In this document: one piece after another, positions 1-64,000 of the stretch
Numbering within the stretch: position 1 is the stretch's first letter
How the letters are laid out: each line of letters begins with the position of its first letter
DNA from: Mytilus californianus
Taxonomy: Eukaryota
Assembly (NCBI RefSeq): GCF_021869535.1
Contig: NW_026262679.1
Span: 84,940,001-85,004,000, forward strand
Reading direction: 5' to 3'
DNA length: 64,000 nt
Notes under the pieces: generated by a model
Seen by the model: the letters and a program-made list of their open reading frames with translations, nothing else
What the model was told of the DNA's origin: nothing
Databases searched by the model: none
Made by a program: the position numbers and the translations under genes

Positions 1-2074
1 ATATCTGACAAATATCTCAGCTCAAAACCACTTGATTTAAAATCTGATGACACTAGTGAACAACTGTGGGTCAAGGTGCAAATTATAGGGTCACCTGATT
101 TGTACGTAGGGAGTTTTTATAAACCTCCAAATAAAACCGAGGAGGACTATTTAACACACTTAAGAAAATCTATTTCCAGAATAAGACGTAGGTGGTGATT
201 TTAATCATGGTTGATTGGAATAATTACTCATTAAAACAAAAGGCATACAATACAAAACAATGTCAACAACTTATTGGCATATGCCAAGAAAACTATTTAG
301 AACAAGTTGTAACAACACCAACACATTACACAAGAAACATCACAGTCCATACTTGATCTCTTTTTTACTGATAACAGCTCCCTAGTAAATAAAACTGAAG
401 TTATTCCTGGAATATCTTATCACGAAATTGTATATATCGAATCGAATTTAAAACCTAGAAGGGCGAAACAAATACATAGAAAAGTATTCCTATAGAACAA
501 AGCAAATACTGAGCAAATTAAAGAAAAACTAAATAACATAGATCTTAACAATATTGCAAACATAGTAGAACTCACAATGGATCAACTTTGGGATAATTTC
601 AAAACAATGGTATTGAAAACCATGGAAGAGTCAATTTCAACCAAAATGATAAATAACACAAAACAGAAACTACCGTGGGTTAATAAAGAGATAAAATCAC
701 TCAATAGAAAAAGGAATAAATTGTTCCAAAAATTGAAAACAGACTCACACAATAAAATAGGTAAACAGTACAGGGATACAATGAAACAACTTCAGAAAGT
801 GACAATAAAAGCCTACTGGACATATCTAGAAAACATCGTTTGCTATGACGAAAGCTTAGAAACTTCACAAAAACAGAAAGAGTTTTGGAATTACATCATG
901 TCCACCAGTTCAGGAGTTGCACAGTTAAGATGTGAGGGCATGCTTGATAGATGACAAAAAAAAGGCTGAAATACTAAATAAACAATATCACTTTGTTTTA
1001 CTCCTGAAAATGATAAAGAATAAATACCAACTATCTATCTTTGTCAGAAATACATTTAACATCACATGGTATAGAAAAACTCCTAACAAATCTAGATCCG
1101 TCTAAAGCTACAGGTCCAGATGAAATACCAGCACGCATACTAAAACAATTTGCATCACAATTTGCACCACTCTTACTTTCATTTTTAACACATCTTTTTT
1201 GAAAGGGGATGTACCATCAGACTGGCGACAGGTAAACGTAATTTCTCTATTTAAAATACCTAGCCAGTAACTACAGGCCTGTCTCCTTAACCTGTTTAAG
1301 CTGCAAACTCTTAGAACACATTGTAGTATTGACGTTACAACCTTAAACATTTGGACATGCATAGCATTCTATTGGGCAATCAGCATGGTTTTAGAGCAAA
1401 ACGCAGCTGTGAAACAAAACTTCTTACATTAAGTCATGAATTACTAATTAACCTTAATAATGAAATACAAACTGATCTAATTATTTTAGACTTCTCCAAG
1501 GCATTTGACAAGTTACCTCACAAAAAATTATTAAGGAAGATGGGTAATTATGGCATAAGGGGGAATACTTGGAAATGGGTATCAGGAAAAGTAGTGGACC
1601 CAAGACTGTGCAACAGGTTGTCCTTGATGGGGAGGTATCTAGTCAAAAGCCTGAGGTCATTGGAGTGCCTCAAGGCTCAGTCTTGGGTCCACTACTTTTC
1701 CTGATTTTCATAAATGACCTCCTTTCAACAGTAACATCAGAAACACGCTTGTTCGCAGATGATTGTAATTTATACAGAACAATTAAAAATCAGCAAGATT
1801 GTACCATCTTACAAAATGACTTAAACTGACCTAGCCAATTGGGAACAAACTTGGGTTATGTAATTCCACTCAGAAAAAATGAAACTCCCTCACTGTAACA
1901 AGATGACAGTCACCATACAAACAAGAATATGTACTGAAAGGCCACATTTTAGAATCCGTCAGCACAGCAAAATATCTTGGTATCACCTTATCCAATAACA
2001 TGTCATTGGATATCCATATTAACAACATCACTGCTAAAGAAAATAAGATCTTGGTTTTTTAAAAAGAAATTTAA
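1..2074 (+). mobile_element. Decayed non-LTR retrotransposon (CR1/L2 group) ORF2, 5-prime part: AP endonuclease plus reverse transcriptase
   Basis: Frameshifted frames give endonuclease-like motifs (LYVGSFYKPP near 100, GDFNH near 195, LDLFFTD near 352). RT motifs: KATGPDEIPARILK (about 1103), NYRPVSLTCLSCKLLEHIV (about 1268), QHGFRAKRSCET, LDFSKAFD, GVPQGSVLGPLLFLIFINDL, LFADD. ORFs 577-954, 1351-1704 and 1569-1829 are pieces of it. The start lies upstream of the window. Confidence 0.93.
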
Positions 2075-5000
2075 AGGGAAACTTCGCAAAAACTTGAAAA
2101 ATTGATATTATGTTCATTATGTATAAAAAACACAAATTCACAAATATTAATGTTTTATTCCACTAGATAAGAGATCAGCATCGATTTTAAATTGAGATTA
2201 TCAATTCTTTACATGTAGCCATCTTGACGGCTTCCCTATTAAATAACCACGTGATATCTATCAACCACAAAGGACCAAAACAAACAGGGACTAACGTAGT
2301 CATAATTCAGTGTCGAAATCATTTGTCAGGCGTACGGTTGTTTTAACCCGACAAGATAATGACAAAAGCAATCACAGTTTCCAGGATCCTAAAAATAGAA
2401 TTATATCAAACATGGTTGTACTACCTTTCGGCAAACCTTTTAAACTAACTTGATACGGAACAATGTTCCGTGTAAAATTGTTTTCAAAAATCTAGTTTGG
2501 TCATAAGTCTTTTATGCAATACATTTATTTAAGTCTGTCCTTCTCTAATTTGATCATCAGCATGGCTAAAGGAATTATTGCCAGAGGTATTGTGAGGTGA
2601 CACGTCCAGGTATTCAAGCGATTTCCTGTCGGGCTAAAAAAAACCTCTTTATTACACAATTACATAATGCAGGTTCATACATCGCTTTACTGCAGAGCGT
2701 ATCAGTGTACACGCTTGGAACTTTCCATTAAAAACTATCAGATGTAATATACATCATGTGTACATTTCCTCCCCCCCCCCCATCCCCCCCCCCCCCCCCC
2801 CCCCCCCCCGAGTCCGACAGTGATATACTAGTCATTGCTAAACTCATACCTGTACACAATTTTACTACCACTTGTTTATGAATGACATTTCTGGTGTAAA
2901 GAATGATATTTATTAAAATCTAAATAATTCCAGCTAAAGATTTGTGGAAATAAAATCTTTTTAGATACTTCCTATGGTAAAATTTGGAAAAATGTAAGTA
3001 TATACTCGTTGTCAATGATTTGAAAACATAGCCTGTTTAAATTTATTTCACAAACACGTATGCATTTGTCTGTCATTCAATTTGGTTTATACAGATAGAA
3101 AGTTACGGAACTATAGATAGTCACAATATAATATATATATATATATATATATAAGAGAGAAAAGAATCATATAAATTGCATACATTTAGCATATTTCTGT
3201 ACATCATAGGAACGGGTATACGAAAAATTTCTCAAATGTTGTAGGGCGGAAATACACACATTTGGTATATAAATATAAAATATACACACATCTGGTAGAA
3301 AATAAAGTCTCACCAACTAAAGATAGCATTTTATATATTTTTGTCATTCTTGGTTGAAATGATGGAAGGAGTCATTTAGAAAAATGTACATGTACGCTGT
3401 GGTATAGTAGTGGTAATTCAACTCCCTAGAAAATGCGTATAGCTGCAGTTGCATAGTTCACACCATAAATCTATTTCCAGTTTATTTCTGTCATATATAT
3501 ATATATCTCTGGTTAACAACAAAAAAAATATTTCAAAATTTGAATTTGATGTGACTTACCGTTCATCTTTTTTTTCCTCTTTTTTTTTGGGGGGGGGGGG
3601 GGGGTGGGTAGGAGTGGGAGGTGGTATACATTGTTTAACTGTAGAGTCAATTTATGATTCTAATCTTACTTAAAAAGCATTTTCCAAAAGGGAATTTAAA
3701 AACAACTCACTGCTATCGAAAGTTACAGATGAAAACGTAAATTTACAAAAAAAATTAGTTCCTGGATGTATTTTAAAAATAAAATGTTAGTTATGTGATT
3801 TAAGTTGAGAAAAAAATGTTAGGCAGAATTTAAACCATTTACCCCACCTAGGACACCTCTTAAAAGATGACTGGTGATGCTTTACAATCTTGATAATTTC
3901 TGTGACATGGAACCTTCTGTTTAGGTAGTGATTTACCTTTACATTTTCGGATATTACAGCGGAGCTCAATGTATATTACCTGTATAGTGAAAGCTGCTGT
4001 CCAATGACGTCTCACGTATGTACAGGTTTATATTTATATTTGCGTTCAAAACCTATTTATGATAAAAAGGTTTTATGACATTCACAATTCTGCATGTTCT
4101 GTATACCAAATTCTTTTATGACATTCACAATTCTGCATGTTCTGTATACCAAATTCATATTTTATTTTCAGACCGAATGAGGATATGTAATTTTTGAAGG
4201 AAACATATTGACTATCAAATTAATTTCGGTGTTTTTTACTTAGTATTAAATCGTAAGAAATTTAAAATTACTGCTTGTCCACCAAGCCACCAAGTACTGT
4301 AGCCGATATTATGGAGTATTCTATGTATTTACAAAAAGAATTTTGTTACTGGATGTAATTAGAAATATTTTTTTTAATCTAGTGATATAAGTTGAGAAAA
4401 AAAATCTAGTCCCCACCCAGAACTCCTCTTTATTCAAGAATAGTCATGCTTTACAATCGTGAGAATTTCTTTGACATGGTACATTCTGTATAGGTAGTTA
4501 TTTACCTTGACATTTCTGGGTATTACAGAGCTACATGTATATTACCTGTATATGGTAAGGTGCCGTCCCATGAAGTCTTACGTATACGGGTTCACGTTTA
4601 TAATGGCGTTCAATACCTTTTTCTAATATAACAAGATTTTATGACATTCACACTTCTGAATGTTCTGTTTACCAATTTCATATTTTATTTTCAGACGGAA
4701 TGAGAAAATGTTTATTTTCAAGGAAACATACTGAGTATCAAATTAATTTCGGTGAGTTTTTTTCTTGGTATTAAATCACAGAAGTTTAAAAGTACTACTG
4801 CTTGTCCGCTTGTCCGAGTATTCTTGTCTGTTTAGAGTGGGAATAATGTGTCTTACTGAATAATATGAATGACAAGTCTTGCAAAGGTACAAGATATAAA
4901 GCACATTGAAAATCCGATTCCTCCAGTCTGTCTTAAATACAAATCACAAACGTGTTCTTCCACTGAATAATATATGATTGAAACGCTTCAGCCGAATTTA

Positions 5001-6547
5001 AAACATTTATAATTACATCCACCTTTGCAGTTTTATTTCCTATTTATATTCGAGACTTAGAATTGAACAAATATCAAATGTAACCCTTTAGAATCATGAA
5101 AAATTCCCTTTTTATTAACAAAGTAAACTCCTCCATCATGATTGTAATACAGTTAATAAAAGATTTCGGAAATCAAAAACATTTTGTTCTGTTGGATAAA
5201 AAAAAGGAAGATCGTTAGCTGAAGCAGCCTGAAGAACGGATAGATACAGCCACGTTCCACCAAAAGTGCACCCGTTAATTATCTAAAACTAACTTCGGTG
5301 TTGAATGATTTTGTGTTATATTTTTTTTTTCACCGTGTGAACGAGGTTTTATACATGTTTATATGTATGAATGTTTTATATATGTGAATATTTACATTAA
5401 AGCAAAAGTATTAAACATTTTCCATGGCGAACTATGTATTTTTTCGGTTCCGTTCTAAATAGGCAAAGTTGACTTTAGATGATTTCCGATATTAATTAAA
5501 CACTTTTTGGCCAGGTAACACATACCAAGATTTAAAATATTTAGATTAGAGTGTTTCCGTACATTATTTAACTGTATGAGGTAAATCAAAAGCGCTTTGA
5601 ATACAACAATTTTATAAAATTTAGTTTTTTTTCGTTTTGGTCAGTCAAATGATATACTCTCATTATAATACTTGATTATTAGTTTCCCCAAGATTATTTC
5701 TTCGTTTCTAAACTGATCAAATGAAAAAATCATTTTGATTTTAATAACTTTTCCTTTAGATTTAATTTGAACATTATTTATCATTTTTATAACATCGGAT
5801 TTATTCATCCTACATGTATATGAAATACATGTTCAATATCATGATTTGGTTAACAACGGACCAAACCCTATATATAATTTAATATTCCACGGCGATCTAT
5901 TTGTATTTGCCAACACCTTTAATGTGTATTTTAACTTTATGTATTAAACTCGACCTTCTGTATTATAATCCATTCGAAATGACATTCACACCTGGCATGG
6001 TGTGCCCTAGAGACACGACTAAATACCGATACCTAGCGTAGAAATGTTTGCTTGAATTAAGGGTCAGAACGTATTGTGACTTATTGTCCTTACAGTTAAA
6101 GTTATATTCTCTAAAAAAAAAATCGGTTTTTCGTTGGAAAAGAAAATATTAAAAACAATTAAAAGATTTACTTTTTGCGCTATCAACATATCAAAAATCG
6201 AAATATATAGGTAAACATAGAAAATTTTAACACATGAATATAACAAGTTGCATGTCTGTTCGTTTTATTTTCTTATTATTGAATGGTAATTAGCTATGAA
6301 AATCAGTCATCGGCGCGCTTATGCTTACGTTGAAATATGAGTAAAGAACAAGACTTTAAATGATTTTTCTTTAAATCCCGGCATGCAATATCAGTAGTTA
6401 ACGTCACGTACTGCAGGAAGTAGTCTATAAAAAATTATTGATTTTCTTCTTTATTGCTGCACATATATCGATAAAACTTTGTGCATATGTATTTTATATT
6501 ATGATGATCATATTTAGGTTGTAAGTCAAAAATTGCGAATTTTCCCT
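2075..6547. mobile_element. Non-autonomous Kolobok-type DNA transposon inserted into the LINE
   Basis: TTAA at 2071-2074 and 6548-6551. Termini AGGGAAACTTCGCAA and TTGCGAATTTTCCCT form imperfect inverted repeats, with patchy similarity over about 65 bp. Removing the element restores the LINE frame. No transposase ORF seen. Confidence 0.85.
3770..4810. repeat. Diverged tandem duplication (about 570-bp period) inside the Kolobok-type element
   Basis: About 3770-4280 aligns with about 4350-4810 (shared anchors gatgctttacaatc/catgctttacaatc, tgtatattacctgtata, atattttattttcagac, tcaaattaatttcggtg). Copy 1 also has a local duplication of about 43 bp at 4071-4157. Confidence 0.9.
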
Positions 6548-7231
6548 TTAAAAATAAATCAGGAAGAAACTAAAAGTTTGGCTTATATTTCTATAGTACG
6601 TTCAAACCTTGAATAATTCTCTTGAGTTTGGTCTCCTAACACCCAAAAAACAAAACATTACATTGAAAAAGTACAAAGAAGGGCAGCACGCTACTTCACC
6701 AACAGGTAGCATAACACCAGTAGTGTCACTTCCATGATTGACCATCTTAAATGGAAGTCTATTGAAACTCGCAGAAACATCAATCGAGTAACAATGATGT
6801 ACACAATAACACACAAACTTATAGCAGTAGATCCAAACCTTTACCTTTCACCACAGCCAGTAAAAAACACCAGATTTACCAATTCACTACAATATCAAAC
6901 ATTTAGTACCAGAACAGATTACTTTAAGTACAGTTTTTTCCCATTTACAGTTGTACTGTGGAATTCACTTCCACAAAACTCATTAGCGTTAACTCTTTGG
7001 ATCAGTTTAAAGTACTAATCCAAAGTCAGTACATTTAGACATCTACCTTGTTCACGTTGTTTGTAAATATATAAATGTGTTTATTTTTTTATTTTTGCAC
7101 ACAATTAGTTTTGACCATTGCACTCATAAATTGTTATCTTTTAACAAGTGTCTGTTTGCGATACGCCGACGTATAACTAAGTCATCAATGTGCTGATGGA
7201 TCGTCGTACGATGTAGATGTAGATGTAGATG
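6548..7231 (+). mobile_element. 3-prime part of the same CR1/L2-group LINE, with 3-prime UTR and microsatellite tail
   Basis: Reads KINQEETKSLAYISIVRSNLE, then IEKVQRRAARY, and ORF 6734-7018 (LKWKSIETRR...FKYSFFPFTVVLWNSLP), typical of CR1/L2 ORF2 ends. (GATGTA)3-4 tail at 7210-7231. Confidence 0.9.
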
Positions 7232-7429
7232 GTACTCCCAAGAACTGAATATTGACCCGAGAACCGATGGATATTACCCAAAAACTATTTTTCATTCCAT
7301 AGTTATGAGACTAATAACAGTTATAATTGACACAATACATACATGACAATTAATCGGCTTACGATTAATTGTCTTCTAGATATCCCTTTCTATTCTTGAA
7401 ACAATTTCAAGATGTACAATAAGAGCCGT

Positions 7430-7750
7430 ATCTCATATCATGCGCTCTTGCCCCAGGTGTGTATTTTTCTATGCTTTATAATTTAATGACACTTTGCTGC
7501 TTTATCTTCATTCCTTGTACTTGCTGATGTTGCCTTACTTTGACTTTATGAATTGTTCTGGTCGAGGACACTAGTATAATTACTGGAATTGCGTTGCTAG
7601 CTGAAAATATATTAACGACTGTTTTCATGGCCAAGGCAAGCAGCTGGAAAGCCCGCTAACAATGTTGATGCAAACTGGTAAATTAGTTGATTTTTTTGAA
7701 CAAACATTAACAAACTCCTACACTATAAGACGTTCGAAAGCTTTTTTTTT
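7430..7750. repeat. Unclassified dispersed repeat, second copy at about 37190-37815
   Basis: Shared blocks ctgctttatcttcattccttgtac, ttttcatggccaa-gcagctggaaagcccgctaacaatgttga and ctcctacactataagac occur in both places. Confidence 0.8.
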
Positions 7751-8199
7751 TGTCTGTTACCCCCCAGCAACCACCCACCCCTTAACATTAATATCCTGTG
7801 TACACATGTACTTCCAGAGTTTATTTTTTGTGATATACACAAGTTTTCTAAAATGTACAAATATATGATTATCTTTCCCGTGTACACTACCAAAGAAATA
7901 TATATCATAAAGAACTTTAAGAAAATATGAATATTATGAAAAAAATTCTGATATTAAGTTGATTTTTTGCTAAAACAAAATAATCAAATATTAATGTTTC
8001 ACTGTAATTGTTTTTAAAAAAATACTCTAATTCAAATTTTATATTTAATTGATTTTTTTATTTCATAGAAAATTAAACGAGACTTCATTGCATATGATTT
8101 GTGTCATTTATTTTGTTAATTCAATGTTTATAGCAAAATCCAGGCATTAAAAAAAAAAATTGAAATATTAACTGTTAAAAATGCTAAAAAATTCTAAAT

Positions 8200-8460
8200 A
8201 AATATTTCGTGGAAGGGCAGATAAAATATTTTCAGAGGTTGAAGACTTATTACCATAGATACCACTCACATAAAAAAAAATTGTTGAAGTTATGCATTTT
8301 TAAGACCCACTTGTAAAGTCTGTCGTCAAGTACTTTTAGTAAAAAATTGTTTTTCAAATCACACCTACTATTATATGACTCATTAGAAAGGTATTTCACT
8401 TGACCCATATATTTCATTTTGTAGTACTCTGACATGTTTAATAAAAGAAAAACAAAGTAA
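8200..8460. repeat. Dispersed repeat; inverted homologue at about 61170-61327 plus 62285-62370, split there by a HINE
   Basis: Reverse complement of atgactcattagaaaggtatttcacttgacccatatatt is at about 61197-61233. Reverse complement of gtggaagggcaga-ttttcagaggttgaagac is at about 62320-62356. Confidence 0.75.
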
Positions 8461-8718
8461 ATGGGGTATCCATCCATGACACAAAATCAGTGCATGTACA
8501 TGTACAGCAAAAAACTCTCAAAAAGCAAAGGAACATAAGTATGGAAATTGTGACATTAAAATCAATACCAAGGATCTAGTATTTCTTTATTGACATGAAA
8601 ACAGACAAGTGTCTGGTTTTATATTCTTTAAATAAAAGTATGTAGAAAGCTTTCCAATAGTCATACTGTCTTTTATATTTCAATCATCCACTGTCATACT
8701 CCTTAATTCTTTTATCAG

Positions 8719-8930
8719 GGCCCAGAGCCCACTGCTGTAGCAAGTGGTCTATATGGAAATAATTTGCCAATAGTAGTCGTAGGCACAAGAACTGGGCTCA
8801 TTCACATGTGTAGTGAAGACTTATTGGTACCCAGACATCAATCTGTACACCACGAAGGCATGACGACCCAGCCTTGGAATACCTTGTTCACCAATGACAA
8901 AGCAGGAGACGCCATTATAACCGACATCCG
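8719..8930 (+). CDS. Internal exon of an MSP130 / mesenchyme-specific cell-surface glycoprotein-like gene
   Basis: ttttatcAG acceptor, 212-nt open exon, GTAAGT donor. Translates GPEPTAVASGLYGNNLPIVVVGTRTGLIHMCSEDLLVPRHQSVHHEGMTTQPWNTLFTNDKAGDAIITDI(R). This resembles the GPEPE...PxFESI...TW..LF...GD..PEDI region of MSP130-family proteins (from recall). Not in the ORF track. Confidence 0.7.
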
Positions 8931-9593
8931 GTAAGTACATATAATCGTCTGCATACCAATCCAAATATTGTCTGGATACAAAACTGTTTACCAGTGACTA
9001 CCAAATTACTTAGGTATGATGTTGCTAAAAGTGATACTACAGATAATTGTATGGTAATGGAAATAAAAATAACACTTTTAGGGTTCGAAGTAACTAGTAA
9101 TTATCTCCTTTTGTGGACAATATATTACAAATGATTAAACATTCATAAATTAACATTCATAAACATAAAAGTAAAATTCCAAGAGGCTTATTTTTTCGTA
9201 TATCATATATAATTTGGAATCATACAAATTTGTGTACTAAGTATCTTTAAACAACAGTACAACGTTCACAAGTGGACTAGTTAGAAATGCCATTGAAACA
9301 TGCAGACATTAAAGACTCTATATATAACATATGAGCCAAAACACGCGGTTAGTTTTGAATAGAGCTACCAAAGTTTCAAAGTCGGTAAAATAAAATTTCA
9401 AATTTCAAATAAAATTGCACAGACTCTCAGCCACCTCCCATTTTGGATGGCTATCTTTCAAATGTGTTGTGGTGTATAATTTGGCCTAGGGTAATAATTG
9501 CCTGGTTTTAATCAAGGATTTGTTTGTTTAACCATACAATGGATTCATTTGCTTATTCAACGTCTGTTCATTTATTTAATTATTAATTTTCAG

Positions 9594-9690
9594 AATTACA
9601 AATGCGAAAGAGTCACCAAATGGACAACCTTAAGTATGGGTTATTGGCTCTGCAACAATTATTACAAAGACTACACAGATTAGATATTAA
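9594..9690 (+). pseudogene. Probable terminal exon of the MSP130-like gene with premature stop
   Basis: ttttcAG acceptor in the matching phase. Reads (R)ITNAKESPNGQP*VWVIGSAT..., similar to the family C-terminal SPxGxPLLLVxGxxSG motif. TAA at 9631-9633. Confidence 0.55.
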
Positions 9691-10854
9691 CTTGATATTC
9701 TGAATTCGAAAATTATCAAAATGCTCGATAGATTTATTATTCAAATCATTCAGAACCGTTTTTCTTCGTGTTTGATTTCATCCCCTCTTGCTTAATACTG
9801 TTAATCAAAAGGATAGATAGGCCACGCTTTCGTGTTTTCCTCTTAAACCACAAAACATCGAAAAATTGGTCAAAGACACTAAACAAAAGAAAGTTTATTG
9901 ACATCTAACATGTCTAAGATCAAATATGCACTCAAAATTTCATATGAATAATGATTAATGTAGAAAGAGATCTCTTAACTGATATTTACATTGATTGCCG
10001 CATACATCTTGAATTTTCTTAAACTTCTTACTGATAACATCCAATATGAACAAGTATTTCCAGAATGTTTCTCTTCCGTCATGAAAATATTCGGAAATCT
10101 GCATTCGTCACATCCAAGAAGCGATAGCCCATTAAAAAAACGAATGAAAAGCAAGTATAATAAAAATGTATCTTCCACTCATCAGATTATTTGACCTTAA
10201 TCTTTCTTTTCGTTTTGCTTTCAACTGCAATGTGAATTTAACTTTGCATTGTATGAAGAAAAGAAATAAGTATAGTTAACATTTTGAATTGAATTATCTT
10301 CATTTGTAGATAGAACAGATACATGCATACGCCAGCGCTAAATTTTGTCACATGTTTTATTTTAATAATTAATTTTCCTGAAAAGTATAAAATACATAAA
10401 CACACGATTTTGTAAATTATATATTATATATATATCTGATTAATATAGGTATGGATGAATCGTTTCAATGTTCACACCACTGTGCCATGTTGTGTTAAGA
10501 TGTATCTACATGTATTAAGAAAGAGACAAAAGAGATTTGATTGCTCTTAGTGGAATTTTTGCCCTAAAAACTTTTAATAACCTGAATAATGGATTAAGGA
10601 TAAGATAGAGAGTCAGTAAAGAGAGACAGTAAAACTGATATGCCTCATCATAAACTACAAAAAAATAAAAGGGATTTATAAGTACCGATTATCAGGTTTT
10701 TTGCATATCAATAAATGTACTGCAAAATATAAGATGTGAGTCACAATATGCAGGTTTTCGTCAAAAAGGCTTCGTATTTTGTCTTACAGTTAATATGGTG
10801 AAAATCTGATAATTAATTATTGAATTGTATTTGTGTGTTTTCATGATAAATTGA

Positions 10855-11020
10855 TTGATTTATTTATTGATGATTAACGCCACTTTAAGCATTATTGTGC
10901 TGTTTCGTTGCAGTCAGTTTTTATTGGTAAAGGAAGTCAGAGTGCTAGGAGAGAACCACCGACCTTCATTAGGAAAACTGACAATCGTAGTCAATTAAGA
11001 TTTGAGTCAAGGGCACCTTT
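10855..11020 (-). mobile_element. 5-prime-truncated tRNA-derived V-type SINE
   Basis: Matches the 3-prime half of the 33806-34067 SINE (aacgccactttaagca, agaaccaccgacctt, aggaaaactgacaatc-tagtcaattaagatt) with a (TTGA)n tail. Confidence 0.8.
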
Positions 11021-11369
11021 ATCATGATAGAAACTAGCAAGAAAACATAGGGACTACGTTAACTTTCATTTTGGGTCATTACGAGTCAAAGCTAAAGGTA
11101 GATTGTTGAGCTAAGAGAATGAAAACTGTCAGGAGAAAATATCTCAGGATCATGTCTGTTAATCAATCAATCGTTTTGAAAGGTCAAAAATCATAAATAT
11201 TCATTATTTTAAATAATCAATTAACATGGCTGATATATAGCTGCAAAATTTCTTAATCATTTGATGTGACCAAGAAACATTTCTTGTACAAACGTATGAC
11301 ATCAGGTAAAAGTTATGTAACTTTAGATTTACTTCAATTTGTAAACATGTGTATAACAAACACAACACT

Positions 11370-12238
11370 ATGGCAAGCCGTTCTCGTCAAAACTATGTTT
11401 AAACCATTTTTTCGAAATAATTACACACTGAGAATTAAAAAAATCACACTGAGATTTAAGAACCTAAAATAACACACTGAGAAATCGAAATTACACACTG
11501 AGATTTTAAAATTACACACTGAGATTTAAAAAAATGAAAAACACAAAATGAGAATTTTTAAATTACACACTGAGATTTTAAAAAGACACATTGAGATGAA
11601 ATAAATTGAAAAACACACACTGAGAATTGTTAATTACACAATGAGATTTCAAAAATACACACTGAGATTAATATGCAAATTACTAATGAATATTCATGAG
11701 ATGAATAATTCAACAGATTAATATCTTGGCATCCCGAACTCTTGTTATTATAATGAAATGCGGTTTCCTACAACCAACATTCGTAATAAATTTCAAGCCT
11801 TAACAACTTTTTTTGCTAACTCATATTCATAAGTCTGTTGCCTATAATTCAGATTATTACTAACAGTTTATCGGGATTTTTTGCTTAAAACTGTTTAAGC
11901 ATGGTCCCGTTTCAAAATTCTTTCAACTGTTACCCTGATTTCGCAAGGTAATCTTTTATTTTTGTTACGTTTATATGCTATAATAGGCACTTGAGAAAAA
12001 AAATCACTGCTTTGTTTGTATTTTTGCAGATTGTTCCAATGTTTTCTTATAATTTTAATAAAGTTTTTCACCGTAATCTCAGTGCGTTTTTATGAAATCT
12101 CAGTGTGTAATTTTTAATTCTCAGTGTGTGTGTTTAGGTTTTTTAATCTCAGTGTGTTTTTTTTTTTTTTTTAATTCTCAGTGTGTTAATTTTTTGAAAA
12201 ATGGTTTAAACATAGTTTTGACGAGAACGGCTTGCCAT
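11370..12238. mobile_element. Foldback-like MITE with long TIRs containing (ATTACACACTGAGA)n subrepeats
   Basis: Termini ATGGCAAGCCGTTCTCGTCAAAACTATGTTTAAACCATTTTT and its reverse complement ending at 12238. About 11 subrepeats in the left arm and about 5 in the right. Flanks ACAACACT (11362-69) and ACAACACC (12239-46) form a near-perfect 8-bp TSD. Confidence 0.88.
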
Positions 12239-12714
12239 ACAACACCTCTAAATCTATAAAATGTTTATTGCATAACAGAAAAATTTTATAACGCCTGGTA
12301 TAAAATTGTTGTTTCTTCCGTAAGGTAGATGTTCGTGAATTCTTCTTCTCTCTCTCTAAAATGTGAAAAAACTGCAACTATTTTTCATGGGTTTTTTTTA
12401 AGATGATTAAGCAGGATGTCATTATTAGGACAATACATAAACATAAATTGGAGAAATCTATCCTGTCCCACCAAAAAGCAAATATCACAGATTTGGAAGT
12501 TGCTTTGAGTCCGACACTGTTATTCCTGGATATTTTATTATTCAATATTATTTAGATTGTATCTGTGTAGTTGTCATTCTTAATGTTGTTACACTACTAA
12601 AGAACTAATGTATAATCTTGTTTATGCTCTTCTATATAACATTTGTTATTCCACTGATCAAAATAAAAAGATAAAGTATTAAGAAAATAAGTCCACGTCA
12701 CTCTCTAAAAAAGT

Positions 12715-12945
12715 AAAGTAACAATAATACCGTACTCCAAGGAAAAATTAAAGGAAAGTCCTTTATCAAATGGCAAATCAAAAGCTCAAACGCATCAAAC
12801 CAATAGAAAACAACTGTCATATTCCTGCCTTGGTACAGGCATTTCCTTATGCAGAACATGGTGGATTGAACCTGGTTTTATAGCTAGCTAAAACTCTCAC
12901 TTGTATGACAGTGGCATAGAATTCAATTAAATTGACAATGTGACT
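12715..12945 (-). repeat. Fragment of the Penelope-associated 3-prime repeat
   Basis: Reverse complement matches 14100-14180 plus 16216-16350 and 33410-33620 (gtcatacaagtgagag, gcctgtaccaaggcaggaatatgacagttgtttt). Confidence 0.8.
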
Positions 12946-13504
12946 GTCCCAAGTCAGAAATCTAGACTATGGCTGTCTGCCATTGATTAGCTTTTGTTTT
13001 TGTAATTCAAAAAACCTTTTAGGCGATTCAATAAACCTATATGCATGTTGTTAAAGTATGGTACAATGAACGTTTCTACAGGTGTGAAAGATCTGTAGAT
13101 TTTTTTGTAATACAGTCAGTATTACCTCTTCATAACAAGCCAATTATGAAACTCCTGAGATTTTTTAGCTGCAGTATTTAAAATGTCCTGAGGTATTGAT
13201 GCTAGTCTAGCAACATTAAATCCATAATTTACCCAGCACAGCCATTGACAAGCTGATACAAAAATGTAACTGCATTAATTTGTTTTCAAGTTTTTGCCAG
13301 TGTTCAAGTATTCGCAATTATAAATGCACTCATTAATTTCTTAACTTACAGTGTTTTCATTTCCAAACATTTTCATAATCATATTTAAAAAAAAGCATGC
13401 ACAATACTTTATGCTGGAGAGAATATAATTAAATTGCTTGTCTGTATCAATATTTTCAGAGATTATACTACAATCTTCCTTAAAATTAGAAAAACAATTT
13501 TCAA

Positions 13505-14185
13505 TTCTTATTTCACCCGCATATGGGATATACATTTTTCAACTCATTCAGTATTCAAGAGCTTGCAGCTGCTACTCAGACTTTATAAAACGTCACCAGT
13601 GTCTGAGCAGAAAGTTGATGAACCAGGGTTATGTCAAAGAACGTCTCGTCCTTATTCTAAAAAAGTTCATCGGAAGATACCAAGCCCTTGTTGACAAATA
13701 TTCCGTATCAACTTCACACATAATACATGATGGTCTTGAAGTATAGTCTAGGTACTGACATTGTTTATCATCTTAATCACGTGTTATAGTGTTCTTTTTA
13801 TTTGTCTTTGTATATTTTAACCTTTACTGTAGTCCATTTATGGTACATACTTTTGGCGTGGTTAGGTATTTATACATCCCGCCATTGTTATTGTGCTATG
13901 GTCATTTTTGTATTCTTGTCCTTTATTATTGCTTATGTACTTCGTCTATAGAGTGTCTATATGCCATTTTGTTTTTCTTTGTTCAAATAATTATTTTTTC
14001 TATAGTGATTAAGATTACAACACAATGTTGACTGCTGTATCCAAATTTTTGACATTTTTACCTATTATGTCTGTTTGTTTTGCTCACACATTGTTGTCAA
14101 TTTAAATTGAATTCTATGCGACTGTCATACAAGTGAGAGGTTTAGCTAGCTATCAAACCAGGTTTAATCCACAATTTTCTACTAA
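13505..14185 (+). mobile_element. Penelope-like retroelement 3-prime fragment (RT C-terminus plus 3-prime non-coding region, which resumes at 16216-16350)
   Basis: ORF 13438-13746 contains SPAYGIYIFQLIQYSRACSCYSDFIKRHQCLSRKLMNQGY...FIGRYQALVDKY. This is the post-RT domain of invertebrate Penelope-like elements. The ORF ends there with no C-terminal GIY-YIG. Confidence 0.75.
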
Positions 14186-16215
14186 AAACAGGCTATTATT
14201 TCAACTTGGAATTATTTTTAATTATGGAATTTGAATAATTTCGTGTGCTTGAAATTTTTGATAAATTCCATTTTTATTCTGTATTTCAATGTTCTGTGCG
14301 GCGCACTACACTTTCTATTAGACCTTTTCAATAACTCTCGACACCGACTAATGACACCTACAGTTTACAGGTAAAATGAAGGGGTCGTCTCAAAACTAAA
14401 AATCATTCATGAATAGTATTACTTTTACATCTCCGATTTATCGTTTTACACTATTTTGACGAAAGAACATATTTCAAACAAATATGAACTATATCTCTAC
14501 CTTTTGTATAGCATTCTTATTACATGTAGTTATACGACATTTGACGTTGAATTTATTAAACCTTCAAGTAAATAATTACTGCAATCAATTCACATAATCT
14601 GCCTTTTTTTCTTCTTAAATTTCATGATTATGTGAGTATTTAGATAAGCGAGACTGTCAACGCAGATTGTTCCACATGCCAATTGCGATTAATTCGCTTT
14701 TGTAATGCTATTTATGAATTTGCTGAAGGAACATTGTTACAGGACTACCGTCCGTCCGCTAGAGTTGTGTTTCTCAACCGATCTTCGCGTCACTTGTTGT
14801 ACACATTCAATTTTGGGAGGGGTAAAAGCCTATTTGTTTAAAGGTCAAAGGAAAAGGTCACATAGATAATTTAGTTACGAGAGACTACTCCGCTTTAAGA
14901 TACCATGTTAAAATTGAGATGTTTCCGTTATGAACTGGAAACATTAGCGGCACCATTTTTTTCTGCGCCACATGCGCATTTTTACAATTAATGTCTCTTC
15001 AGTGATGCGTATGGTATTTATATCCCAACAGAGCTTGTTGTCCTTGCAGTGTCTTTTTGACAGCGCCGAACTGATTGACCGTTATAGGTTGTCCGTGTCC
15101 CGAAAGACGTGAACATACCTTTTCCCCTGTCGTAGATTCCTTTCCTTTCCTTTCCCTGTTCCTGAAAAATGACCTTCGTGTGTCTTGCAAGAAGCGAGAA
15201 CTGCTTACCCTTCCCCTTTTCATGACATAGCTTTGGTTTTCTACTCTTTTCTATTTTTTCCATGCATAAAGTTTTTAAATTTCATCTCTGACCATACATT
15301 GGGGAGATTTAAGATCCCAATTATACTGGTGAAACCCCGCCGCATGTTTTATGCTCCTCAAACAATTCCTAATTAAGTTGGTCATTGCAATTGGTAAGTT
15401 TTTGTCACAATAGAATATTTAGTTTACAATTTGATATTTTGACATTATGCTTCGCTCTCACATTTATTTCCTTTTTTTTTTATCAAAGATAGTAACTTTG
15501 TTTCCTTTTTTTTTGGGGGGGGGGGGGTCAGAATTCATAAAAATAGCAAGAGAACGAACAAAAAAGCTAACGATTTGAATCTGAATCTGAATCTGAATCA
15601 GATGAGACACCAAGGGCCTTTAAAAACATGTACCGCCCTAGTCAACAGATATAAAACATTGATTAATTAAACATCTACTACAAAAATACAGGTATTTTTT
15701 TTTTTTTTTTTTTTCATTTTTCAACTCGACGTCTAAAAGAAATGAAGCATTGAAGTCCTTCCTTTTCTTCATAGTCAATTCACAAATAAATTTAGTTTTG
15801 ATAAACAAATACCTAATAAACAAAATAAGGTACGGTACACAACAATTGATTATATACACGTCATGTTGGATAGTGGTCTCATTGGCAATCAAAATAATCA
15901 CATGCGATCAATAATATTTTTTCAATTTTATTTTTGAGACGACCCCTCATATCTCACCTGTCGTAGTCGTTCTCAACTGTAGGTGTAGACAATTGTTGAA
16001 AAGGTCTATTACAAAGAAAATAACACATTTTCAATAGAATGTACTGTGCAGCGCACAACACTTTCTATATAAAATACATTGTATGGAAAGTTTTATGCAC
16101 CGTTCAAAACATTATAATACAGAATAAACATGGAATTTATCAAAAACTTCAAGCACAATAAATTATGCAAATTCCATAATTAAAAATAATTCCAAGTTGA
16201 AATAATAGCATGTTT
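14186..16215. mobile_element. Non-autonomous DNA transposon with long (200-290 bp) imperfect TIRs and a 3-bp TAA TSD (PIF/Harbinger-like by TSD)
   Basis: Starts AAACAGGCTATTATTTCAACTTGGAATTATTTTTAATTATGG. 16215 backwards reads AAACATGCTATTATTTCAACTTGGAATTATTTTTAATTATGG. 14186-14400 is inverted to about 15925-16215. TAA at 14183-85 and 16216-18. It splits a repeat that is intact at 33470-33490. Confidence 0.8.
14995..15260 (+). mobile_element. Internally deleted Penelope-like RT remnant
   Basis: Encodes SDAYGIYI and ELIDRYRLSVS, homologous to the start and end of the 13505-13746 domain with the middle missing. Confidence 0.5.
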
Positions 16216-16964
16216 TAAGGAAATGTCTGTACCAAGACAGGAATATGACAGTTGTTTTCCATTTGTTTGATGTGTTTTGTCATTTGATAAGGGACTCTCC
16301 GTTTGGAATTTTCCTTGGAGTTTGGTATTTCTGTTATTTTACTTTTTTCTTGTAACTTTATAATAGTACCTGATTTATGTAAAAATATATTTCTTCTCTC
16401 TTTGATGGGTTTCAATTTTTTTTTTTTTACTCAAAAACAAAATACTTCAAATTATAATAATAACTTTAGAATACCATTTCTTTCGTATATTATCCAGCCA
16501 TTAATATAGTTAGGAATCATGGATATCAGATCCTGGTATGAGCAGGTATTTGAATTTATTAATACTCAGCTGATACCAATATTTCTGGATTTTCCTACCC
16601 TATGTATACTGTTAAGTAATCCAACTTATTCCTGGGTTCAGCCATTACTAACCAAACTTCACATCCATTTATTTTCACAAATTTTTATAACTTTGTTGAT
16701 GTATTTATATTAGAAAAGATCCAAGTTGGTGATATTCACAAAGTCCCGCAAAAAATAGCACGTAAAAATTAGTTACACTGTATACAAAACTTCAAAACCA
16801 GTTTTATTACCTTTTGATAAAAAGACCAATCTTCCCATATCTGCTGACTCATAAGGAACACAAGATCTTATCTGTGTTAGGATAGGTAACACAGCTACTT
16901 GTTTCATAATTTATGTAGTATCTATCAATCTATGTGATATCTTACCTGGTGTAAATAGCATCCA

Positions 16965-17140
16965 CAATTCCCACTTGTCTAAGACATTGATGATATAAAC
17001 CTATGATATAAGTTTCATAAAAATCTGGCAAGAATTGTACACGTGAGAGCGCTAACAAGACCAGACAGATGGACGGACACACGGGCACACAGGGGTAAAG
17101 CAATATGTTCCCTGACATTTTGTCACAGGGGCATGAAAAA
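16965..17140 (-). mobile_element. Terminal fragment of the HINE family seen at 49801-50914
   Basis: gtctaagacattg-tgatataaacctatgatataagtttcataaaaatctggcaagaattgtaca-gtgagagcgctaacaagac plus GGAC repeats, near-identical to 50785-50880. Confidence 0.8.
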
Positions 17141-20100
17141 TGTCATTTAGGGTCAATCAGATGACACAATGACAAATGGTAGCCTTTGCTTATTCTCTAT
17201 AGGAAGGTATGCAAGTATTAATACCACAAAGAGTACACCTTAAATAAGTCTTAAATGAGCATCTTTAACACCAATTGCTCCTTAACCTCATAAACACATT
17301 ATCAATTTTCACTTTTGTATGGATTGGCAACAGATATCTTAAAGAATGAAAGACTAACAAATTCCCAAAAACTTTTATTAACAAAAATACATCACGCTTC
17401 AATGACAGCAAACATTTTGATCATATCATTGTAACCTAAGTGTGACAATGTCAACTTTTTTTTATGCATATGTAATTTGAATGACATACAAATGTATCAA
17501 ATTTTGGTAACATCAAATTTAAGAACTATTTACCACAAAAAGTGATTTTTAATGAAAAATTGGATGTTGTCATTACTCAAGTGAAAGCTGTTGCTTTAAA
17601 ATGTTGAAGGCATTTGATTCTTTTAAGCTTGCTTTTGTAGAGTGACATCTTCTGTTTTGCTGACATCATTTGTTTTGAACAAAATTCATATTTTGAGAAC
17701 AAAAAATCATATTTGAAACTGTTTTAGAGACTTTTGAAAAACTGATATTTACTTCGGCCAATTAGCCTCAGTGAATATTAGTTTTTTCAAAATTCAATAA
17801 AACCACATATTTACATCATCAAAAGACAGTAATTGCATTATATGCAATGTTGACTTTATTCTAAGACCATAAACACATATAATGAAGTAAACAGTTATAC
17901 ACTCTATTGTATACACCCTACACACAAGTATACACTCTATTTTATATTCCCTACACACAACTATACAAACATTTTTAAAGTACTTGTAGTCTTATACGGT
18001 TTATTCTACTTATATGTCAACATACATATCTCTTGCACTCAAAATCACCATTGCATTTTTTCATTTTTATTTATTTAAAAAAATTTAAAGTTTTAATAAC
18101 CAAAACAGGGTATCTTAATGGCTTCAGATCATTTTCTTATTAATGCCCACATGCTTGAGAACAGTGTCAAAAAGAAAACAAAAATGGTTTTACATCAACC
18201 ATTTCTAAATAAAAATAAAAACATTTTGTAAGAGAATATGTATCTGCTTAAAATTGCAAATGGTGTTTTGAAATATGATTTTGATTCTTTAATGGATTTT
18301 ATATTTTCATAAGACATTAGTGCTCAACATGTATAATTTTCAGTTAGTGTACAACAAAAAAGCAAGTTAAAGCTAATATCATTTTTAGATTGTTGGATTG
18401 ATATCTTTTAAAAGTTCTGTACAAATGAAGAATTATATATCTTTGTTTAACAAAAACTTATAAAACCATTCTTACCACAAAATCAGACATAAAACAAAAA
18501 CGAATTCATCAAAAAATGCATAATAAAAGCAGTTATAAAAAATGCTGAGCAATTAAACATTAACTAGAAGCAAAACAAAAATTATGTTATTAAACAAACA
18601 AAATAAATTGTAACAGTTGTTATCATGAGATTCATAAATGCAAAGATCAAATACATAATAAAGAGGTGAAAATAACATTAACACACGAGGATTTATAAAG
18701 GAAACATGAACTGCTAATATCATAACCTTTAATGCATTTCCTGGCCCCATCACAATACACACTTCTTAACAGACATTAATATCATAAAAATAATGAGAGG
18801 CTCTGATGGGCTCATAGTAATCCTCAAAAGGCAAAATGTACAACTTTTTTATGCAGCATTGTTTCTTTCATTTCATAAAATTATGGGTGATAAACAGGAG
18901 TTATAAACATCTTCATCCAATGAAACTTAAAACTTCTAAAATAACTGATCTTTAAAATCTTTATATTTTTGAGGCAATCTTATTCCCTTCCAATAAACTT
19001 CTTATTGTGAGTATTTTCTATGGAACACAAGAATAAATCGAACACTTTATCCAAAAATTTCTAAAAAGATAATTTTTTTATTAAACATAGAGAAGTACCA
19101 CAATTATTAATTCTAACCTTATAATTCAAAAATCTCTTTTTTCAACAAAATTAAATTTGAAATGGTCAAAGTTTTGATTTGAAGATAGCAATCATTACAA
19201 GCAAATTCAAAAGGACAATCACAAAACCATATTATAATATTTGTCGCAACAAACTACTTTACTAAAGAAAAAAATACAAAACTGAGGTTTATTCCCTTTA
19301 TCCTATTTGTCAAAATGGTATCAACACCAAATAGAATTTCAATTCTGTTCTTTAAAAATTGTCATAGAAACTATAATGGCTTTAAAGGACCATCTTTATA
19401 AATAAAATTATAAGTTTGCTGCAAAGTAACCCACTGGGTCTTTTCTTAACTTTATAACTAATGGTAGACACCAATTACAGCAATCTACTTAGTAAAGACT
19501 TATAAATGCCCCAAAAGTGGATACTTGTGAGTATTCGGCACCATTTTTTTTCATGATAAAAAATCTTCAAAACTATATTCAATGACTTGAGCATGTATTT
19601 TCATTTATATTTCAAGGGCATACCTGGTGAGTTATACTGATTCCAAAGAATTAACTGTTTCTATAAAAATATTAAATGAATTGGTGATGAGAAAATGTAT
19701 TCAAATTTAAGATCATTCAGATATGTATCCTAAAACAAACAAATATAACAGGTATAAAATAGAAAATTAAAATTTTACATAAATATTGTAACTCTAATGG
19801 AAACGAAAGCTGCACAAATAAATCTGATAATAAACATAAGGAAAATTGAAATTTAACAATAAAATTTATCACTATTGGGAACAAAAGCTGCACTAATAAA
19901 TATAATAATAAACTTATAGAAAATATAGCAAGTAATTTATGTATATCTTGTTTTGTCATGATGTGTCATGATATAGATGTGGGGAGTACATGAATGAGAA
20001 AGGAAACCAACAAAATAATAAAAAAATCAAAACCAACTTCAGATCAACCAACACTCATCAACAAAAGGCAAATGTCTACTATACAATATATCAATTATTT

Positions 20101-20692
20101 CTCAGTACTACAAAATATTAGTTCTTTTTACATTTTACTGTCAAGTCATACTTCTAGGAAAATAATAACATATGATAATTTACATGAGATTTAAGAGAAG
20201 ACAGTGAGGTATGGTCCATTTTTTTTTTCATTTACTAACTTAGGGTATTTCTGCTGACTGTCAAAATGAAAATGTGTGGAACCCCAGAAATAAACCTGCA
20301 CAATCACTAAATATAAGGTTATGATACAGAGGATTAAAAACACTTTTAGGGGCTGTCCTTTTGTATGCTAAAAACAACAACAATTTTGACCACTGGGAAG
20401 AATCTTTGCAATTTTGCTTATCTTATTCTGAAGCAACTTAGACTGAGTTGTGAAAAAGAGATGTGTGTATCTCTCTTAAAAAAATAAAGAAAAATTCTCT
20501 TTGGCTGATGAAAGTCTATGCTAATTTTGTAGGTTAATGTTGGGTGTTGTGAGAGGGGTCAGCAGATAACAAAACTGTGTAGATAACACAGACAACACTA
20601 GGTAACAGATAGTGATGTATTGTGTCAACTCTGCTAGGCAAGTGACACATACGAAATGATATGGGACTATAGTAAATGCATAGAATACAATA

Positions 20693-21913
20693 CAGTAGAC
20701 TCCGGCAAATCGGATACCCAAAATGTCAGCTAAAAATATCCGATTACCCGATATATTCAATTAGACGATGAATGTATATTCATTGAATATTCTGCAATAA
20801 TGAGTAGATATAATCCTGAGATGTTACTAACCCTGACAATTGCTAAATATGTGAAAGGGCTGGAGGATTGATGGAGTGATTTTTATTAGTTACATCACCA
20901 CGATGTTTGTGTAAAAAATTATCAGCTGATTATGTAATGATTAAATTTGTTTGCAGTTTTTAAATCCTTTATTTATTAAAATAAATCAAATGTCTTGAAA
21001 TATTTATGTGAATTATTATCTACCATCCATAGTTTGTCTTTATTTGTTTTGTAAGCAAATTAATATCCATTATTTACATTATCACACAGGTAAACTAATT
21101 TGGCTATAAATAGATCTAAGCATGTCTGTGTAGAATCTCCAAACTAAAATCGTATTTGTTATAATTTTATTTCTTTAAATAATCAAATTTGAATTTATGA
21201 AAATAATCATGATTGATAAAATATTATTGCATAAAGTTTATGTTTTCTGCAGACTATTTATATTTAGGTCATAGTTCTAGAGGCTTTCTCACAAATTTGT
21301 AAACATCCAAAATGGCGTCCATGACATGTGGTTACTTTTGCACATGTGAAAAAAATATATCTGACAAAAGTCAGATTTCTCTTGTCAAAAGGGATTTATA
21401 TTTATATTGCAATAAATTATTCAGAAGGAGGTACATTCAGTTTAGATTATATTTCTGATTCTGTGAACATTTAGAGTTAATCAAAATTCTCCAAACAGCA
21501 ACGTCAACTTGTCAACTGAGTCTTGCATATTTTATAAATAAATTCAAACCATTTGAAGTAAAAGGGCATCTAATTCACATGACATAGGAAGACAATGATT
21601 AAAGACAACAATTTATTAAGAAATAGTTCCTTTTATTTAGTAAAAACAAAATCTTCTTGTCTGCAAGATTGTAAATTCGTAACTTCCGGGTCCATTTCCT
21701 GTCAGAAAAACATTGAAATATCCGATTGTGCATGGTTTTGAACAAAATGACCTGAATATTCTTATCCGATTTGCCGATATATTCTTATATCCGATATTCG
21801 ATTACACGATAAAATTAACATTAAACATATAGGGAAGGGTTTGGTGTTTTGAAATAATATTACAATAGCCGATATATTCGTTTAGCCGATATCCAATTAG
21901 GTGGAGTCTACTG
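20693..21913. mobile_element. Tc1/mariner-type MITE (TA TSD)
   Basis: TA-CAGTAGACTCC at 20691 and GGAGTCTACTG-TA ending 21915, with subterminal ccgatat repeats at both ends. Confidence 0.75.
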
Positions 21914-22463
21914 TACTAAGCAATGGCAAGATAACGTGAAATATAATTGATGTATGTTTGATAAATACATATTTCCACTCCTATTTCTCACTCATCAAGA
22001 AAAATAAGTTCAACACTCTGATGAAAACAAAGTTGAACAGTGTCCCTCCTTTTTTTATTCAAATCATTTTTTTTTTAAATATAGGAGTTAAATAAATTTG
22101 TTTCAATGTCAATTGTACCAAAGAGATCATGAAAGCTTTTTCAAATAAATTTCTTTCTATAACATTATTAGTAGTGGTTAATTTAATGAAAATGCTTGTC
22201 CAGAAATCATGATGGAAAACTCACATCTTTAAAGAAAAACTGTAATTAGATAAGCAACACTAGTGTGAGTGAACAAGATTGAAAACTCAAGTGACAATAT
22301 AATGATAATAGCACTATGTAATAACAAAATCACAGTTTTGTGTGCATTTGAAGAGTACAGACCCAATTTCCAACAAGACAAACTTCGGTTGTCTACATCC
22401 CACAATAACCAAATAAATGATTTCTCTAATGAACAGTTAACCTCTTAGATTTGTAAATAACAA

Positions 22464-22685
22464 TTACAATCGTGTGTTTTGTTCTCTTATTCCAGCCAAC
22501 TGTGTACTCATGGCCTGGTGATATATCGTTTTGTCATAGACAACTTCTTTTGTCATTTTTTCAACTTCCTCTATCGTTTCAGGTAGAGGTCGCCCATGTG
22601 TTTCTGGCAAGAAGAATATTAAAATCCCACCAACAATTGTCAACCCACCAAATACTATCAGTGGGAGCTTTGCTAAAGATGTTGC
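22464..22685 (-). CDS. SLC22: SLC22 coding exon 9 (last)
   Basis: ATSLAKLPLIVFGG...LPETHGRPLPETIEEVE...EQNTRL, TAA at 22466-22464. Confidence 0.94.
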   Translation of the reverse strand, partial: ATSLAKLPLIVFGGLTIVGGILIFFLPETHGRPLPETIEEVEKMTKEVVYDKTIYHQAMSTQLAGIREQNTRL

Positions 22686-25600
22686 CTGTAAGAAAAATTC
22701 AATATACAATAGTCAAAGACTTTAATAAGAGTGTTAAGTCTGGCCTTGCGGTCATACAAATTTTGAGTACAATTATCATACTCAAGATTCAGAACTCAAC
22801 CAATCAAATACTAGATTTTGTTTTTCGAGGACAAATTTTGTACTCCGAATACTAAGTTCAGTTTTGTGATGACCAAGAGCCCTGGTTTTCAACTTTGACC
22901 AATACAATATTTTGATGCAGATGTAATTTTTAAACTATCATCATTTATACTTGTTCAAGCTAAGGAACGCATTGAGTGAAATGAATGGTTCTGAAGCGAG
23001 TAGTTATTTTGTGATATCTTTTTATCATTTTCCCAAATTTGTTGAACTGACTAAAGCTTGCAGTGGCATTTCTTAAAAAGATGATGGAATCTTAAATATT
23101 ACTAAGTATTCTTCATTCAATGCAATGTTTCTGATTGCTTTGTTTTCACCATCTGCATGATTTTCTTTTTCCACAGTTAAGTTGTAAGGTAAACTTTAGA
23201 GTTCAAAAGATGATTAATGATAAAATAAGGCTAAAATGAATAATTGTAAGCCTTAAGAATTACAGTGAAATAAGAACTGATTTATGAGCAAATGTTGTTC
23301 ATCAGTAACACAAAACAATTGCAAAATTAATATGATCGATACTGTTGTGAATCATTATTATTCATTGGACACCAATTTTCATGGATTTCATGGGTACAGG
23401 TGAACCACCAATTTAACTGTCCAACGAAATTATAAATTTTCTATAGGAATGTAGGCAGACTTTTTCTATAGGAATGTAGGCAGACTTTTTCTATAGGAAT
23501 GTAGGCAGACTTTTTTCTTTAGGAATGTAGGTAGACTTTTTCTATAGGAATGTAGGCAGACTTTTTCTATAGGAGTGTAGGTGTGTAGGCAGACTTTTTC
23601 TATAGGAATGTAGGCAGACTTTTTCTATAGGAATGTATGCAGACTTTGGCAAAACCATGAATTCAAATATCCATGAAAATGCAAGTTTTCTTCAATCCAC
23701 AAAAATTGTTACCCAGGGGAAATAAATGAAGAATCCAAAGAATTGTATATTCAATAAGTCTCACCCCATAAACTATAAATGGAGCCGCTATTCCACCAAC
23801 ATTCTCAAACAGTGAAGCTATACCAACTGCATGGTTTCTGCAATAAATATAAATATGTCATAAGTATACATCTTCACTGAAACCTTATGTTAAATGGCCA
23901 TATTTTTTTTTAAATAATATGAATTTTGTAACTTCATCTTTGAACTTTTTAAACACAAGTCAACAAGTTCACCATTCAATAAGTGAAATTAACATGTACT
24001 TAACATTGCTGACAAAACTTGTTTGACGAAAGGGAACAGAACACATAGTTTTAAAGCTTTGAATTTTCCAGTTGATTGCTATGAGCTGTAACTCACACTG
24101 ACCATTATAGCATGAGCTGACATGGTCTAAAATTTGATATTCATGATTTATTGATTAAACTTTGACATATCTTCTATTTTCTAGGCAATTCTATTCAAAG
24201 AATATAGAGATTAAGAGTACCTGATTACTGTTGGGAAGATCTCACTACCATACAGATATGTAACTGAATAGGAGCCAGTAATACCAAACTTTCCTATCAT
24301 GGCTAATGTAATAATTAGTGGCTTTAGATCAGTACCATCATCTGAAAAGAGTCAGAAATTCATATAATACAATGATAAAAACTGCACCAATGTTTTCCTT
24401 TAGATAAAAAGTAATGATAAAACTATAAGGTTTAACCTGGTGGTTATAAAACATCATTCATATTACTATACATTTATAAATATATACACATATTTTTCGC
24501 TTTTAATCCACAATATTTAATTACAACACAAGGGTTAAATACTTATGTGTCTTAATGCATATGATACAGTTTTGATCCCACAGTGGGTTTTTTTACAAAC
24601 TATTTTTCACCTCGTCAATGCAAATATGTAATCAAAAATATACCATCATGTGCTACTTTTAGATATAAATATAGTCGAAATTTTAGGCATTTACTCCAAA
24701 TTTCAGTTTCTTAAAAATTTCTATACATAAATTGACTTGGACTTGACTATTAATAGTAAATATTACAGACATCTTAGTTTTCTATCTTAAATGTGAATAA
24801 ATAAAATGACTTTTTATTACATTAAAATTTATACTGTGGTCTTCAATTTCTACATACCTGTTGTTTCTGGAACAAATATTGTAACTATGTTCATAATACC
24901 ACACAAGAACATGAAAAATATAAGTGGTTTTCGTCTGCCTAATCTGTAATTAAGCAAAAAATAAAAATGATAAAGCTAACAAATACCTTTTTTTCAAAAA
25001 GGAGTTAATACACAAAAGATAATCATTATTCAAAGTTTCACTGAAAGTTAGTGCAAACAATATTTTATTATGAATTATACAAATTACAATTTATATATTC
25101 ACATTCACAAATACGATTCTGAAACAAGCAATAATGAGAAATCATTGCAAGTTGTAACGTTCAAATGATTTCCACATAAAATTATCATTTTCATTCCCCT
25201 TATTATTTACCATTTAATTAAAACAAATTGAAAAAGAACTCACCTAAGCATTCTATGTTCTAATTTTTTTTTTCCAAAACAGTTTTGGTTAAAAAGATAG
25301 GTTTGAAAAGCTAAAAATATAAAACCATCAGGACTTAAAACGAACAGCTGAAATCTTCTAGTTAATGTTTTCAAACTTACAAATTAATGGCTATCACACA
25401 AACTATTTGTGCTGGTATCTCCACAGCACCACTTATTCCAAGGTTGAGAAACTGGTTCCCATGTAAAGTAGGTGTGGCAAATAATATACCAAAATAGCTG
25501 ATACTATTAGCAAACCTGAAATATATATAATCAAGGTCAAGCTTTCTACAATAATTAAAACATTCAGCAATTTTACTAAAGAAAAGTTTTCATGGAGTCA

Positions 25601-28600
25601 CAGTCAAAATTTTGATACAGTGTTTTGTTCTAATAATATATAATCAAGTAATTCTTAAATGCATGTATTATGAAAGCATTAAAGCCGTCTTTATGCCACC
25701 AGATCAGCAACAATTGAGTTCTCTTTGTGAAAACAATTTGTATAATATAAAAGTTCAAGCTTGAAATTTGAAGAAGAAAATCAAAACTTGTTCCCTGCAT
25801 AAATGATTTCACAAAAATGACAAGTTCAACATCCTGTCATTTGTGGATTCAAAGAAAATCAAAATCCTGATAATATGCATACTTTTAACAGTATATAAGC
25901 ATAAACATTCTGCTATATATAAAAGTTATAGCTTGACAACAGTAGGAGAAGTTAGCCATGTTAGCTGAATAAACCATTTACCCCCAAACAGAATTTTCAC
26001 CAAAGAAATAATACATTTTAATGCTAAAGTTTCATCATGATTGAAATATAATCATCAGCAAAAAAAATATAATGTCAATTTATGGAAAAATTATTTTAAA
26101 TGAACCTTTTCTGAAATTAATAATCACTGCTGACTTCTAAGCCCATGTGAACATTATTTTGTATTTTGACTACCATCAGCTGAAGTCTGTAGAAAAATAA
26201 AGTTTTCCTATTCAAAATATTTTCACCAGTCTGAAAATGCATCTTCCATTTTATCTCAAATGTTAACCGAGTTGTCTTAGTAGTTAATCTACTGTACCAC
26301 TAGCCTGTCAACACTGATGTTGTGAGCTCAAACCCTGCATGTGGCTGTTGTATTCAAATCCAGTCTTAATTGACTAGGTTTCTAAAGGGGCAAAATGACT
26401 TCCTTATCAATAAAAACTGACCGCCATGATATAGCTAATAGTGCTGAAAGTTATGTTAAACACCAACAATCAATCAATAACATTTTTACAAAGTACATTT
26501 GAATCTGAAGTGAATTCCATACAATTTGCTTATACTTTGGTAAAAATAAGTTAAATATATAACTGTCCTTAAAACATAGCCCATCAATAACTATAAACAT
26601 ACCTACCATAAATAAAATGTAATAATTGTATATCTTCTAATGACAGGCGTTCTAAACAGATCTAGGAACGTATAAGCTTGTTTATGATCAGATTCTACTA
26701 GGACTTCACTGCTATGGGGCCCTTTTTCTGATGAGTCTTCATTTTCTTTCTCAGCTTCCTCGAACAGATGTCTAGGGAAAGGTATACCATTGATTTTACT
26801 TGCCCATTTGGTCACTCTCTCTGCTTCATTGTATTTTTTCTTGGCAATAAGCCATGGAAGAGATTCTGGAATAAACCTGTTCAAACAGAAATTTCTCTAC
26901 TTATGAAACAATATGATTGCTGTTTATGATTTTTTCAGAAATGAAAAAATCTGAAGACATTAAAACTTACAAGCACTATTATCATTTATTTCTTAAGATA
27001 AGAAGCATTAACAGATACAACACTTTTGACTTTTTGAAATGAAATAATCTAAGTGTTAAATAACAAAATTAACCAAAGGCAAACAGTTTTAAGTCCAATA
27101 CAACATTTAAAATGAAACAATAAGGCAAAATAAATTTCCTATTACCAACTTTTTGAGTGCACCAATGATAGTGCAAAATACAACAGGAACACCAGACCAA
27201 ATGTTTACGGTAATGGATGAGCTTGGGTGCATTTTATTGCAGCATTCATGAAAGCACAACTGATTTACATAAATAATAGGATTAATGTCTCAACAATGAA
27301 ATCTACTAATATGGAAAAGAAATTCAGTTTGGTATGAATGAAAAATCTCAGTGTATAATCAGCTTACAATTACACAAACTAGTCATAAAATATTGCAATG
27401 ATAACCTCATACTGTACTGTATTTACCCCAAAATTTTGTTAAATAGATTTTAATGACTTTACTTGAAATCTGGGCCATGAGTTTTTTAAAGGAGAAAACA
27501 GTTATCTTTAGAAATAACATGTTATGAAATCTAATTATAAATTAAAACATACCAATAAAAAATTATAGTTAACAAATTAGGTATGGTAATGACTAGCTGT
27601 AATGTCTGCCAATCTCGCAAAAAATATCCAAACGTAGCCAACACCATAATTCCTATGCTCCAGGAACAGTTGACAGCAACTGATGGATATGAGCGGAAAT
27701 TAGAAGGAAAAAATTCTGTCACCATTACATATGTAGCTAATGCTATAGGCTGAAAAAAAAGAACATTTTGTTACTGTATTTTACATTTTGATTGTAGGGC
27801 AATTAATGACAGTATTAGATTTCTTTGCCAGATATAATTTATAATGTGTTGATTTAATCCTGCAGTTAGGTTATTTAATGCAAAGATGCGCAAGATTCAC
27901 ATGTAGCAGAGAGTTCTCAAAATGATGCTAGGGAGTGTATTGAACTTGCAATGTTGGAAGAGTTGTTGTCCCATGTTTTAGGTCTCACTGTGACTTTGGA
28001 TGAAGAACAGCAATAAAAGCACTGTTTCTTTGCTTTTTGTTTATTTCTGTACTTATAGAGATTTTGTGTCATGAATTGATGCACTATAACCTTTCTTTTC
28101 CATTCCATTAAAAATACTATCAGGGCTATTTCAAAAATATTGATTTGGGAAGATACTTTTGTTTTACTTCACTGTGCATAACATTTTAAAAGACTGCAAG
28201 TTAGTCATACCCTCTTAAAGTTTGATTTAAAAAAAAAACAGTCAATAGTCATCCAATTTAATAAAATTGCCTTCTAATTCCAAAATTACAAAGATTTCTG
28301 TAAAAGTCCTAATTATTTAGCATTATCAAGCATATTTATTTCAAAGGTAGATATTTTGTGTTGTGTCTTTGTTTAAATGCATAGTTGTTTCATTGGTAAT
28401 TATAATAATGAAAATATTGAAATTCGACAAGCTTGGACAATACTGACTCAATCATTTTAAAAGATTTTTTAATATATCTTGTGACAGGTAACAGATAATA
28501 ATTGATGACAAAAACTTAAATGTTTAAGACAATTGAGTTACATTTTGAAAGAAGAACTAAGTATCTTCAGATGTTATAACTGTATTGCATTGAAATATGC

Positions 28601-30048
28601 CAATAGAACTTTTATTTCTGATGGGTTTTTTTTTTTAATTTGAAAAATTCTACTGCAGTATTGAGTATTTGAGCATTCTCATTGTCATGGCCAAAGTTTA
28701 ACTTCCTGACCTATTCTCTTCAAAGTATTCTTCAAAATACCTGGAATCTGTCAAGCGAATAAAGGCAGGTTTGTCAAAAATACTGTGCATTCATTATTAT
28801 AGATGTGGTACCAATTTTTGTGGATTTCGTACGTAAAGATAAACCACAAATTAAAATATACAACTAAGTACAAATCATCTATATAGTTGTGTGCAGATTT
28901 CCACAAAAACCTCAATATCAACTTTCAATAAAATTTAAAAAAATTATCAATCCACAAAAATTAGTACCCATGAAAATAAATGAATCCACAGTCATAATTT
29001 CAACACCTTATTCTTACCATGTTTAACATTCCAATAAAGAATCGAAGGATAGTAAACAAAATATATGTATTAGCAAAAGCTGCACAGATACCAATGACAG
29101 CTTGTATCAACAGAAGTGTCAAAATTGTTTTCTTTCTTCCAAATCTGTCTGATAGTGGAGTCAGGAAGGTAGCCCCAATAGTATTCCCTACCATGTAAAT
29201 TGTTGTGGACAACTCATTTAAATAATCTCTATCACACACAAGATCCCACTGTAAAAAAAAAACAAATATTTTAAATCCATTTCAAATTTTTTTTAATGTT
29301 TGTTGAAGATAAAAAGACTAAATTATTCCTGAAAATATACTGGTAAAATTTCAACCTTTAAACTTTTAACTTTGTTTTGAAAAACAGTTGCTGATTGTTC
29401 TAAGTACCTGTAGCTCATCTACAGTAATCACTTGCCAGTTAACACTGAGGTTGTGAGGTCTAAGCCAGCTCTAGACAGTGCATTTGATCTTAATTGACGA
29501 AAAATGCAAGTTTTGCTGCAGGTCAGTGGTTCTCTATGGGTACTCCAGCTTCCTCCATCAATAAAAACTGGCCGTCATGTTATAGCCAAGAGTGCTGAAA
29601 GTGGCATTATACACCAATAATCATTCAAATCATTGAAGAAAAACTGAGATTGCTGCCTGCTTAAATATTCACTCACCAGTAACATACATTGAAAAGTTTA
29701 ACATAAATAATTTAAAGATTGTCAAAATAACGGTATTACTAGTAACATGTTAAAACTCACCTCTGTCACTATGGTTTCTTCAAACTCATCACCATACTCC
29801 CAACCATTAGGACAAGATTGGGTTGTATTCTGTCCATCAATACTGAGAGTGACATCACAAGTTCCATATGTAATAGTTTTATTTTTATCAGCAAACTTTT
29901 TACAAGAATAATCTGGTACCCCTCCAAGAAATATACTTCCCAGGACAGGCCATGCTCCCCTCATGTAGATAAAGGACAGACAAAGAAATACTAAGATCTG
30001 GAAACGTCCATAATTCCCAAGGCTCTGAAGTACTCTGTCAGCATCCAT
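22464..30048 (-). CDS. SLC22: SLC22-family organic cation/anion transporter, 9 coding exons, 1623 nt, 540 aa
   Basis: Exons 30048-29761, 29248-29018, 27749-27553, 26876-26607, 25515-25381, 24943-24858, 24341-24221, 23837-23765, 22685-22464. All introns are GT-AG and all phases match, with no internal stops. Family motifs: LGNYGRFQ, IVTEWDLVC, SDRFGRK, FIPESLPWL, DLFRTP, AVEIPA, LGRRKP, GKFGITGSYS, EIFPTVIR, FFLPETHGRPLPETIEE. Confidence 0.96.
23342..23740. mobile_element. TA-type MITE carrying an internal minisatellite expansion (SLC22 intron 8)
   Basis: Ends resemble the 28783-28992 MITE (ctgt-gtgaatcatt...accaattttcatggat and atccacaaaaattgttaccca...aaataaatgaa). Confidence 0.7.
23437..23644. 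repeat. 25-bp minisatellite, 8 units of TTTTTCTATAGGAATGTAGGCAGAC
   Basis: Units read directly. One has an 8-bp insertion and two others have point variants. Confidence 0.97.
23765..23837 (-). CDS. SLC22: SLC22 coding exon 8
   Basis: (R)NHAVGIASLFENVGGIAAPFIVYG, GTGAGA donor. Confidence 0.92.
24221..24341 (-). CDS. SLC22: SLC22 coding exon 7
   Basis: (D)DGTDLKPLIITLAMIGKFGITGSYSVTYLYGSEIFPTVI(R). Confidence 0.93.
24858..24943 (-). CDS. SLC22: SLC22 coding exon 6
   Basis: (L)LGRRKPLIFFMFLCGIMNIVTIFVPETT, GTATGT donor. Confidence 0.92.
25381..25515 (-). CDS. SLC22: SLC22 coding exon 5
   Basis: (W)FANSISYFGILFATPTLHGNQFLNLGISGAVEIPAQIVCVIAIN, GTAAGT donor. Not in the ORF track. Confidence 0.93.
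26265..26478 (+). mobile_element. Degenerate V-type SINE (SLC22 intron 4)
   Basis: Colinear with the 33806-34067 family: ccgagttgtcttagtag, cactagcctgtcaacactga-gttgtgag, tcttaattgactagg, aataaaaactgaccgcca, (CAAT)n tail. Confidence 0.8.
26607..26876 (-). CDS. SLC22: SLC22 coding exon 4
   Basis: (W)FIPESLPWLIAKK...DLFRTPVIRRYTIITFYL(W), GTAGGT donor. Confidence 0.93.
27553..27749 (-). CDS. SLC22: SLC22 coding exon 3
   Basis: PIALATYVMVTEFFP...LLTIIFY(W), GTATGT donor. Confidence 0.95.
28783..28992. mobile_element. About 210-bp MITE (SLC22 intron 2)
   Basis: TIRs ctgtgcattcatt...ggtaccaatttttgtggat and atccacaaaaattagtaccc...aatgaatccacag. Confidence 0.75.
29018..29248 (-). CDS. SLC22: SLC22 coding exon 2
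   Basis: ttacAG acceptor, WDLVCDRDYL...RFFIGMLNM, GTAAGA donor. Confidence 0.95.
29390..29630 (+). mobile_element. Degenerate V-type SINE (SLC22 intron 1)
   Basis: cagtaatcacttgccagttaacactgaggttgtgag, ggttctctatgggtactccagcttcctccatcaataaaaactggccg, gtgctgaaagtggcatta-acacca. Confidence 0.8.
29761..30048 (-). CDS. SLC22: SLC22 coding exon 1
   Basis: ATG at 30048, MDADRVLQSLGNYGRFQ...ETIVTE, GTGAGT donor. An acceptor at 30067 implies an upstream non-coding exon. Confidence 0.93.
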
Positions 30049-31168
30049 TGTTAACTTGATCTAAATCCTAAAATGGAGTAGACAAAATGTAACCTCAGTG
30101 AAGAGAAACTGAAGATGATTAATCAGAGATTTATAATTGTGTACTTAGTAAATAAATAATTGAGAAACTTAGGCATTTAGGAATTTACTTATCAAACCAT
30201 TCAATTTAGTATAGCTTATTAATATTATTTATTTGACATTTTGTCTGTTGATAGATGTGAACATAAATTACACGCATAAATTTTTTGAATTTACCAATTT
30301 TCTACCATATTAGCAAGCCGACTTTTTTTGTCTCTCAGATCTTCAAATTGTTTTTGTTACATAACAAAATAAAGAATATAAGTAAACATACGCCATATAT
30401 TTTCCACAATATGAATCCCTTCTGATCCAAAATTTATATCTAAAGAATATTTTATGACTATGCACTGTTTGCAGGCTAAGCTCTAAAATGTTACATAGGA
30501 ATATTTGTCAATTTTTGTAATAAAAGATTTTTAAAAATATGTGTGGTGTCAACATTGTCAGCATTAAGGTTCAGTTTGTGGTTAAAGTTTTTTTTAGATA
30601 TCAATAACTTTGTCAAACCTTTATGGAATTTTATCAAATTTATTAAAATGGACAAAGAAGCTTTTTTGTGACAAAAAGACAGTATCTAGAGCAAAATTTT
30701 AAAAAAATACGTATTTTCCTTATTTTACTGATAAATCATAAAATATACTTTTTTGCAGTTCATTCTAATTACATAGAAAAATTTAATTTTTTCAGTCATC
30801 AATAATGGTGTCAAACCTTCATTGAATTTTACTTATGTTGGACAGAAGCTTTTTTACAATCTTAAGACATAATCTAGAGCAAAAAAATGAAGAAAAAAAT
30901 TTGTCTCACTATTCTGTAGTTTACTGAAAAAAGGACTTAGTTTTTTGCAGTTAACAATTAGTTACAGTCTGGGGTTAATGTGTTACACATCAAATTACTT
31001 TGTCAAACCTTCATAGAATTTTATGAAACTTTGGTAGATGTTTTTTTATGATTAAATTTTATAATGTCTGAAGCAAAATTTTTAAAATATACATTACAAT
31101 TTTTTTTTAAACATTTAGGGGCACACTAAATGTGTAAACTAACATAAATTTGAGGAGAACAATATAAA

Positions 31169-32630
31169 TAAAATGCTCCCCTAGGCGCAGCTGGATACGA
31201 CCGCAGAGGTCGAACCCTGAAGAGTTGGGGCAAGTATGGACACTACATTCAAGCTTGATACAGCTCAGAATTTGGATTGTGATTAAATATTTGACACATC
31301 ATAGGTTTCTGTCACAGAACGAATGTGGTCATAGAACTGAAAAATTTGTGAAATTGGATTTTACCTATTATGGTCCAGTATCCAAAATCTAAATACATGG
31401 TTAGATTCAGCATATCCAAGTAAACCAAGAATTTAATTCATTTATTTATTAATGGACCATAATATCTTAGTACACCAAGAATTTAATTTATTTATTTGTT
31501 AATGGACAATATAAGCTAACTTTTTAAAGGGGTTTGTTTTATAAAAAATTATATATATTTAACATTCTGAAAATTAATTTATACAGGATAACAAACAACT
31601 TACCTACCAGGAAGTTCTTCAAAAAATTGAAAAAAAAACAATCTGTAAAAGCCCCTTTTTTGCCCCTAATTCCTAAACATATACTAAAATAACCCACAAA
31701 ATAAACCCCAACCTTCCTTGTGCTAAAATTTAATACACTTATACTCAAGTTATTGCCTGCAAACCACAAAAATAGTTGTTTTTGACCCCTTTTCGACCCC
31801 TAATTATTAAATGGTTTGGGCCATGACCCCCCCAAAATCAATCCCAACTTTCCTTTTGAAGTATGAAACCTTGTGGTAAAATTTCATAGAAATCTATAAT
31901 CTTGTACACAAATTATTGTCCTGAAACATGAAAAATGCTTGTTTTTGGCCCCTAATTACTTAACGGCTACGACATTAACCCCCAAAATAAATCACAACCT
32001 TTCTATTGTGGTATGAAACCTTGTACTTAAATTTAACAGAGATATATACACTTATACTCATGTTATTGTCTTAGAACCAGACAAATAATTGTTTTTGTTA
32101 GGCCCTTTTTGACCCCTAATTCCTAAACAGCTATGACAATAACCCCCTAAATTGATCCCAACCTTCCTATTGTGGTGTGAAACCTTGTGCTAAAATTTAA
32201 CAGAGATATATACACTTATACTCATGTTATTGTCTTAAAACCAGACAAATAATTGTTTTTGGCCCCTTATTACAAAACAGCTAGGACAATAACCCCCAAA
32301 ATCAATCCCAACCCTCCTATTGTGGTATGGAACCTTGCGCTAAAATTTCTTACACACCCATACACTTCTACTAAAGTTATTGTCTGCGAACCAAATTATT
32401 TTCTATGAACCAGTAAAACTGACCTTTTTTTGGCCCCTAATTACAAAACTGCTAGGACAATAGCCCCCAAAAACAATCCCAACCATCCTTTAGTGGTATG
32501 GAACCTTGTGCTAAAATTTCATAGAGATCCATGCACTTATACTCAAGTTATTGTCTGCGAACCAAAATGTCTTCAGACGCAGACGCAGACAACACCATAA
32601 GTTCATAACATAATACGAATGCAAAATAAA
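31169..32630 (-). mobile_element. Helentron-associated (HINE/DINE-like) element with an internal array of about 150-170-bp repeats
   Basis: Terminal block gcgcagctggatacgaccgcagaggtc-aaccctgaa-agttggggcaa is shared with 53960 and 61328. 5-6 tandem units at 31640-32570 (anchor aaccttgtg-taaaattt). The opposite terminus is degenerate. Confidence 0.8.
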
Positions 32631-33199
32631 AATAAGCAGGACAAGGGAAGCAATTCTACATATTTGGCCACATCTATATCAACACACAAATGTATTCAAA
32701 TATATTACCTTAAGACTGAGGTAGCAAAAGTTAATCAACAATGTGTTTTAACATTTGTTGAATTGTCCAAATTTATGTTGGCTGCCCTTTAAGGTAGATC
32801 ATGGGTCTAAATTAAAATGGAAAGAATATCTAATAATTTGCCAAAATGAAGTTTATATCATGCTTTTTTCAAAAATATAATAAAAATTATGGCTAACAGG
32901 GCTAATTTTAAAAAAAGAAAAAAGAAAAAATGGGGTCACAGGACTAACAAGTTTCTTGGTAAAAAAAAATAATAGGTAAATTTCCTACACATTCTTATTT
33001 AAAAGTAAGGTTATCTCCCCTTTTCAGGCAAAGTTTGCAAAAAACTGATTCATGAAAAATGTTCTGTATTTTTAAAAACAGTTGTGATAATAAGAATAAC
33101 ACACACTTTTCCTCATTTAGATCAAGGATCCTTGTTTAGATGAAAAGTATAACAAATTAATTACATTCATATATTTATATTATCATGATTATACACAGT

Positions 33200-33620
33200 A
33201 TTTATACATCCCACCATTGTGTTATTGTGCTATGGATATTTTTGTATTCTTGTCCTTCATTTTTGCTATGTGCTTTGTTTTTTCTTTGTTGACATAGTTG
33301 TTTGTTTTTATATATATTGATTAAGATTATTACATGTTGACTGCTGTACACCAATTTTTGACATTTTTTCCTATTATGTCTTTTTGTTTTGCTCACACAT
33401 TTTTGGAATTCTATGTGACTGTCATACAAGTGAGAGGTTTAGCTAGCTATTAAACCAGGTTTAATCCACCATTTTCTACAAAAGGAAATGCCTGTAACAA
33501 GTCAGGAATATGACAGTTGTTTTCCATTCATTTGATGTATTTGAGCTTTTGACTTTGCCATTTAATAAGGGACTTTCCTTTTCGAATTTTCCTTGGAGTT
33601 TGGATTTTTTGTTATTTTAC
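33200..33620 (+). repeat. Penelope-associated 3-prime repeat, uninterrupted copy
   Basis: Colinear with 13865-14185 joined to 16216-16350. Confidence 0.82.
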
Positions 33621-33805
33621 TTCATCTATCAAAATTTGTATATTTTATTCAAAATCTAGAATGATTGTGTTTTGCTTTTTTACTCCCATTAATTTTATTA
33701 ACTCTATTTTATTCAACTCCCTCAGGCAAAGTTGACCTTAGATAGATTTGGCTATTTAGGTACTTTTTGGTTATATAGCTCTTCAACTGTTTTATTCTTA
33801 TACAT

Positions 33806-34067
33806 TGATTTGATTGATTTTTGGTGTTTTAACGCCACTTTTAAGCACCGCTTTTGGGCTATTTCGTGGCGGCCAGTTTTTATTGGTGGAGGAAGACGGA
33901 GTTCCTGGAGAAAACCACCGACCTTCGATAGGAAAACTGACAATCCTAGTCAATTAAGATTGGAGTCGAGTGCACCCGCACGAGCGGGGTTCGAACTCAC
34001 AACCTCAGTGTTGACTGGCTAGTGATTACAGTAGTAACTACTTAGACCACTCGGGCACCGAGGCCCC
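33806..34067 (-). mobile_element. Full-length tRNA-derived V-type SINE with a 13-bp TSD
   Basis: Minus strand: GGGGCCTCGGTGCCCGAGTGGTCTAAG (A box), GTTCGAACC (B box), V-like core ggttttctccaggaactccgtcttcctccacc, (CAAT)n tail. TATTCTTATACAT at 33793-33805 and 34068-34080. Confidence 0.9.
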
Positions 34068-34809
34068 TATTCTTATACATCCTTGGCTTTCAAATATTAG
34101 GCTTTGAGCGTTCCCGAAGAAGTTAAATCCAGAAAAGCACTTCGGACGCATGAAAGTTATAACCTCTTGTTTTCAATTTTGTACAGCACGGGTCGATACG
34201 TCTGCTGGTGGACTATCAGCATGATCAGTCTCCGAGGATATCATCAGCTCAGTAGTCAGTACTTTTGTACTGACATGATTTATAAAGGTGTAATACCACC
34301 AAATCATAGTACGTCACATCCGGTTGCATACGAAAATAGGTTGAAAAAAAATATTCCCTTGAATTTGACAGTTTTAGGTAATTGATCCTACATTTCATTG
34401 CAGTAAAACATTTCTGGGTCATAAACATATATCTTGGGTATTTCAAAGCACCATTGTTTTTTTATTTGGGGTTTCTATAGAATATTTTGGAAACTTGAGG
34501 TTACATGGTTACTAAAGCTTGTACACAGGTTAAAAAAGGGGGAAAATTTGATTGGTTAACTTCCAGTGATGGTTATTTTCTTATATGCAATGAAATGTTA
34601 TGTGAAATTTTTTCTACAGTACTGGACAGGATAAAACTTTACTCATGCCAAGTATTTCTATATTTGAAACAAAGATCAATTCTGCACAATTTTTTGAAAA
34701 GTGCAAATTTAACAAAGACTAATAGGGGAAAATCAATGGTGGTATTACACCTAAAAAACCTTTCTAAAATTGTCCGTTTATAAATTTTGAAATTATAAAG
34801 AAACTAAGG

Positions 34810-35030
34810 TTTCAACTCCTCCGGAGTCCTCCCTCAGGCAAAGTTGACCTTACATGTAGATAGATTTGGCTATTTTTTTAGGTCCATTTTGGTTATACAT
34901 GTATAGCTCTTCAACTGTTTGGGTTCTTATACATCCTTGGCTTTCAACTATCAGGCTTTAAGCATTCTTGATGAAGTTAAATCCAGAAAAGCACTTTGGA
35001 CACATCAAATTTATAACATGTTGTTTTCAT
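34810..35030. repeat. Dispersed repeat; SINE-free sibling of 33715-34170
   Basis: ccctcaggcaaagttgacctta...gctcttcaactgtt...ttcttatacatccttggctttcaa...gaagttaaatccagaaaagcactt is present in both copies. Confidence 0.85.
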
Positions 35031-36232
35031 TTTTTACAATCCAAGATGGCAGAATACACCCGATCTACCTTTTAAAACTTCTTTAATTTTCTTTACCATG
35101 TCATAATTGTCTGCTTGGGGTTTTCACACCCAAATAGTTATCTCAAGTGCAATTAAACCCTATCTTTAATGATCACTCTTGATTGCTTCTAATATCTAAT
35201 TAAAGGGATTTACAATTATAGGTCATATATTTTATTTTGATCATTTACAGTGTCAATATGATGAAATTTGAAAGGTTCAATAGTTAGGACATTGTTTGCA
35301 TCTCCATGCAATTAGTAGCATATCAGCATCTCAGCAATTTCTATAGCATCTGGGGGAAAACAAATAGTAATAGCTTCTCAAAGCTGAGATGATAAAACTG
35401 CTTCGCGAGAAAACTGATTTCATGGGTCCATTGGCAAAATGTTCCATTTTCTCTACTTACTTCTTCATGAATGCCATATCTGCAAATACCATGAAATCCA
35501 AATCACTGTAAATACCTGAGTTTGATGTAATATCCATAAATGGATCCACTTTATATGATCATTTTGACGGTTACCCATTTTGACGCCAGATCTCCGTCCC
35601 TAAAATTTACCCAAACCATGCTAACCTGTTGAACACCTGTGAAAATTATTGTCCTTCTATAGGTAGTCACTTTATTCACAGTTAATATATAACATTAAAC
35701 TGGTTTTTTATAACATGTATTATTCAGAAAGAAGCTATATCTCAATGACAAAATAACAAAATAACAAATTACCAAAGAAACAGGATCTTTGAGTTTGACT
35801 TTGGTGAGGACATATCATTATAAACTTGCATCAGACACTTACCCCGCGTGTTTAAACCAAAAAAAGATATGGTACCAGTTTCCTTTCTTTTCTTCTATTT
35901 TTGTTGTTGATGGAAACTAAATAATAATTAAAACTACATTTTAGTATCATTAATCCGTCCTACATTTTTGTAAAAAGCATGACATCGGCTAAGTTCCAGT
36001 GCTTAGGTTCCCCCAAGAAAAAGCGGGTAGTATTAAAACCTGCACACGGGATCCGAACATGGGTTCGAAAAGCTAGAAAACAAGAAGCTGTAAAGAGAGA
36101 CATATAATTCATGTAGGGCCTTCAACAATAAGCGAAACCAAAACCGTTAAGAAAACTGTAAAAGGCCCTGATATGACAAAAAGTGAAACAATTATAAAAG
36201 AAAACCAACGGCCTGATTTATACTACAATGTA

Positions 36233-36718
36233 CAGTCTTAAGTCAAAAGTGTTTCACCTTTCGGAAATTCCCCTATTATTTCATATAAAAACACATTTTA
36301 ATACAAATTCTACTGAAGGTTATTCTAGTCCGAATTGAACGAAAAAAAATCATAAAATGCAAAATTATCTGCAGTTTCTTGCAATTTTTATGAAATATAT
36401 TTATGATTTATATTTTAAGGGAAATTATCGTGAAAGACAAATATGAATTTCTGCACGAAAAAAATCATATGGCTATATAGAAAAAAATGACACTTAATTT
36501 CAATATTTATATACAAATAATGATTTCTCAGTAATGACATGTTATAAAGATATCTCATAATAAACATTAAAAACTGTACACATTTGTGAGTTTAACATTA
36601 AAAATTTCATCAAAATTAGACCTCAAATTAGTTTTTGACAAAGTTTTTAAAAAATGTGTGTTTATATGAAATAATAGGTGAATATCCGATAGGTGAAACA
36701 CTTTTGACCTAAAACTAT
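36233..36718. mobile_element. Tc1/mariner-type MITE with about 65-bp TIRs
   Basis: TA-CAGTCTTAAGTCAAAAGTGTTTCACCT-TCGGAAATTC-CCTATTATTTCATATAAA versus tttatatgaaataataggtgaatatccgataggtgaaacacttttgacctaaaact. Confidence 0.85.
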
Positions 36719-37999
36719 TATAGGCGCTTTGGGAAGGCGGGAACTGATCATCATATATACTCTGCCATTATTGTCAAATCGCACGGATAAGAGCAAGAAC
36801 ACATTACATAATTGAAAATAAGTTAATATATAAAGGAATAGTTACTAAAAAAAAATAAAACACATATATATATATATTGAAAAAGGGGGGTCCAATTTGA
36901 TTCCCATAGCGCCAGTGCAATGAAAATAAATAAATAAGATAGACAGCGACCAACGCCGGACAACAACTGGATTACAGGTTCCTGACTTGTGATATCACAT
37001 AAATAATGTGTTGGAGGTTAAAATGTTTGAATCCGTCCCTTACACCCCCCTACCCCTCCCCCCTCCCCCCCGCCCAAATCAATAACCTGGGCATTGCACT
37101 TAAAAAAAATATACTCTTAAGGGTATCCTCATGCATGTTTTTCTACAGATTCATTTTTTGCAACAATTTCAAGGTGCACAATAAGGGCGTATCAAATGTT
37201 CTTGCCGCTGCTGCTGCTAATTTTTTTCGTATGTTTTTGATTTGATGACGATTTTCTGCTTTATCTTCATTCCTTGTACCTGCTGATGTTTCCTTACTTT
37301 AAATTTATGTATTGTTCAGATTGAGGCTGGAATTGCATTGCTTTCTAACTTTATAAGCTGAAGATATATTAACGACCATTTTCATGGCCAAAGCGAGCAG
37401 CTGGAAAGCCCGCTAACAATGTTGAATTGGTAGAATAAGTCGATGACGAAGTCACAAATAATTACAGAAAGCATGTAAGAACTGCGTTATTTGTACAACA
37501 CCTCGGGCGTCCTCGGACATACACACGATACACTCACCCAGCAATATTGGGTTTATGAGTGCATGTAGTTGTAGACGCGTACCATCGCGGACCTGTAGCA
37601 GGCAAGTAAGGAAACCAAACTTCTACGCTGATGCTGTACAGCGCTGAGTGGGTATTGTTGTCAAATACAAGTACCTCGTTCTCCATAGCTAACTTGCTAT
37701 CTAAGGTACATCGTGTGGCCATCGGATAAACACTGGAAATATTTTAGCACTGTCGTGGGAGCCATGGAGCAAGGGGACACTAACTATCTCCTACACTATA
37801 AGACTATAGAAAGCTTGTTTTTATCTTGTTTTTATTTATTTTTTATCATTCCAAGTAAATAAAGATACACTGGGGACAATCAAAAACATTTAGTAGGAGA
37901 GAAATAAACAACACCATGATCAAAAGAAAAACTATGAAAAGAGAAGCAACAGTCCACAAAACACTACTCAGAAAACTAAAGATTGGGCAACACAAACTC

Positions 38000-39500
38000 A
38001 CCAAAAAAACGGGAATGATTCAGAGGTACTATGAAAGGGTAAGCACTTTCTGTTTCACTAATGGTGCCATCCGTTTTCAGGTGCTAAGTCGCATAGGTCG
38101 GTGATGTCACAATTAAGGAAAGAGGACGGGATTGTGGTTACTACAAGTGGAACATATCCGTTGGGATCTGTGACACAGACTTGTCAAAGATGTACGTAAT
38201 CACTACCACTTAATCAGTAGGTACCCTTGGTTCAAAAGGAAATCGTGATAGGGACTGCAAGCCCTGATGTACTAATATAAATAATATTAACGTAAACAGC
38301 TGGATGCGATTTTTTTTTAAATGAACAATCTTTATAATATCTAAGTCCCTGCTGCAAGTGCTTAGTAATATGAAAGTATTCATGACATTTACTGAAATCT
38401 AAGACGTCGCTGAAAACACGCATATCAAACCAAGTCAGCAATAAGGAAGTGCAGTTAATTCCCATCGAAATATCAATCAATAAGCAGTATAAAACGAAAC
38501 TAATTAAAATATTATCAATTATATGATATTCAACATCTCTTTGCATGCCCAGTTAGTGTATTTTTTGTAAGTGCTATATATAAAACGGGATTGTTACGAC
38601 TACAACAAATAAATATAGTTACAGCTTGATTTATCGAAGACCATTTTATTGAAAAAGAAAATGACAAAATTGTTTGGTATTGTAGTAAACAGAGTATTGA
38701 AATCGAAATTCAACGGAGACAAAGTTTCCTTTTAAGAATAGTAGCTAATAGAAGCCTTTTTAAAAAGAGTTTTCACGCTCCATAACTAGTTAATATACTA
38801 TTAAGAGAAGCTTCTTCGCATCATTTCATAACGAGTCTCTCAATAGTCGTAAGAGCATAAGTCAGAAGAACCGAACAATATGTAGTTTAACATTTACAGA
38901 TATGAAACGAAATTTTTAAGGCTTCTTGTGTATTTAAGGAAGCCAATTCTTTGTAAGAGCTTTCTGGTGTTCAGCAGTACTCAGCACTCAGTTCAGTCAA
39001 TGTTGAGGTGTGTTCCTCTACAATTCTATCTCCAAAAGAAGTTGCAGGTGAGAAAGTACTCGATCGAATTTGTAATTTCAGTTTTTAGTTTTTCAGTATA
39101 ATACTTACGTCACACGTTGACAATGTTGTTGGCTGCTTTGTCAGCAAGTGCAAATACAGAAACTTTTTCTATGAAAGTTGTTTTAAATCTAGATATCTGT
39201 TAAGTAGAACTGTTTTGTATAAAGTTACTTTCGAAATGTTTATATGATAATCTTCTAGATTCATGGATTTTTTAAAAGAAAGAATTCAATGATTTTTATC
39301 AGCTTTCTCTCTTCTTCATCCAGATTTTCATTCTAAGAGCACTGTCAGGGATTTGATGTGCATTCTATACAACTGTGTATCTTTTTTGAGAATATTTATT
39401 TTGGAATATTTTAGAAGAAGAATAGATAAATGTACAATTTTCTGAAATTGTTTGCAAAAATCTTAACAATAAAATCCATGACATGACCAATTTATTATAA
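38000..39500 (-). mobile_element. Heavily decayed Penelope-like retroelement RT
   Basis: Minus-strand motifs in the expected order: FALADKAANNIVNV (about 39150-39110), WLP-IHKKP-KFRFI (about 38945-38905), FDFNTLFTTIP (about 38710-38675), ISMGINCTSLL (cf. IPMGTNCAPLL, in ORF 38232-38546), TKHLQQGLRY. Many stops and frameshifts. Confidence 0.8.
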
Positions 39501-42500
39501 CATTGAATTCCTATAAATCCCTTGTAAGGTTGGAGATGGATTCCGCTTTCATATTAAATGGCTCAGTAAGCAATTCATGCATTCATATTATTTTCATTCA
39601 CACGTATACTAGTACTTGTGGACAAGATACTCTTTGGGTGCCCCTGAGTGGGAGTACCCTGAATGACCTCCAATGTAGTTTAATTTTGATTTATTTTTCA
39701 TCAAACGTTATTTAAATTTTTTTCACTTGGAATATACGTTGAAGTTACTGACAGACAGCATTTGAGATATTTGCCGGTCGACTGATATGTATCTTTGTCA
39801 CTATCATTCTGGAACAAGATTTTTTTTTAAATTCAATGTTGATTTTTTTTCTAACTTTTAATGAAAACGATTTATTTTGTTTCCTTCCCTTCGGGAGCAA
39901 AATTATTTTCAAGAAATTTAGAATTAAGCAATTTATTTTTAATAAATAAAAACAATCCTCCACAACAAATAAATGGTCGGCACGTAATGAGCAAAATGGT
40001 CCACACAAAAGAGTCCAATTCAACAGGCTTTGTTTTATGTATTCATAAAAATGTAAACTAAACTCTGATGGATAGTTTTCTCATTAGCAACCATATACCA
40101 CATCTTCTTATTTTATATAAAGTAGGCTAGAATATCAGAATGTGTTTTGTTAAAGGTTTGCTAGTTTATTTGTATTTTGAACATCTTTAATCTTTATTTT
40201 TTTAAAAGAGTCTGTGCAGTTTCTGTGCTTTCATCTAAACGTGTAGTTCATAAGACATTAATAACATACAAATAAAAAAACGTATATTTATTTACAAGTA
40301 AAAAATAATTCTGTGTGTACCCGTTCGATATCTGCACTCATTGTCTTACTAAAAGCACTATATGTTTGTGAAGTAAGACAAACCTCTTCCCAAACCGGCT
40401 GGGAAAGCCACGTCAGTAAGATATACCATGTTTACATATTCAGCGTATTTCCGAAGAAGTCGCATTCACTGTACAACAGTTAAAGCCTTTACATTTTTAT
40501 TATTAATTACTAGATTTCTCCGATCTTGTTGGTCAATGTTTCATTGTCTGCGATCCACTTAAACCAATGGTCGAAGCATCTGGAAGAAAAAAGATGTGAT
40601 AAAGTTAACTGAACGTTTTTTTTTTTTTTTTTATATTTTGGACATACAAGGTCACAATTGAACATACCGCAACCAACGACAGCAACGGAATTACAGGCTC
40701 CTGATTTGGGACAGGCACATACAGATAGTGGCGGATTGAAACATATATGTGAGCGCTCAACCCTGGGACAATAGTGTAACAGCACATCATAAGAACAAAA
40801 TGTAAAAATCAGAAAATGGTTTGACTCATTAGATCGTCACAAAGCACAAAAAGAAACCAAAATAAAGAAAAAAGACACTGAGTACTCGCAGTTACTGAGA
40901 GCTAGTTCAAAGATTATAAATAAATCATGTTCTCCCAGACTAAAGTATCAACCACTTAGATAGGTAATTTCAAATATATGTCTGTTGATGCTATCCGGTC
41001 TGATGATAAATTCCACTGGTACTCAGAAGCGGTTATGTAAACTGAACGTATCTTGACATATCGGATACAAATTGTCACAAAGAAGATCACAAAACCCTTA
41101 TATATATTGACAAATTTCCTTTGCGGAAAATATCACTGCCAGAGTTCTTTTGAATGACCCCGCCATCGAAACTATGTGGGTACCTTTTTTTATTTTAATA
41201 ATAAATATCAGTAAAACATTCTATAATGTGATTGTTAACAAATAATCGAGTTTGATTTGATTTGGAGGATTGCTTAGACAGTCTATTTTCAAATTATATC
41301 TTATCTGATAATGTTATCCGGTCTAATAAGGCTATTGGTACTCAATTGAAGTCAGTATTAAACTGATTTCCTGTCGCAAGACACATGCTTCTGTGATAAA
41401 CTTCATCCGGAACGCTTGAGAGCAGAAGTTAAAAAAACAAATAATAAAAAAAGTTGTGGTATGGGTATCCACCAGAAACATAAATGACGTAGATGTTAGC
41501 AAATATTGGTCATCATACGGCCTTCAACAATAAGCAAAACTCATACCGTATAGCAAGCTATAAAAGGCCCAGACATGACAAAATGCCAGATGAACGATAC
41601 AGGGTTCTTGAAACTAGTGTCCTTATTTAATAGAGCATACTTATAATATGAGGTAGTATGACTGTTAATGGGGGGAAAAAAACAATCCGAAAGATACCAA
41701 AGTCAGAGAGTTGTCATTATTCAAGAAGGTCGATAATTTTTCTTATATACCTAATTTGTCCGGATATTCTACCGCCAGCTTCTACACATCGATATCTATA
41801 CGAATGATTGACCTTTACGAGTATATTTAAGCCCATCATTTCATTGCGGCACAATTGTGGAATATTTTTAGGGGTAAATTTCAAGTTTTAATAATATTAT
41901 TTTCTAATAAGTAATAACTATATTTGCTGTCGGACAACGTATAACATGATATGTAGAAAATCTTTTCTTACGCTTAGAAAACAAATAAATGCACTTGCAT
42001 TAAACAAGAATATAGAAGTTACTGATAAAAAGCACGAGCTTTGTGTGCTCCGACATGTCATTGGTAATTACCCGTATATAATTTAATTTTGGATGTAACA
42101 CGTCTTTTGATTGGCTGAAAGTTTTTTGTCTATCAGCTCATAGACATAAGTTTGTCATGTGACCATGACGTCATCAACGTTTTTTCATGATTTACTCCAT
42201 AAAAATGGAATTAAGAATTGAATTATAAGGAATGACTGTAATATTTTTTTTTCTGTCTATGAAGAAATAACATTTAAAATGTGGTACACACTACAGTCAT
42301 TCCATAAATAATATTGGTGACATATTCGTCGGTAAAACTTTTCAACGACAAATAAAGACCGGTTTAATAACGTATGCTGCTTCCTTGCTTTGTCTTATAG
42401 AATTGATATAATTTCATTGAATTAACCCCATATTGTTTCCAATCAAAATATTTCGCTTCTCTTTCTGCTTCAGTTTAAACCACGATAAAACCTAAAATAT

Positions 42501-42540
42501 GAAATGATATATGTATATAAAGAGCAATTAAAATGCTTAC

Positions 42541-42923
42541 ATTTACTGATCGTCTTCGTCTTAATGATCGCCTTTTACGTTTTCCGGCAAAATCATATTG
42601 TCCACCTCCGAAGCCTCCTCCTACACTTCCTCCTCCTCCTCCTTGTTGCATGTAACCACCACCCATTCCACTGATTCCTCCCATTCCATAACTTGGCATT
42701 CCACCCATTCCACTCATTCCACCCATTGCTCCCATTCCATAACTTGGCATTCCACCGTATGCAGGATATCCACCATAACTGTCATAGCTACTTGATGATT
42801 GTTGTGGAAGTTGAATGTAAGTTGTTTGTGGATCGCTTTTTCCTCCGAAAAATGAATTACCCATAAGCTTTGGTCCAAGTAAAGATCCAGCTCCAAACAT
42901 TGCCACAAGAGGTAACAATGCAG
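42541..42923 (-). CDS. Main exon of the secreted Gly/Met/Tyr-rich protein
   Basis: ctttatAG acceptor in phase 1 joins to (P)ALLPLVAMFGAGSLLGPK...YGGMPSYGMGAMGGMSGMGGMPSYGMGG...GGGQYDFAGKRKRRSLRRRRSVN. GTAAGC donor after 42541. Corresponds to ORF 42475-42918. The terminal exon is uncertain. Confidence 0.85.
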
Positions 42924-43789
42924 CTATAAAGAAATAAACATTTGTGTGAGTAATTAAACTTAAGAGGTAAGTTGCAAATTAAAATCTAAACCCTATAGTT
43001 CACTCTTTAGCTCTAAATTATTCATTGAATGAAATGTAATGGTCACTAACGAACTTGGCTATGAAGAAGTAGGTTATGCTATGTTCTGGGAGCCTAGGCC
43101 TATACCTATGAACAATTGGTAAAAACGTCAGTGGAGTTTACCGGCGCAAGGAATAACCCGGCAAAGAATCCAGATAGTTCTTCACGGATTGAAATACTTT
43201 TTTTTAAGTTAAAGCATTGGTCTATGAGTCAAAGCAAACTTTGAAAACCAATGAATATAACCACATGCGTTTGTTCCCTCGTAAGTTTATCATCTAAACA
43301 TCTATATATTGCAGGAGCTTAACCTGCAATCGCAAACTAATTGGGATAAGAGTTAAGATATTCATGCCGGTGCAAAGGAACAGCATAGATATCCCTTTTG
43401 TAGGAAACCTAGAGGAATAATAACCCTGTATTTAAGGTTCGCGTTTCATTTTCAAATCGATGAATTAATTTGATTTAAAATTGGAGATAGCCTCGTTTAC
43501 TAGTATCTTATACTATAAAATATTTTACTGGCTGTTTTTATAGGACTAGGAACGATATCTAAAACCTATATGTTTTCTTTGAATATTTAATAAAAGCTAC
43601 TTTATAACATTTTATTTCAAAAGTCTATGGTTTAATTTATTCAATTCACATTGCTGTGGTTTCCCCTACATTGTCCTTAATTGTAAGGGAAGGCCGGTAT
43701 CTTTACTTTTTTTTTTAAATTTACCATGATAAACTTTCTATCGAAAATATGAATCAAAACTCTATACGTCATAGTTTAGAGCCATAGCT

Positions 43790-44060
43790 AACTTAACATA
43801 TGTATAAAAACGCAGCCACGTCCGGTCAAAATATGGACGTCGGTCGTTATTTCAGATGCCTCGTGTAGAGTGAGTGCCACGCTCTCTGCACGTTAAGAAC
43901 CCTTGCAACAACTTTTTGATGGTCCATTGGTGACCTGTTGCAAGGTAAAACTTCTGTCCATATCCAATTTACCTCCATTTTCCAGTGGCAGTCCAAATTT
44001 CCCGACCTTCATCCCGGACGCCCCCTATTACATGACCTACCTATTGAATTTATTGTTAAT
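43790..44060 (+). mobile_element. Probable SINE remnant in the intron of the Gly-rich gene
   Basis: GC-richer block with cctcgtgtagagtgagtgccacgctctctgcacgttaagaaccc, reminiscent of the molluscan SINE central (Meta-like) domains. Head degenerate. Confidence 0.45.
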
Positions 44061-44356
44061 TTGTTCTCGTCCTGAAAATACATGAAATATTTGCCACTGG
44101 ACTTTAAAATTGACTGAACCATTATGTGTTTGTAAAATATGGCAAATTTCATCTCTTGTATTTCAAATATCACAGTTAGCTGTTTGCTTTTAAGGGTGTA
44201 TGTCCTGGTGAAACACAATATTGCTATATATGATCCAAGTAAATGATGTTTGAAACTGAAAATCTAAATAACTGAAAGTCTAAATGTGTAAACATGAAGA
44301 AAAAAACATTTAAAAATACCAACTAAATCGCTGCAAACAAAAAATATCATACTTAC

Positions 44357-44426
44357 GGAGAGGAGCACGAATTGGTGTTATCAATATCGCTAATAAAAAT
44401 AGTCCAAGGAAATATGCTGGTTTCAT
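44357..44426 (-). CDS. Signal-peptide exon of a secreted Gly/Met/Tyr-rich protein
   Basis: ttttacAG acceptor at 44433, then ACAACA-ATG. Reads MKPAYFLGLFLLAILITPIRAPL, GTAAGT donor, phase 1. Confidence 0.8.
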
Positions 44427-47400
44427 TGTTGTCTGTAAAATAATTGTATGTGATAATTAACATACATAAATACGACAACGATACATACTTGTTTCTTATA
44501 TTTCAATGATATTTTCTCATTCATTCGTCTACTCAAATTGAAATTTTTAATTCAACTCTTTCTTAAGTTTGAAAAGAATTTTAATCGAAATTACAACTTA
44601 TCTTCAATAAACTCGAATACAATGTGGTGTTTCTAACTGTTTTTTAGAAATTTAATACAAAATAGAATTTCACAAATAAAGTACCTGTATACTTTGAATC
44701 AACTTGATTATATGGTAGGAGTCCTTAATTCTGAATATTCTAAGATTGGTCATACAAATATATAAAATAAATAGGAAGTTCAGAGACTTATCATAAAAAT
44801 TATAAGAAGCATTAAACCAATCAAAATTCGAACGATAGTTGTCATCCTTGATTGATGAATGGGAAATATATAGAACCGCGGGTGTGTTTACCTTAAACGG
44901 CACGGAAACTCTCGTACTTTGCATAGTTATGAATCGTGAGAACATGTACATGCATCTTTATTTCAGAAATATCAAATAGTTAAAGGTATAACTTTAAGTT
45001 CATGTGTGTATGTTTTAATCGTCCAAAGCAGTCATTCGTATTATTATTTTGAGGATAGAAGCATTTCTATATTTATGAATTACTTAAGTATTAGTGAGTG
45101 ACGAAGCAGACATAATTGAGTTGTCAATTGACCTCCTACAAGATGTTAATTAAGGTGTTGAAACGACAAACATTGCAAATTCGTAGTAGTAAACAACAAT
45201 CAAAGTACTGACGTACTGTTAACTCAGATGAACCCAAGATCTGATGGCTGGCGAATAAATCATACAGAGCGCCATTTCCCTGCAGACTACCAGAAGAAAC
45301 TTCCAGTTGTTTTCTTAGGCGAGTGTCAAAAATTTCAAACATTTCAGCGACGTTTAAGACGATAACATATTTGATATTAAACCAATTGGCTAGGTTCTGT
45401 GGGCACACAGAGTTGAAAGGAACAATATAAAGTTCAAGTATCTTTTACAATGTTTATAATAGCAAATGTTTTATTGGCAAAATGAATTGTTCAAACAGAA
45501 GAAATAAAGCACAGACGCCTATTCTAATTCACTAAGCTTAATCAGTAGTGGGTCCAGTGACTATTAAAAAGAGGGAATGGTTACTTGTAAATAAGGGGAG
45601 GAAGAAGGAATTATATCATAATGATTTTAAAGATGTGAATAAGTAGATATTCAGTAAAGGTCAGCGGTTAAGCCTCCTAAAACAAATGATTAACACGCAT
45701 AGACATCTATTGACTTTTTTGGGATATTGGATCTGAGCCAAATTAAATGTTCCGTCTTTTTTTCAGTTAACTAAGTTTAGGAAAAAATTCACATATAACT
45801 ACAAAACAGACAATGAGTTTTGAATGATCCATTGGTATCTTCCGCCTCTTTTTAACTGAAGAATTAAGAGTACACGGTCGCGATAATCCAATATCCATAA
45901 TATTAAAAAAAAAACATTTTTCATATTCAAATAATAATTTCAAGCACTTCATATCTTTTGACAAGCATATAAAAAACCAAAAATAAACTCCACTTAAGTC
46001 ATCTACCTAGTTAAGGGTCTTAGCACCAATGTCTGGGAAACAAGGTTTATTTTTAGATGAAATTAGACTTTGAAAAAGATTTCATGCAGAAACTGCGAGT
46101 CCTCGTAAATCGTTGTGTTTGTGCTTGGTATCGATCTGAGTCAAACCATCTTCCATAGATTTTACAGTTTGTTAATTCGCTCCGGACGTACCAAATTTAT
46201 AATGAGTTATTTCCATTTTTAGCACTGGGCCGATACCGTTGCTAGTGGACTGTTAGTCGCCGAAGGTATTATCAGAATCGACACAAATCAAATAAAAAAT
46301 TGAAATTTTGTCTTCGACACCAATATTTTGCGCTGAAAAAACTTTTTTAATATATATTGTTGAAAATTTGTGATACAATATTATATAGACTTGTCCTACC
46401 ACATCTTTTGATTTATTGTTTATCTTTAATATTCGAATACTAGTATGTTTTATTTATCAACTTTCAGATTTTGACCATGCGAAGTGAAATAGGGAAAACT
46501 GACCCTAACTCTTTATAAGAAAATGCTATTTTTTATTTTCTTGTTCTAGTGTTGTGCTACTATCGATACCACTGTCCCCGGTAAGGAGACAGGTGTTTGT
46601 CTCTGAATTTTTTTTATCTATATACTTTAATGTTAAATAAAAGTATGCAAATAAAAAATTTCAGAGGCAAATGCCTGTGGGTAAGGGTGAGACGTGAACA
46701 CTCACAAACATGTTAACCCGTCAATTCTTTTTACACCCTTGATTTTTGTCTTTTGGTTGATAGTTATCTCATTGGCAATCACACAACATCGCATTACTTT
46801 TATTATTTTAATTAAAACAAACCCTTGTCACATTACAGGGACAGGAAGATGTATAAATACTGTCAACATTCTGTTAAAGATTTAATTAGCTTTAACACTC
46901 ATTTTCTTCTTTTTAAAATAATACCTTTTTCAAAATTGTTGAAAGACATGTCTTGATAAAATTAAAAAAAAAGTGAAATGGCATGTCATCAAGGAACCAA
47001 ATGTATTGTAAACTGACTAAACATATCCTGAAGACCGGATAATTCTGTCATGTTAAGACACAGCTTAATTTGGTGAGATATGTCTTCCGTCATGTCATAG
47101 ATGTTTGTTATGTTTTCGACTACTTAATTGATTAAGAAATCTTTTGGAATAAATTCCCATCAGAGTCATCAGATGTTTATTTTTATACTTACTAGTACAT
47201 ACCGATAATAAATCGTGTCACAGATTAAATGACGTAAAAGCACAACGTCCACCACCAGTGATGTCTTCATGAAAAATTATTCAAAATGTGTGCTTATGAT
47301 TCAACACTAATGTGTTGGAGATTATTGAAAAAGACAAATGTATTATACTAGGTATTACTACCCGAGTCTATACTGTAACTACCTCAGGTCAACATTTGGA

Positions 47401-49752
47401 CTTTACATAAAATATGTGACTGTAAATTTAGAAAAAAAAATCACTTAAAACCATTTAAGATACATCTACTGTCAAAATAGCGTTAATTCAGGAATTGTCA
47501 AATGTTTAACTTGACAAAAAATTAAAAATCCAAGCAAATTATAAGTGGCCTGCACTTGAGCCAATCTGATTGAAATGCGGATGTGCAGTCCGCATTTCAA
47601 TCATATTGCCTATATACCGGGTTAAAACTTGGTGTGAAGTGCGTACATACGAGTATATTAACAGTCTCTCAATAGCAACAACGAATAAAAGGGGTATAAG
47701 AGCCTCAAACTATGCAAATCTGCCGCTTTCCTTTCAAGCTTTCGTGACATATAAGTGATTAACGTTTGGAAATATTTTTAAGTTATTAAGTTTTCAATTA
47801 CTATGCGAAAGTATGTAGTGTTCAACCAGAATGTTGGAAAACACAAAATTGGAGAGTATTAATCCAGAGACATGTGTAGTACCCGTAGTATATATGTCTC
47901 TGGTTAATCCTAACAAAATGATGTTTAATTCACCAAAAAGTGCAATAGGAACTTTTAAAACTTTTCAAATTTCAATTCACACCTAGGTATTTTTAGCGTA
48001 TTTTAAAATTATGAAATAAAGTTATCTCACACAATTGAAACTAAAATGAGAATCATTTCGGTCATGTGATAGAGATAGAGATTTGTATCGGGTAGCAAGG
48101 ACAATTTTATCCCTATACTCGCATCAGAGAAAATGACTGGACTGCTGTTAACCAGTCCATTGTACTGGTCACTGCAAAAAAAGTAATTTTACTGAAGTGG
48201 CGGATTCAGGGAGCGTAGAGGGCGTACGCAAGATATTTGATTTTCATTGATGACTTTGATACCGTGATGATGTATTAAACTTTTTGATCTTAATCAAAGA
48301 GCATTGTTATTTGTAAATAACTATCAAGAGTTGATGATGAATTTCAGTACGTAGAAAGATGAGATATTTACAACATAGCTTGTGCAACCTCTAACATGCA
48401 TTAATTAACAACGGAATGAAAAATAATTGAAATGCATAGGAAATGTAGATGCATGTTATATTACGACAGAGACATTGTCTCTGATTACGGTTTTTAAACT
48501 TTCCCAAATATCATAATTGTCATGCTTTATTGATCTGCCTACATCATGTACATATCAAAATGGTTTTTGACATTTAATACTTGTATAGCATAAACCCGGT
48601 TGTTACATGTAGCACAAATTGTGTTTCTATCTTTTTGAATTACTTTTTATGATGTCTGAACCTCGGACATCATTTAAGTTATACTATGGTTCAAATATGG
48701 TGTCTTTCAACAGTACAGTAAAAAAGTTGGCTGATGTCGTCAACTGAATACCCCACTTTTTATTTCCATTAATTTAATTATTTACTCTTGTAATAATTTG
48801 AACAAAATTTGGAGTGTCAACGTTGAGAGATTAAGGGTATCATTCGTGGAAATTAGAATAGACCTCACCCAAACACAAAAGTATCTTGGAAACAATAAAA
48901 TCCAAGAAACCTTCCCAATAAAATCATGTTCTGTAGCCTAGATTTCGTGATTTCATAACAAACAGAAAATAATTGATAGACAGATATGAAACTCACTCAC
49001 ATAGTACAACTCAGCATCATGGGGGTTTTATATTTTTTTGGCATTTTTTGTCCATGCCTACAAAGATCTACAAATCTTGACCTTATTTTTGTAACAACGT
49101 TGTATAATATGTAGTTCAATATAGATCAAGTTCACATTTTGTTTTGGTTGACCAACTTTTTTTACATTTACTGCCCATGAGCAGTTATTCATGTACTATA
49201 TTAATATCTAGTAATTATCTCATCAGGCTGAAAGATCTTGAGGGGAATAACCATTTATTTATTATCATTTCTGTAATACAGGTACATATACAGGTACATA
49301 TGAGGACCCTTTGATCCTCAAATGGCTATAATTTAAGAACTAAAATTAAAATAAATCTTTATGAAAGAAGTTAAGATAAATCGATGTTACAATGGGAATA
49401 TTTTCTTATGGATGATCCAATTATGCTACATTCTTCATTTTAAAATTAGTTGATAAATGCACTAAATGTTATTCAAGTAGGGTGCAGATGCAGAAATTTC
49501 TTTCTTGCTGAATTGTTTATGACTGAATAATGTGTTAGAAGTCTCCCAACATTCTGAATCGCTCACCTGGTAAAAAAATGTCTTTTTGATATTTAATTTA
49601 ACCTGCACTGCAAATTTATGTTTGTAATTTGTAAATCTTATTTAGTGATATTTTTTAAGATCTTGAATTGATGATAATTTTTACTGTTTGCATTTTATAC
49701 CTATCTAATAAAGTTTACAATATAATTGGCAAAATTATAAAAAATAAACTGT

Positions 49753-51352
49753 TAACACAGAGATATGTCTCGCCTGTCAGCATATAATTTAGAATAAAAG
49801 AACAGAGTTCCAATGTCCCCCGCATTGCAAATATTTTATCTATCCAAGGTACAAGGGCAATAACTAAAAAAAGCACCTTTTTTTTTCATTCTTTAAAACT
49901 TTTTATTTATATCCTAAGAGAAATGAAGGCTTCAGAGCAAATGCAATGTGATTTCCATTATAATTTATATTTCCAAGGGGCATAACTCATTAAAAATATT
50001 TGATCAGAACTTATTTTCGAAATGGTCAAAGACATTATTGATATAAACCTATGATATAAGTTTCATAAAATTTAAGCAAGAATTGAACACATGAGAGCGA
50101 TAACATTGCAATTTGTATCAGAACTTATTTTCGAAAGTGTCAAAGACATTGTTGATATAAAACCTATAATATAAATTCCATTAAAATCTGGCAAGAATTG
50201 TACAAATTAGGGCGCTCATCAGACAATTTTTCATATAATTAATATTTCCAAGGGGCATAACTCTTTTAAAAATTATTGATCGGGACTGATTTTCAAATTA
50301 GTCCATGACATTGCTAATATAAACCTATGATTTAAGTTTCATAAAATCCTGGCAAGAATTTTACATATGAGAGTGCTAACAATGCATTTCTCCATATAAT
50401 TTATGTTTCCAAGGGGCATAACTCTTATAAAAATAAGTGATCGACACTGCTTTTTCCAACTTGTCCAAGACATTGCTGATATATACCTTTGATATAATAT
50501 AAGTTTCATAAAAATCTGGCAAGAATTGAACACATGAGAACGCTAACGATGCAATTTTCCATAGAATTAATGTTTCTAATGGGGATAACTCTTTAAAAAA
50601 TAATTGATCGGCACTGATTTTCCAAGTCATCTAAGACATTGCTGATATAAACCTATGATAAAAGTTTCATAAAAATCTGGAAAGAATTGTACAAATGAAA
50701 GCGCTAACGATGCAATTTTCAATATAACTGTTTCCAAGGGGCATCACTCTTTTAAAAATAATTGATCGGTACTGATTTTCGAACTCGTCTAAGACATTGC
50801 TGATATAAACCTATGATATGTTTCATAAAAATCTGGCAAGAATTGTAAATGTGAGAGCGCTAACAAGACTGGACGGACGGATGCCCGGTATGTCCACGTT
50901 GCGCGGGGACAAAAAGGCAATCTGATGGATAGCAACATTGCGTATTAATTCAGTCGCTGGACCATGATCTTGTGGGCAGGGCCTAGAAATGGTCCACAAA
51001 CTGAGATGTACTGATAGTAATGCAACTTTATACAAAATATCATTGAATGTCACAAGTAGTTCTTATCAACTGAATTGAGCAGAAAATCTAACATTAAAAA
51101 TTGCTAATTAATTCAATGTCACTTCACCATGACCTAGGGGGTAGGGCCTCAAAATAGTTGTCAATCAGATATGTACTGATAGCAATGCAACATTATATTA
51201 AATATCAATCATCTATCACAAGTAGTTCCTATCAAACTAACTTAAGCAGAAAACTTAACAATTGTTGACTCCACTGCTGCAGCCACTGCCGCAGCCGGAA
51301 AAGCAATCCCTATGTCTCGCTTTTTCGACTTTCGTCACAGGCAAGACAAAAA
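49753..51352 (-). mobile_element. HINE-like element (family A) interrupted by a second HINE
   Basis: atgtctcgcctg at 49764, and the terminal ctatgtctcgctttttcgac...aggcaagacaaaaa at 51310-51352 preceded by GCC/GCAGCC repeats. Two internal units of about 175 bp at 50940-51270. A sibling terminus lies at 52330-52412. Confidence 0.65.
49801..50914 (-). mobile_element. HINE-like element (family B) with a tandem array of about 160-bp units
   Basis: Sub-terminal inverted motifs atgtcccccgca (49813) and gcgcggggacaaaaa (50901-50915). GGAC microsatellite at 50871-50880. Five to six units with anchor caaggggcataactc at about 49975, 50249, 50411, 50579 and 50735. Confidence 0.8.
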
Positions 51353-51652
51353 TGTGTAAAAATCATCATGCAGGGGATATAGCTTAAACAAGAAGTCGGT
51401 TGACAATTTCGTCAATGTTGACTTAATTGTAGATATTATGGGCTGAGCAGTTTTGCTAATTACTATTTCTCTCTTTTTAAGTTTCTGCCAAAAAAGAATG
51501 TAAAATGGATATAATAAGCCATCTTTTATGGGCAATAACTCCTCCAAGAGGTCAATCGACGATTTTGATGGTAATACATCTGTATACCAAATATCATTGA
51601 TTTACCTCTAATGGTTCCCCATAAACTGATCTAATCATAAACTAGTACATAT

Positions 51653-51779
51653 ACAATATTAGGTCAATGTCAGAATGAGGCTGAGAAACTGTGGAAGGGC
51701 AAGGTTTTACTGAGCCCTTCCCCAGTTTTGTGCCGAATACAAAAAAGTTTTTATTTTTCTGACATTGACCTAATATTGT
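51653..51779. mobile_element. 127-bp mini-MITE / hairpin
   Basis: Perfect 23-bp TIR ACAATATTAGGTCAATGTCAGAA / TTCTGACATTGACCTAATATTGT, with an inner gaagggc/gcccttc stem. Confidence 0.75.
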
Positions 51780-52718
51780 TTTTATAATGCAACTAAAATT
51801 AATATATTGATAGCTATTTTAATTGTAACACAAGCTTCAAACTTATTTTCACGCCTAAACGAACCCCTGGTTGTAGAAAAAGTGATCCATCATGAAATAG
51901 ACATTGCACAAAATATAGCTTTGTTACTATATTTAGGAAATAAACACAACTAGTTGCAGTATAAATGTAACTTATCAAAAGTTTAAACATCAATAGACCA
52001 TAACTGAGGGGACGGGGCCATATAATCTCCATGAAAATGAAATGTGTCAATGCTAAAACAACTGCAAACCAAATACCAGTGGTTAAACTGACCTGATTAC
52101 AAACAAAGCCCGCCTCCAGTTGCAGGAATTTCTCGCTGTGTTGAAGATCCATTGGTGGCCTTGAAATGTTTTCTGTTTTTTGGTTGGGTTGTTGGTCTCT
52201 TTGACACATTCCCTTTTTCCATTCTCAATTCTATGTAAACTAAGCAAAAGTTTCAAAGTCTATGACTGAGGGGGCAGGGCCAAATAATCTCCATGGAAAT
52301 GAGATGTGCCATAAACTGACCTAATCACAAACTAATACATTGTTGACGCCACCGCTGGAAACAGCACGCCTGTCTCCCTTTTTTCGACTTTGTTGAAGCG
52401 AGACAAAAATTGTATGTTGCCCTCTAGATGTCTTTTGGTTGTTTATGTCATTGAATTCCTTTTTATATACTTTAATTTACGTTTCCCATTTGTTTTTATT
52501 GCTCACTAAAATATGAAACAAGTTTATGGTTAGGAATTTGATTCATAAAGACTGGTACACATTGCAAGAATTTTATAAGCACTCATGATCATGTTTAAAG
52601 CGGTCATATTCTTATGTGCCTGTCCAAAGCCAGGAGCCTATAGTCCAGTGGTTGTTGTTGGTTGCTGTCTGCCATGACTGATTTTGTTGAAATGTATTTG
52701 CTTAAATCAGGCTGTTCA

Positions 52719-52801
52719 ACTATGACATTACCATGGTAACAGTACAATTTAATTCAAAACTGTTGAATTAAATTGTACTGTTACCATGGTAATGTCATAG
52801 T
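52719..52801. repeat. Perfect palindrome, 39-bp arms, 5-nt loop
   Basis: ACTATGACATTACCATGGTAACAGTACAATTTAATTCAA-aactg-TTGAATTAAATTGTACTGTTACCATGGTAATGTCATAGT. Confidence 0.97.
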
Positions 52802-53292
52802 CACACTATGGCCTATAAATTTAATCATTTTCTATTAAAGTCTTGTGCCTACATACATCTTATTGAATTAAGTGATGATTGCATAATTTAAACTGTTTGG
52901 TGTTTTGCCAAAAAAGTGTTTTATAAAACCTTATTCAATTTTGTTCATCTTTCATGATGGATACACCATGGATAGCAGGCATCACATGTTTGTAAATCAA
53001 TGCTAATGTGGAAAAGGTACCATGAAAATGACTTTATATTAGTATATAAGTACTGACAAATAACTACTTTACAGACTTTTATTACAGTTAATATGTAAAA
53101 CATTGTTCATCTTGCTACTACAGCTTTCTGAACTCATCAGAAGCGGAGGAACACAGTTGTCCTTTTCTTTCCTTAAATGCATTTTATTTTGATACTATTC
53201 ATCACCAAATTCTATACATTCTCATGTCTTCTGCTCGATATTCGTTCTCTCCAATAACACTCAAAGTTGAGAATAAATTTGAACATGTCCTG

Positions 53293-53530
53293 TCATGTGA
53301 AGGAGGGAGTTATTTCTTCAGGAAATTGAACAACTGTTTTTGTACCTTCAATTTCTATTGATTCAAAGATGTAGCGTCTACAACATCGACATTCTTGTCC
53401 ACATTTTTCTGATCCACATTTAGTACATGGAAAATGGCATCCTGGGCAATTCATACTTAAACAGTCACAAATGTCATTACTGTTTTCAAGATATAATCCT
53501 AATTCATCATATACTTGGTTCTTTTTTATA
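53293..53530 (-). CDS. ARL14EP: ARL14 effector protein-like, last coding exon (Cys-rich ARF7EP C-terminal domain)
   Basis: atttcAG acceptor. Reads IKKNQVYDELGLYLENSNDICDCLSMNCPGCHFPCTKCGSEKCGQECRCCRRYIFESIEIEGTKTVVQFPEEITPSFT*, which carries the diagnostic CDCL-x2-3-CPGCHFPC-x-KCGS-x-KCG-x-ECRC-x-R pattern. Absent from the ORF track. Confidence 0.92.
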
Positions 53531-54550
53531 CTGAAATGATAAAAATTTCAAGGTGATCAACCTGTAGAATATCATTATCTTACCTCTGCTATAACATTAA
53601 TTTCAGAGGAAACCTATTTACAAGAAAACAGTCATACAACATTTCTGAAAGAAAGAATAAGTTTTCAAAACCATGCATAATTAATATTGAATAGTTTTCT
53701 AAATCTTTATATATGTTGTGTGTACAATGTGGGTAATTTACTTATACTACTGTCGGTTCAGTCTTTTAAATACATGTACTTACATTGTAAACCAAACACA
53801 TGTACATTGTATACAAAAATCATTTCTAAAAATTATTCAAAAGAATAATTTACTAAAACTAACATTGTAATTTGACTTTATCTGTACAAAATCTGATTTT
53901 ATTGTTTAAGTTTAATGCATGATTAAACATATAATGGTATCCTGGATAGCATTTCACAATAAATTGCTTCGCCGGGCGCAGCTGGATACGACCGCAGAGG
54001 TCCAACCCTGAACAGTTGGGGCAAAAACGGACATAATATTCGCGCTTGATACAGGTCTGAATTTGGATTGTAATTAAATATTTGACACATAAAAGGTTTT
54101 TGACACAGAATAACTGTAGTCAAAGAACTTAGAATTGGTTATATGATTTGAATTTATATTCAATTTTTTGCTTTTGTGCAATACACTTTGCTGTTGCGAA
54201 TTGACCCCCCCCCCCCCCCCCCTTCCCCCCACAAAAAAAAAATAATTTACCCCCCCTTTTTTTTTTGCTTTTGTGCAATATACTATGCTGCTGCGTATTA
54301 TAAATTTACCATAGTGCTACCTTAATCTATTTTATAATAGAATTTAAAATATGGTGTCAAATCTTTCATATGGATTTTTTTGTAAAAAAAAAAAGATGCA
54401 ACATTTGCAGATATTTTTACTGGTCTTCCTTTATAAATATGCATTTCTTCAAACATAATTTAAAAGCAGTGTAAGGGAGGTAATCAAAACGTTGTGTTTG
54501 GATTACCTCCCTTACACTGCTTTTAAATTGTCTTAAGTAATTGCTCATTA

Positions 54551-55199
54551 GGGTGCTATAAACAGTTTCGTATAAAAAACAAGGGGTATTTCCCCAGTGA
54601 GATTTACATACTGATGGAATACCCTGCTATTTATATACCACTGAATGAAAAATTTGATTGTTTTTTATGTTTAATGTGAAAAACATATATTGAAGTTCAA
54701 TTAAAATGCCACTTTTGTCAAGATTTTCAAAAAAAAAAATGTTTTTGTGACTTCCTACTATATGGGAGGCAACTCCATAAACAGCTGATTTTCACCCGTT
54801 GCTAAAAGCACTTTTTCTTGTCAGGTAAGATAGCGACTCTCGGAGCAGGAAAGCATACCCTGAAACTTCATTATCTAAAATCAGCCGGACAAGCTCTTCG
54901 AAATACACCTTATTAGAAATATGTGCCCAGGTTATTGATCCATGGGCCCAAAGGTGGTATGTTTTTACGGTTTTTTACAGGGAAAATGCCTCATTTGCAG
55001 CTTATAACTTGTACCAATTTGCATTTTAAACCAAGAATTGTTGGAATTATTTTTATTTATTAAAAAAATTCATGGAATTATCTTTCCGTTGATGTATAGA
55101 TATCTATATAACTATGAATATTTGACTTCTATATGATGGGTCCAATTGTTCATGCCCTGTTACATAATGACTTCACGTAAAAAACTATTGATTGCACCC
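54551..55199 (+). repeat. Left long terminal direct repeat (649 bp)
   Basis: Begins GGGTGCTATAAACAGTTT and ends AAACTATTGATTGCACCC (15/18 inverted match). Confidence 0.95.
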
Positions 55200-55471
55200 T
55201 TTAGGCCTCAGAAATATGCACAAAAAATCTAATTTTTCTGTTTAAGATTTTTCAAGACAGCTTAGGTGCAGTTTTTTTTCAGCATACACATATCATTTGT
55301 CATTTTTGTGACCATTTATGCTCAATTGCAAGTTACTCTGGGTTTATTTCATGCATAAACAGTATGTTATTGAGTCCAACGAGAAAGATAATTTTACCAT
55401 GCTTTTTACAAATTTTTTTCAGAATATTCAATAATAGTTGCATATAATTTTATTACCATTTGTTTCATGAC

Positions 55472-55839
55472 ATGTCCAAAGCGTATGAAACTGAATTTTC
55501 AGATGAAGAACAGCAATATTTAAAGTCTGAACTTTTTCACTTTAATAATATTAATGGCTGTCATATTTGGTATGGAACATCAAACGCAGATGGATATGGC
55601 ATTATAAGACCAACTTTTCGAGGCAAAAAGCAAAATTTCACCGTACACCGCCTTCAATATTTTTTGGCAAATGATTGCAAATTTTCTAATATCAGTCACC
55701 ATGTTTCACATTTATGCCACACAAAGAAATGTTTAAATATTGATCATTTATCCTTGGAACCTGTTATAATAAATATCGAGAGTGTAAACCTTTTAGTACA
55801 TGTCAAGGACATAATGGTTTTAAAAACTGTATATTCTGA
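55472..55839 (+). CDS. His-Me finger (HNH, zinc-binding-loop homing-endonuclease-like) nuclease, one frameshift
   Basis: GCHIWYG...DGYG...TVHRLQYFL...VSHLCHTKKCLNIDHLSLEP in ORF 55460-55894. After a shift near 55770 it continues YRECKPFSTCQGHNGFKNCIF* (TGA 55837-39), completing the Cys/His Zn site. Confidence 0.88.
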
Positions 55840-55877
55840 GGTAAGGAAAGAAAAAACAGTTCAGTTGGTTTCACATT

Positions 55878-57692
55878 TTAATTATTTACATTGATTCCAT
55901 AGTTATGGATTTCATTTATATCATTACAACGGCTACTATACATTGAACCTAGTCTTACTCTTCTGTTCTGTCTTTTACACTTTGCCAAAAATTTTTGAAT
56001 TTTATATTTTGCTGTTTTTTTTCTTTGAGAATAGTATATCTTTTCGTATCATAAATTTAAAGAACGGAGCACATTTAGAAAAATTAAGTCCAAGAGATTT
56101 AGCCAATAAGATAGAAGATTTTCCAGTTCTAAATGTAGAGGAGTGACATGCAGAATGACATAAACCAGGAAAATTTCTTTTATGTAGTACAGATTTTGGA
56201 GCATATGTGAAGACACGGTGATGCAAGCTCTCGCATTGATTTGTTGTGTGAAGACTAGAAATTTTATTTAAAACATCCAAAGAAAGAGACTTATTTAATG
56301 CAGATTCTATTTTTTTGTTGTCTACCACACTAAGATTCAAATAAACTCCATATGGCAAGAATTTTGTATTATAAGTGTCCAAATGTGCACAGCAGGCTAC
56401 AGAATTTGAAACAAGAGACAATATTTTTGATTGCTGACTGTGCTAAAGTTGCAAAATTATGTTGTTTACTAATTTTGTGAATGCGCACTAACTTGAGCCT
56501 AACCCTTGATCTAATGCAAGTAGCCAATCTTTGCCGAAAAAAGTCTCTGTCATAACCAGGTTGTAATTTAGAAAAAGTTAAATTTTTTATATACTTTTGA
56601 ACAGTGCGAATCGATGTACAAAACATTGATAGTACCGGATGGAGTTGCCTGACTTTTTTCCAAATTCTCTCACAACTTTACTCAATTGAGCACTTGCATC
56701 ACTGGTCACAGATTTCACTTTTAAAATTTTAAGATCATTCATTTTTTGTAAAAAAATTTCGGCAAGTTTGCCTTCACTAGAAGAAATGGTTTCTTCAGAA
56801 CTATAAGTTTTCTTACATTCATTATGACTACAATTAGTTTTCTTGTTGCAAAGTTTGTTAGTGGTTGACATTGTCATAAGTAGATTAAGTCCAGTATTTT
56901 TTTCAATTAGTGGGCAAAAGGACTGTGTACCGGCCTCATATCCGACTTGGTTTCTGTTGTTATAGGCCGTGTCAACTTCATTTTCTTTTCCTATGCAGTG
57001 ATTAAATTTTTGAACAAATTGCTGATTTTTTATCATTGCCGCTTCATTTAATTCTATCATTTTGTCACATTGTTTGTTGACATTTGTAGATATTAACTGT
57101 AAACTTGGTACCTTGATGTTAAGACATGCTAGGGCCATTTGTAAATCTGTTCCACCCATTTTTGTTTTTAGTACTGCAAGAGTCATTGCCTCATGGAGGT
57201 AACCAGCAGCTGGTCCTCTGCTTTTTTTTTCACATTCAGTGTAAACTTTACGGGACCTTGTGTCAAAATGGCATTTCTCACAAATGGCACGAAGAGAAAT
57301 ACATAAGCCCATGCGCTTTGAAATAGCCACATCTACTTTTGAATGGTTCCTGCACCTGTGTTTTATGCACTTTTTTTATAAAATCTTTTTACTTTGAAAA
57401 ATTTACTATGATGTTTTCGGAACAGTCCTCCTGTTCTTCAGTTTCCTCCTTATGGGAATGACGAGGCCGCAGTCTTGTTGGCAATGTATTTGCTGCACGG
57501 TTATGCTGTGTCAGTGCAGCTTCATAAATTTTCATTTCAGGTTTACTGATTCTGATGTTTGCAGCATTTGAAGGATCTGCTTCAGCACCTAATTCAAACT
57601 GTAACTTATTGTTCCAAGGTGTGTAACCTTTGTTGAAGTTATTTTTTTTTTCTCCTCAGTTTTTTGTTTTTCCTCCTATCTTGGCCAGGCAT
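55878..57692 (-). CDS. Kolobok-type DDE transposase, broken by several frameshifts
   Basis: ATG at 57692, FNKGYTPWNNK N-terminal motif after a poly-A shift. Consecutive minus ORFs 57330-56587 (C-x2-C, EVDTAYNN, SVTSDAS, CFVHR), 56626-56369 and 56421-56002 (TTNQCESLHHR). A further shifted tail ends near 55878. Candidate catalytic D, D, E lie in those motifs. Confidence 0.85.
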
Positions 57693-58466
57693 TTTGAACT
57701 TTGTATTTTAACTTTGTTTCAAATGAAATATTTTGGTCTGCTATTGATGACCTCACAAATGTCGCTATGACGTCAAGATTGTCTCAATGATGTTAATAGA
57801 CAATAGCAGATTTATTTTATTTACATATGTTGAGAAAATTTTTATAAAATTGCCAAGTGCAAATGAAATATTGTTTAATCTTTTTATTTTACTTTCTTCA
57901 TTGTGTGTGAATTTGCAAATTTGAAATTAAAGGATTATCTCCCCCTTGACCACAAATGAACTCTATAATATAGAGGTGTGTATTTTTTATTTTGTTGATA
58001 ATAAAATGAAAAAAAGTTGATTATTCATGGTTCAATATGTCATATTAGAATTTCTTTACTAGGTTGACTGTCGTTTATTGTTAGATATTGGCTTTTTCAT
58101 TGTTATATGTTTTATTATGTTAAAAATCCTGGTTTATGTGTACACCATTTTAACCATACAGTGCAATTATATGGCCAGAATTCATTGTGATTGACCTTTT
58201 CTAGAAGTTGAAGTCTCTGTTGATCATGTTATCGATTTTATTCAACAGAAGAATGAGTTGCAATAAATAATGTCTTCACAGATTTAATATTCAGATTTTT
58301 CATCTTATTGCCTCATAGAAGGTTTGATGCATTGCATACTGAAATGACAATATCTCAGCCATTTTTACACCAAAATACAAGTTCAAGGCACCAAAATGCC
58401 TGAAATGACACTGGGTTTGCAACTTGATGCACAAATGGATTATTAAAAGACATGCTAACTGGTTAA

Positions 58467-59123
58467 GGGTGCTATAAACAGTTTCGTATAAAAAACTAGG
58501 GGTATTTCCCCAGTGAGATTTACATACTGATGGAATATCCTGCTATTTATATACCACTGAATGAAAAATTTGATTGTTTTTTATGTTTAATGTGAAAAAC
58601 ATATATTGAAGTTCAATTAAAATGCCACTTTTGTCAAGATTTTCAAAAAAAAAAATGTTTTTGTGACTTCCTACTATATGGGAGGCAACTCCATAAACAG
58701 CTGATTTTCACCTGTTGCTAAAAGCACTTTTATTTGTCAGGTAAGATAGCAACTCTCGGAGCAGGAAAGCGTACCCTGAAACTTCATTATCTAAAATCAG
58801 CCGGACAAGCTCTTCGAAATACACCTCATTAGAAACCTCAAATATGTGCCCAGGTTATTGATCCATGGGCCCAAAGGTGGTATGTTTTTAAGGTTTTTTA
58901 CTGGGAAAATGCCTCATTTGCAGCTTATAACTTGTACCAATTTGCATTTTAAACCAAGAATTGTTGGAATTATTTTTTATTTATTAAAAAAATTCATGGA
59001 ATTATCTTTCTGTTGATGTATAGATATCTATATAACTATGAATATTTGACTTCTATATGATGGGTCCAATTGTTCATGCCCTGTTACATAATGACGTCAC
59101 GTAAAAAACTATTGATTGCACCC
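58467..59123 (+). repeat. Right long terminal direct repeat (657 bp)
   Basis: Differs from the left copy by about 12 substitutions and one 8-bp insertion (hand count). Flanked by TTAA on both sides (58463-66, 59124-27). Confidence 0.95.
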
Positions 59124-59935
59124 TTAACCATTACTTTATACATAATTTAAAAGCGGTGTAAGGGAGGTAATTCAAATGATAAGTTTAAATTACCTCCCTT
59201 ATACTGCTTTAAATTATGTTTTGTACTAAAGTTATTGTTCATTAACCAGATACCCTTGTTTTTTTTCCCTTTTTTGCCCTAAACGGTTTTAGCCATAACC
59301 CCCCAAAGCAAATCCTAACCATCCCTTTGTGGTATGGAAACTTGTGGTATAATTTCAGAGAGATCCATACACCATTCCACAAGTTATTGTCTGGAAACTA
59401 GAAAAATGCTTATATGGGCCCCTTTTTGGCCCCTTATTCCTAAACTGATAAGACCATCACTCCCAAAATCAATCCCAACCTTCCTTTTGTGGTTATAAAC
59501 CTTGTGTTTAAATTTCATAGATTTCTATTTAATTATACCAAAGTTATTGTCCGGAAACCAATTGTCTTCGGACGACGACGATGACAACGACGACAACGTG
59601 ATACCAATATACGACTGCAAAATTTTTTTGCGGTCGTATAAAAATGTGTATGATAATCTTACTTTTCATGCTTGTTGTACATTAAATCGTAAGCATTTAC
59701 CCATTTAGATTTTTTTTAACCTCAGATTTTGATGTAGAAAATGATTTAATCAGAAGTTTACATGTACAGATGGTAACTGTTACTTGTAAGTCAATTTGTA
59801 GAGGATTAATATCTGTGGAGCAAAAAATGAACAGTCGAAAAACAGAAAATGCACAAATTTTTATATCAAGAAGCTGTTGCTTTTAAACTACAATTGCACG
59901 TAATTGGATTTATCTGAATAATAAAGTAAACAAAC

Positions 59936-60063
59936 TTTTCTCTGTAAATTCTTCTGTTCATTTTCCTCATTTCCCTTGCACTTCTCTCTGGATCAAAATT
60001 ATCCATAAATTTTCCTGGATTTGCAAAGGAAAGGGATTTTAACTCTTTTGCTACAGTTTGGCT
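59936..60063 (-). CDS. ARL14EP: ARL14 effector protein-like, penultimate coding exon
   Basis: Poly-T-cAG acceptor. Reads SQTVAKELKSLSFANPGKFMDNFDPERSAREMRKMNRRIYRE, matching the LKSLxFxNPG...DFxPE family motif. Ends in phase 2 (AA), which joins T-ATA of the last exon to give N-I-K-K. Confidence 0.88.
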
Positions 60064-61327
60064 CTGAAAAAAAAAGGTCAGAAATATATAATTTATAATT
60101 TCAATCTGTTAGTTAAACATGTAAACTAACATATTCAAATTCTGTTACTAGCAGGACAATTATTCCAATTGTTGAAGGCCGTACTGTGACCTATAATTAC
60201 TCTTATTCATATCAGCGTAATATAAACTCTGGTGGATAGTTGACTCATTGGCAATCGTACCACGTCTCCTTATTTTTATATTGTAAAGATCCATATCTTA
60301 TTATTATTTACACAAATAAACTTACTTTTTCTCTACAGAGTTCAGTCTAACAGACTCTTCCCCCTCTCCATCATCTATAAGATGCATTAGAATTATATTT
60401 TTACATTAAAATCTTGTGAAAAATAAATAACTTTACTATTTCATCAGGGCCTAATCTAGGATTTTTGAAAAGGAAAAGTGACTTCTCCTCCCATGAGAGA
60501 GTACGGAGAAGTGGTCAACTTCTTGGAGAAGTGAAATTATTGTTTCGGTTGCGTTGTACATGTATTTTAGTGCTTACAATCTATCTGGCTGATATCCAGT
60601 TGAAATTAAACAAAAGAAGTGAAACTCTTTATTTGAGAAGGTAAAAAAGGCTAAGTTGGTATATTTGAATTGTTTACATCTGTTACTATGGGCTTTAAAA
60701 GTTTAATGTAGGTGCATAATTTAGGATTTTATGCATCTTATATATATGTTTTACTTAAATCATAGTATGGAGCTTCCAGATATTTGTTAACTTTAAAATT
60801 GAAGACAAATTTTCACAAAAGAGTCGATTGTGGTAGGTGTAAATTCATGTGGATCTTTTTTGTGCATAAGCATATATATATATAAATTTCGCCAATAAAA
60901 ATTCCACAGAGATATAAAATTGATCTTTTTTAAGCATTAATTTGCATTTCTGCCCCCAACAACAGTTTTTTTTTTGAAAAAACCCTAAAAATGGGCAATA
61001 ATTTCATCGAAAAGGGAAAGTCGAGTACACCTTTTTATGTTCAGGCGTGTTTGAGTTGACTATTTTGTCTTGAAAACATATAAAGCAAAAATATTTGATA
61101 CATCATATCGCTTCAGATTCTATTATTTTATATATTTGGGCTACATGTACAGGTTGATATAATAACATAAAAAACTTACAGTACTAGAAAATGTAATATA
61201 TGGGTCAAGTGAAATACCTTTCTAATGAGTCATAACAACAGAGCTGGTGATTCAAACAAATTTTACTGAAAACTCTTGACAAAAGACTTTACAAGTGGAT
61301 ATCTTAAAAATGCATAACTTAAAAAAA

Positions 61328-62284
61328 TAAACTGCTTCGCCGAGCGCAGCTGGATATGACGGCAGAGGTCCAACCCTGAACAGTTGGGGCAAAAATTGAC
61401 ACAATATTCAAGCTTGATACAGGTCTGAATTTGGATTGTAATTAAATATTTGACAAATTATAGGTTTCTGACACAGAATAAATGTAGTCAAAGAACTTGA
61501 AATTGGTTATATGATTTGAATTTATATTAAATTGAAGATTTCTTGCTGTTGTGCAATACACTGTGCTATTGCGCAATACTTAGTAAATCTGTTTTTAGAC
61601 TATATACAAAGAATTTGCAAAATAAATAGTGACCCCCAATTTTTCTTTGGAAAATTGACAATTTCTTAAATTTGATGGAAAAAATTACCAACCAACCCCC
61701 AAAAAAAATAACGTTTGAAGAAATTTTCTTTTAAATTTCTTAAATCTTGAGGGAAAAAAATGCCCCCCTCACCAAAAAAAAATAATGTTTTTTTACCCCC
61801 CTCCAAAAAAATAAATAAATTTGAAGAAATTATCTTTTTTTGTAAATTGTGGTACAATTTAAGAGACATCCACACAAATACACTTAAACACAAGTTATTG
61901 TCTGAAAACTAGAAAAATGCTTGTTTTAGATCCTTTTTGGCCCCTAATTCCTGAACGGTTTAGGCAATTATCCCCAAAATGAATCCCAACCTTCTACTTG
62001 TGGTATTGAACCTTGTCGTACAATTTCAGAGCAATCAAAATACATATACACAAGTTATTGTCCTGAAACTAGAAAAATGCTTTTTTTGGGCCCCCTTTTG
62101 GCCCCTAATTCCTAAACAGTTGGGACCATCACCCCCAAAAACAATCCCAACCTTACTTTTTTGGTATTGAACCTTTTGTTTAATTTCATAGAGATCCATA
62201 CACTTAAACTAAAATTATTGTCTGAAACCAAATGTCTTCGGACGACTACGATGTGATAGCAATTTTTTTGCAGTCATATAAAAA
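61328..62284 (-). mobile_element. HINE, third copy of the family
   Basis: actgcttcgccgagcgcagctggatatgacggcagagg at 61331, two to three units of about 155 bp at 61870-62230, terminus cttcggacgac...ttttgcagtcatataaaaa. Confidence 0.8.
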
Positions 62285-62921
62285 TCCATTTTAATGGGGG
62301 AATTATCTAGGGTAATGCGTCTTCAACCTCTGAAAATTTTTAGTCTGCCCTTCCACAAAATATTAAATCAGAATTTTTTTTTTAAACTTTCGAAAATTCA
62401 CCCTAACAACTGATTAGACAATAGTTTTAAGTTGACTTAAGGCGTAAAAGTACATGAAACAATGCTTAATAGCTAGTACATGTAGATACATTATCTTTTA
62501 AAATACAACTGGCATATAAGGATTGTGATGAAGCTATGTAAATAAATTTATTGGTTTTCAAGAGCCAAATTGACAGGGCATCATCCCTACAATGGCTCAC
62601 ATTTTTACGATTGAAAAAATTAGGTGGCGTAATGGGGAGATAATTTTGACGAAGTAGAATCTTGACTGCTATGACATATATATATATTAACAATGATTAA
62701 GGAAATTGTTTAAAATATGCAATAAAAAATATACCGGCAGTTTTTTTACATGATACTGTATATATTGAAAACTCTTAAATAGTATTGAAAATGTAGTTGT
62801 TATTCATTGTCATATCATTTGTACGGTAAATTTGAATTTGTTTAAATAAAATATCATGCATTAGTGACTCATGAGGATCTACCTCAATTCATTTGAAAAA
62901 TCACTCTCAATTTGTATCTGA

Positions 62922-63757
62922 CAGACTTCACGAATGAATTTTATTTTTACAGGACATTCCGTCTGGTAAACAACCTAGCTTTACCAGACCGAATGAAATT
63001 TTACCAGACCAATTTTTTTACATATAATTGTATATTATCCGACAAAATACAACAAACTTATGACTTCTTGTGCCCTACTCCTCTCCAAAATGCACAAAAA
63101 CAAAGTCATGTGACAAGAGTGTATATTTCGATGAAAGTTGTGCACAATTGCTTGAATGCATTTCAGTGATAAAGAAAAGTAATGTCACATTTTATTGGAT
63201 TTTGACATGAAAATTATTTGTGAACTAAAAATAATTTAGAGTTTCTGTATAAAATATTTCCTGTATCTTCTTTCATTTTCTTAAATCTTTTGGTTTTCAA
63301 TTCTAGTGTTTATATTTCATAGCTGTATTTTGTGAACCTGCTTGGATTTTTTATTTTTTTATTTATTGTATTTGATCGGCAAAACCCGGGATTGGCCTTA
63401 TCCAATTCCCGGAATCTGATCCGGTATTGTCTACATTTCCGGTTGATGGCAGCCATTGTTGTTTTTGTCAGTCAGATATGTTTTTACTCGGATTTACACA
63501 TTACTTGTTGGCGATTTTCGGCATAAAGCTAGCGGTTGAACAAAATAAACATCGTTGTCATGAATAATAAAGATGAAAATGAATTTCGAGATCGTTTGGG
63601 TATTTTGCTCCCAAAATTGGGAAAAATGTAGGGTTTTTAGAAAAATCCATGAAAAAAACAACACTGGACATTGGGACCGGAATTCAACAAAATTTTACCA
63701 GACCAATCCATTATTCATCGGATTTGTCCGACGGTCCGACGAATTTCGTGTAGTCTG
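62922..63757. mobile_element. MITE with CAG...CTG termini
   Basis: CAGACTTCACGAA versus TTCGTGTAGTCTG, subterminal tttaccagacc repeats at both ends, ATCTGA directly flanking both ends. Confidence 0.65.
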
Positions 63758-64000
63758 ATCTGATATCTTGGTTTTTTTGTTATCAAGAACTGCTTCAGAG
63801 AATGATCTGGGCCTAATATATTAGTTAGTATAATAGTCCCAGGAATGATTGGGCAATTTAAAATATATCACCATTTGTCATAATTTTGTAAAACAGTATT
63901 GAATGTCTAGGACATCACGTCAGTTGTAATTTGAGATTCCATGAAAGATTATAGACCTATATATGGAGATATCTACCAGTCACATATCAATTAACTGACA

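Follow-up and report, generated by a model that had tools for sequence, protein, structure and literature searches.

Two nearly identical repeats of about 650 bp enclose coding remnants in a 64,000-nucleotide stretch of the Mytilus californianus genome (contig NW_026262679.1; "the window" below means this whole stretch), and the question is whether they form a single mobile element and, if so, of which kind. The first-pass annotation, made from the letters of the DNA, had proposed a composite-like transposon of the KolobokP type. KolobokP is a lineage of Kolobok DNA transposons described by Kojima and Bao (2022, Mob DNA 13:24; PMC9587614). Its long terminal direct repeats (LTDRs) measure about 450 or about 660 bp and each has its own terminal inverted repeats (TIRs) of 11-18 bp, perfect or imperfect; the termini follow a 5'-RR/YY-3' rule, and the target site duplication (TSD) is 3-5 bp, being 3 bp in most families with LTDRs of about 660 bp (PMC9587614). 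The lineage codes for a DDD/E transposase and, convergent and downstream on the complementary strand, a His-Me finger nuclease (PMC9587614). In the present study, the segment at 54551-59123 was identified, with a probability of about 0.95, as one KolobokP monomer of the clade with LTDRs of about 660 bp, closest to the published KolobokP-1B_MyEd. This copy is dead, since inactivating mutations are present in both of its genes, and it stands as a non-autonomous fossil.

Results

The features are listed below in window coordinates.

54301-54550, no strand: left part of a host interspersed repeat (about 770 bp, high copy), with a hairpin at 54452-54534
54548-54550, no strand: left copy of the TSD, TTA, 3 bp
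54551-59123: whole element, LTDR-INT-LTDR monomer, 4573 bp
54551-55199, + strand: left LTDR, 649 bp, TIRs at 54551-54568 and 55182-55199
55200-58466, no strand: internal region (INT), 3267 bp, TTTA at its 5' end and TTAA at its 3' end
55472-55839, + strand: His-Me finger (His-Cys box) nuclease pseudogene, starting MSKAYETEF, stop TGA at 55837-55839 by homology
55878-57692, - strand: Kolobok-type DDE transposase pseudogene, ATG at 57692-57690, stop TAA at 55880-55878
58467-59123, + strand: right LTDR, 657 bp, TIRs at 58467-58484 and 59106-59123
59124-59126, no strand: right copy of the TSD, TTA, 3 bp
59127-59644, no strand: right part of the host interspersed repeat, with a hairpin at 59147-59213

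The annotated direct repeats are present, the left one ending at 55199 and not at 55201. Their identity, estimated earlier at about 98%, is 98.15% over aligned bases, the differences being 12 mismatches and two indels, of 7 bp and 1 bp. Each LTDR has the annotated inverted termini GGGTGC...GCACCC, which are 18 bp long and imperfect (15 of 18 positions match), with GGGTGCTATAAACAGTTT at the 5' end and AAACTATTGATTGCACCC at the 3' end. The element as a whole ends in GG...CC, which fits the KolobokP rule, and TTAA borders the right LTDR on both sides. In the INT, the nuclease gene on the + strand is convergent with the transposase gene on the - strand, and 38 bp separate the two stops. The INT coding pieces scanned matched only the Pfam families PF05551 and PF20700, which bears out the annotated pair of facing genes, and they gave no signal of reverse transcriptase (RT), gag or integrase, as had also been annotated. 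An LTR retrotransposon was rejected, because these three gave no match in the pieces scanned, the repeats have TIRs of their own and the ends are GG...CC and not TG...CA. LTRs of retrotransposons end in TG...CA, and their TSD is 4-6 bp. No second LTDR-INT unit lies near the element within the window.

The insertion site was read from the surrounding host repeat, for which the genome search gave 1782 first-look candidates. In over 20 paralogs the alignment runs from 54301 through the junction to about 59644 with a single TTA and no interruption, and therefore all 4573 bp were inserted as one unit. The two flanks, joined with one TTA, align gaplessly to paralogous empty sites at 94-96%, and at four paralogous loci the left-flank and right-flank matches share exactly 3 bp. 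The element entered a TTA within a high-copy interspersed repeat as a single unit, with a 3-bp duplication. A TTAA duplication had been expected from the first annotation; the outer flanks share TTA only, and 3 bp is the usual length in the clade with LTDRs of about 660 bp (Table S1 of PMC9587614). Read contigs with joints skipping about 4576-4600 bases also exist, one of them joining 54547 to 59124 with 3 shared letters. These joints are not readable as an empty allele because the flanks belong to a very deep repeat (depth from tens of thousands to about 1 million), and this reading was rejected; the contigs probably derive from paralogs.

The + strand open reading frame at 55460-55894 matches Pfam zf-His_Me_endon (PF05551) with an E-value of 1.7e-7 and 31.9 bits, against a cut-off of 27 bits. 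Homologs of the nuclease are about 124 aa long. In this copy, a frameshifting deletion at about 55782-55786 places the C-terminal Cys/His cluster out of frame. When the frame was searched as a single sequence against PDB sequences, there was no match. A family profile of 12 sequences reached I-PpoI (PDB 1A73, 1EVW, 1CZ0), the His-Cys box homing endonuclease of a Physarum group I intron, at an E-value of 1.5e-4, a similarity at profile level only. The residues S-H-L-C-H, C, H, E and N, which align in this comparison, are invariant in the 12 homologs, and S97/H98, C100, H101, C105, H110, E114 and N119 of I-PpoI correspond to S83/H84, C86, H87, C91, H96, E100 and N105 here. The His-Me core of the I-PpoI group (H98, N119 and H110) and the first zinc site are conserved in the nuclease. 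Unlike I-PpoI, it is encoded by a transposon and not by an intron, and its second zinc site lies in the shifted frame in this copy.

On the opposite strand, the piece at 57330-56590 matches PF20700 ("Mutator-like transposase") with an E-value of 2.9e-20. It has 332 relatives, among them the database protein P0014, which is 92% identical over 247 aa and agrees nearly letter for letter with KolobokP-1B_MyEd_1p (Data S3 of PMC9587614). Another relative, P0016, is intact with 626 aa, and on its contig a convergent 126-aa PF05551 gene lies 43 bp from its 3' end, the same layout as in our element. The pieces in frame show the motifs DTAYNNR, C-x6-C-x-H-x2-C, VTSDAS, CFVH, CC-x-H and CESLH. Of these, the CCHC after the first D, the CxxH (CFVH) and the Cys/His cluster before the E of CESLH are Kolobok/KolobokP signatures; in the published transposases the first D is followed by a CCHC, a C/DxxH motif is present, and a zinc finger precedes the last E (PMC9587614). 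Furthermore, tblastn with KolobokP proteins covers 55884-57664. The annotated assignment of the minus-strand protein to the Kolobok type is upheld by these motifs and by the match to P0014.

The transposase gene is interrupted by at least five frameshifts (near 57642, 57371, 56610, 56400 and 56039), one of them inside the last zinc finger, together with an in-frame stop at 57391-57389 and a 12-bp in-frame deletion at 56971. Assembly errors might conceivably account for some single-base frameshifts, but with six breaks plus the stop an intact gene is very unlikely.

In the genome, the INT is joined to the LTDR at three other loci, C154 (96-97%), C132 (83%) and C165 (74%), and the copy at C154 has neither the 1-bp indels at 57371 and 57642 nor the 12-bp deletion at 56971. 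Two solo LTDRs of the same family were found, with 87-89% identity and 3-bp TSDs of their own, ATA and TTT. No multimer of the element's own family was seen in the genome. Multimers of sister and non-autonomous KolobokP families are plentiful there, and sister units form very long arrays in which, from the tabulated matches, the transposase and nuclease frames are open. The search of this genome found no intact transposase or copy of the same family. Versions that lack several of this copy's defects occur on contigs of other individuals and on contigs under a second species label. In one RNA run (X21, read to about 6%), no reads fell on the element interior, which gives no sign of expression but does not prove silence.

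Discussion

The element has the features by which KolobokP was described, that is, LTDRs with TIRs of their own, the terminal dinucleotides, a short TSD, the transposase and the convergent nuclease, and the earlier identification of the lineage is thereby supported. It had been suggested that the family may not be characterised; its kind and family are already known, having been published from mussels (PMC9587614). KolobokP-1B_MyEd of Mytilus edulis (PMC9587614) has the same LTDR-INT-LTDR layout, with a length of 4657 bp against 4573 bp here and LTDRs of 655/656 bp against 649/657 bp. Its TIR of 18 bp, starting GGGTGCAATCAATAG in its own orientation, is common to our element, and its INT begins TTAACCAG, to which the reverse complement of the INT here is similar when compared by eye (Data S1 of PMC9587614). 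The supplements of PMC9587614 give the consensus in reverse orientation, and the match came through a motif of the transposase and through the termini as reverse complement; neither the start of the LTDR in + orientation nor the N-terminus of the nuclease gave a match there. Copy number is low in both, with 8 LTDR and 7 INT copies in the published case (Table S1 of PMC9587614) and a handful here. The protein comparison, 92% over 247 aa, runs through P0014 as a proxy, and the DNA identity, as counted by hand on some 90 nt, seems to be only about 85-90%. Unlike KolobokP-1B_MyEd, for which Table S1 of PMC9587614 gives a TSD of 4, our element has a TSD of 3, and both genes are broken in this copy. 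As judged from sequence comparison, it may be a sister subfamily or species ortholog rather than a member of the same family. The wider clade of KolobokP-1_MyEd, with LTDRs of about 660 bp, shares a 656-bp LTDR, a TSD of 3 and a TIR of 18 (PMC9587614), as well as the blocks YYQCFVHR, VTSDASAQ and NQCESLHHR (Data S3 of PMC9587614). The KolobokP-1_MyEd protein is more distant than that of 1B, and this family has 206 LTDR copies in M. edulis (PMC9587614).

Other explanations of the locus were weighed against a KolobokP monomer. Two independent MITE insertions of about 655 bp might by chance flank unrelated remnants of a transposase and a nuclease, as the repeats are complete modules, each with TIRs of its own, TTAA lies on both sides of the right one, and solo copies with their own TSDs occur in the genome. 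However, removal of the 4573 bp and one TTA leaves a host repeat that over 20 paralogs match without a break, three other loci again have this interior joined to this repeat, and the published family consensus is also LTDR-INT-LTDR, with the INT bounded by TTAA. Such a chance composite, which the first-pass annotation had itself named as the finding that would overturn it, is highly improbable. A somewhat different history, in which excision or recombination released the monomer from a tandem (LTDR-INT)n multimer, or in which it is a segmental duplicate and not a primary product of transposition, would agree with the abundance of sister KolobokP multimers in the genome, and 98% LTDR identity would fit homogenisation within an array. 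The clean 3-bp TSD and the exact reconstruction of the empty site in an unrelated host repeat point instead to transposition of a monomer, and no second unit is present nearby in the window; we consider this history very doubtful.

The Pfam name of PF20700 and its E-value would favour a Mutator-like element (MULE), the more so in view of the relationship among the Kolobok, MuDR, P and hAT transposases (PMC9587614), but this label alone is insufficient for MULE membership. The element has a TSD of 3 bp, 18-bp TIRs within direct repeats and GG...CC termini, and its transposase has the Kolobok/KolobokP motifs and is near-identical to a curated KolobokP protein. MULEs have long TIRs and a TSD of typically 8-10 bp. 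Their membership here has hardly any probability left, and the locus is best read as a KolobokP monomer.

A fairly recent insertion had also been deduced from the repeat identity. LTDR identity cannot serve to date the insertion, because the two LTDRs travel together in a cut-and-paste element and are not regenerated at each move. An age from the 1.85% divergence was accordingly rejected, as it dates the last homogenisation and not the insertion.

By analogy with the family, the DDE transposase would recognise the 18-bp inverted termini of each LTDR. If the two outermost termini were used, the whole composite would move, with a 3-bp target duplication, and if the two termini of one LTDR were used, that LTDR would move alone. 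Kojima and Bao propose that the His-Cys box nuclease cuts a specific site, which leads to unequal crossover and to (LTDR-INT)n arrays (PMC9587614). For the proteins of our element, both roles are inferred from homology. The end modules of bacterial composite transposons (Tn10, Tn5) also have their own inverted termini and move alone or together; unlike those, the modules here are noncoding direct repeats with the transposase in the interior, in an animal host, and the likeness is one of analogy only.

Conclusion

The importance of this copy goes little beyond annotation, and a dead copy adds nothing on the target of the nuclease or on its possible role in forming arrays. In masking, the region is to be treated as a KolobokP monomer that sits within an older interspersed repeat, and its two ORF remnants are not host genes and should be called neither "HNH endonuclease" nor "Mutator-like transposase". 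We regard it as unlikely, though conceivable, that the family, low in copy number, survives in the species and that an autonomous copy might still segregate; the identity of the element would be the same in either case. If this were true, the arrays of sister units would be good material for the model of nuclease-induced unequal crossover.

Results

The element at 54551-59123 (4573 bp) consists of an internal region (INT) with a long terminal direct repeat (LTDR) on either side.

Features of the element (positions within the window)
54551-55199, left LTDR
55200-58466, INT
55460-55894, plus strand, nuclease open reading frame, Pfam zf-His_Me_endon (PF05551), E 1.7e-7, above the curated cut-off
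57330-56590, minus strand, transposase piece, Pfam PF20700, E 2.9e-20
58467-59123, right LTDR

The first repeat search gave three blocks, with small indels between them, that placed the direct repeats at 54550-55201 and 58466-59125. The coordinates and the 98 percent repeat identity of the first-pass annotation were right, since global alignment gave exact bounds of 54551-55199 (649 bp) and 58467-59123 (657 bp) at 98.15% identity over aligned bases (12 mismatches, one 7-bp and one 1-bp indel). Both LTDRs start with GGGTGCTATAAACAGTTT and end with AAACTATTGATTGCACCC, and their inverted terminus is imperfect (18 bp, 15/18 positions matching). The identity had also been taken as a sign of fairly recent insertion or homogenisation; however, the 1.85% divergence should not serve as an insertion date, since a cut-and-paste transposon takes both repeats along.

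We considered whether the composite had arisen by chance flanking of the interior by two MITEs. Each flank belongs to a very abundant repeat, with 1782 first-look candidates for 54400-54550 and 1219 for 59124-59300, and at four loci the left- and right-flank matches overlap by exactly 3 bp. When 80 nt of each flank were joined by a single TTA, gapless 160-nt alignments (94-96%) to at least five paralogs were obtained, and with 2 kb of each flank joined, more than 20 paralogs ran uninterrupted from 54301 to ~59644. Therefore a ~770-bp repeat was split at TTA by one 4573-bp insertion, with duplication of the TTA. These empty-site paralogs refute the two-MITE origin, and they give a 3-bp TTA target site duplication (TSD) instead of the expected TTAA. 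Joined to this LTDR, the interior recurs at three other loci, on C154 (96-97%), C132 (83%) and C165 (74%), which argues against repeats that occur independently of the interior; two solo LTDRs (87-89% identity) were also found, with their own 3-bp duplications ATA and TTT.

The host repeat (54301-54550 plus 59127-59644) is interspersed and sharp-ended, with genomic candidates numbering at least 1200-1800; some paralogs reach further left, to ~53955. Two related hairpins of ~80 nt lie in it (54452-54534 and 59147-59213), as do internal subrepeats (59302-59398 and 59462-59558); its contig depth is very high, and RNA run X21 has many reads on it. A 188-nt direct repeat of 89% identity (53943-54130 and 61311-61498), probably another interspersed repeat, flanks the whole region, and a perfect palindrome lies at 52719-52801 (39-nt arms, 100% complementary, 5-nt loop).

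The zf-His_Me_endon domain predicted for the plus-strand protein was confirmed. All 13 database homologs of the nuclease, mostly ~124 aa, carry PF05551; they span only the first 72% of the open reading frame and place the true start at 55472 (MSKAYETEF). S83-H84-L-C86-H87, C91, H96, E100 and N105 are invariant in the alignment. A profile of 12 sequences reached I-PpoI chains (E from 1.5e-4 to 4e-4), whereas the nuclease sequence used singly found no match; the aligned I-PpoI residues are exactly S97/H98, C100, H101, C105, H110, E114 and N119. Past codon 107 the homologous C-terminus (...C..F.TCQGH.GFKNCIF) lies in another frame, so a frameshifting deletion near 55782-55786 cuts off the second Cys/His cluster; the stop is at 55837-55839.

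In the representative library 332 relatives of the transposase piece were found, among them P0014 (92% identical) and P0016 (54%, intact, 626 aa). By tblastn with these relatives, the gene once ran unbroken for ~626 aa, beginning with the ATG at 57692 and ending with the stop at 55880-55878. Its remains are scattered across three frames. Frameshifts lie near 57642, 57371, 56610, 56400 and 56039, a stop interrupts the frame at 57391-57389, and a 12-bp in-frame deletion adjoins the first catalytic D. Still visible in the pieces are the Kolobok signature blocks described in PMC9587614 (DTAYNNR, a CCHC motif, VTSDAS, CFVH as the C/DxxH motif, a Cys/His cluster and CESLH). The two genes are convergent, with 38 bp between their stops, in agreement with the nuclease facing a Kolobok-type transposase that was first proposed. 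An apparently intact KolobokP interior was seen on a 3525-bp Logan contig of SRR26958238, which encodes P0016 (925-2805, plus strand) and a converging 126-aa PF05551 nuclease (2848-3228, minus strand).

Both genes are inactivated in this copy, and it is non-functional. Three of its defects, 1-bp indels at 57371 and 57642 plus a 12-bp deletion at 56971, are missing from the C154 copy (97.2% identical in INT), which carries other indels of its own. Contigs from other runs (two organism labels) include versions, alleles or paralogs, that are free of several defects: the stop-making base at 57390, the 12-bp deletion, and 1-bp indels at 57371, 57642 and 56610. All other same-family copies inspected are riddled with stops; with P0014 as query, the genome showed no open frame of the same family, and its best open frames were only 49% identical. 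In RNA run X21, the one examined (about 6% of it read), the interior had no reads.

Discussion

The KolobokP lineage was described by Kojima and Bao (2022, PMC9587614). Its LTDRs are ~450 or ~660 bp, each with its own 11-18-bp TIRs, the termini are RR/YY and the TSDs 3-5 bp; it encodes a transposase and, downstream on the complementary strand, an I-PpoI-related His-Me nuclease. The lineage also forms solo LTDRs and (LTDR-INT)n multimers, in which bivalves are especially rich. The defining LTDRs, TIRs, termini, TSD and gene pair are all present here, with solo LTDRs of this family but no multimer of it seen, and the element is therefore filed as a KolobokP member. Identification as a MULE from the 'Mutator-like' label of PF20700 was rejected, as that label is generic. 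The nearest published families are KolobokP-1_MyEd (4666 bp, LTDR 656, TSD 3, TIR 18) and KolobokP-1B_MyEd (4657 bp, LTDR 655/656, TIR 18; Table S1, PMC9587614). In the published alignment the motif YYQCFVHR is confined to two entries, KolobokP-1_MyEd_1p and KolobokP-1B_MyEd_1p, the second of which reads almost identically to P0014. By eye, the beginnings of the printed consensus sequences for LTDR and INT agree with the reverse complement of the element. The first-pass annotation, which had named the KolobokP architecture, recognised the element correctly, and its kind is already known.

Related arrays were observed elsewhere in the genome. Tandem arrays of 1427-bp period (C1:37817066-37842447 and C13:31326181-31330494; loci L013-L030, L018 inspected) have units, 98.8% identical, of a 657-bp LTDR (GGGTGC...GCACCC) and a 770-bp interior bounded by TTAA. 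Resemblance between this LTDR and that of the element is confined to the first 45 bp and final ~34 bp. The arrays look like (LTDR-INT)n multimers belonging to a non-autonomous KolobokP, comparable to KolobokP-N1_MyEd (2070 bp, LTDR 663; Table S1, PMC9587614). Long tandem arrays of sister families, read from match tables alone, lie at six loci.

Sister KolobokP arrays
C13:34724457-34781288, period ~4260 bp
C110:118959264-119124595, period ~3710 bp
C2:27386192-27458017, period ~4050 bp
C88:39606401-39676181, period ~3718 bp
C154:57867443-57912520, period ~3689 bp
C99:49331438-49385157, period ~4450 bp

In these match tables most units have open frames for a transposase (653, 682 or 490 aa) and a nuclease (130-167 aa), and the C110 array has at least 45 nuclease matches across 165 kb.

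As to mechanism, the analysis shows that the element went in as a unit with a 3-bp TSD and that each LTDR has self-contained TIRs; it also shows solo LTDRs with TSDs in the genome, and convergent transposase and nuclease genes that are both inactivated. From knowledge of the family, the DDE transposase would act on the TIRs; use of the outer pair would move the whole composite, and the pair of one LTDR would be the other option. The nuclease, as hypothesised in PMC9587614, may make a site-specific break that leads to unequal crossover and array growth.
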